Assembly (NCBI GenBank): GCA_017654855.1 | Contig: CM030338.1 | Location: 1,798,001 to 1,862,000 of the forward strand | DNA from: Podospora anserina | Taxonomy: Eukaryota | DNA length: 64,000 nucleotides | Direction: 5' to 3' | Shown: positions 1 to 64,000 of the stretch, piece after piece | How positions within the stretch are numbered: the stretch's first letter is position 1 | Layout: each line of letters begins with the position of its first letter | Notes under the pieces: model-generated | Seen by the model: the letters and a program-made list of their open reading frames with translations, nothing else | Databases searched by the model: none | What the model was told of the DNA's origin: nothing | Position numbers and translations under genes: made by a program

Positions 1-1424
1 CATCCTTGAGCATCTGAATGAACATGGGCAACAGATGATCAATGGTTCTGTATGCTGATTAGCGAGTGCGTCCTGAGACCAATCACGACTGACGTACTCT
101 TGCTTCCCGAGGATGGGCGCGAGGCCACTGATTTGTGTACCAAGAGCGGCACGGACATGTTGAGAGGTATCGTTGACAAGTGTCTCGATTGTTTCCAAGA
201 CCTCACTCAGCACAAGCTCTCTGGGTATCAGGGTGCAGAAGCCCGGAATCTGGCCTGCTATGGCTGTCCGCACCTCAGCCTCGTGGTCCTTGAGCAGCTT
301 CACAAAAGCAGGGACCATGTCTCTGGTCAGAACTTCCTCATCCACAGCTTTGGCAATCTGTGGTCTAGTTAGCCATGCTCCCGTGAACGTCGAACAAGGT
401 CATACACACCTTTTCGAACCTGTCTGCAACCATGTACCGAACTCTCCAGCTCTTGTCCTCAATCAAGCTACGAAGCGAGCTCAGAAGAACGCCATGGCTG
501 GCTTGCTGCTCCTTGGGAACACTCTCGGCGATGGCACCCAGGATCTCAACCGTAAGGAGTCTGACGCTGTCTTGATCGTCCGTCACAAGGTGCTGAAACT
601 GAGGGATCATTTCTGAGATGACGAGTGGGGGAGCAATCTCCTTTACAAACTTGGCCATATTAGTGGCAGCCTGGCGGCGCACCATGGGTGTTTCGTCGTG
701 GACAAGCTGTGAGAAGGCTTGACGGAGCTGTAGCTTTGTTTCTTCGCTGACCTTGGCGTAAGGAGACGCGTACAGACCGCACGCTGAGACTTTGGAAGTG
801 AACCAATCCGCCTTAGAGAGTCTGAACACCAGCGGAATGAAATACTCCTCGATTTGGTGCGCATCAAGATCAACGCAGATCTTGTTCAGCGACTCGACAG
901 CCTAGAGACAGCAGAAGTCAGTCCATATCCCTTGCGATCCTGGAAAGCGGCATCGGAATCGCCTACCTTGTCCCTCACAACGGGCTCTTCTATGGCAGCA
1001 AGGTTCTCAAGGGGAGACAGCAGAACGTGACCCCACTCCGGACCGCCGACATAGTCGATAAACTTTCCCAGCTCGCCGCTGAGGGCCACAAGAACCTCAT
1101 CTTCGTCTTCGACACTTTCTGCAGCAAGAAGCAGGTTAGTGTTTCGTCCATCTACCAAGAAGAGTGCACCAAACGGGATGGGGCTGGCTGACCGTCGAGA
1201 AAGGGGATGAGCTCGTCGCGAGTGCGCTCAGGGCCCAACGCAAGAGCAATGGTCGAGAGTCGGTGAATCGCGTTGAGGCGAAGCAGGACATCGTCGTGCT
1301 GGGAGAAAAAGTTAACCAACAAAAGGCCACAAGACTGGGAGCTTTGTCACCGCCATACCTTCAATTCATCGATCAAGACGGCGATGGGATAGAGCTCATC
1401 GCTGGGGTTGGTTGCATCAGCCAT
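1..1424 (-). CDS. TPD3: Protein phosphatase 2A scaffold (A) subunit, HEAT repeats; 5' part only, runs off the left edge; multi-exon
   Basis: ATG at 1424 gives [22 protein letters not shown] then a GTATGG donor; later exons encode [54 protein letters not shown] and [11 protein letters not shown], all typical PP2A-A motifs. Confidence 0.96.
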
Positions 1425-2515
1425 GGTGGGCGGCTGTTGTGGGGGTATCGAGTGGTTGAAAGAAGCGCGGAATATGCCAAGAGTCGGGGGTGATTATGTT
1501 TATCTTGGTGGTATGTTTGTTTGTGCTGGTGAGGAATCCGGGCCGTGGTTTGGGCAGGGCGCTGGGTAAGGCGGCCGGGATCGCGTGTGGTGTGGAAAGT
1601 GATGCAATGGGTAATCTGAAGAGTGGGAGGGAGTTGCCGACCGGGGCGCTACAAGTAATGCAGCCCACCTGAGAGAGAGCTGTCTGCGGTGTGGTCTGGT
1701 CTCTGTTTCCCCGGGGTTGGGTGTCAATGTCGATGCTGGAATTAGGCAAGCGCGCCGGCGACCGTACAGCAGCACACTGGAGTGGAATGCAACAAGATAT
1801 GGGAGGACGCCGGGCAGTTTGTTGAATGTTTATTCCCAAAGTGATGTTGGATGGGATGGTTGTCAGAGGGTGGGCGGCGAGGGGACTGTCAAGGCGAGAG
1901 CTCTCCAGCGACCAGGAGCCAGGAGCGCGGCCTAACAAATCCAGGCTGGTCACGGCCCAGGTGGTCAGTGCGTCGGTCCCAGGCTGACAGCCTCCCCCGT
2001 GCTCCCCTCCTTTTTTGACAGCCAGTGCGGGACAGCTGAAGAAGCAACGACAAGGGTGGCCAGCATCAACGACATGTGTTGCGACTTCACTTTGTACCCT
2101 CTTGTCTGCTTCAAGTAACAACTCTCTCTCATCTTTCCATCTATGGAGATATCGATGCAGACCGTGATACATCATATTATATCCCCACCCATACGGAGGA
2201 CCAGCAAACAGCCCATGACCTCACTGCAGACCACCCAGTTATGCAGATACTTCATTTATACTTCTTCAGCACTAGCTCCCAGGGACTAATCTTCAACGAC
2301 AATTGTCTTTTGAATTCGGCTTAACGTGTCATTCTTCCGCTGAATAAACAACCAGCTAGGAATGCACCTGCTCATGTTGTAACCAAAGTCTGCTCGTAAG
2401 AGGAGTGTAGGTATGTATGCCTGGCTTAAAATAAACGCTCATCCTCAAAGATACAGGCCTCCCAAAAACATGCTTCCCTAAAAAACAGCCTTCAGCAAGA
2501 GCTCCACAAGAATTC

Positions 2516-5027
2516 CTAGCTCATGCTCTTCAACTCTTGTTCTACTGCAGCCGCACTTGCAACCGTCTCCACGTCGTCTGCATCCTGTCTCCCTGCGCTG
2601 GAACTGTTTGCGTGCCCCCCAAACACACCCTTAGCGATAGCCAAACCAGAAATCTTATCTTGTAAAGCCCCGAGTGCAGCCGGCATTCCTCCAGTGCTAG
2701 CGCTTTTATTTAGCGATGGCGGCGATACTTTTGCTTCAGGTGTGAGAGCAGCATGTGCTGTTTCGACACCCGTTAGCACCGACTGGCTAGAGGTAAGGGC
2801 TGGAGGTTGCGGTGACGGGCTCGTCGAGACCATTGACGCCGACTCGGAAGGAATACCCGAGCTCTCAGAGAACCCCGTAGAGGCTTGGTAAGCTGCCACC
2901 CTTTCTGCTGTGGCAGCAGAGGCGTTGAGCTCCCCGTTCATTTCATCATCGGTTCTGTTAAAAACTTGATGCCACCACCTCACCTCGCCCAGTTTGGGGA
3001 AAATGAGCCGCTCTCGTCCCTTTGTGTGGTCGTCAATGGTTGGTTCATATCGGTCATTCGTGAACTCCGGTCGCCTGCTCAAAAAGTAGCCCCAGACACT
3101 CCGAGTACGTTCCCGCAGATTGGCCTCGTGGCGTTGTCGCTCATTGTTGTATAAGAAGGTACCATATTGACACGAGTAAACATGGTATAGCAGTCGTCGA
3201 AGGAACCGTTCGTTGAACTCAAATCTGTTAGGATGCTGGCGGAGAAGTTGATAGGTGGCATCAAGGAACTGGTGGAAGACAGGCGAGACATCTCTCAACC
3301 TCGTCGTCTGCTCCTCGGCAGCATTTGGGGCTGTGGCTTGTTTGACCTCGTCGACTGCGGCACCCTCCTCCTGGTCTGATCCCGCCTCCTTGTCATTGGT
3401 GACATTCTTGGACCAGAATCTCTTCGCGCTGGCCATGACATTCTCGACAACATCTCCACGGCCATCATTTTCACCTGGGCGCACTGCAGAGCCCGCAAGC
3501 GCATCACTGTCGACTGTGAACCAACTCTCATGGCTCATGTGTCCAGACCGCAACTGAAACATGTGGCCAAACGAAAGCCAATCTTTCTCAACCAGCACAA
3601 TGAAGCCCTCCAAAGTGCGGTAATAGGGATCAAGCATTAGCTGAGACAGGGCGCAAAGCTGGCTTGTCCGATCCCAGCCATCCGAGCAGTGAATAAGGGC
3701 ATGCGAATGCTGAATCCCGACTTGCCGCGCTATTATCGCCGATCCATCCAAGATTCCAGCGATATGCTTCAACCACTTGCTCTTCATCAGAAGATCTCTG
3801 TTTGGAGGAAAGGGAGAAATATCGGCATCCTTGATTGCGCTGATGACCTTGTCGAGCGAGTCCCTCATGACATGAATATTGTCTATATTTAAAAAGACCT
3901 TCTTCGCATATTTGTAGTAGTCCATGTTCTCCGACCCCATACCTATAGCCTGCATGGCATACGAGTTGATGGCAGGCCGCGCATCCACAATAAGGTTATG
4001 CTGCTGGGCACCATATATTAGACGCTTCCCGGTCTTCTCGTCGTACATCACGTTGGGCGCGGCAATGAGCTCGTCCTCCATTCTCTCTGTGTCGGAAAGA
4101 GACATATCAGTGGGAGCATCGGGACTATCCGCACTGAGATCCACATGGCTTGACGATGGGCTATGGTCTGCCTGTATGCTTGCATTTGCAGGAGATGGCG
4201 AGTTGCCATCCAGAAAGTCTGTCGAAGCTGAAAAGCATGCGCCAACGAGTTTCTCGTCCTGGATGCTCCGCTTCATCCTGAGCCCCACAAAGGGCTGTGA
4301 GCTGCGGGTGATAGTGCAGTTGTTGACGGGATGAATATATGTCAAAGTAGGGATCCGGGCCCGAGACCGAAAGTTGGCGGCATATTTCAGCGTATTATCC
4401 GAAATCTTTGAAGGCACGGCGAGAACGGCCGGATACGTCGGGGAGAAGGCATAGTCCTTATTGATGTTCGTAATCCTCCAGCCCAAGTCTGCTGACTTTT
4501 CACTGATCCCTTGTCGCCTAAACTCGGCCCTCGCATCGTACAGGTCCCATCCGTTGATCTTGGATTCGAGAGAGTTGGAGGGCGGGGAGTAGTTGAATGC
4601 TAAGAGCTTATCAACGCTCCCCAGCCTGCAGGTCTTTGCGCGGATGAACTCGAAGGCATCCCGGGCCTGCTTGTCGTCTGTGAAGTTGAAACTGACAAAG
4701 GTAAAATCCCTGAAACGAAGCCGTAGCGATGAAGGGATACCGCTCGATGGGGGCGTTGGTCGCAAAGCGCAGTGGGATATGATGTGAAATGCGAACCATA
4801 CTTGTTTCGTGTGTTTTTTCGCTTTTGGATCCGGAGCTGCCGCTGATTCTGGAGGGAAACGAAAGACGAGATGGTAGTCAGTCAGAGCCAGGTCGCCCTG
4901 TTCTGGCTTTCCGCCTCGAAGTGCTTGCACATTGCTATAGTACTAAGGTGTCATTGGAGTTTAGCAGCAGCTCGGGAGAAAATGCAGCTTCGAAACCACA
5001 TACGTGCTTGTGCTGCGGCGCCGCCAT
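2516..5027 (-). CDS. YMR1: Myotubularin-family phosphoinositide 3-phosphatase
   Basis: Catalytic HCSDGWDRT, plus RSSQP, EKDWLSFGHMF and SPVFHQFLD; short first exon MAAPQHKH (ATG 5027, GTATGT donor) splices into the 804-aa ORF. Confidence 0.95.
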
Positions 5028-5726
5028 GGTGAATATGGGGACAAGGCCGCCCCAATGTCACGACGAGAGAAAACAGGAGTCGTCGCCCGTCACGCAGGCA
5101 ATCGCGAAGTCGAGCTCAACAATCAGGGGCCGTCAATCGATGGAGGAAGACAAGAGCCGAGATGCCTTGACACTTGACAGGGTGACGACGTGTGGGGTAT
5201 CACTTTGTAAGTGGAAATCGAGCTTCATCCGCAGAAGGTGTAGCCAGAAGACTCTATAAATCAGTATACCAGCCGAACAGAACCATGGCAGGTTTAGACT
5301 TTGGCTTTTTCAAAGTGTTGCGCAAGCCGCCGTTATGAGTGTAGGCTTGGAGGAATCACAAGACCGAGTACCACCAGCCTGCACCTGCTGTCGGCCACTG
5401 GGCATCACTGCACCACTGGCGCTTGACGTCGACGGTTCTCCCACTAAGAAGCACAGACCTCGCAGCTGACAGTTTGTTCGAGGTTGAATTTGATAGGTGC
5501 ACGCCTCACCCAAGTGGCCGCACCCCCAAAATCAAGGCCCGTCCTCATTGGCGCAGGCAAACCCTACTCCACTTTTGTACACCCGGAGCCCACCAAGATT
5601 CAAAAAAGCAGTGTGCAGGTCGAATTTCCCCTCTGAGAAAAGTTTGGTGAACACCGCGATCAGGCCTACCCTCAACCTCCAGCAACCACCGAAATCCCGT
5701 AGGTCGCTCAGTACCAAACCGACATC

Positions 5727-6704
5727 ATGGCTGTTCCCGGCACTCAGATGTAAGTCGAGAGAATTCCCGTCGTTTGAACCATCTTCAATTCGGCCATATT
5801 CGACGGCAGAGAGAGAGAGAGGGAGAGAGTCTGGAGGAGGGGAATCTGGAGATGGACGGCTTTCTGAAAACTCTCGAGGAGGCTTCATGGGCAAAGCTCA
5901 AAAATTGGGAACAATGGCTGACTTGTCTGTGTCTGCAGCTCCAAGCGGAGAAAGTTCGTCGCTGACGGTGTCTTCTACGCCGAGTTGAACGAGTTCTTCC
6001 AGCGCGAGTTGGCCGAGGAGGGCTACTCCGGCGTCGAGGTCCGCGTCACTCCCACCGTTACCGACATCATCATCCGCGCCACCCACACCCAGGAGGTTCT
6101 CGGTGAGCAGGGTCGCCGCATCCGCGAGCTCACCTCCCTCATCCAGAAGCGCTTCAAGTTCCCCGAGAACTCGGTCTCCCTCTACGCCGCCAAGGTCCAG
6201 AACCGTGGTCTCTCCGCCGTCGCTCAGTGCGAGTCCCTCCGCTACAAGCTCCTCAACGGTCTTGCCGTTCGCCGTGCTTGCTATGGTGTCCTCCGCTTCA
6301 TCATGGAGTCCGGCGCCAAGGGCTGCGAGGTCGTCGTTTCCGGCAAGCTCCGCGCTGCTCGCGCCAAGTCCATGAAGTTCACGGACGGCTTCATGATCCA
6401 CTCCGGTCAGCCCGCTAAGGACTTCATCGACAGCGCCACCCGCCACGTTCTCCTCCGCCAGGGTGTCCTTGGTATCAAGGTCAAGATCATGCGCGGCTCT
6501 GACCCCGAGGGCAAGGCCGGCCCCCAGAAGTCTCTCCCCGACGCCGTCACCATCATTGACCCCAAGGAGGAGACCCCCGTCGTTCAGCCTATGAGCCAGG
6601 ACTACGGTGCTAAGGCCGCCGCTGCCCAGGCTGCTGCTGAGGCTGCCCGCCAGGAGGAGCAGGCTGGTGCTGAGGAGGAGGCTGCCCCTGCCGCTGAGCA
6701 ATAG
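5727..6704 (+). CDS. RPS3: 40S ribosomal protein S3 (uS3)
   Basis: Exon 1 5727-5749, intron 5750-5938 (GTAAGT..CAG), then [40 protein letters not shown]; strong high-expression codon bias; TAG at 6702-6704. Confidence 0.98.
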
Positions 6705-7488
6705 GATGCTCGCGGTAGAGGTGCTGGACAATCTCCCAAGATACCCCAGTCCTACGTCGATCTGGGTGCTGAGCCTGCGCCCAACAACAGCGATGACTGG
6801 TAAATCGGAAAGGGGAGCGTTGTGGCAGGGATGAGGAGATCTTTCTTTTGGGCGCGCCACACGCTCATCGGTATGGTTGCAGGAATGGGTTTACGGCGTC
6901 AACTTTGAGCATATTGCATTGAGTCTGCAAAAGGGAAAACGGATGGGTTGTTGCTTTATGGAGGGGTGGCTTTGTAACTATCTACAGAACCCATGGACAA
7001 GGGCAGCAACGTCAAGATGATCCTGATAACACACCGGGAATAGACCTCCTGAACAAAGTGAACGGGCTCTCTTGTGTGACATGCCGGTGGTGAAGGGCGC
7101 CAGATGTATTTTGTTTTAACAATGTGATACCACTTGTTTTCTTTGCCTCGATGATATCTGGGTGGTTGGCTCTGGACGTTGGTACAACTAAACCAACCAC
7201 ACGACTATTTTCCATTCCCACCAACCCCTTTTTTGCCAGCCAGCTTTGGCTGGCGATTTTCTAGAGAATAATATATGCAATGATATCATAGCATATAGGA
7301 AGCTTCAATCTGGTGCGACAAAGACAATATTCTCGACACATCACATACCAGAACACCACACTGTAGGCCACCACCCTTTTATCCCCGCCCTCTATACCGA
7401 TAGCATGGCATGGTATATATTGCACCTGAAGATATCCATCAGCAGTTAACAGTCAACTTTCACACAACCAGAAAAAACCCAAGGGAGC

Positions 7489-7489
<1 letters not shown>

Positions 7490-7524
<35 letters not shown>
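7490..7524 (+). repeat. Poly(A) homopolymer, about 35 nt
   Basis: Direct read; lies between the convergent 3' ends of RPS3 and the NIPA gene. Confidence 0.9.
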
Positions 7525-7527
<3 letters not shown>

Positions 7528-7867
7528 GATCAAAAAGCTTTGTTGTTAAAACATTGAATAACCCACCCAACCTCCCGGTAGTCCACCCATTGAACAAAGA
7601 TATCCATTAACACAATATTTCCCATTGATTTATGCACCCTCAAACGCCATTTTGTGACGCCCCCCTTTCCCCTCTCCCGCCCCCAAGAAGAAAAAGCCAC
7701 CATATATATATCTCTCTCTCTTTAAAGATCCAATGAATGCCACAAGAGACAACTGTGTGATAATAGTAGCAGCAAACCATGTAGTAAATACATCCCAAAG
7801 AAAAACCAAAGAAAAACCAAAGAAAAAGCAAATCTCACCCCCCCCCCTCCAACCCCCATCATCATCA

Positions 7868-9591
7868 TCATCTATCCCCCGACTTCCTACTCTGCAGCTC
7901 TATTGACTCGTTATACGCATTCCCCGCCGTCAAATGCGTCCCGTGACTCCCACTCCCGCCGTTTGGTCTCCCATTCGTTTGCTGTTGGGAAAAACTCGAA
8001 ATCATGGGAGAGCGCGGGTCCACGTCGTCGTCTGTGTCGTCTGCCAAGTCGTGAAGACCAAGCCCGGCCTCTTCGTCGTAGGCCCGGATGAGACCGTCAC
8101 GATCACCGCCCGTGCGGCTGCCGACGCTCATCCGGTGGGATTGGGAGCGGCGGGCTTCCATGCTCATTCTTGTCTGGATGCTAGAAATCATGTCGGTTCC
8201 CGTCGAGTCGCCGCCGCTTCTGCGGGCCAACGTCTTGGTGCCTGAGGGGTCGGTTCGGCTGAGGTTGAGGAGGTAGACGCCCGTGAATGTGACGAGGAAA
8301 CCGCAGAGGAGGGAGAGGGTGTTGACTGTGTCGGTTGTGTTGAAACCTTGAAAGAGGATGAAGGAGGCAATAAGAGTTGCCGTCGTGAAAGTGACATAGT
8401 AGAGGGGGTTAACACTAGTCAATGTTAGCGATAGGCCCAAGACTGCCGCATGACTGGCGAGGCTTACATGTTGGTAGGGAACTGGCTCAGAGCCTTGTTA
8501 AAGTAGTTCATCTGGGTAAGGATACAAACCACAGTAATGATCATAAAGACATAAGTCGACGGGTGGCTGAACTGGTTGTGCCCCGCAAAGGTCAACTTGA
8601 GGGCAATGCCAAACGCCTTGACGGCCATGACCGAGATGGATCCAACAGTCGAGCAAATGCTCAGGTAGACAAGAGGATTCTTCTTGCCGTGGATCGGCCC
8701 AACCTTGTAGATCATAATCGTCGCGAAAATGCAGACGAACAGCGAGTAGAACAAGAAGCCTATACCTGGTCAGCCACATCTTCCTGGAGCATGTCCCGGC
8801 AGCCAATGTTGGTTCATACCTGGCTGAATCGCATATTCGAGAATCTGGTCAATAGTCTGAATATCCTCGTCAGGGGACGCATGCAGCACAATAATGACAG
8901 CTCCGATCAGACAGAGGGCGCTCCCCAGCTTGCCCAACGTCCCCAACTCCTCATTGAGCACGTATGACCCCACCACAGCTCCCACTAACACCGACAACGC
9001 TCCAAGAGGGGTGACGAGGATGGCCGGCGCAAAAGCGTAAGCTGCAAAGTTGAAGATTTCGCCCAAAACCACTGTATGCTTCGTCAGCGCGCGCAGTTCC
9101 CTCGAGATCCAGGGAGGAAAATGTCCATACAGCAAACAATGCCTGCCCACCACATTGGGTTCTTCAAGTAAACGAACCCATCCCCTTCAAACCCATGCCT
9201 TTCTTCTGCTTGCATCAATCCCTATAACAGCCGCTCACCAGGTCAGCATTCTTCCTTTCGTCCCGTATGGCGTGGCCTGTGGGCATGTGCTTGGTGTGTA
9301 ACATAAGGGGGCTGGCTGTTCGAGCTGGGAGGCCGTACCTTTTTGGTGATGACGAAGCTGATACCTGTCCACGACCAGAGTTAGCCCCAATCGCTCTCCC
9401 GGGTCCTCGAGATCAGTGAATATGCGCAGACCTATTGCTAAACTCGAGCTCATGGCCAAGGCCAGGCCGATATATCTAAAAGACAGAAAACCACAGCGTC
9501 AGTTGCGATGCGCCACCAGGGCTGAGCCCCCAAGACCTGCAAAACAGGCTGCAAAGAAAAGGGCAGCAGCATACTTCTCCTCCAGCATCAT
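7868..9591 (-). CDS. NIPA-family (DUF803) Mg2+ transporter, multi-exon
   Basis: Exons encode IGLALAMSSSLAIG, GEIFNFAAYAFAPAILVTPLGALSVL, YLSICSTVGSISVMAVKAFGIA and QMNYFNKAL..VNPLYYVTFTT; start (M)MLEE followed by GTATGC donor, ATG at 9591 or 9588. Confidence 0.93.
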
Positions 9592-9659
9592 CTTGAAAGC
9601 AATACAAAGAAAACGAGCGCGACGGCAGCAACGAGAACGCGCTGCCTGTGTTCTTGTTC

Positions 9660-9707
<48 letters not shown>
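9660..9707. repeat. (TTG)16 microsatellite, read as (CAA)n in the NIPA 5' leader
   Basis: Direct read. Confidence 0.92.
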
Positions 9708-9708
<1 letters not shown>

Positions 9709-12508
9709 GGCGGTGGTGGTTGCTGCGAACCGGAGCCGGAGCTACACTGTCGAGGTTTCTAGGAGGGGCAAGCAAGCAGCCGCTCTCTCTCGCGCCGGGC
9801 GAGGGTCTGCAAAAAAAAAAAAGCGAAAGAAAGAAGAACAAGAAGAATATCAAGCTTTTGGCCGTCTGCTATGCATTCGGTATATCTTTTCCAATACTAA
9901 TTGAGAGCTTGGAGCGCAATCCGTTTTCCGTGTAATGTTTTTTTCCCTGCTCGGTCGAAAGTATGCAGCGGTTTTCGTCTCGTCTGATGAGGACACAGGT
10001 GGCTCGTGGGTGCGCTCGAGGCTCGGCGGCGGCGGCGGGTGGAGGAGGGCCGTAATAGTTAAGCAAGCGTTACCTAGGGTTGGATATGCGCTGGGGCTGC
10101 TTGGGTTCGTGTTGTTGCCGTCTGTGGTGTTTCCCCAGTGATATCGCTGACCCAAGAGAATTTGTCCAGACACCAGATCAGAGTTCCGTTTGTGTGGTGT
10201 GTGTTTACTTGGTAGCGCAAACGAATGTGTTCTGATAGAGCATGGAGAGAAGTGTTGCTGATAAGTTTCATTCGAGGCCCCCTGCTGCGGTGGTGTCGAG
10301 CAGCAAAGTCTGGGGACGGGCTGGTTTCAAGAAACCTCAACCAACCCCTGCTCGAGAAATTCTGGACCCCTGGGGCCTGCACGCCTGACAGGGTCACGAC
10401 ACACAGTGCGCTGTGGCTGTTTTTGGTTGTGGTTGGCCTGCTGAAGTTTGGGTCGAGGGCGGCTCACCATGGACGGGACAAGAGAGGACACGAGGCGGCC
10501 GCGCCACACACGAGCAGTTCTCCCATCCTTTCAACGCTCTTTTCCTATCAACTCTAATTTGAGGCTTGAAGATTGAAGAAAATCCTAGATTAGAACGTAG
10601 CTTCCTATCTCGATATGTCCCCCTACCAAACTACCAATCACCTGCCACCAGTACCAAGACCCAAGTACGCCCCTTCATCTCAGGGTTCTCTTCAACAAAA
10701 AAACTATAAATTGTCCCCCTTCCCCCCATCCCCCGCAGAGCTTGCAAGTTATTACAGCGTCGTCAGCAGCTGGAAATGAACCCACCAGTGTCCCTCGGCT
10801 CATGGAATCCCAGCAATATCACGCCGTTGAAATCCACATGCCTGCAGACGTCTAAATACGTAACTGCCCTCAAAGTCCGTCCTACACATACAACCCCATC
10901 TACAATGTAGATCTCTCTCCCGCCAGATCTCAGGGATTCGCGATGCCCACATGGGATGACATCGAACCAGACAAAGAAACAGACAGACCTGAGAACTCGG
11001 GACGCACAGGCCAAGGTACCAAACACCCAAACTCCCCTCACATCAACCCCCTCCCCTGAAGTTTGCAGATCCCCGTACTCTGTACCTACATAACGTAAGC
11101 TTTCCATTGTAGAGTGCAACAACAAGGTCAGCTTTCTGGAAGAGTTTATCCATCTTACTCTGTCCATTACTGTAGGACATGCCCATGCAATTTACATAGG
11201 ATGTTATTAGCGAAGCAATCACACCTCAAATAATACAGGTTTCACAACAAAATCCGTAGCATCTTCAAATACCACATCTGCTCATCATAGCTCACGTCTG
11301 TGCGATCAAACCAGGTAAGCTCCTGTAACTCTCCCAAGAGTCACAGCCAAGCTCCCTCTACTCATGTACCTAACATGTTCCAGCACTTCCGAACCCTGAA
11401 AATCGTGGCAGTGCAAACAAAAAAACTGGGTACCTCAATCAGCTTATTCGTCTTGGGTTTTCCCTTCGAAGTACCTCGACGTCCGCCCTTCCCGGTCCCA
11501 GACTGCTGGTGCCTTTTTCTCTTCACCTCTCTTTACAATAATTCGGGCAATTCTTCTCAATTCGTACATTGCTACACAACACCCCATCAACACTCTCCTC
11601 TCCCCCTATCTCTCAGGATCAAGTCAACAATCTGGACTCAGGGCAAAGCTTCCTATAATCGTCAAAAGAAGGTCGAAAATCAGAAGTGACAAAAAGCCAA
11701 AAGGGTGACAGTGAGAACTGAGAAAGAAAAAAAAGAAGAGATCCCCAGTGCCCACCCTTCTTTCCCTTCCACCACTCTGAAATCCATCTTACTTTTGTCA
11801 AAAACCAGAAAACCCCCCACCCATCCTCCAAACCGTCATCCCCCAAGTGACTCTCAACTAGCTACGTCGACTACCGAACTCAGCTAGATAGCCCCTTGCC
11901 GTGAGAAGCTGGGTCTATCTCTGAAACTAACAGACCCCCAGTTGAGATGGACGAGAAAGAAAAAAAAACCCGAAGCCTGCCTCCAATGATTGATTCCAAA
12001 AGCCAACGCCATGACAAGCCTGCTGAAAAGCCAGCTCCAGCCGTTGATAAGCCCCCCTGGCCCATCCCATCCCCAGCCAATGCAGAAATTTTGCCCATCC
12101 ATGGTAGTGTTACAGATAAATGCTGGGTATAAAATTGCAATGCTGTGGCCTGCATGCGGTAACGTCGATTCAGCCCAAGGCTGAAAGTTGTTTGATTAAT
12201 GATATTGCGTTGCTGCGCAAGTAATGAGTGACCGTGCTGGCCCACGCAGATGCAAAAAGATCGCAAAAATGATGAAATTTCGGCAGAACTTCGCAATCGT
12301 GATACCGTCGTCATCCTCTTCGATGTGTTGCCGAAAACTTACCTGGGCATTTCACAATACGAGCTGTCGATGATTGGCCGAAATGAGTACCTTCGAAAAC
12401 AAAAACGGGACGGGGTCAGAACCTTTTCCTTCGAAGAAAGATGTCGCGGCTGAACTACAACCGTATCTCAGAGATATGGGCAAGAAAAACCTGTACAGAG
12501 CCCGCCGA

Positions 12509-15394
12509 TTATGTCCGACGACGCTTGTGATCTATCCGTATGTAAGTATGAGCACGTCGTATTGGGGAAAGGTGGGAACGCATACCGGATTCCTCAGCGA
12601 GGCTCTCTGCATCGTCAGTTCTGTATCGTTTTCCAGTGGGGCTCGACGGAGCAAGGTCAAGGTCAGGCTGCGGTTCAAATGTGATATCTCCTTCCGCCTC
12701 GTTATGCACCTCTTCGTACTCATCCCCATCATTGCCCCAGTCAATTTCATCACCATCTTCCACTGGGGCCGCTACGGAGTGCGGCGCGCTGTTATCTGGC
12801 GTGAAAGAATCATCTGCCCCATCGTTCTCGTCGTAGTCAATTTCGTCGCCGTTCATGGTCGTGCTCGTATGATCGGACGCTGTGTCTCCTGTTGCTGATG
12901 CAGACGGCCCCTGTTGCGGATCTTTACTCACAGTGGGGGACATGCCCCGAGAGACTTGTGAAATCTCAGCCTGCCAGTCCGTTTCCAGAGCGTCTTCATT
13001 GTTATCGGCTGCGGTGTTGGTAACCTCGGGCACGCCGTTCAATATTTCTCCGCCTTGACCGCCGTCGCCTTCTTGCTCGTCGATTGTTGAGAGGCCGCCG
13101 TCCTGGTCAAAAGCGAGGAGAAGATCGTTATCTTGAAAGCGAGGAATGTTAGCGTCGCTGTAGTGACCAAAACTGATGCTTATCTGCGAACTGGCGCGAG
13201 AGTGAGACGTAAAGAAATTGTTGGTCAATGGCGATGCCGCGTCCAACATATTCAAGCCCTCTTCCTCCACGTTGTCCTCGTCATCAGAATAATCGATGAT
13301 GTACTCCTCATCGACGGTAAAGCTTGACGAACCCAGCTCAGATGTCACTCTGGATCCAAGTTGAGTTCCGCTTGCACCCTCCAGCTCGCAAGGTTCGTCA
13401 TCATCATCATAATCGATGTCAATTTCAACTTCGGGGGTGGCGAGCTGCGACGCCCTGGTCGAACTCGTACTGGACAAAAGCAGATGGTTGGTGGGGTGTA
13501 AAGAAAAAGGGGGTTTACCATTTGAACCTGTTGTCAGTTCAAACACACCATTGCTGGTGAGTTGAGCCTCCTCAGTTGTTTCCAGCTCTGTGATGACATC
13601 GAAGGCCTCATCGGCGTCCTTCATCTCCTGCTCATCCACATCGACATCGACAGACTCGTAGGAAACCTGTTCTTGAGGAAAGTCCGAGGTATTGGAATCC
13701 TCAGCGTGCACAGTCTCGAGGGTTGCTTGATATACAACCTGATCATCATGGTCTGGCTGCCCTTCAGCTGCTAGCTCTGGCGATTGGGAGTGTGTGCTGG
13801 ATATGGCAGCATCTTCGTTTTGAGTGGTAGCGTCGTTCTCAACAGCAGGCGATACGCTAGGATTGCGGCTTTGATCATGGCTAGAAGCGATGCCATTGAC
13901 TGGGGTCTCGTTTTCATAGCTATCATGGGCCGTGTCATCATCCTCGTCAACAAGGAGTTCTTCGTTGACCCATCCGTTCTGATGGTTAGATTCGGTATGC
14001 TCAGAATGCTCATGTTCAGAGAGCACGCTTCCAGAGCGGCATGGCGATTCGCCGCCATACTTGGCCTCATCAAGAAGTTGTAGGAAGCGCTCTTCGCAAT
14101 CGTGCTGGACAATCAACTGCAAAACAGGAACTGAGGCGATGGCGGTGTCTTTTGCCGCCAATGCAGCGTGGCAATCCAGTAGTTCACGGAGTGTCCGGTT
14201 GAGAAACCTTTCACTAGACCTTTCGCCAAACTCGAGGTCCAGAGAGTCAAAACTGACCAAGAGGGTATCGGTAGGAGCAATTTCGTTCGCAATGACTTGG
14301 CGAAGAGAAGAGAGAAACTGTGCAAGGGGCTCATCCATCTTCTTGACATCCGACAGAAAGAAAGCGTCTGGGTCGTCATTTGCAGTCCCAAACAGCGAGT
14401 AGTTGACGTCATTGTAAAAGACCTCAATGTCGGGAACACCATGAAGAGAACTCGCAAGATCTTCGATCGCCTTGTCAACTTCACTGAGGCCGCCTCTGGG
14501 TTCCTCGTCATCATCCATGAGGTAATCCTCGTTGCCATCAGCATGATTTGAGCCGGCCTCATAGTCCATATCGCTGTGGCTGCCCAGTTCAGGAACCTTC
14601 TCCTTCTCGTCATCATCATCATCATCATTATCATCATCATCATGATCAAGCTGGTCGTCAAGATCTTCTTCGACCATAGGCTTCTCTGATTCAATGTTGT
14701 TCAGTGAAACCGCCTGGTCTTCCTGTGCATGGATCTGGGGTTGGCCGCTGGAATTATCATGCTGAGGGCTGGGCTGTTCATCTGCTTCATACTCTGGCTG
14801 GTCCTCATGTTGAGGCTCAATCTGGTCCTCGGCTTCATACTCTGGCTCGTCCTCATGCTGAGGCTCAGACTGGTCTTCAGCCTCAAACTCTGGCTCGTCT
14901 CCAGGCTGAGGCTCGGCCTGGTTCTCAGCTTCATACTCCGGTTGGTCCTCATGCAGAGGGTCCAACTCGTCTTCCGCTTGATACTCCGGCTGCTCAGCAT
15001 CTGCGACGGCCAGATCTTGGGCATTCTCGTCAGCCTTGACGGCCTCCGTGGTCAAGCTGTAGTCCTCTTCGTAGCCGATCTCTTCTTGATACTCCAGGCC
15101 TGTCGCCGCGATCTCATCACCCGCTACTTCGTTCGGGGGGCCTTCATCTTCAGCTGAATTGGTCGCGGCATGCTCCGAATGAGCTTCTTCTTCGTCGTCT
15201 TCATAGCCAATCTCGTCAACTTGATCGACTACATTCTTGGTGATTACTGCAGGGGCGTCTTGTTGGTTCTCATCTGCCTGATCATAAACGCCATCCAGCT
15301 GGAAATCAAATCCATCGGCATCAAAATCCGGGACAGCCTCCTGATCTAACTGGCCCAAGGGGCCAGGGTCCACGGCCAGCTCAACCTGGTCCAT
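12509..15394 (-). CDS. Large Asp/Glu-rich, mostly disordered hypothetical protein with a short folded core and a C-terminal NLS-like KRRRT
   Basis: 961-aa ORF; globular-looking core VPDIEVFYNDVNYSLFG..FFLSD..LDLEFGE; repeated DEIGY/DEIDY/DEIDW motifs; probable 54-nt intron 12532-12585 (GTATGC..TAG). Confidence 0.8.
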   Translation of the reverse strand: MDQVELAVDPGPLGQLDQEAVPDFDADGFDFQLDGVYDQADENQQDAPAVITKNVVDQVDEIGYEDDEEEAHSEHAATNSAEDEGPPNEVAGDEIAATGLEYQEEIGYEEDYSLTTEAVKADENAQDLAVADAEQPEYQAEDELDPLHEDQPEYEAENQAEPQPGDEPEFEAEDQSEPQHEDEPEYEAEDQIEPQHEDQPEYEADEQPSPQHDNSSGQPQIHAQEDQAVSLNNIESEKPMVEEDLDDQLDHDDDDNDDDDDDEKEKVPELGSHSDMDYEAGSNHADGNEDYLMDDDEEPRGGLSEVDKAIEDLASSLHGVPDIEVFYNDVNYSLFGTANDDPDAFFLSDVKKMDEPLAQFLSSLRQVIANEIAPTDTLLVSFDSLDLEFGERSSERFLNRTLRELLDCHAALAAKDTAIASVPVLQLIVQHDCEERFLQLLDEAKYGGESPCRSGSVLSEHEHSEHTESNHQNGWVNEELLVDEDDDTAHDSYENETPVNGIASSHDQSRNPSVSPAVENDATTQNEDAAISSTHSQSPELAAEGQPDHDDQVVYQATLETVHAEDSNTSDFPQEQVSYESVDVDVDEQEMKDADEAFDVITELETTEEAQLTSNGVFELTTGSNGKPPFSLHPTNHLLLSSTSSTRASQLATPEVEIDIDYDDDDEPCELEGASGTQLGSRVTSELGSSSFTVDEEYIIDYSDDEDNVEEEGLNMLDAASPLTNNFFTSHSRASSQISISFGHYSDANIPRFQDNDLLLAFDQDGGLSTIDEQEGDGGQGGEILNGVPEVTNTAADNNEDALETDWQAEISQVSRGMSPTVSKDPQQGPSASATGDTASDHTSTTMNGDEIDYDENDGADDSFTPDNSAPHSVAAPVEDGDEIDWGNDGDEYEEVHNEAEGDITFEPQPDLDLAPSSPTGKRYRTDDAESLAEESGMRSHLSPIRRAHTYIRIDHKRRRT
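14750..15000 (-). repeat. Coding tandem repeat of about 48 nt (16 aa), about 5 imperfect copies
   Basis: Peptide repeats QPEYEAENQAEPQPGD / EPEFEAEDQSEPQHED / EPEYEAEDQIEPQHED / QPEYEADEQPSPQHD. Confidence 0.85.
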
Positions 15395-16306
15395 GGTGAG
15401 CTGGGTTGGAGATGGGTGATATGTCGAACGCAGCCCGACGCGTAGGCTACGTTTTTTGGTTGGTTATGAGCGGCTATTGCCGTGTTGGTTGGTAGGAAGT
15501 ATATGGTGGAAGGCGGTGGGCTTGATACTGAAAATCCGCAGGATTATCGACGACGCCAGTGGCTGGACGTGGGGCTGATGTCGAGTTTACGTTTTTCTCA
15601 AGGCAAACGCCGAAATCGAGCGATAATGGTTGTACACGCTCAGTCCAGTCGATACGGTAGGACCGGAGGGCTGGAGTGGAAAAGTCGAGGGGCGCGCGGA
15701 ATTCAGGTTACGGTTGATGGTCAACTACTGAGTTTAGGTTGTGGTTTGGGCGAATCCAGCACATGGGCAAGAGCTCGAAGTGGAAATGGAGAAAGTTCTT
15801 GTTCTTGTACAGGGAGCTCCTGAAGAACGGTGGGATGCCGACTTCTAAATTTTTCAGAAGCAGAAGTCGAGAGCGGGTCGAGTGAATTTGCTGTTGAAGT
15901 CAAGAGCGAAATCTTGTGGACTGGATGAAGGCAGGTAGGTCGGGACTTCTTATACTCTGCTGACGCGCGCAGAGGAGAGTAATCGAAAGCGTGTTTGTCG
16001 GAAAAGTGAAAGAGCACTGGAGAAGCGGCAATTCATTTGAATAATCGAGTGGAGGACGGCCCGCATTCAGTTTAGTGGACTGACACCCGTCTGGCAGCCT
16101 GGACCTGGTCCGTGCCCATCCATATGTCCTCAGATAGGGGAAAGAGCTTCACTTCACAGTGGTGGCACGGTCAGGGTGGATGCCAGCTGGCAGCCCCTCG
16201 TCAGGCACACCTCAGCTGCCACTGGGTGCTGGAAAGACCACCTATCGACCACAGTTGTATCATTTCCGGGAGGTGAAGCTACAATTGCCAGTAATTAACG
16301 GCTCGA

Positions 16307-16340
<34 letters not shown>

Positions 16341-16342
16341 TA
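16307..16342 (+). repeat. (CCGACA)6 hexanucleotide microsatellite in the delta-COP 5' leader (last copy CCGATA)
   Basis: Direct read. Confidence 0.9.
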
Positions 16343-16398
16343 CCAACCCGACCTCTCCCAACTGAGCCCCAGCAACCCGTCCAGCTGTTGAATTCAAG

Positions 16399-18169
16399 AT
16401 GGTAGCCCTCCCGAGATGATGCAATCCAGAGCGCAACAAACAGCTAACCATTGCGCCTTAGGTTGTCCTCGCTGCGTCCATCTGCACTCGGGGCGGCAAG
16501 GCTGTTCTGGCCAGGGCCTTCCACGACATCAAGCGCACTCGTGTCGAAGCCCTCCTCGCATCTTTCCCCAAGGCTGCCAACTCGGGCACCCAACACACCA
16601 CCGTCGAACAGGACAATGTTCGATTCGTATACCAGCCATTGGATGAGCTCTACATGGTGCTCATCACCAACAAGCAGTCCAACATCCTCCAGGACATCGA
16701 CTCCCTCCACCTCTTCGCCCAGGTCGTTACCAGCACTTGCAAGAGCCTCGACGAGCGAGAAATCCTCCGAAATGCCTTCGAACTTATCAGTGCCTTCGAC
16801 GAGATTGTCACCCTGGGTTACCGTGAGAACCTGACTGTCAGCCAAATTAGGACATTCTTGGAAATGGAGTCTCACGAGGAGCGCATCCAGGAGATTATTG
16901 CTCGGGTAGGTGGAATAATACTTTTATGGGCTGCTTGGGGTTCTGACATCGGTGTAGAACAAGGAACTCGAGGCTACCGAAGAGCGCAAGAGGAAGGCGA
17001 AGCAGCTGGAGATGCAGCGCAAGGAGTCTGGGAGAGCTGGCCGCCCCGGTGGCATGGCTTCACGACCAGCCGTATACCCAACATACACACCCCCTGTCCG
17101 ACCGGCTGTTACTGAGACATACGATACCTACGAGGCGGAGAAGAACAAATCCAAGTACGTTGCCTTCACAGTCTGGACGTTTGGTGGGCGGGAACTGACA
17201 GAATCAGGTTTGGAGCGCCCAAGGGCAAGGGTATGCAGCTGGGCAAGAAGTCCAAGACTACAGATATGTTCGAGCGTGTGAAGACCGAGCTGGGGCCAGT
17301 GGACGACGCACCCCTTGTACCGGTTGCCACTCCTTCTGCCCCAGAACCGGCCGCCGCCTCCCGTGTATCAACGTCCCTGGACCGGGATGCGATCCACGTT
17401 ACCGTCAACGAAGCCATCACAGCCAAACTGTCCAGGGATGGGGCCCTCAGCTCGTTCTCCATCAGCGGTGACTTGACATTGCGCGTGTCAGATCCATCAC
17501 TCACCAAGCTCAAGCTTAATCTCAATGCTACTCCTTCGCACGGTGCCCAGTTCCGGACACATCCAAATGTCGACAAGAATCTGTTCAACAGCACGAAAGC
17601 GATCCAGATGGCTAACACGGCGAGGGGCTTCCCTGTCAACAACGCGGTTGGTGTGTTGCGCTGGAGAGTTGCGCCCAAGGCCGACGATACGAGTATCTTG
17701 CCGATTGCGTTTACTGTCTGGGTCAACAAGGGTTCCGACGGCAACTGCTCGTTGACTGTCGAGTATGAGCTGTCGGGCGGTGATGAGCTCAAGGATGTTA
17801 GCATTGTGATCCCTTACCAGAGCGCCGAGCCATCCGTTGCCAGCTTCGATGCCACCTACGAGGTGTCTGGTGACAGCCTTGAGTGGTCCATTGGCACTGT
17901 CAACGAGGAGAATCCCAGCGGTGCTTTCGAGTTTGAGGCGCAGACGGATGACGAGAACGAGTTCTTCCCCATGCAAGTTCGCTTCTCCAAGACCTCGCCA
18001 TTTGTGGATGTTGATGTAAGTTTTCCATCCTCTGACTGCGAACACAGAAAACAAACAGTATGCTAACTTTTTCTTCCAGGTCACCTCGGTGGAGCTTGTC
18101 GAAATGAACGAGGAGGTAACCTTCTCCAAGGAGGTGAAATCGGTGGCGGACTCGTACTTGATTGAATAA
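16399..18169 (+). CDS. RET2: Coatomer subunit delta (longin plus mu-homology domain)
   Basis: ATG 16399, intron 16402-16461, then VVLAASICTRGGKAVLAR..QSNILQDIDSLHLF..MESHEERIQEII..FRTHPNVDK; stop TAA 18167-18169. Confidence 0.95.
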
Positions 18170-18739
18170 ATGGAGGTGATTAAGGTGGTATAGGGAGGAA
18201 TCTGTTGTGTGTTTGGCGCACCGAGCAAGCATGTGTCTTTTTGGTGTCTGGTTAGAGAAGACTTGGGGAGGCGGATAGCTCCCCTAATAAAATTGATTTG
18301 GCGTGTTTCTGCAAGACATCGAATGCCTGGTGTATGTATTCGTGCTGTTGCTATGGTGTATGTGGACAAGCATTTCAGGGGCTGCCCGTATTTTGACCGC
18401 TTGGGGGCAGCACAGTGCGAACGCTAGGGCCAATTATTTCATGAATTCCTTCCACACTTCTCACTGAACTCTGAAGAGCAAGAGCGCTTCACTCCAACGA
18501 AAAACAACGGCAAAACACGACGAATTCAAATCGAGAGAATTGCCTGAATGATTCTGACCCAGACTCTTGTTTAAAACTGGTAAATCAGACATCGGTGACA
18601 AACTAGGAACAGTGACCCGCCGCGTTTTCAAGCCCAACCGCTCACACTCACTTCTCTCACCTCTCAACTCACTCACTTACATCGGTCAAGTTTCAACATT
18701 CTCAACCCCGCCAAAACTGCTTCATAAACAAAACCAAAA

Positions 18740-21329
18740 ATGCCACCACAACCACTCCCAGATCTACTACCCCTCCTCCCCCTCCTCTCCCAATCCCGCC
18801 TCTCCACCGCCGGCGCGCCGATTTCAGAGAGCAACCCCGTCGTGGCCCTCAACCCAGCCATTGAGCTCACCGCGACGGTTTCGGATGGTGATAATGAAGA
18901 GAGCAGCACGGTCTACGTCTGGCGGGCGAACGAGCAGGTGGTGTTCAAGCACGCCGAGAGGAGCGGGGCTGGGGTAGAGACGGTTCGGTGGAAGGAGGAC
19001 GGCAAGTTTCTTGCTGTTGGGTGGGGGGACGGGGTGGTGAGGTTGATGGGGGAGGGGGGGGGGAGGAGTGTTTATTGCATACGGGTGGGAGATGAGGGAA
19101 GGGGCAAAAGGATCAAATTTTTGGGGTGGGGGAGGAATGTTACTGGGAATAGTAGGAGGAGGAAGAGGAGGAGGGTGGAAGTTGAGACTGGAGGGGGGAA
19201 GGTGGGGGTGAGTGATTTGCCGCACGAGTTGACTTTTTTGGAGGTGGAGGGGGCGTTGCCGAAGTTGGGGCCTTTGCCGGTTGCTGGGGGGGGTGGTGGT
19301 GCTGGGGGGGGGGATGATATGTTTTTGTTTTCGTCGACGACGTCGCTGGAGTGGGTGTTTAGGGGGTGTAAGGCGGAGGAGGCGGATGATGTGCATGTTA
19401 TGGTTGTTGGGATGGAGGATGGGGGGGTGCATTTGAGTATTTGTGATTCGTTTGTTGTTGGGATGTTCAGGCATGAGCCGGTGGAGGGGGAGGGGGTGAT
19501 GCTTTGTGGGCATGCTTCGCATGAGGAGACGTCGACGCATGTGCTGTTGATGAGGCCGAGGGAAGGGGAGGTGAGGAGGTTGCATTTGGTGCCGATGGAT
19601 TTGACGTTTGTGCATTACTCGCCGGTGAACTTGTCGCTGTTGGCGAGCAAGATGACCATGTTGCAGAATTTGCTGAGGTATGTTAAGCAGACGCAGACGC
19701 ACATGACGAATGAGTGGAAGTCGACGAGGGAGCTGCCGCAGAGGTTTTTGAATGGGGTGGAGGATGATTTGAAGAGGATGGAGGGTGGGGGGTTGAGTAT
19801 TGTCCAGGCTTTGTGTCACACGGTGGCTACGGGGCATGTTTTCAAGCCGGTGAAGGAGTGGTTGGTGGATGTTGTGGCTGAGAGGGTAAGTCTCTGGATC
19901 TGGTTTACATGGCTGATAACTGACGAGGAGACAGGGCCACAAACGCTGGGACAAGGCAGTACTCTCGGGATTGCTCAACCTCCGAGGTCTGGTTCATGAG
20001 AACCTAATACCAGCACTTGAACGCTGCGGTATCATTCTCAGTCGAATGCTGGGTATTGCCCGCTTCCACGACTCAGAGGAGGGTATTGGCTTCAATGCTA
20101 CTCAGATCACCAGACTGATGGACATTGTTTCCTGCCTGACTGTCGTCGCCCACAAGATACTTCTCAACGTCATGGATGAGTTGGAATATTTCTCTGTTTT
20201 CTCAACATGGCTACGGCTACAGATAGACCAACAAGCCTCCTCGTCATCTGCCACCGAAGAGCTCACCGAAAAGGAAGCGACTATGGACCATGCCAAGGTC
20301 CTGACTTACATTCAAAGATACCTAACCAGCAGTCCATTGGCCATGTATTTTGACCAAATCACCAAAGAAGACTATGTCAAAGACCAGGAGTATGCCGAGG
20401 ACAACCCGTCCCTTCTACAGATGCTTGTGAAGCAGCTGAAGAGACAGGAGTCGGGGCAGCCTTATATGAGAGCGCTGCCCCATGTGGACTTTCTTGTCAA
20501 CTACTTGACCAGCAGAGCCAACAAGGTGTTTCAAAATATTGCCGAGGCTGAGAAACGAGGTGTCTTGTTTGGAACAGATGCTGTATTGGACATTGGGGAG
20601 GGGATTTGGAAGCATGATGTTCGGTTGTGTGTCAAGCCAGAAGATGTAAGTCTTGGTTGGTATGGCTGTGTAGCGTATGGGGTCACAAAACTGACAAGAG
20701 ATTTATAGGAGGCGACGGGACAGACAGCTTATACGGCGTTGGTATCAGAGCAAGACAGAACCACACGTAAGCTGGAAGATTCTGCTACATCCATGCAGTG
20801 CTAACGGCTTTCATCAGTCTTTTTATTCAAGACCGTCATACAGGGTACGAAAGGTGTCAGTGAGCTGGGTCCAACGAGAGCCTGTGGGCTTTCTGTGCCA
20901 GAGGGAAAGAGCATTGTTGATTTTGGCTTTCTCGATGAGAACTCATTGTTACTATTATGCTGCACTGCGGGTAAGTCAAAGCATTACACGTCAGCAAAGT
21001 GCCTAAAGTTAACCATTGCTATAGGTGACAACCCTGGGTTTTCCCTCATCAAAATTAGCTATCAGTCTGCCACATTGTTGTACCGACACTACGAGGCTGG
21101 TCAGCGCCCATCATTAAGGCCTCTTGACATGGATGACCAGACACTGTTTTGTACAAGAGGTTTCTCTCATCTGTCCCACTTCACGCCTGTGCAGATGATG
21201 GTTCAAAAGTCATGCAGCCTACGCGGCGAGATACCAGGGCGGGTTTGCCTTGTGGGCAAGGACAGGGCCATGTACAAGACCTATACGTTACCAAGGAGCT
21301 GGGAAGATGTGGACATGAATGGCCAGTGA
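18740..21329 (+). CDS. APC4: Anaphase-promoting complex subunit 4 (WD40 plus helical domain), multi-exon
   Basis: N-terminal WD40 segment WKEDGKFLAVGWGDGVVRL, then QNLLRYVKQ..EWK and ER/GHKRWDKAV..LVHENLIPALERC; GT..AG introns join ORFs 18740, 19971 and 20895. Confidence 0.88.
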
Positions 21330-22037
21330 GAGGATGACGGGAATGTCTTGGTTCTTGATACTGCATTCCGGATCCGAACAATCGGCTCCGAATCTGCAGA
21401 TAGAGTGTTGGCCCTTTTACACGTAAAGCTTAAGACTTGGTGTATCTATACGCGGAAGTATCCTGATTAGATAGACGTATGCCCATAATGTAGCAACATC
21501 ATCATCCTTTACATGTTTTACCCCTGAAAAAGCAATGATGGTGTTGTTGGACCTCGCCGCACTGTGCTCCCAGAAAGGGGTCCAATAATAGCACCCAACA
21601 CGCTAACGGCTAGCGATGTCTCCCGAATGCTGTTAGCGTCATGCAACCCCAGAACGACCCGTCGGCCAGGCGCTGTGTGCAACTGAAACAAACGTCATTG
21701 GGCAGCTTTCCAAAAGAGAGAGATGTTCCAGGTTGCACCCTCTCACCGATTAATCGTCTACCTCCTTTGAGCCCGGCTTTCTCGCAACTTTTTACATTCT
21801 TCCTAAAAAAAAGGACTGGGTGCTTCAAGTAGACCTACACGACTAAATACACGCGGCCAAGGTCGTGATAATATCCAATCTCCACATCTGAACGGCATAC
21901 TCACCTCCGAGCATCCCGGAATAATACAAACAGCTTTCATCAAAGAACAAAGCAGCAACTTCTACAGTACATAGGGATACTTCTGAGCACATCACTATTC
22001 AGAAGCTTCCTCGGAGAGGGCAGAGGTTTGGCTCAAG

Positions 22038-25000
22038 ATGAACGAACCAACGATACCGCCCCAGGCGGCGTTCAGCTACAAGCACGCCTCAGCACCACCG
22101 CCAGTCACCGTGACAGCCCCCTCCACGACAACAGGAGGGTCCTCCTCCTCCCAAGCACCACCGTCAGAAAAGCAGCAACAGCCCAAGCCAACGACGGCAT
22201 CTGTCCCCCGAGCCTCAGGCCCAGCCATCCCCGTGATTCTCAACGAAGCCGCCCTCGACTCTCCCACCTTCCGCTCGACAGCCATCCACTTTGGCGACCA
22301 GCTCGACGGCATCGAACGTTGGCTCGACAGCTACACCCGCAGCACGACCAAAGTCATCCACGACTTTTTGGCTCTCGAGGACACGATCAACGTCTACCTC
22401 TCCAAAATGACACCCCCCACCATGGCGACGGGGCCTGACTCCCCCGTTCTCGACGCGGATTACACACTCCCCGCCCTGCGGAGGGCGGGCGACGGGGCGA
22501 GGGAGTGGTGGGGCGGGATACTCTCCGCGGTGAGAAGGCTCGAGCCGGTGAGCGTGGACCCGATCAGGAACTTTATCAACAATGACATGAGGGTGCTGCG
22601 GGAGCAGAGGAGGAACCTGGAGGCGGCGCAAAAGGTGTTTGACACGACGCTGGCGAGGTATGTGGGGCAGAGCAAGACGAAGGAGCCGAGCGCGCTGAGG
22701 GAGGACGCGTTTGCTGTCTTTGAGACGAGGAAGGGGTATTTGAAGGCGAGCATGGACTTTTGCCAGATGGCGCCGCAGGTGAGGGCGGGGTTGGACAAGC
22801 TGCTTGTGAGGGTTTGTGCGGACTTGTGGAGGGAGATGAGGAAGGGGAATAACGGTTCTGCTTCTGCGCTTCAGGCTGGGTGGGGGGAGGAGCTGGAGCG
22901 GATCAGGGGGTGGGCGAGGGAGATGGAGGCGAGCGAGGGGGTTTTTAAACGGGAGTTGGGGATGGCGAGGAGGGATGTTGGGGAGAGCACGTTGGCGATG
23001 GCGAAGCCGAGTAGGGAGTTGGAGGATTATAGTGTTAGTACGGTGCCGTATTTGGGGAGCAAAGGGCCGTTGAGCATTCAGAGGAAGGATCAGGTGGCAG
23101 TTGTTTCGGAGAAGCAGGGGTGGTTGTTTTTGAGGACGTTGACGGGGAAGCCGGTGAGGCCGAATTGGATACGGAGGTGGTATTATTGTCGGGATGGGAT
23201 CTTTGGGTGGTTGATCCAGGCACCTCAGGGGGTGCTGCAGGGTGATGAGATTGGCGTGTTGCTTTGCAGTGCGAGACCCGCTGTCCAGGAGGAGCGGAGG
23301 TTTTGCTTTGAAATCAAGACCAAGACGCAGACCATTCTGCTGCAGGCGGAGACGCAGACGCAGCTGGTGGAGTGGCTTGAGGTGTTTGAGGTGGCCAAGA
23401 AGAAGGCGATCGAGGCCAGCATGGGACGGGATCCTAATACGCTTGTTGGGGGCATCGATCCTGCTTTCGTCATCACGCCGCCCTCGATTCCAGAGTTCTC
23501 TGCCCGAGCGGTTGAGAATCTTGACGAGGCTGACAGCTCTGAGAAGCAACGCAACCTGCCTGTGCCTGGTCCTGATCCGAATGCCGCGGCACGTTCCAGC
23601 TTCGACGTGGCGATCGCTCCGCCGCGCCGGTCCATCACGACTCACCTTGGAAGGGAGGAGGGAGAGACTGGAAGGGAGCATGCGGCGCGTATCATGCAGA
23701 AGCTTGATCTTCACCGCAAGGCAACATTTGCTAGCTCGATGGATACAATGTCTGCTTCTGGGACCACCGGCGCGAGCTTGATGACCAGCACGGCTTCTAC
23801 ACCTCAGGGAGGGCAGACACCGACTCTTCGTCTGCCAACTCTGTTGCTCGATCACCAGTCAGGCAGCTTGGCACCCGCGACTCTGGCCAAGCCTCCTATA
23901 TCGACGAGCCTAAGCAAGTCAGCCATTCTGGCAAGCGCCAACAATGCTCCTATCCGGCTCATGTCGAGCGGCGTTTTGGCCAACTACTGGGGAAGCAGTC
24001 CTTACACAGCCATCTACTGCCCTGCCGTTGGGGCACCCCCTACTCCTAAGCCCTACGCTAACGACCCCTTTGTTGCGTCCATGGTGCCGCGAACACCCAC
24101 CTTTGAGAAACCTCAGCCTCCTCCTGGTGGACATAGGAAAACACAGAGCGTGGGCACGACCCTCACGGAGCCCAAGGTGACCGAAAAGGCACGGAGCGAT
24201 GCCCTTCCTGCCAACTACCCGCCCGAACTCAGAGCGCAATATGCGCAGTTCCGCCTTGTCTTTCCCACAGCACCGCCTGAGGAGAAACCGGTGCTCGTCT
24301 TCAATGCTGCGTGGTCGAGCTCGCCGGTCGAAGGAAAAGAGGATCAAGGGCTGGCTGGCAATGGCCGTATTTTTGTTACATCTGACAGGATGTACTTTTA
24401 TGGTCACCAGCTGGGCTTGGTGGTAGCTTACACCATCAGTCTGGATAGCATCACCGAGGTCACCTCGGCTCCGGGAAGGGACTGCGACTTTATCTTTTTG
24501 CATCTGAACCAGGACATGCAGGACACGACGTACGCTCGGATCGCGATCAAGGTGTTCCTTGAGGACTTTTTGCTGCTGCAGTCTAGGCTTAATCTCTTGA
24601 TTGATGATTTGCAGGCGGCGGAACCGATGGATTTGAGTGAGATTATTACCACGCTGCTCAACATGGAGAGGAACCAGGACGATAATGTCCGGAGTCCGAG
24701 CGTGGAGAGCTGGGAGGAGATTAGTTCTAATACTCCGGTTGACGACGGGACGCCGTTTGGGAGGCCGGTGTCGAGACGGGTGGGGGATCTGAGCGGGAGG
24801 TTCATTCGGTATTCGCGCCAGGGGGGGTCGAAGAAGCAGGTGCAGAAGTTTCAGCTGCCGGCTCACGCGGTGATGTACGAGCCGGAGGACATGGGGCCTG
24901 CGGTGGCGGAGAGGCACTTTGAGATGAGCGCCAAGGCGTGCTTCCATGTGCTCTTTGGGGACAAGTCGTTTATCTTTCCGAAGCTGTATTTTGAGCGGAG

Positions 25001-26379
25001 GGCAAAGGAGATTGCGCAGGGGCCGTGGGAGCTGAGCGATCACGGGGGCAAGATGAAGAGGGTGTTTAGGTTCAAGGTTGACTATGTGGACATGCTGGGG
25101 AGGAGGAAGCCGGGGGAGGTGACGGACGTGCAGACGATTGACATATTCAACGATCACATCACGTATGTGGTGTCGCATGTGAGGACGCCGTGGCACTTGC
25201 CGCACTCGGGGGCTTTCAGGCTTGTGACGAAGGTGGTGATTACGCATGTGGCCAAGAGCAAGTGCAAGCTGGCGGTTTATACACGGACGAGCTGGGAGAA
25301 GGGGCAGCAGGCGTTTGCGAGGAGTATGGTGGAACGGCAGGCGCTGGATGATGCGAGGAGGGATGGGGAGGAGTTGGCCGAGGTGGCGACGGATCAAGTT
25401 AGGAAGTTGGGGATTCACAGCAGGACGAAGAGGGCGATTCAGGTGTATGGGGATGTGGGGAGGAGGGGGGACGTGGTTGTTTTCAGTCCGGATGAGGACC
25501 TGAAGGGGGATGGGGTGGGGGTGAGGCCGAGGACGTTGGGGGCCATGATGTGGGAGACGGGGAGGAGTTTCATGGAGAGCGCAATTACCAGTGTGATGAT
25601 GTGGGCTTTTGCGGCGGTGAAGAAGGTGTTTGGGGTTTTGAAGGCGAACCGGGTGATATTGGTGATGTTGGTGGTTAGCTTGGGGTATAACTTGGTTAGC
25701 TGGGGGCAGGGGACGAGCCGGTGGTGGACCGAGAGGAGGTCGGAGAGGTTTATGCAAAGGTTGGGGGTGGGACCGAATTTGGTGATGGGGAAGGCGATTT
25801 ATTTGGCGGATTTGGAGGAGGCGAGTAGAGGGTCGGCGGTGGGGATGGAGTTAGGAAGGCCGGTGGGGAGCCAGTGGTATGCTTCGCTTCTTTTCTCTGG
25901 CGGTTGATAGAGGATGCTAATTTGAGTGCAACAGTTACGACACCTTCCAGGCCATCGTCAACTCGACCAACCTCGACGCTCCTTACCAAGACGCCGGGGC
26001 AGGCTTCACCTCAGCCACCACCCGAGCAGCGGCCCGTCGTCTCCGTCGCACTCGCCAGCGTCTGGCCGGGTACAGACACGATCTCCTGGTGGCCATGCGT
26101 GTGGTCAACGGCATCGAGCTGGAGATGGTGCAGTCGGAGTGGGAGAACTGGCTCGAAGACGAGAACCAACGCTGTGAGCGGGTCGCGAGGCTCTTGACGC
26201 ACAATGCTCCCAAGCAACTCTCTCAGGAAGAAAAGGAGGAGGCTCAAAAGGTGCTTGGAGGCGGCGATGCCAGGAGGAAGGAGGCCCTCGCAAAGTGGCA
26301 TGCTGAGTACTGCGGGAGCTGTGAGGCTGATCACAGGGCTCTAATGGCGAGTAGTCAGAGGGCTTTGTTGGTCAGGTGA
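22038..26379 (+). CDS. SIP3: SIP3/LAM1-like membrane-contact-site protein (BAR-PH-GRAM-VASt/StART-TM)
   Basis: EAALDSPTFR (BAR start), EKQGWLFLR..WIRRWYY..ERRFCFEIKT (PH), GRIFVTSDRMYFY (GRAM-like), TPWHLPHS..KVVITHVAKSKCKL (VASt), TM helix; intron about 25877-25933. Confidence 0.9.
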
Positions 26380-27374
26380 GGGGGTGGGATACATACATAT
26401 TGATGGCAGCTAGTCTGTGGTACAAATAGGGGCTTTTTTCATTGGGGGAGCAAAGGCTGGGACGGTTCATTCATTCATTCTGGGGGCCGCATTACGGGGG
26501 TTAGCAAGCATTGCTCTGGGGAAGGCACAGTAGCAGGTAGCATATTTAGTAGAGCATTTATCTTGTTTAATGACAGAAATTCCATCTACAGCTGGTTTCA
26601 GTTCTTTGCACGAGGCAAATGGGCAGACATGTCTGCGTACTTCAGGTTTGGTATAGGTAGGTATATGAGAGCTTTATTATTGGTGTCGCCCCCTGAGGAT
26701 CGCCCGGCAGTGCTTACGGGTTGTGTGGAGAACAAGAGGCAACGTCATCGCCAAGATGCATGAAGTTCTGGAGTTTGACGGTCAAGGGACGCGTAAGAGA
26801 GTGACTCGGTGGTTGAAGTGTTGTTTTGGGCGTTGGCTTAGGCACCTAGGTATTGAATGCATTCGGTTCTTCAGCATCTTGGAGAAATAACTAGACAGCA
26901 GAGTGAAGAATGCCTGTGTCAAGCGATTTCTCCGGCCCGCTGCTGGTCAGCCTGCTGGCCTGGGCCGGCTCAACCCGCAGAATCAGGAGGGCAGGTTAGA
27001 TGGCCTACTGCAGCAACGGCTCCTTTGAACAAGAAAGTTTGAGCTGGTTGATTGACGCAGTGACTTGTCTCCTTCCTAAAAATACAGGCTGCCATCAACT
27101 ACCAAAAACAAGCCAGTGGCTGTGTGGGAAAATAAGTGTGGGTTTTGGTCTCGTTCAATAATGCCGAGGATGATAAGTGGTGGTTTGTTTGAGTCTTGTA
27201 ATTGATCCTCACCCCAAGAAGTTGATCATTTGTTGCCGAGCAGAGGCGAACGTGGGAAGAAGGGGACTGGAATTTATGACGTTCTTCATCCCTTCTTTTT
27301 CATCTTCTTAAGCCGATGTCTTCTTTTTACCCTTTTATTTTGACATCTTCTCTCAAACCAAAAAGTAAAAAATC

Positions 27375-28505
27375 ATGGTCCGATTATCACCACTACCTCT
27401 CGCAGCCCTCCTGCTGCCATCCCTCATCGCCGCCCAATCAACCATCCTCTCCTCACCACCACCACCACCACCACCACCACCTTCAGAAACAGCCTGCAAC
27501 AACTCCCCCGACCTCTGCTCCCGCTCCTACTCCAACATAACCCACATCGGCGCCCACAACTCGGCCTTCCTCCGCGACGCCTCCACCGGCAACTCCATCG
27601 CCGGCAACCAATACTACAACGCCACCCTCGCCCTCTCCTCCGGCCTCCGCCTCTTACAGGCTCAAGTCCACCTCCACGACAACACCCTCAAGCTCTGCCA
27701 CACCCTCTGCGACCTCCTCGACGCCGGCCCCCTCGAGACCTTCCTCTCCTCCATGGCCAGCTGGCTCTCCCTCAACCCAAACGAAGTCATCACCCTCCTC
27801 CTCGTAAACTCCGACTCCCAACCCATCACCTCCTTCGCCTCCCTCTTCGAATCCTCCTCCCTCTCCCAATACGGCTTCATCCCCACCAACACCACCACCA
27901 TTTGGGCCACCCTATCAGAAATGATATCCCTCAACCACCGCCTAGTAACCTTCATAACCAACATCACCCCCTCCCCTTCGTCTCCTTACCTCCTCCCCGA
28001 ATTCTCATACATCTTCGAGACCCCCTTCAACAACACCTCCCCCTCCTCCTTCACTTGCACCCTCGACCGCCCCCTTTCCGCCGGCGCCGCCTCCGCCGCT
28101 CTATCCTCCGGCCTGCTACCCCTGCTGAACCACTTCCTCTACGTCGACCTCTCCTCCGGGATCCAGATCCCAAACGTCGACTCCATCGACTCGACCAACT
28201 CCCCTGATCTTGTAACCACCGGTTCCTTAGGCAGACACGCAGAGCTTTGCTCCGGACAGGACCAGTGGGGCACAAAACCGGTATTTGTCCTTGTAGACTT
28301 TTTCAACCGTGGACCCGCGATAGAGACGGGCGACAGGCTCAACGGGATACAAGGGAAGACAGTTGGGAGGACAACCTTACCCGTGGAGGGGAGCGGTGGT
28401 GCAGCTGCTGGTGCTGCGACGGGGGATGCAGCCGGGGCGAGGGGGAATCTCAAGGCTTTTGGGGCGCTGGTGGGGTTTTTGGGGGTGGCCTTGGTTGTTC
28501 TCTGA
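27375..28505 (+). CDS. Secreted, probably GPI-anchored PLC-like phosphodiesterase (PI-PLC X-domain family)
   Basis: Signal peptide; ACNNSPDLCSRSYSNITHIGAHNS, GLRLLQAQVH, LCHTLCDLLDAG and PVFVLVDFFNRG; small-residue omega region and hydrophobic C-terminus. Confidence 0.88.
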   Translation: MVRLSPLPLAALLLPSLIAAQSTILSSPPPPPPPPPSETACNNSPDLCSRSYSNITHIGAHNSAFLRDASTGNSIAGNQYYNATLALSSGLRLLQAQVHLHDNTLKLCHTLCDLLDAGPLETFLSSMASWLSLNPNEVITLLLVNSDSQPITSFASLFESSSLSQYGFIPTNTTTIWATLSEMISLNHRLVTFITNITPSPSSPYLLPEFSYIFETPFNNTSPSSFTCTLDRPLSAGAASAALSSGLLPLLNHFLYVDLSSGIQIPNVDSIDSTNSPDLVTTGSLGRHAELCSGQDQWGTKPVFVLVDFFNRGPAIETGDRLNGIQGKTVGRTTLPVEGSGGAAAGAATGDAAGARGNLKAFGALVGFLGVALVVL

Positions 28506-31500
28506 TCCGGTGTGGTTTTTTTTGGGTCAAATGATTGGAAACGAACACAGCATAACATAGCATAGCGAGGGCGTTTGGTTCAAACTCTGAACTTGATATT
28601 GGATATCTGGATACCTAGTGAAGATAAGACAAGAAAAAAAGAATGTAGCAACAGATAAATTGCGAAAGTCCCCTATGGTAAATAATAACAAGGTTCCGCA
28701 CTCAAAAAACATTGCATGTGATTCAGTCTAGTCTAATACGCTCTGGGAGAACCAGGCGCATCCTGTGACTCAAGGACAGCAAAGGGGGAGGTTGAGCTGA
28801 ACGAATCAGGAAGAAGACAACTATGTTTGTGATTATGGGACGAATCGGGGAAAGGAGAAGGGAGCAAAAAGGGAGGAAAAGGAGGTAGGAGAGAAGTTGA
28901 GGGCAGCAACACTGGCCCGGGAAGGGCGAGGGCGACGACGACGACGACAACACCCCCCTCAACTGAATACGAACTCCGGACAACGCTACTCCGTAACAAG
29001 CTCGATGAGAGAGAAAAGAGAAAAAAAAGCCCAGATAACAGCTTTAGAGTTTTGCAAGAGAGGGGAGTGCTGCCGTCATATCTGTCGTCGTCGGCGTTGC
29101 CGTGGGGAAGTTTGCTCGTGATGGAATGGTTCAAAGGGATGATGTTCAAAGTGGAAATGGGAAAAAATTGACCAGGCAGAGGTTGAGAAAACTTTCTGTA
29201 CTGTGGAGTCGCATGCACAGACCATACCATAGCTTGGTAGTGGGGCACCAATCTCTACAACGGATCGCCCTGCTGGAAGCTCACTGTAGCTTCGCTGTAG
29301 CTTCACTGCAAGTGTGAAGCTGCTTGTACTTGCTGATAGTCCAAGCTGTTGTGTTGTGGGGAAGTGAGGGTTGGGGTCGTACCCTCCTCCTTATGATGAG
29401 GTGCTGCTTGTCAAGAGGTTTGGATTTCCTGGGTTATTTAAAAAAGGGGTGTTATAACCTCTGGTGTGTCTCATGGGTGTGCAGTTGTTGCAAGCTGACC
29501 ACAAAACTGTTGAGAAAGTGATGGCACGAAATGACTCTCGGACCAACGAGCCAATGTTCCTTCTTCTTTTGTTGAGAAACAGTTGACGCATAGAGACTCA
29601 TGGTGTTGCGAGCATTGTGAGGTGGAAAGAGCATACGTACCTAGGCATTATCGTACTTTCCAACTGTGGGGTGCCAGGGAGGAGCTGTCTCTGGGTATGA
29701 ACCTTCTTTTGCTGGGAAGGGGAGCTTCTATTTAGAAAGGGCATCCAGGGAGGGAGCTCATCCGTCAATGGTCCACGTTTTGGCAAGGAGCTCTTCCTCT
29801 GAGGAGCTCCCGTAGGTTGCACCTACCTACTTCGGGAATATTCCACAGGAAAGCAACCATCTTTGGAAGCGCCTTTTGGAAGCCGCAAATTGAGAAAGCT
29901 GCTGTTGACGTGGCCGTGTTCTTTTGGGAGAAACCTCTCGTATGTGATTGCTACGGTGGAAGCCCGACTTCTGGAAGCTGAGAGCACGAGGTCCAATTAC
30001 GTAGCTCCAGGGTAATTTCTATGACGGTGGTTGGAGGAGTACTGCGATTGCTGGGTGTGGACGGCGTGAAGATGGTGAAATTGGGTGATCCGGGGAAGGG
30101 TCCTGTGAGACCGTAGTGTTGCCCGTTCTTCACCTTGGTGTCGACGAGAGACTGACAAGAGCGGTGCTGATTCACGGAGAGAGCTCCGGGGTGGCCTGCT
30201 CGCTCATGTTGCCACACCTGGCGTTCCGGAAGCCACATGATGGCGGTGCCGAAATCATACTCAAGCGCAACGGCACTCCCGCAAAGTTCGGAACCACGTG
30301 GGAACCTAAGAGTTGAACTGTCATGTAGTCTGTCAATACCTGGTCATAACCAAATACGAGTCAGCGCGACAGAAGCTTGGTTTGGTAGGCGTCCACCGGT
30401 CGGTTGACACAATGGATCATGGGGCTTTTCATCGAGATCTGAGTGTGGAGTGGTGACCACCGGAAAATCGGCCATCGATAATGTCTGGGGAAGGGAAGCC
30501 GTTGGCAGATACATTCTTTATTTTAATTATGCTTAACTCACAGCTTTGTGGAGCAGTATCGTGACGTGTTGGAATTCTTTAGCTTGCGAAATCGGTGAAA
30601 CCTGAGCTTTGCGGGGACCTTTCGAAAGATCTCCTTTCTAAAGCTGAGTTTGATGGTCGAATAGGATGTCGTCCCCTTGGTTTGGGTTGATGGTTTTCGA
30701 ATTGATAACTACAAGAAAAGTTCTCAGTTGCTATTAGACACAAGGGCCTTGTTCTACCCTTTTCTTTGTAGACAACCTCGTGTAGTTGGATGTTTACTTA
30801 CAGCTCTAGCGATATGCACCAATGCTTCTTAAGAACGTCCTTGCTCAGCTAGAGGTTCAACATCATCAGTCTATGCTTCAACCGCTCAGGTTGTACAAAA
30901 ATACCCTGACATGCTCCGGTGTCACACTCGCAACCAATGGCAAGCACCGCCCGCTGAACTGCGTTGGTGCATGTATTGTTGCTGAGCCGCAAGATTACTT
31001 TTGAAGCGAAAGCGAATGGAGCATGACGGCAGCTCAGGATGAGGGGGCCGATTGATGTTCTGGCAATAGCAGAGGGTTCTATAAACTCTTTCCCAGCCAC
31101 CGGCATCTGGCCGACTCAGAAGCAAACCCGAGAGCTTGGATCTGGGTGCACACGGCATGCGAGGAAGGCCTGCTGCCTTTTCCTAGATCTCCGGTGTGCC
31201 ATGTCAGTCAGCACATACGGCAGACAGGGACGTGGATTCGATCGATCGGCAGGGCTGAAACCGTCTGGCAGCTACTCGTACAGAAACCGGGGGGGCTCTG
31301 GGGGTGATTTCTTCCATGTGTTCTCTGTCGACCGAAAATGTCATGCTGGTTTGCTGTGTTGGTCAGATATTTGTGTCGTTGACTCGGGCACCCTCTCGAA
31401 ACGGCAATGCATCGCGATGGGATACGCTTTCGAAGGTCGTCGGCGTGGCCGTGAATCAAGGTTTGTATGCTGGACGCTAGCCTCGCATCCGGACTCGGTG

Positions 31501-33414
31501 ACGGCGACTCGTAGGTCCCATGCAATGGCTTGGGCTTTAAGCTCTCGGTCCTTCACCGAAAGGTCTGGCGAGTGCATCCGTCGAACTCGAGCCTGTCACG
31601 TCAAGGCAGATAGATGGCAGACGGTGTAATACCGACCCCTTCTTACAGAGAGTGGCATCCCATCCTTCTTTGGCGCGGCCCTGTCGAAGCTCAAGTACTG
31701 CAGACCCCCTGCATCCCCTGCATGCCGTCCCCTTTGGGCTAGACGTGTGATAGGTCAGAGATAGATTGAGCCCTTTGGGGAGGTGTTGAAGCTGGAGCAT
31801 GTGTGGTCTTTCAGAACACAGCGGCAGGCAGCATTCATTGGCGAAAGGGCGTGAGGGCTGCGGCGCGGCTAAAAACAAGCAGGATGAACATGATTATGGA
31901 GGCACCAAGTATTCCACTCGAGATCGCGATGCAAGGGGGTGCTTCAAGTGAGCATTGAAGAAAGAAACAAGTCATCAGGAAGACCTAGAGCAAAGGCTGA
32001 GAAGAGAAAATATCCCCCTTCCCCAAAAATAATTACTCATCGACTTGCGCAAGTATAAAACCAGCCAGGGCATCGAAGGGCTTGGCCTATTCGAGAAGGT
32101 AAAGAGGTTAGTGCGCCTCAGACTTGCATTCAAGAACCCACGCTTTGGACACCCCGCGGCTACTCGTCTCAATGCCACCAAGGACAGCCCGTCCCTTTTG
32201 GATCGAGACCGACGCCAGGCACGGCTTGTGGTCGAGTTGGGAAGGTAGAGCATTCTGCATTGAAATTGTATCGATATTGAACAATGGGGAGAATGGGCAT
32301 CAGAGATGATGTACAACCGCTATCATAGCTGTTTGGTGATGCTGACGTGCTCTCCGAGTCCTTCTTCTCCATAATCCGGGGACTATATGATGCGATACCA
32401 TGACGATCACTCCGTGTTGGTTTGATCGTTCTTGCACCTAGCTTCAAGGCGCGGGGTGGCAGTGGTGCGCATCGGTGGCCCAGAATGCTCATATGACCCA
32501 AGAGGACGGGTCTTCCCGAGTAATAATGGGTAGTGATGACGGGATGGATGTCTTTGTTGAGACACAAGAAGCACAAGAAACACGAGAAGACACCAAAAAG
32601 AGACACAAAGACAAAGAAGGGCCCGTGATGATGATTAATACAGTAATGACAGGCTTATCGGCCTTAGCGTGTTCTACAGCCCTTCTCGAAGGCAGCCAGA
32701 AGCTTGGATGGTTTGTCGAGAGCCAACCCGCCCCCCGGCTATCCCTGAGATTGCACCTTTCCCGCCTTTGCAGCTGCGCTTCCGTGCGCTTCATCTGGGC
32801 GGGCGCTGTGAATGGCTGGACCGGGGTGCCGACCGCGAGGAGGGGGCGCTTCTCCACACCTTCTAGTAACCCTGCTCGAAAACCCCCCCCCTTCCATTTC
32901 CAGGTTACTCATTCCACCATCTTTCCTCCACTGCCCGCTAAAACACCTGGTCTCGCGCCAGTTGCCAGACGCCAGACGCCGGCGTTCCCCAACTCAATCA
33001 AGTCACCTTCTGGAATAAAACCACGGTCTGTGAAATCCGGTACCTACTGATCGTGGCTCCCATCGTAGTGCCCGGTCCGCCTTCTCCATGGTTCCCTTCT
33101 GATCTTGCCCCAGTCGTGGTGCTCCCCGGGGGTGGACGAACGAGAGGGACTGCCATACCTTATCCGTATATTATTTCACGGGCACCTACCCCTGTTCCAT
33201 TCATCTTTTGTTCCCTCACCTACAGCGTCCCCGAAATCCTTCAGAGACACACACAGCTTGCAATCGCGCCCCATAGGCACCGCGCACCATCTGTGGTTTG
33301 TGAACAGGTGCCGTGCGTTGCGTTGCCTCGAGCCGAAAGACTCGAGCCTTCTTTCTTGCTTCGTTTCTGTCTCCCTCTCTTCTCCCGTCTACTACCTACC
33401 ACCACCCTCGCTCA

Positions 33415-33700
33415 CCACACACACACACACACACACATACACACGCACGAACCCGTCCAACACAGCACACAGCGCACGCCCATCCCACCCGCAACGGGCG
33501 CACACAGTGGACGACAGAGACACACAAGACACCCGTCCAGGTATGACCGAGTATTGTTCGCTCCATCCCTTCCATTGTTTCCTTTGCTCTTCCTGGTCGA
33601 CTCTTCCCAATCCCGTTGCTTCCCCCCCTCCTGTCCCCACCCGCCTGCTCCTAGCTCGAACCCACACAAGCTCGCACACACACACACACACACACACACA
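33415..33700. repeat. Two (CA)n microsatellites (about 33415-33445 and 33675-33700) upstream of PDE2
   Basis: Direct read. Confidence 0.85.
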
Positions 33701-34265
33701 TCGTCTTGATCCACGCGCGACCCCAGGCCGTTCTCCGGCACTCAGTCGCTCGCTCGAATTGATGACCCCAACCTGGCAGCTCTTTTCTTCTGTTGGTCCG
33801 CGCCCGCAGTCCCTCCACCACCATCCTATCGCACAGCTCTCTGTACCGAGCCTCGTCTTATCTGATTGAACTTGTCGCGCGGCATGTCTAACTTGCAGCA
33901 GTCCGTTGAACACCCCCATCACCCTACGGCGGATTCATTCTGAGCTGGATTGGAAACCGAATTGGATTTCACGACGCCTGTCGACATCGAACCTCCGGTC
34001 ACTAGACCCTGGCGATCACCCTCTTGGTAGCAGCAGCATCCAGGACCCGACACTATTCCACGACGTATGCGTGACTGGTCCTCGTCAGTTCTTGGATCGC
34101 ATCTCTGCGCCCTTTCGCCGTCCTAGTCGCGGCCAGGCCTGGTGAATCCGATCAAGTCTGCGGGTACAGAAATCGTGAACAAGACCTCTGTTTTGTTGTC
34201 GCCAACCCAATCTCCCGCGGTGGAAAGGTTCAGCCACGTCTGGCTGGAAAGGGCTTCAAGGGAGC

Positions 34266-36727
34266 ATGGAAAACCCAATGGAGAGTGCGAAATGCAATGT
34301 GATATACGTTCACCGCGCTGTTTCTGAGGACCGACATGTCCAATCAAGTCATGGTTTATCTGGCAGCGGAGTGTCTGGCTCGCTCGAGGACAATGTCCGT
34401 CTCATTTCGAGCGCTTTCGAGAGCGGTAGGCAAACAACTCCAATGATCGTGAGCAGCTGTGAGCTTTGCTAATACTCGAGCTTAGTTTTTCTGTGTGGCA
34501 CAGGGGAAGCTTGCCTTGGCCACTTGCGGATGCTTGACTCGGAGCCGTCGACCAAAACCAAACCAACAATCATTTTCCTAGACACCCCCGCTCAGGAGCC
34601 AATACCAGGCAATAAGTGGTGGGAATTTCCCACCGAACCGGATCTCTATGGGTTTGACTTGCTGCAATGGATAGACGGAGACTCACGCGCCAAGAGGATG
34701 TCTAACCTTGTCACAGTGGTTCCTGTGGTCACTCGGCAAGACAGCTCGCTGGCTATCGATCCCGAAGTTCTCAGGTCGTTGCGAATTCAACTTGTCTCCC
34801 GTGGGGCTACCGATGCTGTGTTGAGCCCACTCAGCTCCAGTTGTCTTGACGACATCAGGGTACATGTTGAACGGGTGTGCCGAAATCGAAATGCATTCAG
34901 CCCACATGGAAGAAACAACAACAACAACCTAGTCGGCGAGACCATGATATCAACCCTCCTGCCCGACCTCTGTACTTCATTTCAAGGAATCGACGTCCCC
35001 CTCAACTGGGAGGAAACTCGCATTGATGCCGAAAAAAAGGCCCTGCTTTCGCACGCTATCGGCCAATTTCAATTTGACGCTCCGCAATTCGAACGCGAAG
35101 AACTGAAGGTGGCGGCGTCACTCATATTCGAGCATGCCTTTTCAGCGCCTGAGCTGGCCCCGTGGCGGTTAGAGAGAGGTAGGCACTGCTGCTCGTCGTC
35201 TGTCCTTCTGTTTTGTTTATGCTCTGTTATGCTGACCTCTCTTTCGCAGGACAACTGCAAGCCTTTATTGACGCTTGCTGTGCCGCGTATAAGAGTGATG
35301 TGGAATATCACAACTTTTGCCACGTGGTCGACGTTTTGCAACACATTTTCCACACTCTTGTTCGCATAGGAGCATTGCCTCCTTATCCACCTACCTCTAG
35401 CACCACTCCCAGGCCTACCTCAGACTCTGAGTTCGCGCAGTGCATCGAGCCCCACATAGCACTCACACTCCTCGTCACCGCCATTGGTCATGATGTTGGG
35501 CATCCAGGAGTCAACAACGGCTTCCTGGTGAAGACCAACGACCCGCTCGCCCGATTGTACAGTGATCGGTCCGTTTTGGAATCCTATCATTGTGCCGCCT
35601 TCACGGATATCCTACGCAAGTACTGGCCCAAATTCTACAAATGCGCCACCATGAAGAAGCTTGTGATCGACTCCATCTTGGCCACCGATATGGGTGTGCA
35701 CGACAACTATATGGTGCAACTGAGGGGTGTTTTGGACAGGATCCGCAAGGCTCGCGAAGGACAAGAGGACATGGCTCGAAATCACTCGCCTTTCCACATG
35801 GATATGGAGCCGAAGCAGACGCTGATCTGTGCGCTTTTGATCAAGTGCGCCGACATCAGCAACGTTGTAAGTGGTCGCCACTCATGTGAACAAAAACACT
35901 AGTCTTACCAGCTGATATAGGCTCGAGGGTACGACACAGCCGTGACATGGATGCATACCCTGTCCAGGGAAACGGCCCAGCAACGACAAAAAGAGAGAGA
36001 GAGAAACGTGCCGACGTCCGTTCACTCGCTGCCTGGCAATGACCAGCTGACTCTTGCTTCGAACCAACTGTTGTTTATGAATAAGTTCGCAGCTCCCCTG
36101 TTCGTGGGCGTGGCGGAACTCATTCCGGAGTTGAGTTTCTGCGTCGAGGCAATCAAGGAGAACAAACTGAAGTTCGAGGCCATCTTGAAAGACGGGGATG
36201 AGCATGAGAGCTCGCCCTCTCAGACGGATTTCCCCAATGCTCAAAGGCCAAACTCATCACAAAATTCCATGCAGCCCGCAGCCAGCCGGCCCAATCCCCC
36301 CGAAATCAACGGCATCAACACAAGCTTTGACGCGGTGGACGACGATTCGCACTCTCACTGTGCCCACAGGCAGCGATGCAGCGAGACGACCGAGCTGAGC
36401 TCAGCACCAGACAGTGCCGGTACAGGGAAGATGCCCCTATCACCCAGCACGCAGGGAACGAGCATTGTGAGCATCAATTCGTCGGTTGACCCTCCCGTCA
36501 GTTGTGCAGTGACAAGCAGCACTCCGGATTCCTTCAGGAACCAGGGGAAAGGGGCTTTCCAGCACCAAGCCTCGCCTAACAGTGGATACCTGAATGGAAA
36601 CACTAATCTTGGTGGATCTGACACACAATTGGGCTTGGCTCCGGGCGGACAGTTAAAGAAGAAAACCAGCTTTATCCAGAGGTTCGGGGATATGTGGAAG
36701 AGGTCTCCTAAAAGTTCGAGCCCATAG
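34266..36727 (+). CDS. PDE2: High-affinity class I 3',5'-cyclic nucleotide phosphodiesterase, about 758 aa, 3 introns
   Basis: YHNFCHVVDV, HDVGHPGVNN, SVLESYH, ILATDM, IKCADISN and NQLLFM motifs; introns 34426-34485, 35179-35249 and 35867-35920 keep the frame. Confidence 0.92.
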
Positions 36728-38370
36728 CTCCGCCACGCATTTGGTCGGATGAGTTGAGGAGCAGTCCCCACTGCGACTTCACCTACCCGACAGAACTCGA
36801 ACCTCCTTCGCACGCAAGCAAGTGCAGGAGCATACATTCGCATACCGCATCACCCATTTCCAATGCTTGCCGAGACCTACTCAGTCTTCGGGTCCGCGGC
36901 ATTGTGTAGTCGCCATTTCCATCAGCCGCGCCGACGACGACGACGAAGAAGAAGAAGAAGAATGTGTACGAGTTAGTTAACACTGTAGGGGAGCTCAAGG
37001 AGTCTTGTTCTGCATGTTACTTTGGGGAAATGCATTTGTATTGTATAATAAGGGTTCAGGGACAAGGCTCGGGGACGCAAACCTTTCTTCATTCTATTTT
37101 AGCTCTTCTTTTTTTCTTTTCTCGATTTGGTCTTTTTTCAACCTTCTTTTTGGGCATGATTGATGGACCCTCCCCTTTTCTTGTCCGGTCATCGGATAAG
37201 ATACCTTTTTGTTTTCTTTGAAAGATTAGGATGCCGGAAAGGCATCCGGGATTACGGATTCTTGAAGTGGGTGTTTTGATAAAAAGGGGGCGGGTCAGGG
37301 AAGGGGGGTTTGTAGATGGATGGGGTGGGTTGGAAGGGCTTAAAGGCATGGAAATCCGGGGGGGGTGGCCCTATAAGACATGAATTAATCATTCATAGCA
37401 CTGATTGGTTGCCACATTCTTGTTGTTTTGCTCTCTTGTTTTCGTGATGGCTTTTTTTGTTGTCTTTACGCGTACGACAGTTTGTGTGTTTTGGTGTCTG
37501 CTCGTTTGGACTTGACATTGTTTTGCTTCCCCTGTTTTGTTTGTTACATTTGTCCTTATACACACTCCCTAGACCACATGTATTACTGCCGTTCGATAGT
37601 AGAAGTTATTTTCTTTTCATTTTGTTTCCTTGGCTCAATCCCCATCTCGACATACTCATGGTTACAGAGCCGGAGAGTATCAGAGGAGGAAGCAGCACAC
37701 AGAGAAGACCGCCACGACGACTCGGTAGAGAGACGACACACGACGACACACGGTCAATACGACACAGACACACAGACATACACTCACACACTCACGGAAG
37801 AAACGCAGCACACGACGATGGTTCCACTCTCAGGGCGAGGACACCACACGATGGCGAGCATACGAAGAGTGATAACCTGACTCACGACTGTCAAGACCAC
37901 AATATGTGGTCAAGACACTCCCACGAGCGAAGAAAGATATAGCCGAAAGGCTGTGCCATGGTCGAGGGAGGATTCCACGAAGACGACCCAGAAGGCAGAA
38001 GAACAACACGACGGATCTCGGCAACACACTTGACCCAAAGGACGCGACCTCGGGACTACAAACTGCAACAACAGCAATTTCGATATCTTACAACCACATT
38101 TGAGGGGAACCACCCACCAAGACAACCACACAAACACACCCACACACGACGACAACAATATAAAGCCACACATAACAGCAGAAACCTCGACTACAAAGGG
38201 GAGACGGTACCAGCCTCGAAAAAGGTGCCTCCCAAACGGCTTCTTCCTGGCCTCTCTGTTTCATGGCAAGGTTTAACACTGAGCAGTCTACATCTCGGTC
38301 AACAGGACCAGGAGTTAACACCAATAACATGGACGAGTTTCGACACCGATATACAAAGGGCTGTGGCGCA

Positions 38371-38371
<1 letters not shown>

Positions 38372-38401
<30 letters not shown>

Positions 38402-38410
38402 CCATCATCA
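38372..38410. repeat. (TCA)n microsatellite
   Basis: Direct read. Confidence 0.85.
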
Positions 38411-39390
38411 TTACATCTCACTTCAAGAGTCCCTTTTTTTTCTTTTTACTTTTTTTGCGCACTGGAATCACGGTCAACATTGGAGTTGTGCTCTTACATT
38501 ACTCCCAAGTCTTTCTCTTTTACATGATGCTTCAAGATCTTCCTGTTCGTGTTCTTTATGGGATCTCCTTGTTTAATAACACTCATATGTGTTTGAGTGG
38601 ATTTCTTCATCTTTCAGACATTAGTTATTACCTCCCATCATGGCCGAGGAATCATCAGAGCCCCAAAAGAAAACAAGAAAACTGCCGAAAAAGGAAAAAG
38701 AAAAGAAGAAAAAAGGGGGGAAAAGAAAGAGAAAGAGAAAAAAAAAAAAAACCGGAAAACCACACCCGCTGCATTATTCTTTTTCCTACAGTCATGTTCG
38801 GTTCATAGGGATAGAATTGGGGAGTTAATAATAGAACATGTCCACTTCAACCGTCTTCATCCCCTCATCGTGATCCTCCATTCCAAACCAAGACATCCTA
38901 TACTTTCCACCACCCTTCCAAAAAAAAAAATTCCCAAACGGCCGGAACCGTCAAACCTTCCCACAAACCCGAGACATGTGGAAATCGCCATGCTCCCATC
39001 AAAAATGCCACCAGCGTCACACAGCGTTCTCCAATTGTCTCAGGTACACAAAAACGGCTTTTCGGGCTGGAAGCGTGTGACAACATCACGGAGCTATCAA
39101 AATAGACACAACACCATACGAGGCAATAGAAATTCAGCTGGTAGTCAATGTACGACCTATCATTTATCATTTACTACTATTGCTTGGTCCAAAAGAAACA
39201 AGGAAAAGAGAAAAAGCACAGTGTGTACAACACAAACCCAATGAATTACTCCCTGAAATGCGCCGTGTGTTACTGTCCAAGATAAAAAGCTCGACAAAAA
39301 GCTCCCAACCCCCAAACAATCAATCTAGCCTGCTAACAATGCTAGGAATGCGCTGTTGTTTGTGCTGCCTTGTGTATGTGTACCCCCCAC

Positions 39391-41112
39391 TTATTTCGCG
39401 AACCACTCACCGCCCAACCACCGGTTCAGGAAGTCAAGAGAGTTCTCGGGCTGGTCCATGGGAACCATGTGGCCGGCCTGGTACACCTGCATGAAGGTGA
39501 AGTTGCCAGAGGCCTTGACCTTGCCGTACTCCTTCTCGGCGCCAGCAAGCTTCAAGTCCTTGATAGAGGCCTTGTTGAAGTTCTTCTTGCCGGGCCACTC
39601 AAGAGCCTCAGTCCAGGCCTGGTTACCGAGCCAGTTGCAGATGTAGTCGGCATCACCGGCATAGATGAGAACCGGGATCTCCTTGAGGATGTTGGGGACG
39701 AGGCGATGGAATGGCTGCATCCAGTCGCCTTGGAACAAGAAGTTGCGGTTGATGTCAAAGTTGCAGCTTTCGTAGCCAGAGACCTCAACTCCAAGAGCAT
39801 CCATGACATCTTGCTGGTTGAGATAGTCGCTGATCCAGCCAAGAGCGCTATAGCAGAGGTTGCTGCTATCCTCACACTTGCCACGGATGTCATAAACGTT
39901 CTGGCCGGTCCGCTGGTAGGGGCCAATGAGCGCATTGTTGCAGTAAATAGAAGCAGGAACGCAACTCCAGACACTACCAGAGTCGTAGCAGTTCTGGATG
40001 AGGGACTGGCAGCGGGGAAGAGCATTGTCCATGCTGCGGCACTCAGACTCGTCAAGAACGGCGGGGTAACCACCCTTGCCGCAAGCCATAGGGCGGTAGT
40101 GCTCGTACTGAGTAAGACCGTCGGTCAAACCATTCCCGATAAGGATCGACTTGAGGTTGATGTTGCGGTTCTTGTGGGACAGGATCTCAGAGGCAAAGAC
40201 GGGAATGTAGTGACCAGCATAGGACTCGCCAGCAATGTGGAAGTCTTGCTTGGCGTACTCGGGGAACTGGTGGAAGAAGAGGGACAGGAGAGCGTAGACA
40301 TCCTTGCCAGCAGCAATGGTGTTGCTCACGGAGTTGCCAGAGTACGAGTAACCGACGTTGACGGGCTGGTCAAGGAAGATGACGCTGGCATTGTTGTTCC
40401 AGCTGAACTCGTTGTTCACAACCTTGAGCTTCTTGTCGATCGATGAAGGACCGAGCTCGAGGAACAAGCCAGTGAGGGAAGAGCAGCCTGGACCGCCGTT
40501 GAGCCAGAGGACCACGGGGTCGTTCTTGGGATCGTTGCGGGACTCGAAGAACCCTAATCATAGACATTAGCTTGATGCGATTAAGCAGAATTAGGGGTGA
40601 CAGAACGTACAGTAAAACAAGTGCTTGTCATTGGCCTCGTCATCCAAGTAACCGCTGTACTGCTTTACCTTGTCGACGCCAAGCTTGGATGGGTCAACAG
40701 CCTTGACACGGAGGTTGAAATCGGCAAGCTTGCCATCCACCTGGCGGTGGTCTTCACCGCTCTCGCCCTGAACCCAGAGCTTCTGGACATCGGCGCCCTT
40801 GACGACGTGGTCCCAGTCGTGACGGCGACGGGCGGGCTTGGGCTTGGTGAACCAGTTGGAGTGGTTGAAGGCACTTTCTGGCACGAGGAGCTTGATCTCG
40901 TCCCAGAGGGCCTTGACCTCGGCGGTCATGCCATGGAAGGCCTCCTCAATGTTGGCGATGGGCTTGCCAGCAGCGTCAACGAACTGTTCGGCGAGCGGCT
41001 TCATGCCAGCCTGGGCCCGTTCGTAGCCGCTCGAGAGAACATGCTGTGTTTGCTGCTGGAACGAAGCCGCCGAGGCGACTCCGAGGAGCACTGTCGAAGC
41101 AGCGACCCTCAT
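39391..41112 (-). CDS. PRC1: Carboxypeptidase Y (serine carboxypeptidase S10), prepro-protein, one intron about 40554-40609
   Basis: [32 protein letters not shown] and AGHMVP catalytic motifs; signal peptide. Confidence 0.97.
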
Positions 41113-42243
41113 TGTAGATATGTATGGTGATGAAGAGTCAATTTAGAGATGGTGATGGATGGAGGAAGGAGGAGAGGAAGAGGAATAAGCTTGGGGGAGG
41201 ATAGCTAATAACTGAAACAGCAATGAGCTGTTCCCGGAGGTCGGGGAAACAGGCAGATCTGGGTTGCGCCACTGGTACCTTGCAGGTTGGGGTCACGAGA
41301 ACGTTTGGCGGTCTACAGAAAATGCGGTAAACTATGCCCAAGTGAGCGCGCGAGGCTGCATTTTCTGTGCGAACCCTGCAGACAAGGGCGCAGCTCCAAT
41401 CAACTTGGCGGTTATCGTCCCCCGAGCCGATAAGCTTCGTCATTGCCAGGAGCCCCATGGCAACCAGTTGCTTTACTGTGCCTCAGCTGGCCACCCAGCC
41501 CCGCGAGATTCAGCAGGCGATTTCTGCTGTCAATGAATTGAGCCCATCGAAATGAGATTAAAGCTCCTATCTTAAGTTCATCTCAACTACCTGTCTATCC
41601 GTCCTCACCGTACGAAAGGCGCGACCGATGCTGTAGGGGTCGAGAGTAAGGCAAGTGGGGATGGCATTACGTCGGTCCAAGCCCAGCAAAGCGGTGCCAG
41701 CGCGCGCTGCAGTGACCCACCGTCTTGACTCACTATCAGTGATTGTTAGTGCGCAACCCGGTGTGACTATCGCAGTTCCGGCGCATCCCAAGATGCTGGC
41801 TTTTGCTGAGCTGTCGTCGGAGCTTGGTATTCGTTGCGAAGAAATTCTCGTTCAGACATTGAGAACCATTCCAGGAAGGGACAGCGCGCCTTCAAGCTTC
41901 AAGGGGGATCATCAACGACGTGACCGATCTCATGTGTCGCGCTAGCAATCGACAAGGCCTAGAGTCAGCCAAGAACTTGGCTCACCCAGATCTGCTCCGC
42001 CAGTGACCAAGATTGGCGGGGTAGGATTTTGATAGAAACCAAATTTGAAGCAAAATCTCCCTGTCCCACCTTGATCACAAAGTTGATGATTATCAAGCAA
42101 CCCTCTTCCAGCCTCACAAAAGACACAGTCACACTGTACAAATGAAACCCTTGTTCTAATCGCAGCAACATCCGCATCCCCTTCTCACCAACCAAACCAC
42201 CACATCTACTACCCAAGCCCTCGACCGAGGCCAAACCACCACA

Positions 42244-43185
42244 ATGGTCATCCAACAACCTTCCAACCAAATCAAGTTAACAAACGTCTCCCTCGTCCGT
42301 CTCAAAAAAGGCAAAAAGCGCTTCGAAATCGCCTGCTACAAAAACAAAGTCCTCGAGTGGCGCTCCGGCATCGAAACAGACCTCGACAACGTCCTCCAAA
42401 TCCCAAACGTCTTCCTCAACGTCTCCAAAGGCCAAACCGCCCCCTCGGCCGAGCTCGCCAAAGCCTTTGGCAAGGACGTCTCCGTCGACGACATCATCCT
42501 CGAGATTCTCAAAAAGGGCGAGATGCAAGTCGGAGAAAAAGAACGCTCCGCCCAGCTGGAGCGCGTGCACAATGAGGTGATGGGCATGGTGGCCAGCAAG
42601 CTGGTTGACCCGAGGACGAAGAGGGTGTACACCACGAGTATCATCGAAAAGGCGCTCGATCAGCTCAGTTCGCAGGCGCACCAGCAGAGTAATAACGACA
42701 AGGATAAGAAGGAGGACGGGAACAGTGCCAGTGGGACGCCCGCGACGGGGGAGGTAGGGGAGTCGAAACCGCAGGCGCCGAAGCCGATTTGGAAGGGCGT
42801 GAGCGCTACCAAGAGCGCAAAGTCGCAGGCGTTGGAGGCGATGAAGGCTCTTGTTGCGCACCAGCCGATACCTATCGCGAGAGCGCGCATGCGGGTGCGT
42901 GTTACTTGCCCGACGAATGTCCTGAAGCAGTCAGTCAAGGCTCCCAAAGCGGCTGCTGGAAAGGAGGACGAGGATGGGGAGAAGAAGGCACCAGGCACGG
43001 TCAAGGATAAGATTCTCAGTTTATTCGAGCAGGTCGAGAATCAGGACGTCATGGGTTCCGAGTGGGAAGCTGTTGGTTTCGTTGAACCAGGCATCTTCAA
43101 GGATCTTTCAGACTTCATCGAGAACGAGACCAAGGGGAGAGGCAACGTCGAGGTGCTGGATAGGGCGGTCACACACGAGGACTAA
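42244..43185 (+). CDS. SDO1: Ribosome maturation factor SBDS/Sdo1
   Basis: QPSNQIKLTNVSLVRLKKGKKRFEIACYKNKV, KSAKSQALEAMK and PIARARMR. Confidence 0.97.
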   Translation: MVIQQPSNQIKLTNVSLVRLKKGKKRFEIACYKNKVLEWRSGIETDLDNVLQIPNVFLNVSKGQTAPSAELAKAFGKDVSVDDIILEILKKGEMQVGEKERSAQLERVHNEVMGMVASKLVDPRTKRVYTTSIIEKALDQLSSQAHQQSNNDKDKKEDGNSASGTPATGEVGESKPQAPKPIWKGVSATKSAKSQALEAMKALVAHQPIPIARARMRVRVTCPTNVLKQSVKAPKAAAGKEDEDGEKKAPGTVKDKILSLFEQVENQDVMGSEWEAVGFVEPGIFKDLSDFIENETKGRGNVEVLDRAVTHED

Positions 43186-43547
43186 AAGAGAAAAAAACTT
43201 GTTGAAGATGCCCAAACAAATATCTTGATACCCCTTCTAGCATGCCTTGGACTAGTTACTGTTGATAGGAATAAAAAGTTCTTTTGATTTTGTATCACAC
43301 AAGTCGCCATACGAAAGTACAAGTCACTAGAAATGGTCATGTACTTTTTTCATATCTGCGCCTGTATTGTCATGCTGTGTATCATGGTGGTTCCCTTTAG
43401 CAATCCGGCGACCTCCACGGAGAGTAGAGACGTCGCAAAGGAAAAAAAAATCAACCCGAGCCCCATGACCATCCTTTGCCTGAGATAACACCACCGAAAA
43501 GCCAAGCACAGCAGTGCCAAACAAAACCGCACGCTTCCCGCAAATGC

Positions 43548-44578
43548 TTAACCACCCTTCTTCTTGGAGACACCGACGGTCCGGCCGCGGCGACCAGTCG
43601 TCTTGGTGTGCTGGCCACGGACACGGAGGCCCCAGTAGTGACGGAGACCACGGTGGGCACGGATCTTCTTCAAGCGCTCGAGATCATCACGGAGCTTGGA
43701 GTCGACACCGTTGGCGAGGATCTGGGAGTCCTTGCCATCGACAATGTCGCGCTGTCTGTTGAGGAACCACTATTCATGTTGTTAGCTTGCTATTCGGTGG
43801 CGGGAGGGCACCGAGGGATGACATACGGCGGGGATCTTGTAGGCGGTGGGATTCTGGATGATGGTGACCAGACGCTCGAGCTCTTCGGAGGTGAGCTCAC
43901 CGGCGCGCTTCTTCAGGTCGACATCGGCCTTCTTGCACACCAAGTTGGAGTAGCGGCGACCGACACCCTTGATCTTGCTGGACTGGGGGTTAGCCAATGT
44001 CCAAGCGGTTTGCGACTGGTGCGGTTCGAACTCACGTCAAGGAGTAAACGACCTTCTGCTTGCCGTCAACGTTGGTGTTGAGCAGACGCAGAATGTGGTT
44101 GAAATTGCTCTGTGAGACGAGTTAGCCCGGCCCCTCGACACTCAATATGATGCCCGCCGTCTGCTCAGTTTGCCATGCTGCCATCTCTCATTTTGTGATA
44201 TTGCCAAACTCTCGATGTTGGCCAAACACGTCCAATAACTCAAATAGTCACATCGCGGGCATCTGGGGCCTAGATAGAGTCCCAAAGCTCTGGGCTTATC
44301 CGGCAGATCCGCTGAGTCGGTGCAATGTGTCGACTGTGTTTCCGGCCGCCATCAAGGTCGAAATTGATGGGTTTTGAGGCAACGATGTTGGATTTGATCG
44401 ATTTCGAGGTGGGAAGATTGCGATCGTCGATGATATCGTCAAGGACGAGTTCTGCTTCGAAGTTTTCGATCGGGGAGGCGGCGGCGACCACAACACAGGC
44501 ATTTCGCAGACGGCAAACTCAACAGCTGATGGCGATAGAGATAGACAGACGTACCTTCTCACCCGAGACCAAACTCAT
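43548..44578 (-). CDS. RPS18: 40S ribosomal protein S18 (uS13), 3 introns
   Basis: MSLVSGEK / [19 protein letters not shown] / [17 protein letters not shown] / [30 protein letters not shown]; first intron 44110-44554. Confidence 0.97.
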
Positions 44579-44697
44579 GATGGGCAACTGTTGTCGAGGC
44601 TTCGCTCGTGTTGTCCAGAATTTGGTTGCTGTCGAGGTTTCGTAAAAAGGGTCGTTAGCGAATTTGTGAGCCGATGGGTTTTCGAATTTGTGTGTGG

Positions 44698-44798
44698 TCA
44701 CGTGTGGGGGGCAGAAATTCACTTGCCCAGGCACGGACCAGCTAAGGTGAACAATGTGGGGCTGCATTTTGCCTGTTCGACGTTCAGGGTTAGGGTTA
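44698..44798. promoter_or_regulatory. TCACGTG E-box and CAGGGTTAGGGTTA telobox-like element upstream of RPS18
   Basis: TCACGTG at 44698-44704 and TTAGGG-type repeat at 44785-44798, 120-220 nt upstream of the ATG; matches Cbf1 and Tbf1 site consensus; function is inferred. Confidence 0.5.
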
Positions 44799-45446
44799 CC
44801 TCACTTGGCATCAGCCCTGTGAGAGCGAACTTCTGGGCTCCCTCCGCGCCACTTTCCCCAGACATTGCTCAGGAAGCATGACCAGTCTCATTGTCAGTTG
44901 GCAAGCTCCTTCATTGTCATGCCTCTGCCTCGGTGATGGTTTCAACCAACAGCTGAGCCAATCGAGAAACGACTCTTCAAGAAGCGTCCCGCAGTCAGCA
45001 AGATAATTAATTAGAGAGCCGGCATCTCAGATCGAACCCTTTCATACCTGCAAACTAAAATAGCTAGAAACTGGAGTTTGCCCCTGAGAACTCGACATGA
45101 CGCAGTCCCTGCAACCAATGGCAATCCGAAACTGCACGCGCGGTGGTTGCTCGCTTGGTGGCTGAGCCGAAGACCGACGGTGACGTTTGCCTGGGCGGGC
45201 CAGTCCAACATCGCGGGGTCAACTTGGGTCGGCATCTTGTTGCTTGCTTCAGCTGCCAATAACTTAGCCCCGTGTCCGTTTCCATTCTGCTGCGCCTGAC
45301 TCACGGGACGTCAGCAGCAGTAGCCAAGCATTCCTTTTTATGTACATCATCTGCAAAGAAAAGTAAACTCTTGCTCATTTCCTTCCAACTCCAAGCTTGT
45401 CTCCAAAGTTCTTCAACGTTGCCCCTCGCGCACCCAGAACTTCAAG

Positions 45447-47114
45447 ATGCTCGACGAAAACCTTCCAACCTTTCGGTTCAAGCCGTCGTCAGACGACCCA
45501 CTCTCAACCATACTTTACTTCACTCAGAACGGCTCCGAGCCATCTCCCGAGTATTTATTGCGAAAACCAGACCCCGCGCTGCCAGCTTCTCGCAACAAGT
45601 ATGGCGTTGGGCTTTGCGATCCTTATAACCACAATGTTGTATACGGCGAGGTGACGGTCGAACCGGAATGGACACTGCCTACCCTCTCCGCGGCCGAGAT
45701 CCGCGCCCAAGCACAGTCTGACGCTCCTCCTGCGCCAGCGACAGCGATTATTCCAGACAGCTTCTCTATCCAACTCTATGATCCAGATCAGACTATCGCA
45801 GTGAAGCTGATGGCAGGCAGCTGGAACAAGAGTGATACCTGGGAGTTTGAGATTCCAGTTCAGACATTTAAGACCCCCACGACGAGCGAGCTCGACCGTG
45901 AGCAGCAGAACACCTCTCCAGCAGCTGCTGATCTGATCCCGCGGATCATGTTCCGTTGGAAAAAGGAGGGCAAACTCAGCAAGGATATGACATGTTACAT
46001 GTCAGGCAAGAACACGGCAGGCAAGAAGAGCAAGGAGCCCGATATCACAGTCGCCATGTACAAGGGATCAAGAGAAAGCGCCATGACGCTCTACCAGCCA
46101 AACCTTCACCGAGTAGAGGTTGAAGACCGCAAGGGACTAGAGCTGGTCCTCCTCCTCGGCGCAGAAGTCATCAAGGATCTCTACCTCAACCCCAAGCCAG
46201 GGCTGTTCAACGTCTCGGCCACCAGCCCCGGGCCCCTCCCCAACCCGCAGAAGAGGAAGAACTCCCGTCCTAATCTGGTGGCAGCAGCAGCAGTTGTTCC
46301 ACCCCCGGCAGCAACCCCCCCAGCCGCCATGTCAGGAGCCTTGAACAACACTCCTCCCCCGGTCAAGAGCAACACAATGCCTACTACCTCCTCCAAACCT
46401 GGCGCAGCTCCCCCAACAACAACAGCAAACAACATCCCACCCCCGCCCCCCGGCGGCCCACCAAACAAACAAGCCGTAGGCTTCACCTCCACCCCTACAG
46501 CCTCCATTGAAGCAGAAACCCGCCGCCTGCAAGAACTCGTCGAGCGCGAACAACGCGAGCGGGAGAAGGCCGAACGCGCAGAGCAGAAGCGCATCAAAAA
46601 GATGCTCGAAGAGGAGGAAAAGGCCCAGCGCAAGCGAGAAGCGGAAATCGCCAAAGAAACGGAGCGTCTGCGCAAGAAGTACGGGGTTGAGGGCCAGGAC
46701 CTCCCATCGGATCGGCCTTCTTTGCCTCCTAGGCCGGCGTCATCGGTGAATAACTCGCCTTCTATCCCGCAGCAGCAACAGTTTTTCCCTGCCCCCCCGC
46801 CGCCACAGCAGCAGCAGCCGCAGTGGTTAGGTGCTCCGGCGCCGGCGCTGCCGCCACGACCGGTGAGTGCGGGGCCGGGGTCGGGCGCGAATCAACAGCA
46901 AGGGGGCCAGGGGCCGTTTCATTGCAATAAGCTGAATGTGCTTTGGAAGGGGGCGGGGCAGCAGTTGGAGCATGTGAGGAGTCAGGTTGAGAGTAGGATG
47001 AGTCCGGAGTTGCAGGCGAAGTTGAGCCAGACGCTGCCGCATAGGCCGAAGAAGGAGGAGGAGGGGGGTGGGGGACGGAGGAGGGTGCAGAGGAAGAGGA
47101 GTTCTGGGTTTTAG
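45447..47114 (+). CDS. Hypothetical protein: N-terminal globular domain, Pro-rich linkers and an E/K/R coiled coil
   Basis: 555-aa intronless ORF with coding-like composition (MLDENLPTF..EVEDRKGLELVLLLGAEVIKD); no function recognised. Confidence 0.85.
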   Translation: MLDENLPTFRFKPSSDDPLSTILYFTQNGSEPSPEYLLRKPDPALPASRNKYGVGLCDPYNHNVVYGEVTVEPEWTLPTLSAAEIRAQAQSDAPPAPATAIIPDSFSIQLYDPDQTIAVKLMAGSWNKSDTWEFEIPVQTFKTPTTSELDREQQNTSPAAADLIPRIMFRWKKEGKLSKDMTCYMSGKNTAGKKSKEPDITVAMYKGSRESAMTLYQPNLHRVEVEDRKGLELVLLLGAEVIKDLYLNPKPGLFNVSATSPGPLPNPQKRKNSRPNLVAAAAVVPPPAATPPAAMSGALNNTPPPVKSNTMPTTSSKPGAAPPTTTANNIPPPPPGGPPNKQAVGFTSTPTASIEAETRRLQELVEREQREREKAERAEQKRIKKMLEEEEKAQRKREAEIAKETERLRKKYGVEGQDLPSDRPSLPPRPASSVNNSPSIPQQQQFFPAPPPPQQQQPQWLGAPAPALPPRPVSAGPGSGANQQQGGQGPFHCNKLNVLWKGAGQQLEHVRSQVESRMSPELQAKLSQTLPHRPKKEEEGGGGRRRVQRKRSSGF

Positions 47115-49163
47115 GGGGGTTAGGAGGGATTATGAGGGTGGTGTAGGACATGGATGGGGCATACTAGAAGTGATCAAGCATGATGGGAATTTGGGAATGG
47201 GTTTTGGGAGGAATTCTGATATGGGTTTGGTATAATGAGTTTGGGGAGGATAGCTGTTTTCTTTTTTTTTTTTGGCAACGAGATATCATGAACCTGTTAG
47301 CGAAGAGTTTGAATGGAATTATTTTTGAAACACGACAGAAATCTTTCTATATATCGAGTAACTATTCGGGTGGATCTTACCCCTACTCAGGCTCCCTGGC
47401 CCAGGGGGGGAACTTATCGGTTGAAGAAACCCAAGCAACAAGCAAGCATGTGTTCCTTGTTTGAGTGGACTAAAATACGACGATAACCGCCCATGACGAA
47501 CGTAGCATTTGTGCCAACCGCTTGGCGGTTTGTTTGAGACGGCTGTTCAAAAAGCTTGATGATGATATGATCCCTATCACTGAGATAGGGGAGTTCATCT
47601 CTACCATGAGTGTTTCCTTTTCTTGTTTGTGAACTATCATCTGAACTTTTTTTTGTGTCAAGTTTATGTGTGAGGTGATGTCCACATATAGATTTGACAG
47701 ATCAATGCATAATCAAGTAATTGAGTTTGCAAGGTGTATATTTCTAGAAGAACGAGAAGGATTCATTTTGTTGATCCGAGGATTTTGGTGACCAGGCATG
47801 GTGGACGGGAGGAAGAGATACCGGGCCGTTTGGCTGGGTCGAGTTAAGGGAAAAAAAAAAAAGGTGAAACGCGGGGTTTGGGATATGGGTGGTTATATAT
47901 GGACAGGGGATTGATGGGGATGTGTTGGACGTTCTGGACGATGGGGGCAGGCTTTGGTGAAACTTGGTGGGCGGGTACTGAAGCTTTCTTTTTTGTGGAA
48001 AAGGGAGGTAGGGAAGGGGGGGAACGGGGGTGTTGAAGATGGGTGATGATTATGTGGTGGCCTGGTGACTTGCGCAGCCTATGAAAGAGTGTAATAAGTG
48101 TACCAGGCGTACTTGTGATGAGCTGAGATAAATATTAGATGGCAACGTTAGACGAGGAGGAAGAATGTGAGTTGACTGCGGACTTGTGCTGCTGTTCAAT
48201 ATATTTTTGGTGGGGGAGAAGCAATTATGGCAAGGCTGTGAGAGCCCTATGAATGTGCTGCTGCCACAAACTTGTATGGTGATACGCCATTTGGACTCTG
48301 GTGGCCAGGCACAAGGTGTTCAAGTGCCGCTGCTGAGATGAGATTCAGAGTGCTCAGAATATTCAGACGAAAACAACCAAAAAAAATAACTGGAATTGGT
48401 GTTTGTGATCAGCAGTCGTGGAGGTCAAGGTTGAGGTCAAAGGTCGAGGATCAGTTCAAAACAGATGCAACGGTGGACTAGGAAACCCCCCGTCTCCCCC
48501 GTTAAGAAGAAGCGGGTCGAGGGGCCGGGGCCAAGCAACCGACTTGCAAATTTGGCGCTAAGACCATTTCGGGTGCCACCACCACTTCCAAGCGGCCAAA
48601 GCGAGCGGCTACGACAGCAGCAACCTGAATCCGCAATCAACCTCCGCCCGCATCACGACCGCCTGTTTTTCCTCCAGGTCGCCCGTCAACAGCGACAAGA
48701 CACTTCCGAAGTCGTCGCTGCCACCATCGCGACCCCCCGATCCGCCGACCGAAGAGCAAAGAGCCCGTCTCCCGAGGCCGACCGCACCGCCCGTTGAGGC
48801 TTAAGGAGGGGCTGCCGTTGTACCTGAATTGTTGGAACGGCTTTCCAGCTAGTTGGATTTTCCCAATTTTGGCGCCGTTGGACGCCATCGCCGCCGAAAT
48901 CGGTTGCTTTGCTGAAAGTGATTATTCTGTATATCGTCTCCGTTCCTCTACACATATCAGCTTTCTGGGACCCGCGAGAAGATCCTGAACCGTCGCACCC
49001 CTTATCGTCGCCCCCCACGCCGAGGACCCTCTGCCCTCGACGCTGGCCACCACCTCGTCTCCTGGTAGCTTTACCAGTTCTCCCTTTAAGGGCGCCAGAA
49101 AACCGACAATCCGGCCCTCGTTGCAGCTTTGGGCTGTGAGGGCCTCACAGAACTACTTCAGTC

Positions 49164-50833
49164 ATGAATTTCGATTCAGGTACCGCCTACGCCGAGTCGG
49201 ACGCCGACGACGAGTACGAGAGAGATATCCATGGAAGCTCGCCCATGGCCACCGATGTCGAGACCTCTCCTATCGATTCTGACCCACCTTCAACCGAACA
49301 CACACCGACAACCTATGGCTATCGCTCAAGCGCCGACAGGCTCCCAGAGACCATCATTTCGGAATGGACTGCCGAAGAGTGTGCCGATTTTATTGCGTCA
49401 ATAGGCGTTCAACAATATGCAGATATATTTCTAGGTACGCTTGCGCCGGCTGGGTCTCACGAAGGAATGTCACCGCTAATATTCTTTGACAAGAAAACGA
49501 GATTGTGGGCGAGGCTCTGGTGGCTCTTCAGCATGACGATCTCAAATCCATGGGAATCAACAGCGTGGGCCACCGCCTGACAATATTGAAATCCGTGTAT
49601 GATGTCAAAAAAGCCCAGGATGTACCTATCGAGAGCGATCATTACATGCCGCCCAGTATGTGGTAACCCCCTGTTCCAGGAGGATGTGCTTGGTGACTAA
49701 CACGAGGAAAACGCAGCTGCGGAAACCGAAGCCCAGGCAGCAAACGCGACGTTGAAGGACATTCAACATCTTGTCCAGCAACTGCGTGTTCGAGACGAGC
49801 GGATCTCCATGTTTGAACAGGACTTGCGTCGACTGACGGACGATTTCAGGAGGCTGCGCGAGGATATGCTCCCCGCGTTGAGGTTGGCCAAGGATTACCA
49901 ACAGCCTTTACCACACGATCCGTCATATGGAGATACCCTATCGCCGCCTGCACCAACGCCGTCATCAGCCAACCAATACAATAGTAGCCTGTCGAGGAAA
50001 TACTCAACTAAGGTGATTAAGCTCGGGACGACACCAAAAGCAACATCACCAACTCATCTTCAAACCACACACAACCCTTCCCTAGTCGAGCAGACCCTCG
50101 ACCCCTCGGGAGCGGCAGACAGAGCAGTCATGTCGTCGTCCCACCTCGCAGCTATGAACGGCGTAGGCAGCTCCGTCTCCCCGGGATATCCATCACCAAA
50201 CATGCCCTCCCCCACCTCGCCACCAACCACCGGTCTAGCAGGCAATACCTTGTCCTCACGAGCCTACCGCTCTGATCAACCACCCCAGCAGCAACAGCAA
50301 CAACCACAGCAGCCGCCCTCGTCAACCAGAACAACCTTTTCCGAAAACGACCACTACGGCAACCAAACCAAAACAACGGCCGTCCCCGCGCCGAGAAGGA
50401 TGCAAACCCCGGCGCCGGAAACACCAGGGTCGAGTAACTCGGTCGAAATATTCAAGTCTTTTAGGGTGAGCATGGATGACCCGTGTTACAAGGTGCTGCC
50501 GGCGGCGTTGAAGAAGTACCAGATCAACGCGCCCTGGGACCAGTATGCGCTGTACATTGTGTATGGGGACCAGGAGAGGTGTCTGGGACTGGATGAGAAG
50601 CCGTTGATTCTGTTCAAGCAGCTGGACAAGGAGGGGAAGAAGCCGATGTTTATGCTCAGGAAGACAAACAATGCGCAGGCTGGGGGGGCGGTTGGGGGGA
50701 TGGTGGGGGGATGGGAGGGGGAGGGGATGGGGGGCAGCAGCAGCAGCAGCCGGGGAGTGCGGGGTTGGGGTCTGGGGGGAGAGGAGGGGGGATGGGGATG
50801 ATGGGGTATGATCCGCCGGGGGGGATTATTTGA
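49164..50833 (+). CDS. STE50: MAPK adaptor Ste50 (SAM plus RA domain); apparent 1-nt frameshift near the C-terminus
   Basis: SAM: EWTAEECADFI..ENEIVGEALVALQHDDLKSMGINSVGHRLTILK; RA: EIFKSFRVSMDDPCYKVLPAALKKY..EKPLILFKQLDKEGKKPMFMLRK; tail GYDPPGGII* in a shifted frame. Confidence 0.93.
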
Positions 50834-51727
50834 GGGAGTCTTTGGGGAGACGTTTCTGAGGTTTGTTTGGATAATGTGGAGCAAGCGAGGGCGTAGGGAG
50901 CGGGGTGGGATGATGAGATGTTGGATTTGAATATGAGGTGATATTTATGTGTGTTTCGGATTGTTGGATTTGAGTAGGAAAAGGGGAGGGACACAAGACC
51001 TGTGTGATATTTGTTTTTTTTTTACAGCAAAATAGTTGGAAAGATGGGTGGAAATGTGGTTGGGGGGGAGTGTTGACATAAAGTTTTGAAGCATCTTGAT
51101 TTTTTTCTTGTTTCTATACCTTGGGAGGTTTTTGTTTGGAAAGTATCACTTTTGGGAAGTGAGCGATGTGATGTGGGTTCGGTAAGTAGGATGCTGGATG
51201 GATTGTTTCCAAAAAGGAACATGTATGGGGTTTTGAGTGGTCGCCTGAGAAGAAGGACGGAGTGGGGGGGAGGCTTTCTATTCATATATATATATATATA
51301 TATAAATATTGAAAACACAGGAATTTCACACTTATGTCAAAGGGTTGTTAACTACCCTGATACTGCTCACTCTCGTGGTATATATATATAGTGGCTGCCG
51401 TACACGGCACAGCGTTCCGGATAGAATGATGACGAGATACTGCATGTGAAATCAAGCATGGCCTTCATGGATAACAGGACACATCTGGGTTAGGTATAGT
51501 GATGCGCCTCTTGATTATGCTGATACGCCTGACCAGTATCTTTCGACACGTCTCAACTATCTTCAAAGGTCTACGCTCCTGTCAAACACACAGAGTAGCA
51601 AAAAACACGGTTTCATATTGCCCCATGAATCATCTCTCCCATAACTGTCCCAATATCACTGCTACCAACCCATCCACCACACCCAAAACCCCCCAAACCC
51701 ATCAAACCCGCCCCAAAAACACCCCCC

Positions 51728-53698
51728 TTACCCCCTCCTATACCCCCTCCCCGTGGTCTGCTGACTCCTGGCCCGCTCCAACTGGTTCTTAAACTCCCCA
51801 AACAACCCCCTCACCTTCCCCCCCTCCACCCACCTCTCCACAATCTTATCCACCAGCTTATACTTCCTCTTCAGCTTCATCTTCTCCCTCTCCGCCAACC
51901 TCGCAGGCTGCATCCACCCCTCCGCCATCAGCTGGCTCTCCACCCAATCCTGCAGCCCATGCTTCCAGTGTATCAACGTGTGCGCAATCTCCGCGTTGCC
52001 GTTGCACACCACCCCGACGTAAAACGTCTTCTCTTCGGGGGGGATGGTGTTCCCGTCTTCGTCCACGTCGTAAGATTCGGATTGGGACTGGGAGGAGGAA
52101 TCACAGTCACTCGGCGGCTCAATCGGGTGGAGAAAGTCCATCCCAAAACGTTTAACATAGGGGGTGCCAGAAAAGGAAATCGTCCACGTTGCTGGGTGAC
52201 CTGACCGGCCGCACGCCTCGCAGTTGGATCCAAAGACTGTCTCGTGAGCTGAAGCGCCGACTTCGATGGAAGTGTACTGCGGCCTGGCACGCAAGGCTTT
52301 GTAAAAGTCAGGCTTCCACGCTGACGAGGTGAATTTTGAGCTGGCGAGCGCTCTGACCTCGTCGTCGAGTTTCTGCCAGCCGATGCGGTAGAGCTCGGCG
52401 GTCTTTTCGGCGAATCCGGGGTTGATCTTGTTTTGGACTAGCCACTCCACAACGTCCCGGAAGTGCTCGATGAGCTTCTTGCGGGCGTGGTGGGTGAATT
52501 GGAGGGGCATTTGCATCAGGTCGTCCGGGGCACCCATGGGTTCGTCGCTATCGTCTTCCACCACAAAGTCATCGAGGTCTTCGGCTTCGGCTTCGGTGCC
52601 CTCGTCGTCGGAGTCGCCCTTGAGAGCTTTGAGCTTCTTCTTTTTCTTTTTCTTGTCTTTTTTCCTCTTCTTTTTGCCGTCAGGCTCTGACGGTTCGGGG
52701 GCCTCGACTTCGTTTTGTTGTTCGTCTTCTTCATCCTCGAATTCTGAAAGCGCGAGGTGGTCGGAATCTGTATCGTAGAGCGCCTTGCGTGGCTCTACAT
52801 CTTCCTCTTCGTCCTCTTCCTCCTCCCCGTCCTCCTCAACGATCATCTCACCGGCACGTCGCCGACGAAGCATCTCTCGCGCCTTTTCCTTCGCCGAAAG
52901 AGGCTTTCGTGGGGTTTGTGAAGACCGCAGTCTCGGGGTAGGTGCAACGACCTCTTCTTCATCAGAGTCGCTCTGTTGCTGTTTTACCGGTGAAGAGCCC
53001 CTACGGATCAATCTCCGCTTCTTCACGGGCGAGGAGACCAAAGGCATGTCGTCTGAATCATCGCTATCAACCGCAAGCCGCCTCTTCCTGTTGACACGTG
53101 ATGAAACGGGCGTCACGATAGGCAAATCGTCTGACTCCTCGTCCGAATCCGCTGGAGCTTGCTGCTTTTGTTTCGGGGTAGATTCCTTCACGGGGCTTGG
53201 AGATGCTGACGACGAAGAGATGGAAGCTGGCTTGCCACGAGATTTTCCCCGCTTGGTGGGCCGTTCATCCTCGTCATCGTCATCGTCCTCACTGATGACG
53301 ATGGCCTTCTCCTTCCCTTTGGACGTTTGCCTGGTTGAGCTGACAGGCGGCTCATCCTCGGTCGCAGACGAAGACTGGTCGAGCTCCTTGGGGTAGGCGA
53401 GCGACGGTCTTGACCTTGTCTTCTTTGCGCTGCTGAGTATGACCTGGGAGGAAGTCATAAAGTTTCCACCTGGAGAAGAGCTGCTTGCGGCAGCGGAAGG
53501 AGGTGGTGGCATGGCGATCACGCTATTCTTGGATGGCGAGCCCTTGGTTGGAGTTGCTTTTCTGGGGGTTATCACGGCAGGCTTGACTCTTGGACGACCT
53601 GCGGGGAAAATATTAGCGATTTTTTCTTTGGAGGAAGAGAGAAACGTACCTAAGGTCGCTTCCAGGGTCTGTTGTTTCTTTTTAGAAGGCTTTGCCAT
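51728..53698 (-). CDS. DUF4211-like (CCDC82-like) protein with a long disordered acidic/basic N-terminus
   Basis: C-terminal FRDVVEWLVQNKINPGF..SSAWKPDFYKALRARP..CEACGRSGHPA..HTLIHWK; 51-nt intron 53599-53649; family name from recall. Confidence 0.78.
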   Translation of the reverse strand: MAKPSKKKQQTLEATLGTFLSSSKEKIANIFPAGRPRVKPAVITPRKATPTKGSPSKNSVIAMPPPPSAAASSSSPGGNFMTSSQVILSSAKKTRSRPSLAYPKELDQSSSATEDEPPVSSTRQTSKGKEKAIVISEDDDDDEDERPTKRGKSRGKPASISSSSASPSPVKESTPKQKQQAPADSDEESDDLPIVTPVSSRVNRKRRLAVDSDDSDDMPLVSSPVKKRRLIRRGSSPVKQQQSDSDEEEVVAPTPRLRSSQTPRKPLSAKEKAREMLRRRRAGEMIVEEDGEEEEDEEEDVEPRKALYDTDSDHLALSEFEDEEDEQQNEVEAPEPSEPDGKKKRKKDKKKKKKKLKALKGDSDDEGTEAEAEDLDDFVVEDDSDEPMGAPDDLMQMPLQFTHHARKKLIEHFRDVVEWLVQNKINPGFAEKTAELYRIGWQKLDDEVRALASSKFTSSAWKPDFYKALRARPQYTSIEVGASAHETVFGSNCEACGRSGHPATWTISFSGTPYVKRFGMDFLHPIEPPSDCDSSSQSQSESYDVDEDGNTIPPEEKTFYVGVVCNGNAEIAHTLIHWKHGLQDWVESQLMAEGWMQPARLAEREKMKLKRKYKLVDKIVERWVEGGKVRGLFGEFKNQLERARSQQTTGRGYRRG

Positions 53699-54808
53699 TC
53701 GTAGAGCTGTGTTGCGCAGTTAGTTAGAGTTGTTGGTTGGCGGAAACAGCAAGCGAGCTCGAGGTTCAAGAAAGGCTTTTGTAGTGGGTGAGCAACCAGA
53801 AGAATAGGCGTGACCCAGCGGCTTCTTCTTCAACCCGAAATTGTCCCCATCAAGAAATTGACTTACCAAGCACTTATGCCTGCCGTGGTCTTGATTATTT
53901 CTGAGACAGGCGATTTTTGACAGTGATGCCGACTGTAGTCAACGAGTCTGAATGGCACCGGGTTCTTACCTCGTCGCAACAAAAGTACAAGTGATGCCAG
54001 GGCCAGAGAAAAAGTGATGGCGATGTTGGCTAGGTAGCTCCGAAAACGGTTATAGTGGTGCAAGCAGATTCCCTGATGGACGCGTATAGCCGTGGCGTTG
54101 AGAGAACGCGGTACCACGTGACCGGAAATTGAAAGTCTAAACTTGCAACCTTGTCCCCTTTTATACATGTACAAAAAAGCTCGAATTCAAACCATGTGCA
54201 TGCGAAAACAACATTAAATATACGGTTCGGATCTATTCCTCAAGATTTCTTTTCTCTACACCGATACCATCGAGCTGGTAAAACGGCTGAGGTTCTATTC
54301 ATTTTCATAGTGTTTGCGCCTCCGAAAAAAAAGACGCACAACCAACTCCTGCTTCCCATGCTTTATAGAAATATACAAGCCCAAGGTTGTCCGGGTACAC
54401 ACCACACACGCTTCCACCCCTTCCCCCCCGCGTCCCTCCATCTTTGACCTGTCATCCATTCATTCGTCCCATCCCATCCATCCATCCATCCCAGGCCCTT
54501 TGTGTTTCCCAGCCGTGCCAAACATTCCACATTAATTAAACCCGGACACCAAAGCCAGCCAACCTTGCACCTTGTACCACCCCCCCAAGCCCCTCCCCAC
54601 CCATTTCTCATAGATGCTTATTATACCGAATGAACACCTGGCTCCAATGGAAAACTGGACAGGATATCTCTAAAACCCCCAATAGTAGAATGTCAAAGGG
54701 GAATGCTCAAGATCGCGCCAGCACGCCCGCTTTCCCCGTGATTATGTACAGTAACTCGCACATGTATACTTTTTGTCGTTGCAAGCAAGGAAATCCCAGA
54801 GAGGGGAA

Positions 54809-56779
54809 TTATCTCAAGGGTACCTTGGCATCTTGTACACCGCGCGCCAGCACGTCCTCGAGCTTCCACCTTGGGGGCTTGATGACACCTTCCAGACCGT
54901 TGGCCTTGCGCCACTCCTTCTCCATCTCTGGGGTGACACCTTCCGGCAGAGGCTCAGCACCGCCAGCCAAACCGGTGGAGTACTTGATCTGGATAATGTC
55001 GCCAACCTCGTCGCAAGCAGCAAGAACACGGTCCAGATCCTCCTTGTTGTGAGCCGAAGAGACGCAGAAACGGGCGCGGGAGCTGATGAGAGGAGTGGCG
55101 GGGTAGCCAACAACGACGACCGAGATCTTGCGCTTGAGCATCTCGTGACTGAAAGCGGCGATCTTGGCGGGGTGGTAAAGCATGATGGGAATGATGGGCG
55201 AGTCGTCGTGGCCGTAGACGATGTAGCCGAGACGCTTCAATCCAAGACGAAGGTAGCGAGAGTTGAAGGCAATGCGCTGGAGACGCTCCTCACCCTGACC
55301 AGGTGCAAGTTCGCCGGTGATGATACGAAGGGAAGCCAGGATTTGCATGAGAACAGAAGGAGCAGGGGATTCGCCGAGGAGAGTGGCGGCGTTTGTGCTT
55401 CTGAGCTTGTCGATGATGTGCTTCTCGGCAGCAACATAACCACCGTTGGCGCCGAAGGACTTGGTCAAAGTACCCATGAGGATATCAATCTCGGCCGGAT
55501 CCACACCGAAGTAGTCGCAAACACCGCGGCCACGGGGGCCGAGGGCACCGATGCTGTGAGCCTCGTCGACATACAGGAAGAACTTGTACTTCTTCTTGAG
55601 AGCCAAAACACCGGGGAGATCCACCATGGTACCCTCCATCGAGTACAGACCCTCAACAGCAACGAGAATCTTCTTCCAGGGGCGGTGAGTGCGGGGCTGG
55701 CCCTGAGAAATAGCCTCGCGAAGCTTGGCCTCGAGATCGCCGATGTCGTTGTGCTTGAACGAGCGAATAACAGCGCCAGAGAGACGGGCACCAATGCGAA
55801 TCGAGGCGTGGTTGAGCTCGTCAGAGAGGATCAGGCAGCCCTTGGACACCAGAGCAGGGAAAGAGCCGGCGTTGGTGACGAAACCCATGGAGAAGACCAT
55901 GGCGGCAGGCTTGCCAACAAACTGGGCCACCTCGCGCTCCACCTCGACGGCAAGATCGTTGGTACCAGAATCAGCACGGGGGCTGGCAGAGCTAAGGCCA
56001 TACTTGCGCACACATTCCTCCACCGCGTCGGCGCAGGGGCCGTCGGACTGGGCGAAACCGAGGTAGTTGTAGGAGCTCATGTTGAGGGTCTGAGTGTAGG
56101 TGCCAGTGAACTTGTAGGTGCGGTTGAAGTCGTCCGACTTGCGATCCATGAGGGTGATGAAGCGGCCAGGAACACCGGTAGTAGGTCTGGCGAAGCAGTC
56201 GTCCAGGCGGAGCTTCAGTCTCCGGACGTAGAAGTTGTCAAAGTCATCATTAAGAGGCGCATATCCGTTCTGGGCCTTGAGGGTCTGGTAGTGCTTCTTG
56301 TTGCCGAAGCGCTTGCCGAAGAAGTCGCGAATATGGCCGCAGAAGATTAGGATTAGGTAGCTGAGATAGGTGGTAAGGACAAAGTAATAGGGAGGCTCAT
56401 CCTCGATCGGGGTCTCGAGCGGTTGGCCGAAGCTCTGGCTGACGTGTCGGTGAGTCGGATGAAGCAGGGGGCCAAACTGGGACGCGGCGCGCTCTTCCTT
56501 GCGGGCCTCGTCGGCCGAAGGAGGCTCGAACAGAGTGGTCGGGGGCTCGTCGAGGTGCTGCTCTCCGGCAGCGGCGGCCGAGAGGGAGATGGTGGGCAGC
56601 GACATGGCCGAGGGCGACGAGACAGACGACTGCTGTTGAGAATGCGATTGCTCCTTAGCCTTGGACGAGAAGAAACCAACGAGGCGGTTGCCCTTGGAGT
56701 GTGAGGCCCGTCGCTCCCCAGCCCTTTCTGACTGTGGCATACTGCTGGTCGAGAAAGGGTTTGTGAGCTTTCGCGGCAT
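54809..56779 (-). CDS. LCB2: Serine palmitoyltransferase catalytic subunit
   Basis: LNMSSYNYLGFA, SDELNHASI, VDEAHSIGALG and PLP-lysine motif MGTLTKSFGA; first ATG at 56779 (the ORF track starts at an upstream GTG). Confidence 0.97.
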   Translation of the reverse strand: MPRKLTNPFSTSSMPQSERAGERRASHSKGNRLVGFFSSKAKEQSHSQQQSSVSSPSAMSLPTISLSAAAAGEQHLDEPPTTLFEPPSADEARKEERAASQFGPLLHPTHRHVSQSFGQPLETPIEDEPPYYFVLTTYLSYLILIFCGHIRDFFGKRFGNKKHYQTLKAQNGYAPLNDDFDNFYVRRLKLRLDDCFARPTTGVPGRFITLMDRKSDDFNRTYKFTGTYTQTLNMSSYNYLGFAQSDGPCADAVEECVRKYGLSSASPRADSGTNDLAVEVEREVAQFVGKPAAMVFSMGFVTNAGSFPALVSKGCLILSDELNHASIRIGARLSGAVIRSFKHNDIGDLEAKLREAISQGQPRTHRPWKKILVAVEGLYSMEGTMVDLPGVLALKKKYKFFLYVDEAHSIGALGPRGRGVCDYFGVDPAEIDILMGTLTKSFGANGGYVAAEKHIIDKLRSTNAATLLGESPAPSVLMQILASLRIITGELAPGQGEERLQRIAFNSRYLRLGLKRLGYIVYGHDDSPIIPIMLYHPAKIAAFSHEMLKRKISVVVVGYPATPLISSRARFCVSSAHNKEDLDRVLAACDEVGDIIQIKYSTGLAGGAEPLPEGVTPEMEKEWRKANGLEGVIKPPRWKLEDVLARGVQDAKVPLR

Positions 56780-58846
56780 CGAAACGGCGGGAAACAATAG
56801 AACCGAGTTATTCGTACTGGAGAATGAGTAAAACGCCCTCGCCCTGCTGTTCTGCACGCACGCGCGGGTCTTGAGAGCTTGTTCGTGGTGTTGTTGTTTT
56901 CCGAGGTCAAACTCTCATCCGCGAGGGCTGGCAGAACAAGAGACGTGAGGTTTGAGAAAAGGAAGGGCTGGTCTGACAGGGCGAGGAATCTAATCAAGTG
57001 AGAAAGAAAAAAAAACAGACTCGAAGAGGGCGGAGAGAGATGGAGGCCAGGGGAACGCCTCGCCAGGAAATTACCGGTCGCTGGCGGATGCCCTGGAACC
57101 AGGTGTGGATTGGGGTGGTCTGCGCGCGCTGCTGCTAGCATCCCATCAGGGTTAAGTGGAGGGGCCTGCCGTGTACCTTGGCCACCTGGTAATTTGACCA
57201 CGCCCTGCGGCCCCCTGTCGCTCACCAACAGCACCACACCTGCAGCACCCAACACCCATGGGTGATGATGGATCACCATCACCAACCCCGACCCACCATC
57301 GACCATCGACCATCGACCCTCAACCTCCACCCTCCACCCTCCACCAGCCCAGTGCCCTTCCCGTTGCCGAGACGTCCGGTGCGCTTCCGGGGCTGACTGA
57401 TTGAGGGGCGGGGCGTGAGTGAGGTGAGTGAGGTGAGGGGGGTCATGATTCCATCATTATTCAGCTTTATCAGCTTCATCAGCGTCACTTGAGCACAGCG
57501 GTCTATCTCTACACCGGCCTCCTTCACCCTGCATTAGCAGCATATCCCAATTTGGAGATGGTGATAATACACGCTGTAAAAAATCTGATGCCGGTCTGGT
57601 CTTGTATCCCGCCGTCCGTGGATCTCTTGAGGGCGTCCCGCCAATCGGGCTCCTTGTTTGCCCGCTCCCAGTGGCACTCTCTCGTGCTGTCACTCCCAGA
57701 GCAGCATAGCGCCATCGTGAAGAGGCACAGAGAATGTCAGAAATCTTTCAGGGTCAGGGTCAGGGCGTGCTCCCAAGACAAAAACACCAACAAAACTGCA
57801 GTGGTTGGAGAAGATGGAGAACCCAAAAGGAAGTGGCATGACCGAACGAGCGGTGTACAGTTTTACAAAACAGTTTCCACTGGAAAGGTAACAAACCACC
57901 CGGCGGCGTCTGCCACCGTCGAACCGTTGATTGTACCACGGCAATTGCGTCAAAATCAGATGTCTTTCTTAACGGCTTTTCCATTGCCCGAAACCCGCTG
58001 CGGGCTGCTTCGAACATCTTTTATCACATTGCCCATGTGGCAGCCCCCCAGTGTTACGCGTGTTTCTGAGACTAACTGAGGTGACAGCTGGGAGCGTCGC
58101 ATGCGTTAATATAATTATACGCGGATGAGGTGAGCGGGCAGTGATCGGTGAGCACCGCCGAATACCTCGGGGCTATAAAAGCTCGGGGAGGGGCTTGGTC
58201 TTCCCCAGGTGTACGCACTCTGTACTTCTCGCTCTACTCTCGGAATCATTCTCCGGCCAAGAAATGCTTGTTTTGCTCCCGAAAGACAAGATCAAGGAAA
58301 AGGCACAAGCTTAAACTTTTGGAGATGTCGTTCGAACATATGGAAAGTCAAAGCAGCCGCTGCGGGTTAAACAGACCGGTACCTGCATGGAAAGCTGCCG
58401 AGTGTGGAAGGGATGCCGCCGCTTGCATCATCCGTTCAGTGGCCCGACCCCGACCTCCGGTTTGCGCTGCTTGTTGTCTCGCCTTGCTGGAGCTTTCTTC
58501 TCTGGTTATCCCTCGGGTGTCGTGTGGCAAGCGTCGGCTTTCGCCGGACTCGGTCCAGTCGTTTTAGGGTCGGGATCGAAGTTTAGAGAAAGAGAGCAAC
58601 GCCAGGAAGAATCCGCGGGACACTTTTCCATTCCCCGTTGCTGGATTCCCCCCGTTGAGTAGTACATCAGGGTCATCAACAACTGTTTTGTTTCGTCGTT
58701 CTCTTTGTCGGTTTCAAACTGTGGATTTGTCCAACACCGCCACTCCATTCGTTACTACACATTGTGTCGTTCCATCATATCGCCTTTTCCAAGTTTGCCG
58801 GATATCCCCCAATTTTTTCAAGGAAAAAGAAGTGGTGGTGGACACA

Positions 58847-61038
58847 ATGACGGCATCGGAGCTCTGGAGACACTCTGACCCTGAGGGGACCCAGATGTGG
58901 AAGTTTCTGCAGCACGTAAACTCCAAGTATGGGCTGTCGTTAGCTGATTATCCCGATCTCTACAAGTGGTCAGTCGACAATGTGGCCGACTTTTGGGGGG
59001 ACGTGTGGCATTTTGCCGGCATCAAGGCTTCCAAGCCATTTGATCAGGTGCGTTTTCTGTGTAAAGTGTAACCCCTGAACTGAGCCCCTGAATTGAGCCC
59101 CTGAATTGGTCGCCCATACCACCCTATCACAGAACCTCCGTTTCCTGTGTTTGCTAACAATGCCCTCAGGTCCTGGCTCCTGATGCCCCCATGTTCCCGA
59201 GGCCCGACTTCTTTGCCGGTGCGCGTCTGAACTTTGCCGAGAACCTCTTGTTCCCAGCCAACGCCGATGTCGACGAGGATGCCGTCGCCGTAATCACCGC
59301 TACGGAGGATGACAATGCGTTGACGGAGACAACATGGGCCGAGCTCCGCGATCAAGTACGCAGGTGCTCCAATGCTCTCCGTGCTGCTGGAGTGAAAGAA
59401 AACAGTGTCGTTGCTGGCTTCGTGGCCAACCACGTCCAGGCTCTCGTCGCCTTGCTCAGTGCTGCCACCCTCGGTGCGATTTGGACTGGCATCAGCCCTG
59501 ACAGCGGCGTCAGCGCTGTCCTCGACCGTCTCGTTCAGATCCGCCCCCAGGTTCTCTTCTCCGACAACGCCACCCTCTACAACGGCAAAGAATGGTCCGG
59601 CAAGGCCAAGACGCTCGAAATCGTCGAGGCTCTCAAGCAGCACGGTCTCGAAACCGTCGTCATCATCAAAGGCCTCCCCAACTTTGAGACCGGCCTCGAT
59701 GAGTTCCGCAACCTGGGCGTCAGAGCAGAGGAGCATGACTCCTTCCTGTCTTCCTCTACCGACCAACCTCTGGTCTTCACCCAACTACCCCCATCCCACC
59801 CCCTCTACGTCCTTTATTCGTCCGGCACCACCGGCCTCCCCAAGGCGATAGTCCACACCGCAGCTGGCACCCTCCTCCAGCACAAGAAGGAACTCTACCT
59901 CCACTGCTCCTTGTCCCCAGCCTCGAGGATGCTGTACTTCACCACCACCTCCTGGATGATGCACCACTGGTCCGTCTCTGCCCTCTCCTGCGGCGCCTCT
60001 TTGGTTCTCTACTCGGGCAGCCCCTTCAAACCGAACGGCTACCTCTCCCTCCCCATCCTCCTCTCCAAGCTGAGGGTAACCCACTTTGGCACCTCAGCCG
60101 CGTACCTCACCACCCTCGAAGCGAACAGCGTCATCCCTATTGCGTCAGAGCACAACCTTGACCTTTCTCGACTGGAGGCAATCTACTCCACCGCCTCCCC
60201 CTTACCCCCCTCAACCTTTTCGTTTGTGTATCAAGCTTTTCCCTCTCGTGTCAACCTGGCGAGTATCACAGGCGGAACAGACATCATCTCCCTGTTTGGG
60301 GCCCCCTGTCCTTTACTCCCCGTCAAGGTTGGGGAGATTCAGTGCGCGGGACTTGGGATGGCGATTGCGGTCATGGATTCGGCGTCTTCATCCGCCGAAC
60401 CGGAGCTGGTCACGACTGAAGGGGAGGAAGGCGATCTGGTCTGTCTCAAGCCGTTTCCTTGCCAGCCTTTAACCTTTTTCGGCCCTGCTGGACAGGACAA
60501 GTACCGCTCTGCGTATTTTGAGAGGTTTGGGGAGAATATCTGGCATCACGGGGATTTTGTCAAGATTCCTGACTCGAAAACGGGGGGGTTGGTCATGTTG
60601 GGGCGGAGTGATGGGGTGCTAAAGCCGGCGGGGGTTAGGTTTGGGAGTGCGGAGATTTATAATGTGCTGACGAGACATTTTGGGGGGGAGGTGGAGGACG
60701 CGGTTTGTGTGGGGAGGCGGAGGGAGAGGGATAGGGATGAGACGGTTTGTTTGTTTGTTGTTATGAAAGAAGGGAAAGGGTTTGATGAGGGGGTTAGGAG
60801 GCGGATTGGGGAGGTGGTGAGACGGGAGCTGAGCGCGAGGCATGTGCCGGGGGTGATTGAAGAGGCGGGAGGGGGGGTGCCGAAGACGGGGAATGGGAAG
60901 AAGATTGAGGTGGCGGTGAAGCAGATTTTGAGCGGGATGCAGGTGAGGACGAATGCTAGTGTTGCTAATCCGGAGGCGTTGGAGTGGTTTAAGGGGTGGG
61001 CCAGGAGGGAGGAGGAGAGGGAGAGGTTGCCCAATTGA
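58847..61038 (+). CDS. Acetoacetyl-CoA synthetase (acetoacetate-CoA ligase)
   Basis: FFAGARLNFAENLL, AMP-binding YSSGTTGLPKAIVH, SITGGTDI, GRSDGVLKPAGVRFGSAEIYN and PKTGNGKK; intron 59048-59170. Confidence 0.95.
59072..59109 (+). repeat. 13-nt tandem repeat CCCCTGAAYTGAG, 3 copies, inside the acetoacetyl-CoA synthetase intron
   Basis: Direct read. Confidence 0.8.
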
Positions 61039-61580
61039 TGGGGATGATGACCTGATGTAGGAATAGGCTGTTTTGATATTGTGTCTTGGTATGAATAGAT
61101 TGACATTGAAGCAAATGGCTGGCGGGCTGTAGAAGGACAACCTCGACGGGGGGTTCAGAGAGCAATCAACTTGGGCTGGTTTTAAACTACACGTATGAAA
61201 ATGGCATAGTATAAAGAGGCATGATTTGCTTTGGCAGGGGGGAGAGTTGTTCTGCTTGCTCGTCGAAACTCATCAAAGTTAAAATCTAGCCATGCCACTC
61301 CCAAGCTGGACTTTGAAGCATTATCAATCCACATTATTGCTAGCAAAGCTTGTACCTTGCATGTCGTATTCATAACCACCATTCAATCATAGACCTCATG
61401 ACCCAAAGGAAAGATTATGAAAAGATTGACCCCTGGAAAAAAAAAAAGAAAAAGAAGAAAGTTTTGACCACTACCCCCCCCTTATGCTCATCAAACACCA
61501 AAAACACCTCGTATACATTTTCTTTCATCATCATCATCAAGTCACTTTTACCCTTCCCCAAACCCCCCATTTTTGTCTTT

Positions 61581-62951
61581 TCACGCCCTCCCCCCCCTCT
61601 CCCTCCTACTCCCATTAACAATAACCGGCCGCCCCCTACTCCCATCCACCACCACCGGCGCCCCCTCCTCCCTCCTCTCCCCCCCACCATCACCCCCACC
61701 CCCCCGCCTCTCCCTCCTCCGCTCCCTCTTCTGCTCCTCCATCACCCCCCTGTTCTTCTTCCCATCCCTCCCAGCAGGAATCCCCTCCGCCAACCTAGCC
61801 GTCAGCCCCCTCCCCCCAAAAGCAACCCCGTTCAGACAATCCACCGCCCCCATGGCAACCTCTGCCGACGAGAAGGTAATAAACGCCGTTCCCTTGGGTT
61901 TGTTTTCTCGGGACCTGGAACTGATAGGAATCTCGATTTGTTCTATGGCGGTGGAGTACGCTGGTGGGCAAAAGGTGGATAGCAAAGAAGAGATGTACGA
62001 CTGGTCGAGGCGGCGTTTATCGAGGTTTAGCAAGATGATCTTGCGGTTTTCGAGGAGGATGAGGTCCGATGAGGGGGGGTAGGATAGGGAGAGGGAGGAG
62101 AACTCGTTGGTGAGGGAGGAGGAAGGGTCGAAGAATTCTTGGGGTGGAGGGGCGGGGTAGTATCCTTCGGTGGTGTTGCTGCCTGGGGGACCGGGGTAGT
62201 AGGTTTCCCCTGGGTTGGGGTAAAGGGTGGTGCCAGGGAAGGGCTGAGCAACGGGGAGGTCTTGGTAGGGGAGGGTGGTGGGGGGGTATTCTTGAGGGGT
62301 GGTGGTGTAGGCTGGGTAGGAGGGCCAGGTTTGGTCGGTGGTGTACTGGATCGGGGAGGTGCACTCTGAGTTGCGTCCCATGGTGTCGACCGGGTCAGGG
62401 TTGGTTGGGTAGGCGTAGTATGTGTCTGGGGCTGGCTGGGGGGCGGAGGGGTCTTCGACTACGCGGCCTCGTTGGTGGCCTTTGAGCATGATGGCGTGGT
62501 AGTCGTTGGGCGGGAGCTTGACGACGGTGGACTGGTCTCTGTTTCTGGCGTCGGCTTGGAGGCAGCGGTAGTGAAGGGTATTACCGTCTAGGAACTCTGT
62601 GTGAGGGTGAGTTTCGTTAGCTAGGAATGATATCAACAAAAGGAAAACACAGAGTGCTTACTGTACGCCTTCTCAAAGTTCTCCAGCCCCTTGACCCGGA
62701 CGAAGCCCGCGGTCGGGTCATAGATCAGGCAAAAGTCTACCTCGCAGACTTGAGAAACAAAAGCCTTGAGATCTTTCCATGTTGTGCTGTGTGAGAACTG
62801 CAGGGAGACATCAGGGTTAGCCTCAGAGACAAGCCGGTTCGAAAAGGACTGCGGCTACATTTGCAATAGTGATGTAATATAACCCAGTGATATTCCCCGG
62901 CGGGACTGTGACAAGAACCAGATTTTGGTGATGCGCTTGGCTGCGAGACAT
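61581..62951 (-). CDS. RNA-binding protein with two RRM-like domains separated by a Pro/Tyr-rich linker; 2 introns
   Basis: ATG 62951 MSRSQ..GLYYITIAN / FSHSTTWKDLKAFVSQVCEVDF..GFVRVKG; C-terminal RRM RKIILLNL..KGTAFITFSSAEVAMGAVDCLNG..GLTARLA. Confidence 0.8.
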
Positions 62952-64000
62952 TGTCGACACGGCCGTGTCTTGATGTTCAGGGTTCAGCTAACTTGATTCG
63001 GTTTTTCTGCGGAAGAGGCTGCTGGTTTCAGGCGATCGACTCTTCTAGACTGACGGCTTACGAGGCGCTCAAGGAAATTTAAAAGGACCGGCGAACTGAA
63101 GGTGAAGATATAGCAAAATATTGGCGGAATATTTCTCGTGGTCGTTGATCGACTGAGCTAAAACTCCAAGCCAAGTGGACATAGCAAAATGAAATCACGC
63201 CAGGAACTATTCAGACAAAAGGTTGAACAATAGGAAGGCCAGGGATGGGTTCCAAGGTACAAAGGGAGAATGAATATCTGGTATATATACTACATGCCGC
63301 TGGGGGCGTCATGGTTTGGGGGGCAATCATCTTCCACAAGGCAGCCCCAGGCACCTCTCAACCAAAACAGATCATGAAGAGCTCGACCACCTTCCAAGGA
63401 GGCCCAAGGGCTTGCAGACGGCATCTTTTGTCAGATGTGATATCCAACCTTTTTCCGTCCTGAACTGCAGATGGGCTGCATGCGCGATACGGCAACCTGG
63501 TAGAGATCTTGGTCCGTCACGCCCGGCCCTTGTTGCTGTTTACTGTACCCAGTACCAACTGACGATTCAATCCACACCCCTTCAAAGTGTAGATTGTTAT
63601 CGACAGTTCACGAGCGTCTCGACCGTGCCGAGGTGAGTTGCCGTACGCCTGACAACATGACAAAAAGCGGGCCGAGAGAGCCAATGTAGCTCCCGAGGAC
63701 TAGCTGAAACGAGCTGCATGATGGGTAGCCACAGCGCCCCTGCACGGGGGGAGTGTCTAAAGGCAGAAGGTGTGAGAACTTCTCGTCCAGGAGACAAGGT
63801 GAATCGAGCCAACCACCCCCGTCAACCAACTACCAGGTAGGTGGGAGCACTAAAGATAGTTGACAGTAGTTGACAGGCCTGGATGACAGGCGGCTCAAAA
63901 GCCATGGCGGTGTCACATACAAGCTACCTATAACGTTACATGGTGTAGGTGCCGTTTTGTCCTTCGTGTGCTAAACCCTGGGGAACAGAGCCAGGGTTCG

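Follow-up and report, generated by a model that had tools for sequence, protein, structure and literature searches.

The gene for the ribosomal protein uS3 (RPS3) in Podospora anserina displays its UAG stop codon in the loop of a predicted RNA hairpin and continues beyond it, in the same frame, for a further 32 codons. Comparisons with related fungi indicate that the hairpin and the extension have both been kept by selection, and we posit, with moderate confidence, that the two together constitute a switch for a longer form of uS3, which would be operated by A-to-I editing of the stop-codon adenosine, A6703, in sexual tissue. Over at least eight lineages three features have stayed together: a hairpin whose loop holds the TAG, the frame that continues past it and the terminal residue of the extra tail. 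Ribosome heterogeneity is a debated subject, with few cases in which both the molecular switch and the resulting alteration of a core protein are defined; here one adenosine would choose between two forms of uS3, which lies at the mRNA entry channel and extends its tail to RACK1. The locus is a candidate for stop-loss editing, which is already documented in hundreds of Sordariomycete genes and whose general adaptiveness was still being argued in an exchange of 2026, as far as its accessible text goes (PMC13123824, PMC13684035, PMC13684032). If our reading is true, it adds to these targets one with unusually clear purifying selection on the extension itself.

The uS3 gene and its transcript

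The window, by which we mean the whole stretch of 64,000 nucleotides of contig CM030338.1 that was analyzed, contains the following parts of the gene, numbered from its first letter:

5727..5749, + strand: uS3/RPS3 exon 1, with the ATG at 5727-5729, encoding MAVPGTQ and two nucleotides of an Ile codon; splice joint present in RNA contigs
5750..5938, + strand: uS3 intron, 189 nt, GT..AG, skipped in the contigs of three of the four RNA runs
5939..6704, + strand: uS3 exon 2, sense to 6701 with CAA (Gln) as last codon, then TAG
6702..6704, + strand: stop TAG of the canonical frame, with A6703 as candidate A-to-I site; UIG would be read as Trp
7050..7057, + strand: poly(A) site, one of the mRNA's; the X3 contig ends at 7057 and continues as AAAAAAAA

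This gene encodes uS3, the 40S ribosomal protein S3. Its frame 5940-6701 matches KH_2 (PF07650, E 1.6e-14) and Ribosomal_S3_C (PF00189, E 1.9e-26) in Pfam, protein comparison places its N-terminus in agreement with the homologs P0002 and P0004, and the nearest named protein matches are the 40S ribosomal proteins S3 of Collariella sp. and Lasiosphaeria miniovina, both of the Sordariales. The canonical product has 262 aa, in which the KH_2 and Ribosomal_S3_C domains are followed by an Ala/Glu-rich tail.

The RNA data are the assembled contigs of four runs (X1, X2, X3 and X8), taken from 18 runs presumed to be RNA. Contigs of X1, X3 and X8 carry the joint from 5749 to 5939, those of X1 and X8 extend beyond 7100, and the mature mRNA bears the stop, the extension and the 3'UTR on one piece. 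Alternative splicing over the stop is ruled out, since X1, X3 and X8 are unbroken from 5939 to 7057 or past 7100; the X2 record, too, is continuous over 6535-7100, without a joint near the stop.

A protein-coding extension beyond the stop codon

Three further features lie downstream of the canonical stop:

6705..6800, + strand: in-frame extension of 32 codons, DARGRG...NNSDDW, acidic and Gly/Ser/Ala/Pro-rich, ending Asp-Asp-Trp with the TGG at 6798-6800
6801..6803, + strand: second stop TAA, immediately 3' of the terminal Trp codon (TGGTAA)
6849..6975, + strand: strongly conserved 3'UTR block (alignments A1 and A4), in the same mRNA and 3' of the extension

A Trp at the stop position would bring the long form to 295 aa, 33 residues more than the canonical protein. 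The original prediction of a frame open for 32 codons up to the TAA at 6801-6803 is confirmed from the sequence; taken alone this is unremarkable, because frame +1 of the window is open for 42 codons. The relatives were compared in a set of 80 metagenome loci. A tree joins the nine rows closest to the window in one group, with an SH-aLRT of 92, and the feature is present in all nine; in every member of this nearest group the TAG is followed by G, and the frame beyond it stays open for 23-46 codons. TAG then G, together with a long extension, had been the initial criterion for the wider in-group; the tree defines only the core group independently. With the in-group so selected, TAG then G is seen in 12 of 12 of its rows. 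Conservation of the TAG had been expected by the original prediction, and stops in the 61 outgroup rows are mixed (TAG 33, TAA 15, TGA 13). The anchor motifs of the 6849-6975 block occur only in loci of the core group.

When the extensions of the 11 in-group lineages are pooled, nucleotide use varies strongly by codon position (chi2 161.8, p 2.5e-32), with CDS-like frequencies of 0.48 for G at position 1 and 0.08 for A at position 3, whereas the 99 nt past the second stop are flat in the same lineages (chi2 1.7, p 0.94). Restriction to the eight core lineages gives chi2 123.0 (p 3.8e-24) for the extension versus 1.4 (p 0.97) past the second stop. As a control, 14 outgroup extension ORFs of at least 20 codons (1227 nt) displayed no periodicity (chi2 5.2, p 0.52). 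Frame 0 has the top codon-usage score in all 11 lineages. The proposal that the extension is coding-like is thus borne out across related fungi, both by this periodicity and by the Trp-stop ends described next; the codon-usage argument first offered for it is weak for the single sequence, which has AGA, GGA, CAA and ATA, but holds once the 11 lineages are pooled.

The end of the extension is conserved. TGG-TAR terminates it in 8 of the 11 distinct lineages, whereas no outgroup extension, of 56, ends in this way (Fisher p 2.5e-8); a Trp-stop end is present in seven of the eight core lineages, and three of the 11 in-group lineages end without Trp. The TGG-TAR lies 66, 69, 81, 87, 93, 105, 135 or 240 nt from the stop, in frame 0 throughout, such that the eight lineages with a terminal Trp have eight different lengths, from 23 to 81 codons, the longest being that of L041 with its 82-residue tail. 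The relatives' extensions are 10-40% identical to that of the window, their commonest residues being Gly, Ser, Ala, Pro, Glu and Asp. The extension matched no Pfam family, and it is probably disordered; an AlphaFold2 model of a 287-residue read-through form, built on a 22-row alignment, had a mean pLDDT of 49.1, too low to use.

We also considered a separate ORF of 42 codons that begins in frame +1 from the ATG at 6706, and rejected it: this ATG is absent in L001, L002, L003, L005, L012 and L020, and the codon-usage scores, highest for frame 0 in every lineage, likewise disfavor it. The in-frame extension is not a product of chance, given its periodicity, the in-frame Trp-stop ends in eight lineages and the matching hairpin arms (below). 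Judged by these comparative patterns, what begins the 3'UTR in the nearest group, over 23-46 codons, is a protein-coding extension that selection has maintained, and the longer uS3 form, with the extension translated, is probably made.

The stop codon is enclosed by a conserved hairpin

The RNA element at the junction of the two coding segments is the following:

6680..6725, + strand: stop-codon hairpin, with a 12-bp core at 6688-6718 and the loop AUAGGA at 6701-6706, in which the TAG lies

Folding reproduced the originally proposed structure of 6688-6718, with 12 pairs, one of them G-U, one bulged U and a 6-nt loop AUAGGA that contains the TAG. The core has an MFE of -18.2 kcal/mol (z = -4.54), and none of 200 dinucleotide shuffles folds equally well. 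In a 131-nt context both the MFE fold and the centroid fold retain it; a context of 51 nt lets it grow to 6680-6725, with a probability of 1.00 that A6703 is unpaired. An Rfam search of 5400-7600 returned no match at E <= 1.

Nine of the 11 lineages present the TAG in a hairpin loop, with arm sequences that differ among them, and the other two have only a weak hairpin. RNAalifold found no consensus structure in an ungapped alignment of the 11 stop regions, because the helices occupy different registers; in its place we used arm-swap folding, in which each arm is paired with those of the other lineages. Own-arm pairs across the 11 lineages average -14.2 kcal/mol versus -9.6 for mixed ones, and only 1 of 50000 permutations is as good. 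The core eight by themselves give 16/40320 or 355/40320, depending on arm length, and unconstrained arm-swap folding is weaker (32/20000). The covarying stem anticipated at the outset is seen in this form, as arms that vary between lineages and match within them. In-group hairpins are also more stable than those of the outgroup (-14.2 versus -5.3, n = 61, p 2.5e-5), and remain so against 13 GC-matched outgroup loci (p 0.016). The hairpin z-scores of single sequences are near zero in L001, L002, L005, L020 and L041. By the match of arms within each lineage, we regard the hairpin as a selected RNA element. In L001, one of the nine rows of the nearest group, an in-frame TAA directly precedes a remnant of the terminal motif and the hairpin is weak too, which, from the sequence, looks like joint decay of extension and hairpin.

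Editing and its alternatives

Around A6703 the sequence of the window is A U [A] G G A U. The A-to-I preferences of fungi, as given in the accessible text of PMC9600606, are U at -1, A/G at +1, G at +2 and A/G at +3, and the same source describes editing as favoring hairpin loops and as increasing with hairpin stability; such editing is performed by Tad2/Tad3 with Ame1 and is common in Sordariomycetes (PMC11087585, PMC11156358, in part). The original claim that the local context (U -1, G +1, G +2, A +3) fits these preferences stands, insofar as they are set out in the accessible parts of PMC9600606 and PMC11156358. In all 11 in-group lineages the base at -1 is U, those at +1 and +2 are G and that at +3 is A/G, so that 4-5 of the 6 positions carry a preferred base. 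The -2 base is A in ten lineages, with G in L014, and the +4 base of the window is U, both being 'depleted' nucleotides. Context alone means little, however, because six outgroup loci have the preferred base at 6/6 positions with almost no extension. Contigs of X1, X2, X3 and X8 all carry A at 6703; since these are assembled, with minor variants invisible and the stage unstated, this neither supports nor refutes editing.

Among proteins, a search for an extended uS3, whether encoded as such in a genome or derived from an edited transcript, gave 35 matches, none covering the extension, and a profile of the 11 tails with their extensions, run against longer proteins, gave three matches, none extended; both count as weak evidence. 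Our literature search, which covered main texts and not supplementary site lists (these may include the site), found no paper that connects uS3/RPS3 with editing in fungi or with an extension by readthrough. In the accessible text of PMC4817773, PMC5381528, PMC6794485, PMC13123824, PMC11156358, PMC9600606 and PMC11087585, passages with 'ribosom' or 'ribosomal protein' are unrelated or absent, and uS3/RPS3 goes unnamed in such portions of the main texts of PMC4817773, PMC9600606, PMC11087585 and PMC11156358 as are accessible.

The coding constraint between the two stops is accounted for equally well by programmed translational readthrough without editing, in which a near-cognate tRNA would insert Gln, Tyr or Lys at the UAG, possibly in all tissues; conservation of this kind is common to readthrough and stop-loss editing and does not discriminate between them. 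Adenines just 5' of the stop promote readthrough in yeast, and CAA precedes it in 10 of the 11 lineages; functional readthrough extensions also exist in fungi, in peroxisomal targeting. We nevertheless think this explanation unlikely. Leaky stops are typically followed by C, as in UGA-C, or by the UAG-CARYYA context, and a purine in the next position makes for efficient termination; in the uS3 loci G follows the stop in all 12 in-group rows, and the stop is TAG throughout, never the leakier TGA, such that no leaky context of these kinds is found. The structure moreover encloses the stop, with one arm upstream in the CDS and no stimulatory structure 3' of it, and it presumably could not act as a downstream roadblock, because a ribosome paused at the stop would already have melted the upstream arm. 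A UAG in a hairpin loop, together with its context, fits sexual-stage stop-loss editing of the ADAT type better than ribosomal readthrough.

Editing might, alternatively, yield the long form only for its disordered tail to serve as a destabilizer, lowering uS3, and hence the 40S subunit, in sexual development, by analogy to Dbf2. The extensions of Dbf2 and of six other stop-loss genes cut GFP levels 5- to 38-fold (PMC13123824, in part), and that of uS3, with its biased composition and low identity (10-40%), suits the type described there. A generic degron would, however, leave unexplained both the terminal Trp, held in eight lineages over 23-81 codons, and the aromatic residue that forms the native uS3 C-terminus in 20 of 54 distinct outgroup tails, and we consider such a role rather improbable. 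Least plausible to us, and indeed very improbable, is the idea that nothing beyond the stop is translated, with the open frame left over or arisen by chance, and with the hairpin serving mRNA stability, localization or 3'-end formation. It could draw on the strongly conserved non-coding block further along the same 3'UTR, on the absence of the long form from the protein matches and from the RNA contigs examined (which hide minor variants) and on frame +1, which is open for still longer in the window and most relatives. The last would be expected, however, because third positions of frame 0 are C/T-rich; the lack of translation is also at odds with a frame 0 periodicity that ends at the second stop, with outgroup ORFs of equal length that are without it, and with changes in the TAG to TGG-TAR distance that are all multiples of three across eight lengths.

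Parallels with known stop-loss and readthrough systems

A close parallel to the proposed editing of uS3 is DBF2, whose stop-loss editing is described for Fusarium graminearum and other Sordariomycetes and for which both editing and a destabilizing effect were shown experimentally; in its source, stop-loss extensions are described as disordered, with a biased composition and little sequence conservation (PMC13123824, in part). Both loci have a TAG in a predicted hairpin, a group-wide bias to TAG and an open but poorly conserved extension (PMC13123824, in part). They differ in that uS3 is a core ribosomal protein whose tail has Trp as a fixed last residue, and in that its editing is only a candidate. 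A total of 323 stop-loss genes are given for F. graminearum in the accessible parts of PMC4817773, PMC9600606, PMC11087585 and PMC11156358. The uS3 stop resembles known Tad2/Tad3-Ame1 sites in its U at -1, in the G at +2 with a purine on either side (+1, +3), in its stable hairpin loop and in a UAG that would become Trp, and it departs from them in the non-preferred bases at -2 and, in the window, at +4.

That such long forms can be made is proven in Sordaria macrospora, where peptides support the translation of stop-loss products of 15 transcripts (PMC6794485, in part). White collar 1 of this species is likewise a Sordariales protein extended via UAG-to-UGG editing, but its extension, of 131 aa, has a predicted domain, unlike the 33 aa of uS3 without a family match (PMC6794485, in part). 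Like the proposed uS3 extension, that of peroxisomal readthrough is short, conserved and C-terminal, with its function in the last residues; it differs from uS3, which has TAG-G in a hairpin loop and a [D/G]-W end. In that system, work by Freitag in 2012 and by Stiebler in 2014 is said to have found that fungal readthrough of a leaky UGA adds a peroxisomal targeting signal ending in the PTS1 tripeptide.

A putative uS3 tail module

Under the preferred editing model, the UAG would be displayed in the loop of the conserved hairpin, and in sexual tissue Tad2/Tad3 with Ame1, which edits adenosines that follow U in hairpin loops, would deaminate A6703. The resulting UIG would be decoded as Trp, and the ribosome would continue to the TAA at 6801 to yield uS3 with 33 added residues. 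In yeast the C-terminal tail of uS3 is exposed to solvent at the 40S head, where it touches Asc1 (RACK1), and is dispensable for growth past residue 217 (PMC5689013, in part). An extension is likely to be tolerable on assembled ribosomes, because the yeast tail is solvent-exposed and its end dispensable, and ribosomes could by the same token carry it. Its acidic, Trp-ended form might then serve as a short docking motif, or else as a stability signal, though this is a guess. Tentatively, editing could gate a functional C-terminal module of uS3: vegetative ribosomes would have the short tail, and those of the sexual stage or ascospores an acidic, Trp-ended tail of 24-47 residues (82 in L041) beside RACK1, near the mRNA entry, where it would recruit or block a partner, amounting to a developmentally switched 'specialised ribosome'.

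Some of the aromatic uS3 C-termini of the outgroup directly follow an ...EQ(Q) motif, at the place where the in-group has its TAG. The extension module may, to go by these sequences, re-create on demand an aromatic uS3 C-terminus that is native to many other fungi.

The uS3 gene and its transcript

The gene carrying the candidate site encodes a protein near-identical to fungal 40S ribosomal protein S3 in a protein search, with the KH_2 and Ribosomal_S3_C domains (Pfam) both lying in the frame at 5940-6701; its nearest named homologues belong to two members of the Sordariales, Collariella sp. and Lasiosphaeria miniovina. Contigs from three RNA runs lack a 189-nt GT..AG intron, with 5749 joined to 5939, and the gene is therefore arranged in two exons, encoding a canonical uS3 of 262 residues. 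The relevant features are:

5727-5749, + strand: uS3 exon 1, with ATG at 5727
5939-6704, + strand: uS3 exon 2, from the contig splice joint
6702-6704, + strand: canonical stop TAG, from the sequence
6801-6803, + strand: second stop TAA, preceded by 32 open codons in the uS3 frame (the extension)
6849-6975, + strand: conserved 3'UTR block of about 125 nt after the extension, from sequence conservation

The original prediction of a uS3 stop TAG followed by 32 further in-frame codons is thus borne out by the sequence. One contig has its 3' end in an A run at 7057, marking the poly(A) site, and others continue beyond 7100; given this coverage, the stop, the extension and a long 3'UTR share one unspliced piece of the mature mRNA. 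About 450 nt past the poly(A) site lies a long genomic A run (7480-7515), which a contig of RNA run X1, judged by its length, seems to reach; some transcripts may thus have a longer 3'UTR or continue into the next feature. The intron contains a GA-rich simple repeat (5809-5830), and 5801-5834 was masked as repeat when placing contigs. The contigs of run X2 break at 6535-6564, where one small record passes into adapter-like letters, a library artefact.

Relatives of the locus

With the last 133 residues of uS3 as query, a scan of metagenome contigs yielded 440 encoding stretches, of which the best 80 were retained as numbered loci. The gene end was readable in 78 of these, the exceptions being L008, which leaves its contig, and L070, which is without the anchor motif; loci identical near the stop to another (L004, L011, L048, L066, L072, L073) were left out of the counts. 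Among these best 80 of 440 stretches, an in-group was selected by feature, namely a TAG-G stop with a long in-frame extension behind it (L001, L002, L003, L005, L006, L012, L014, L016, L020, L024, L041), giving 11 lineages with the window when L005 and L006 are counted as one. By protein identity, L001 is the closest relative of the window.

In a quick maximum-likelihood tree built from roughly 450 nt at the 3' end of the CDS (62 rows), the window joins L001, L002, L003, L005, L006, L012, L016 and L020 in one clade (SH-aLRT 92), every locus of which has the feature. L024 and L041 fall one level outside this core clade, adjoining two loci without the feature, and L014 is placed elsewhere. Since the in-group was chosen by feature and the core by tree, figures are reported both for the 11 lineages and for the tree-defined core of eight. 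Comparing RPS3 3' regions among relatives, a check which the original prediction had suggested, finds TAG-G and an in-frame extension in every core member, and hairpin arms that match better within than between lineages.

The extension as coding sequence

Judged by its sequence signature, the extension is coding, an added tail under clear selection. In the 1221 nt pooled from the 11 lineages, base composition varies strongly with codon position (χ-squared 161.8, p=2.5e-32), with G at position 1 at 0.48 and A at position 3 at 0.08, the uS3 CDS giving 0.50 and 0.05, and the 99 nt past the second stop show no periodicity (1.7, p=0.94). The core by itself gives 123.0 (p=3.8e-24) for the extension and 1.4 (p=0.97) after the second stop. 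As a control, 14 extension ORFs from the outgroup, each 20 codons or longer (1227 nt in all), gave 5.2 (p=0.52); hence openness of the frame alone does not generate the signal. Frame 0 also receives the top codon-usage score, trained on the uS3 CDS of the other lineages, in all 11 lineages. The peptides are weakly conserved (10-40% identity to that of the window), Gly, Ser, Ala, Pro, Glu and Asp are their most frequent residues, and the extension peptide matched no Pfam family.

Eight distinct lineages close the extension with TGG immediately before a TAA or TAG stop, at lengths of 32 (window), 36 (L002), 30 (L003/L004), 28 (L005/L006), 24 (L012), 46 (L016), 23 (L020) and 81 codons (L041). All length changes between the stops must therefore be multiples of three. 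The terminal Trp is preceded by Asp, Gly or, in L041, Gln, and ends none of 56 outgroup extensions (Fisher p=2.5e-8 versus the in-group). Exceptions are L024, ending in Tyr, and L014, ending in Gly-Arg. In L001 an in-frame TAA immediately precedes a remnant of the terminal motif (Asp-Asp-Trp), the Trp codon having become Cys (L001:1894-2000), and its hairpin is among the two weakest of the 11 lineages; hairpin and extension look to be decaying jointly in this single case. Periodicity, frame score and fixed end across relatives thus uphold the earlier view of the downstream frame as coding-like. An ORF from an ATG at 6706 that overlaps the stop region (6706-6834, frame +1, 42 codons) was rejected: six relatives lack the ATG, and codon scoring prefers frame 0, whose C/T-rich third positions would produce such openness.

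The hairpin around the stop

Folding 6688-6718 reproduced exactly the hairpin originally drawn with the stop in its loop: 12 pairs, one bulge, one G-U and the loop AUAGGA, at an MFE of -18.2 kcal/mol (z = -4.54; 0/200 shuffles fold as well). The hairpin extends to 6680-6725 in a 51-nt context. Within 131 nt both the MFE and the centroid structure retain it, although that stretch as a whole is not unusually stable (z -0.53). Best folds place the stop in a 6-10 nt loop closed by helices of 8-13 pairs in nine of the 11 lineages, L001 and L020 having a weak hairpin only.

Arm sequences vary from lineage to lineage, and RNAalifold on the ungapped alignment found no consensus structure because the helices occupy different registers; therefore, we folded each 5' arm against each 3' arm, with pairing restricted to across the loop. 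Native combinations averaged -14.2 versus -9.6 kcal/mol for mixed ones in the 11 lineages, the native sum being reached by 1/50000 permutations (arms 18/24) or 4/50000 (arms 14/20), and by 355 (18/24) or 16 (14/20) of all 40320 permutations in the core, the test being conservative owing to relatedness among lineages. Under the across-loop constraint the in-group (-14.2) also exceeds 61 outgroup loci in stability (mean -5.3, p=2.5e-5), as it does 13 outgroup loci of similar G+C (mean -9.3, p=0.016). By these comparative folds, the hairpin is conserved by structure rather than by sequence.

The block at 6849-6975 is conserved more strongly in sequence than the extension and is restricted to the core group (matching places in L001, L002, L003, L005, L012, L016 and L020). 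It had no match in Rfam, and its consensus structure is weak (-5.67 kcal/mol; compensatory pairs 2/20); in the uS3 mRNA it may act as a 3'-end element or as a site for protein binding.

Passage of the stop: editing versus readthrough

Fungal sexual-stage A-to-I editing, common in Sordariomycetes, is described as the work of Tad2/Tad3 with Ame1 (PMC11087585, PMC11156358). It prefers C/U at -2, U at -1, A/G at +1, G at +2 and A/G at +3 and +4, with predicted hairpin loops holding 62% of sites and more stable hairpins being edited more (PMC9600606); in F. graminearum 323 genes have a UAG that it converts to a Trp codon (PMC4817773). Around A6703, the candidate adenosine of the stop, positions -1 to +3 read U, G, G, A/G in all 11 lineages (4-5 of the 6 preferred positions), in line with the originally proposed context. 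We consider it probable that the stop is passed by such editing: the UAG in the hairpin loop would be edited and read as Trp, and the ribosome would continue through the extension. Contigs of four RNA runs carry A at 6703 and show no edited form, and assembled contigs drop minor variants. Plain ribosomal readthrough of the UAG would yield the same extension, but appears unlikely: the 5' arm lies within the last CDS codons and so would be melted when the ribosome occupies the stop, and the base following the stop is always G in the in-group, whereas leaky contexts favour C directly after it. An extended uS3 was not found in the protein collection searched; that the extension is not translated at all, set beside its codon periodicity, seems very improbable.

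Six outgroup loci (L051, L053, L057, L058, L060, L061) read ...TAC TAG GAG TAG/TGA, with 6/6 preferred nucleotides and a one-codon extension; context alone is thus no marker of a functional stop-loss site. The DBF2 site resembles that of uS3 in its hairpin-embedded TAG, TAG bias and disordered extension, but differs in that editing was demonstrated there, whereas for uS3 we infer it (PMC13123824). Overall, the original observation is confirmed and much strengthened, and its interpretation partly supported: coding-like extension, conserved hairpin and editing context stand, with passage of the stop as the inferential step.

Stop-loss editing is well known as a class, and we rate the uS3 site as a probable further case within it, of interest for having a core ribosomal protein as target and an added tail under clear selection. 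The main texts and passages searched in the fungal editing literature do not mention uS3/RPS3, and genome-wide site lists may already include the site without comment. The main texts examined do not describe the conserved extension, Trp end or matching hairpin arms.

Possible role of the long form, and aromatic uS3 tails

The yeast uS3 tail (residues 190-240) is described as following the solvent side of the 40S subunit and reaching Asc1/RACK1 at its fourth WD repeat, and yeast survives with uS3 truncated at residue 217 or 211 (PMC5689013). By analogy with this exposed, truncatable tail, the ribosome should tolerate 33 extra residues at the uS3 end. Alternatively, the long form could carry a destabilising tail, as demonstrated for Dbf2 (PMC13123824).

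The native last residue is Phe, Tyr or, once, Trp in 20 of 54 distinct outgroup tails (counting L052, probably misread across an intron), several finishing ...EQQY or ...EQW; in 13 more an aromatic residue lies among the final six, and 21 have none. Such a residue is absent from 10 of 11 in-group canonical tails. In the tails finishing ...EQQY or ...EQW, the aromatic residue stands approximately at the in-group TAG, which editing would turn to Trp. As a lead, this suggests that fungal uS3 may recurrently make use of an acidic, aromatic-ended tail, which the in-group would show only on demand. In many of the more distant fungi (L051, L053-L061, L063-L069, L071-L078), the aromatic end follows an acidic, Pro/Ala-rich tail.
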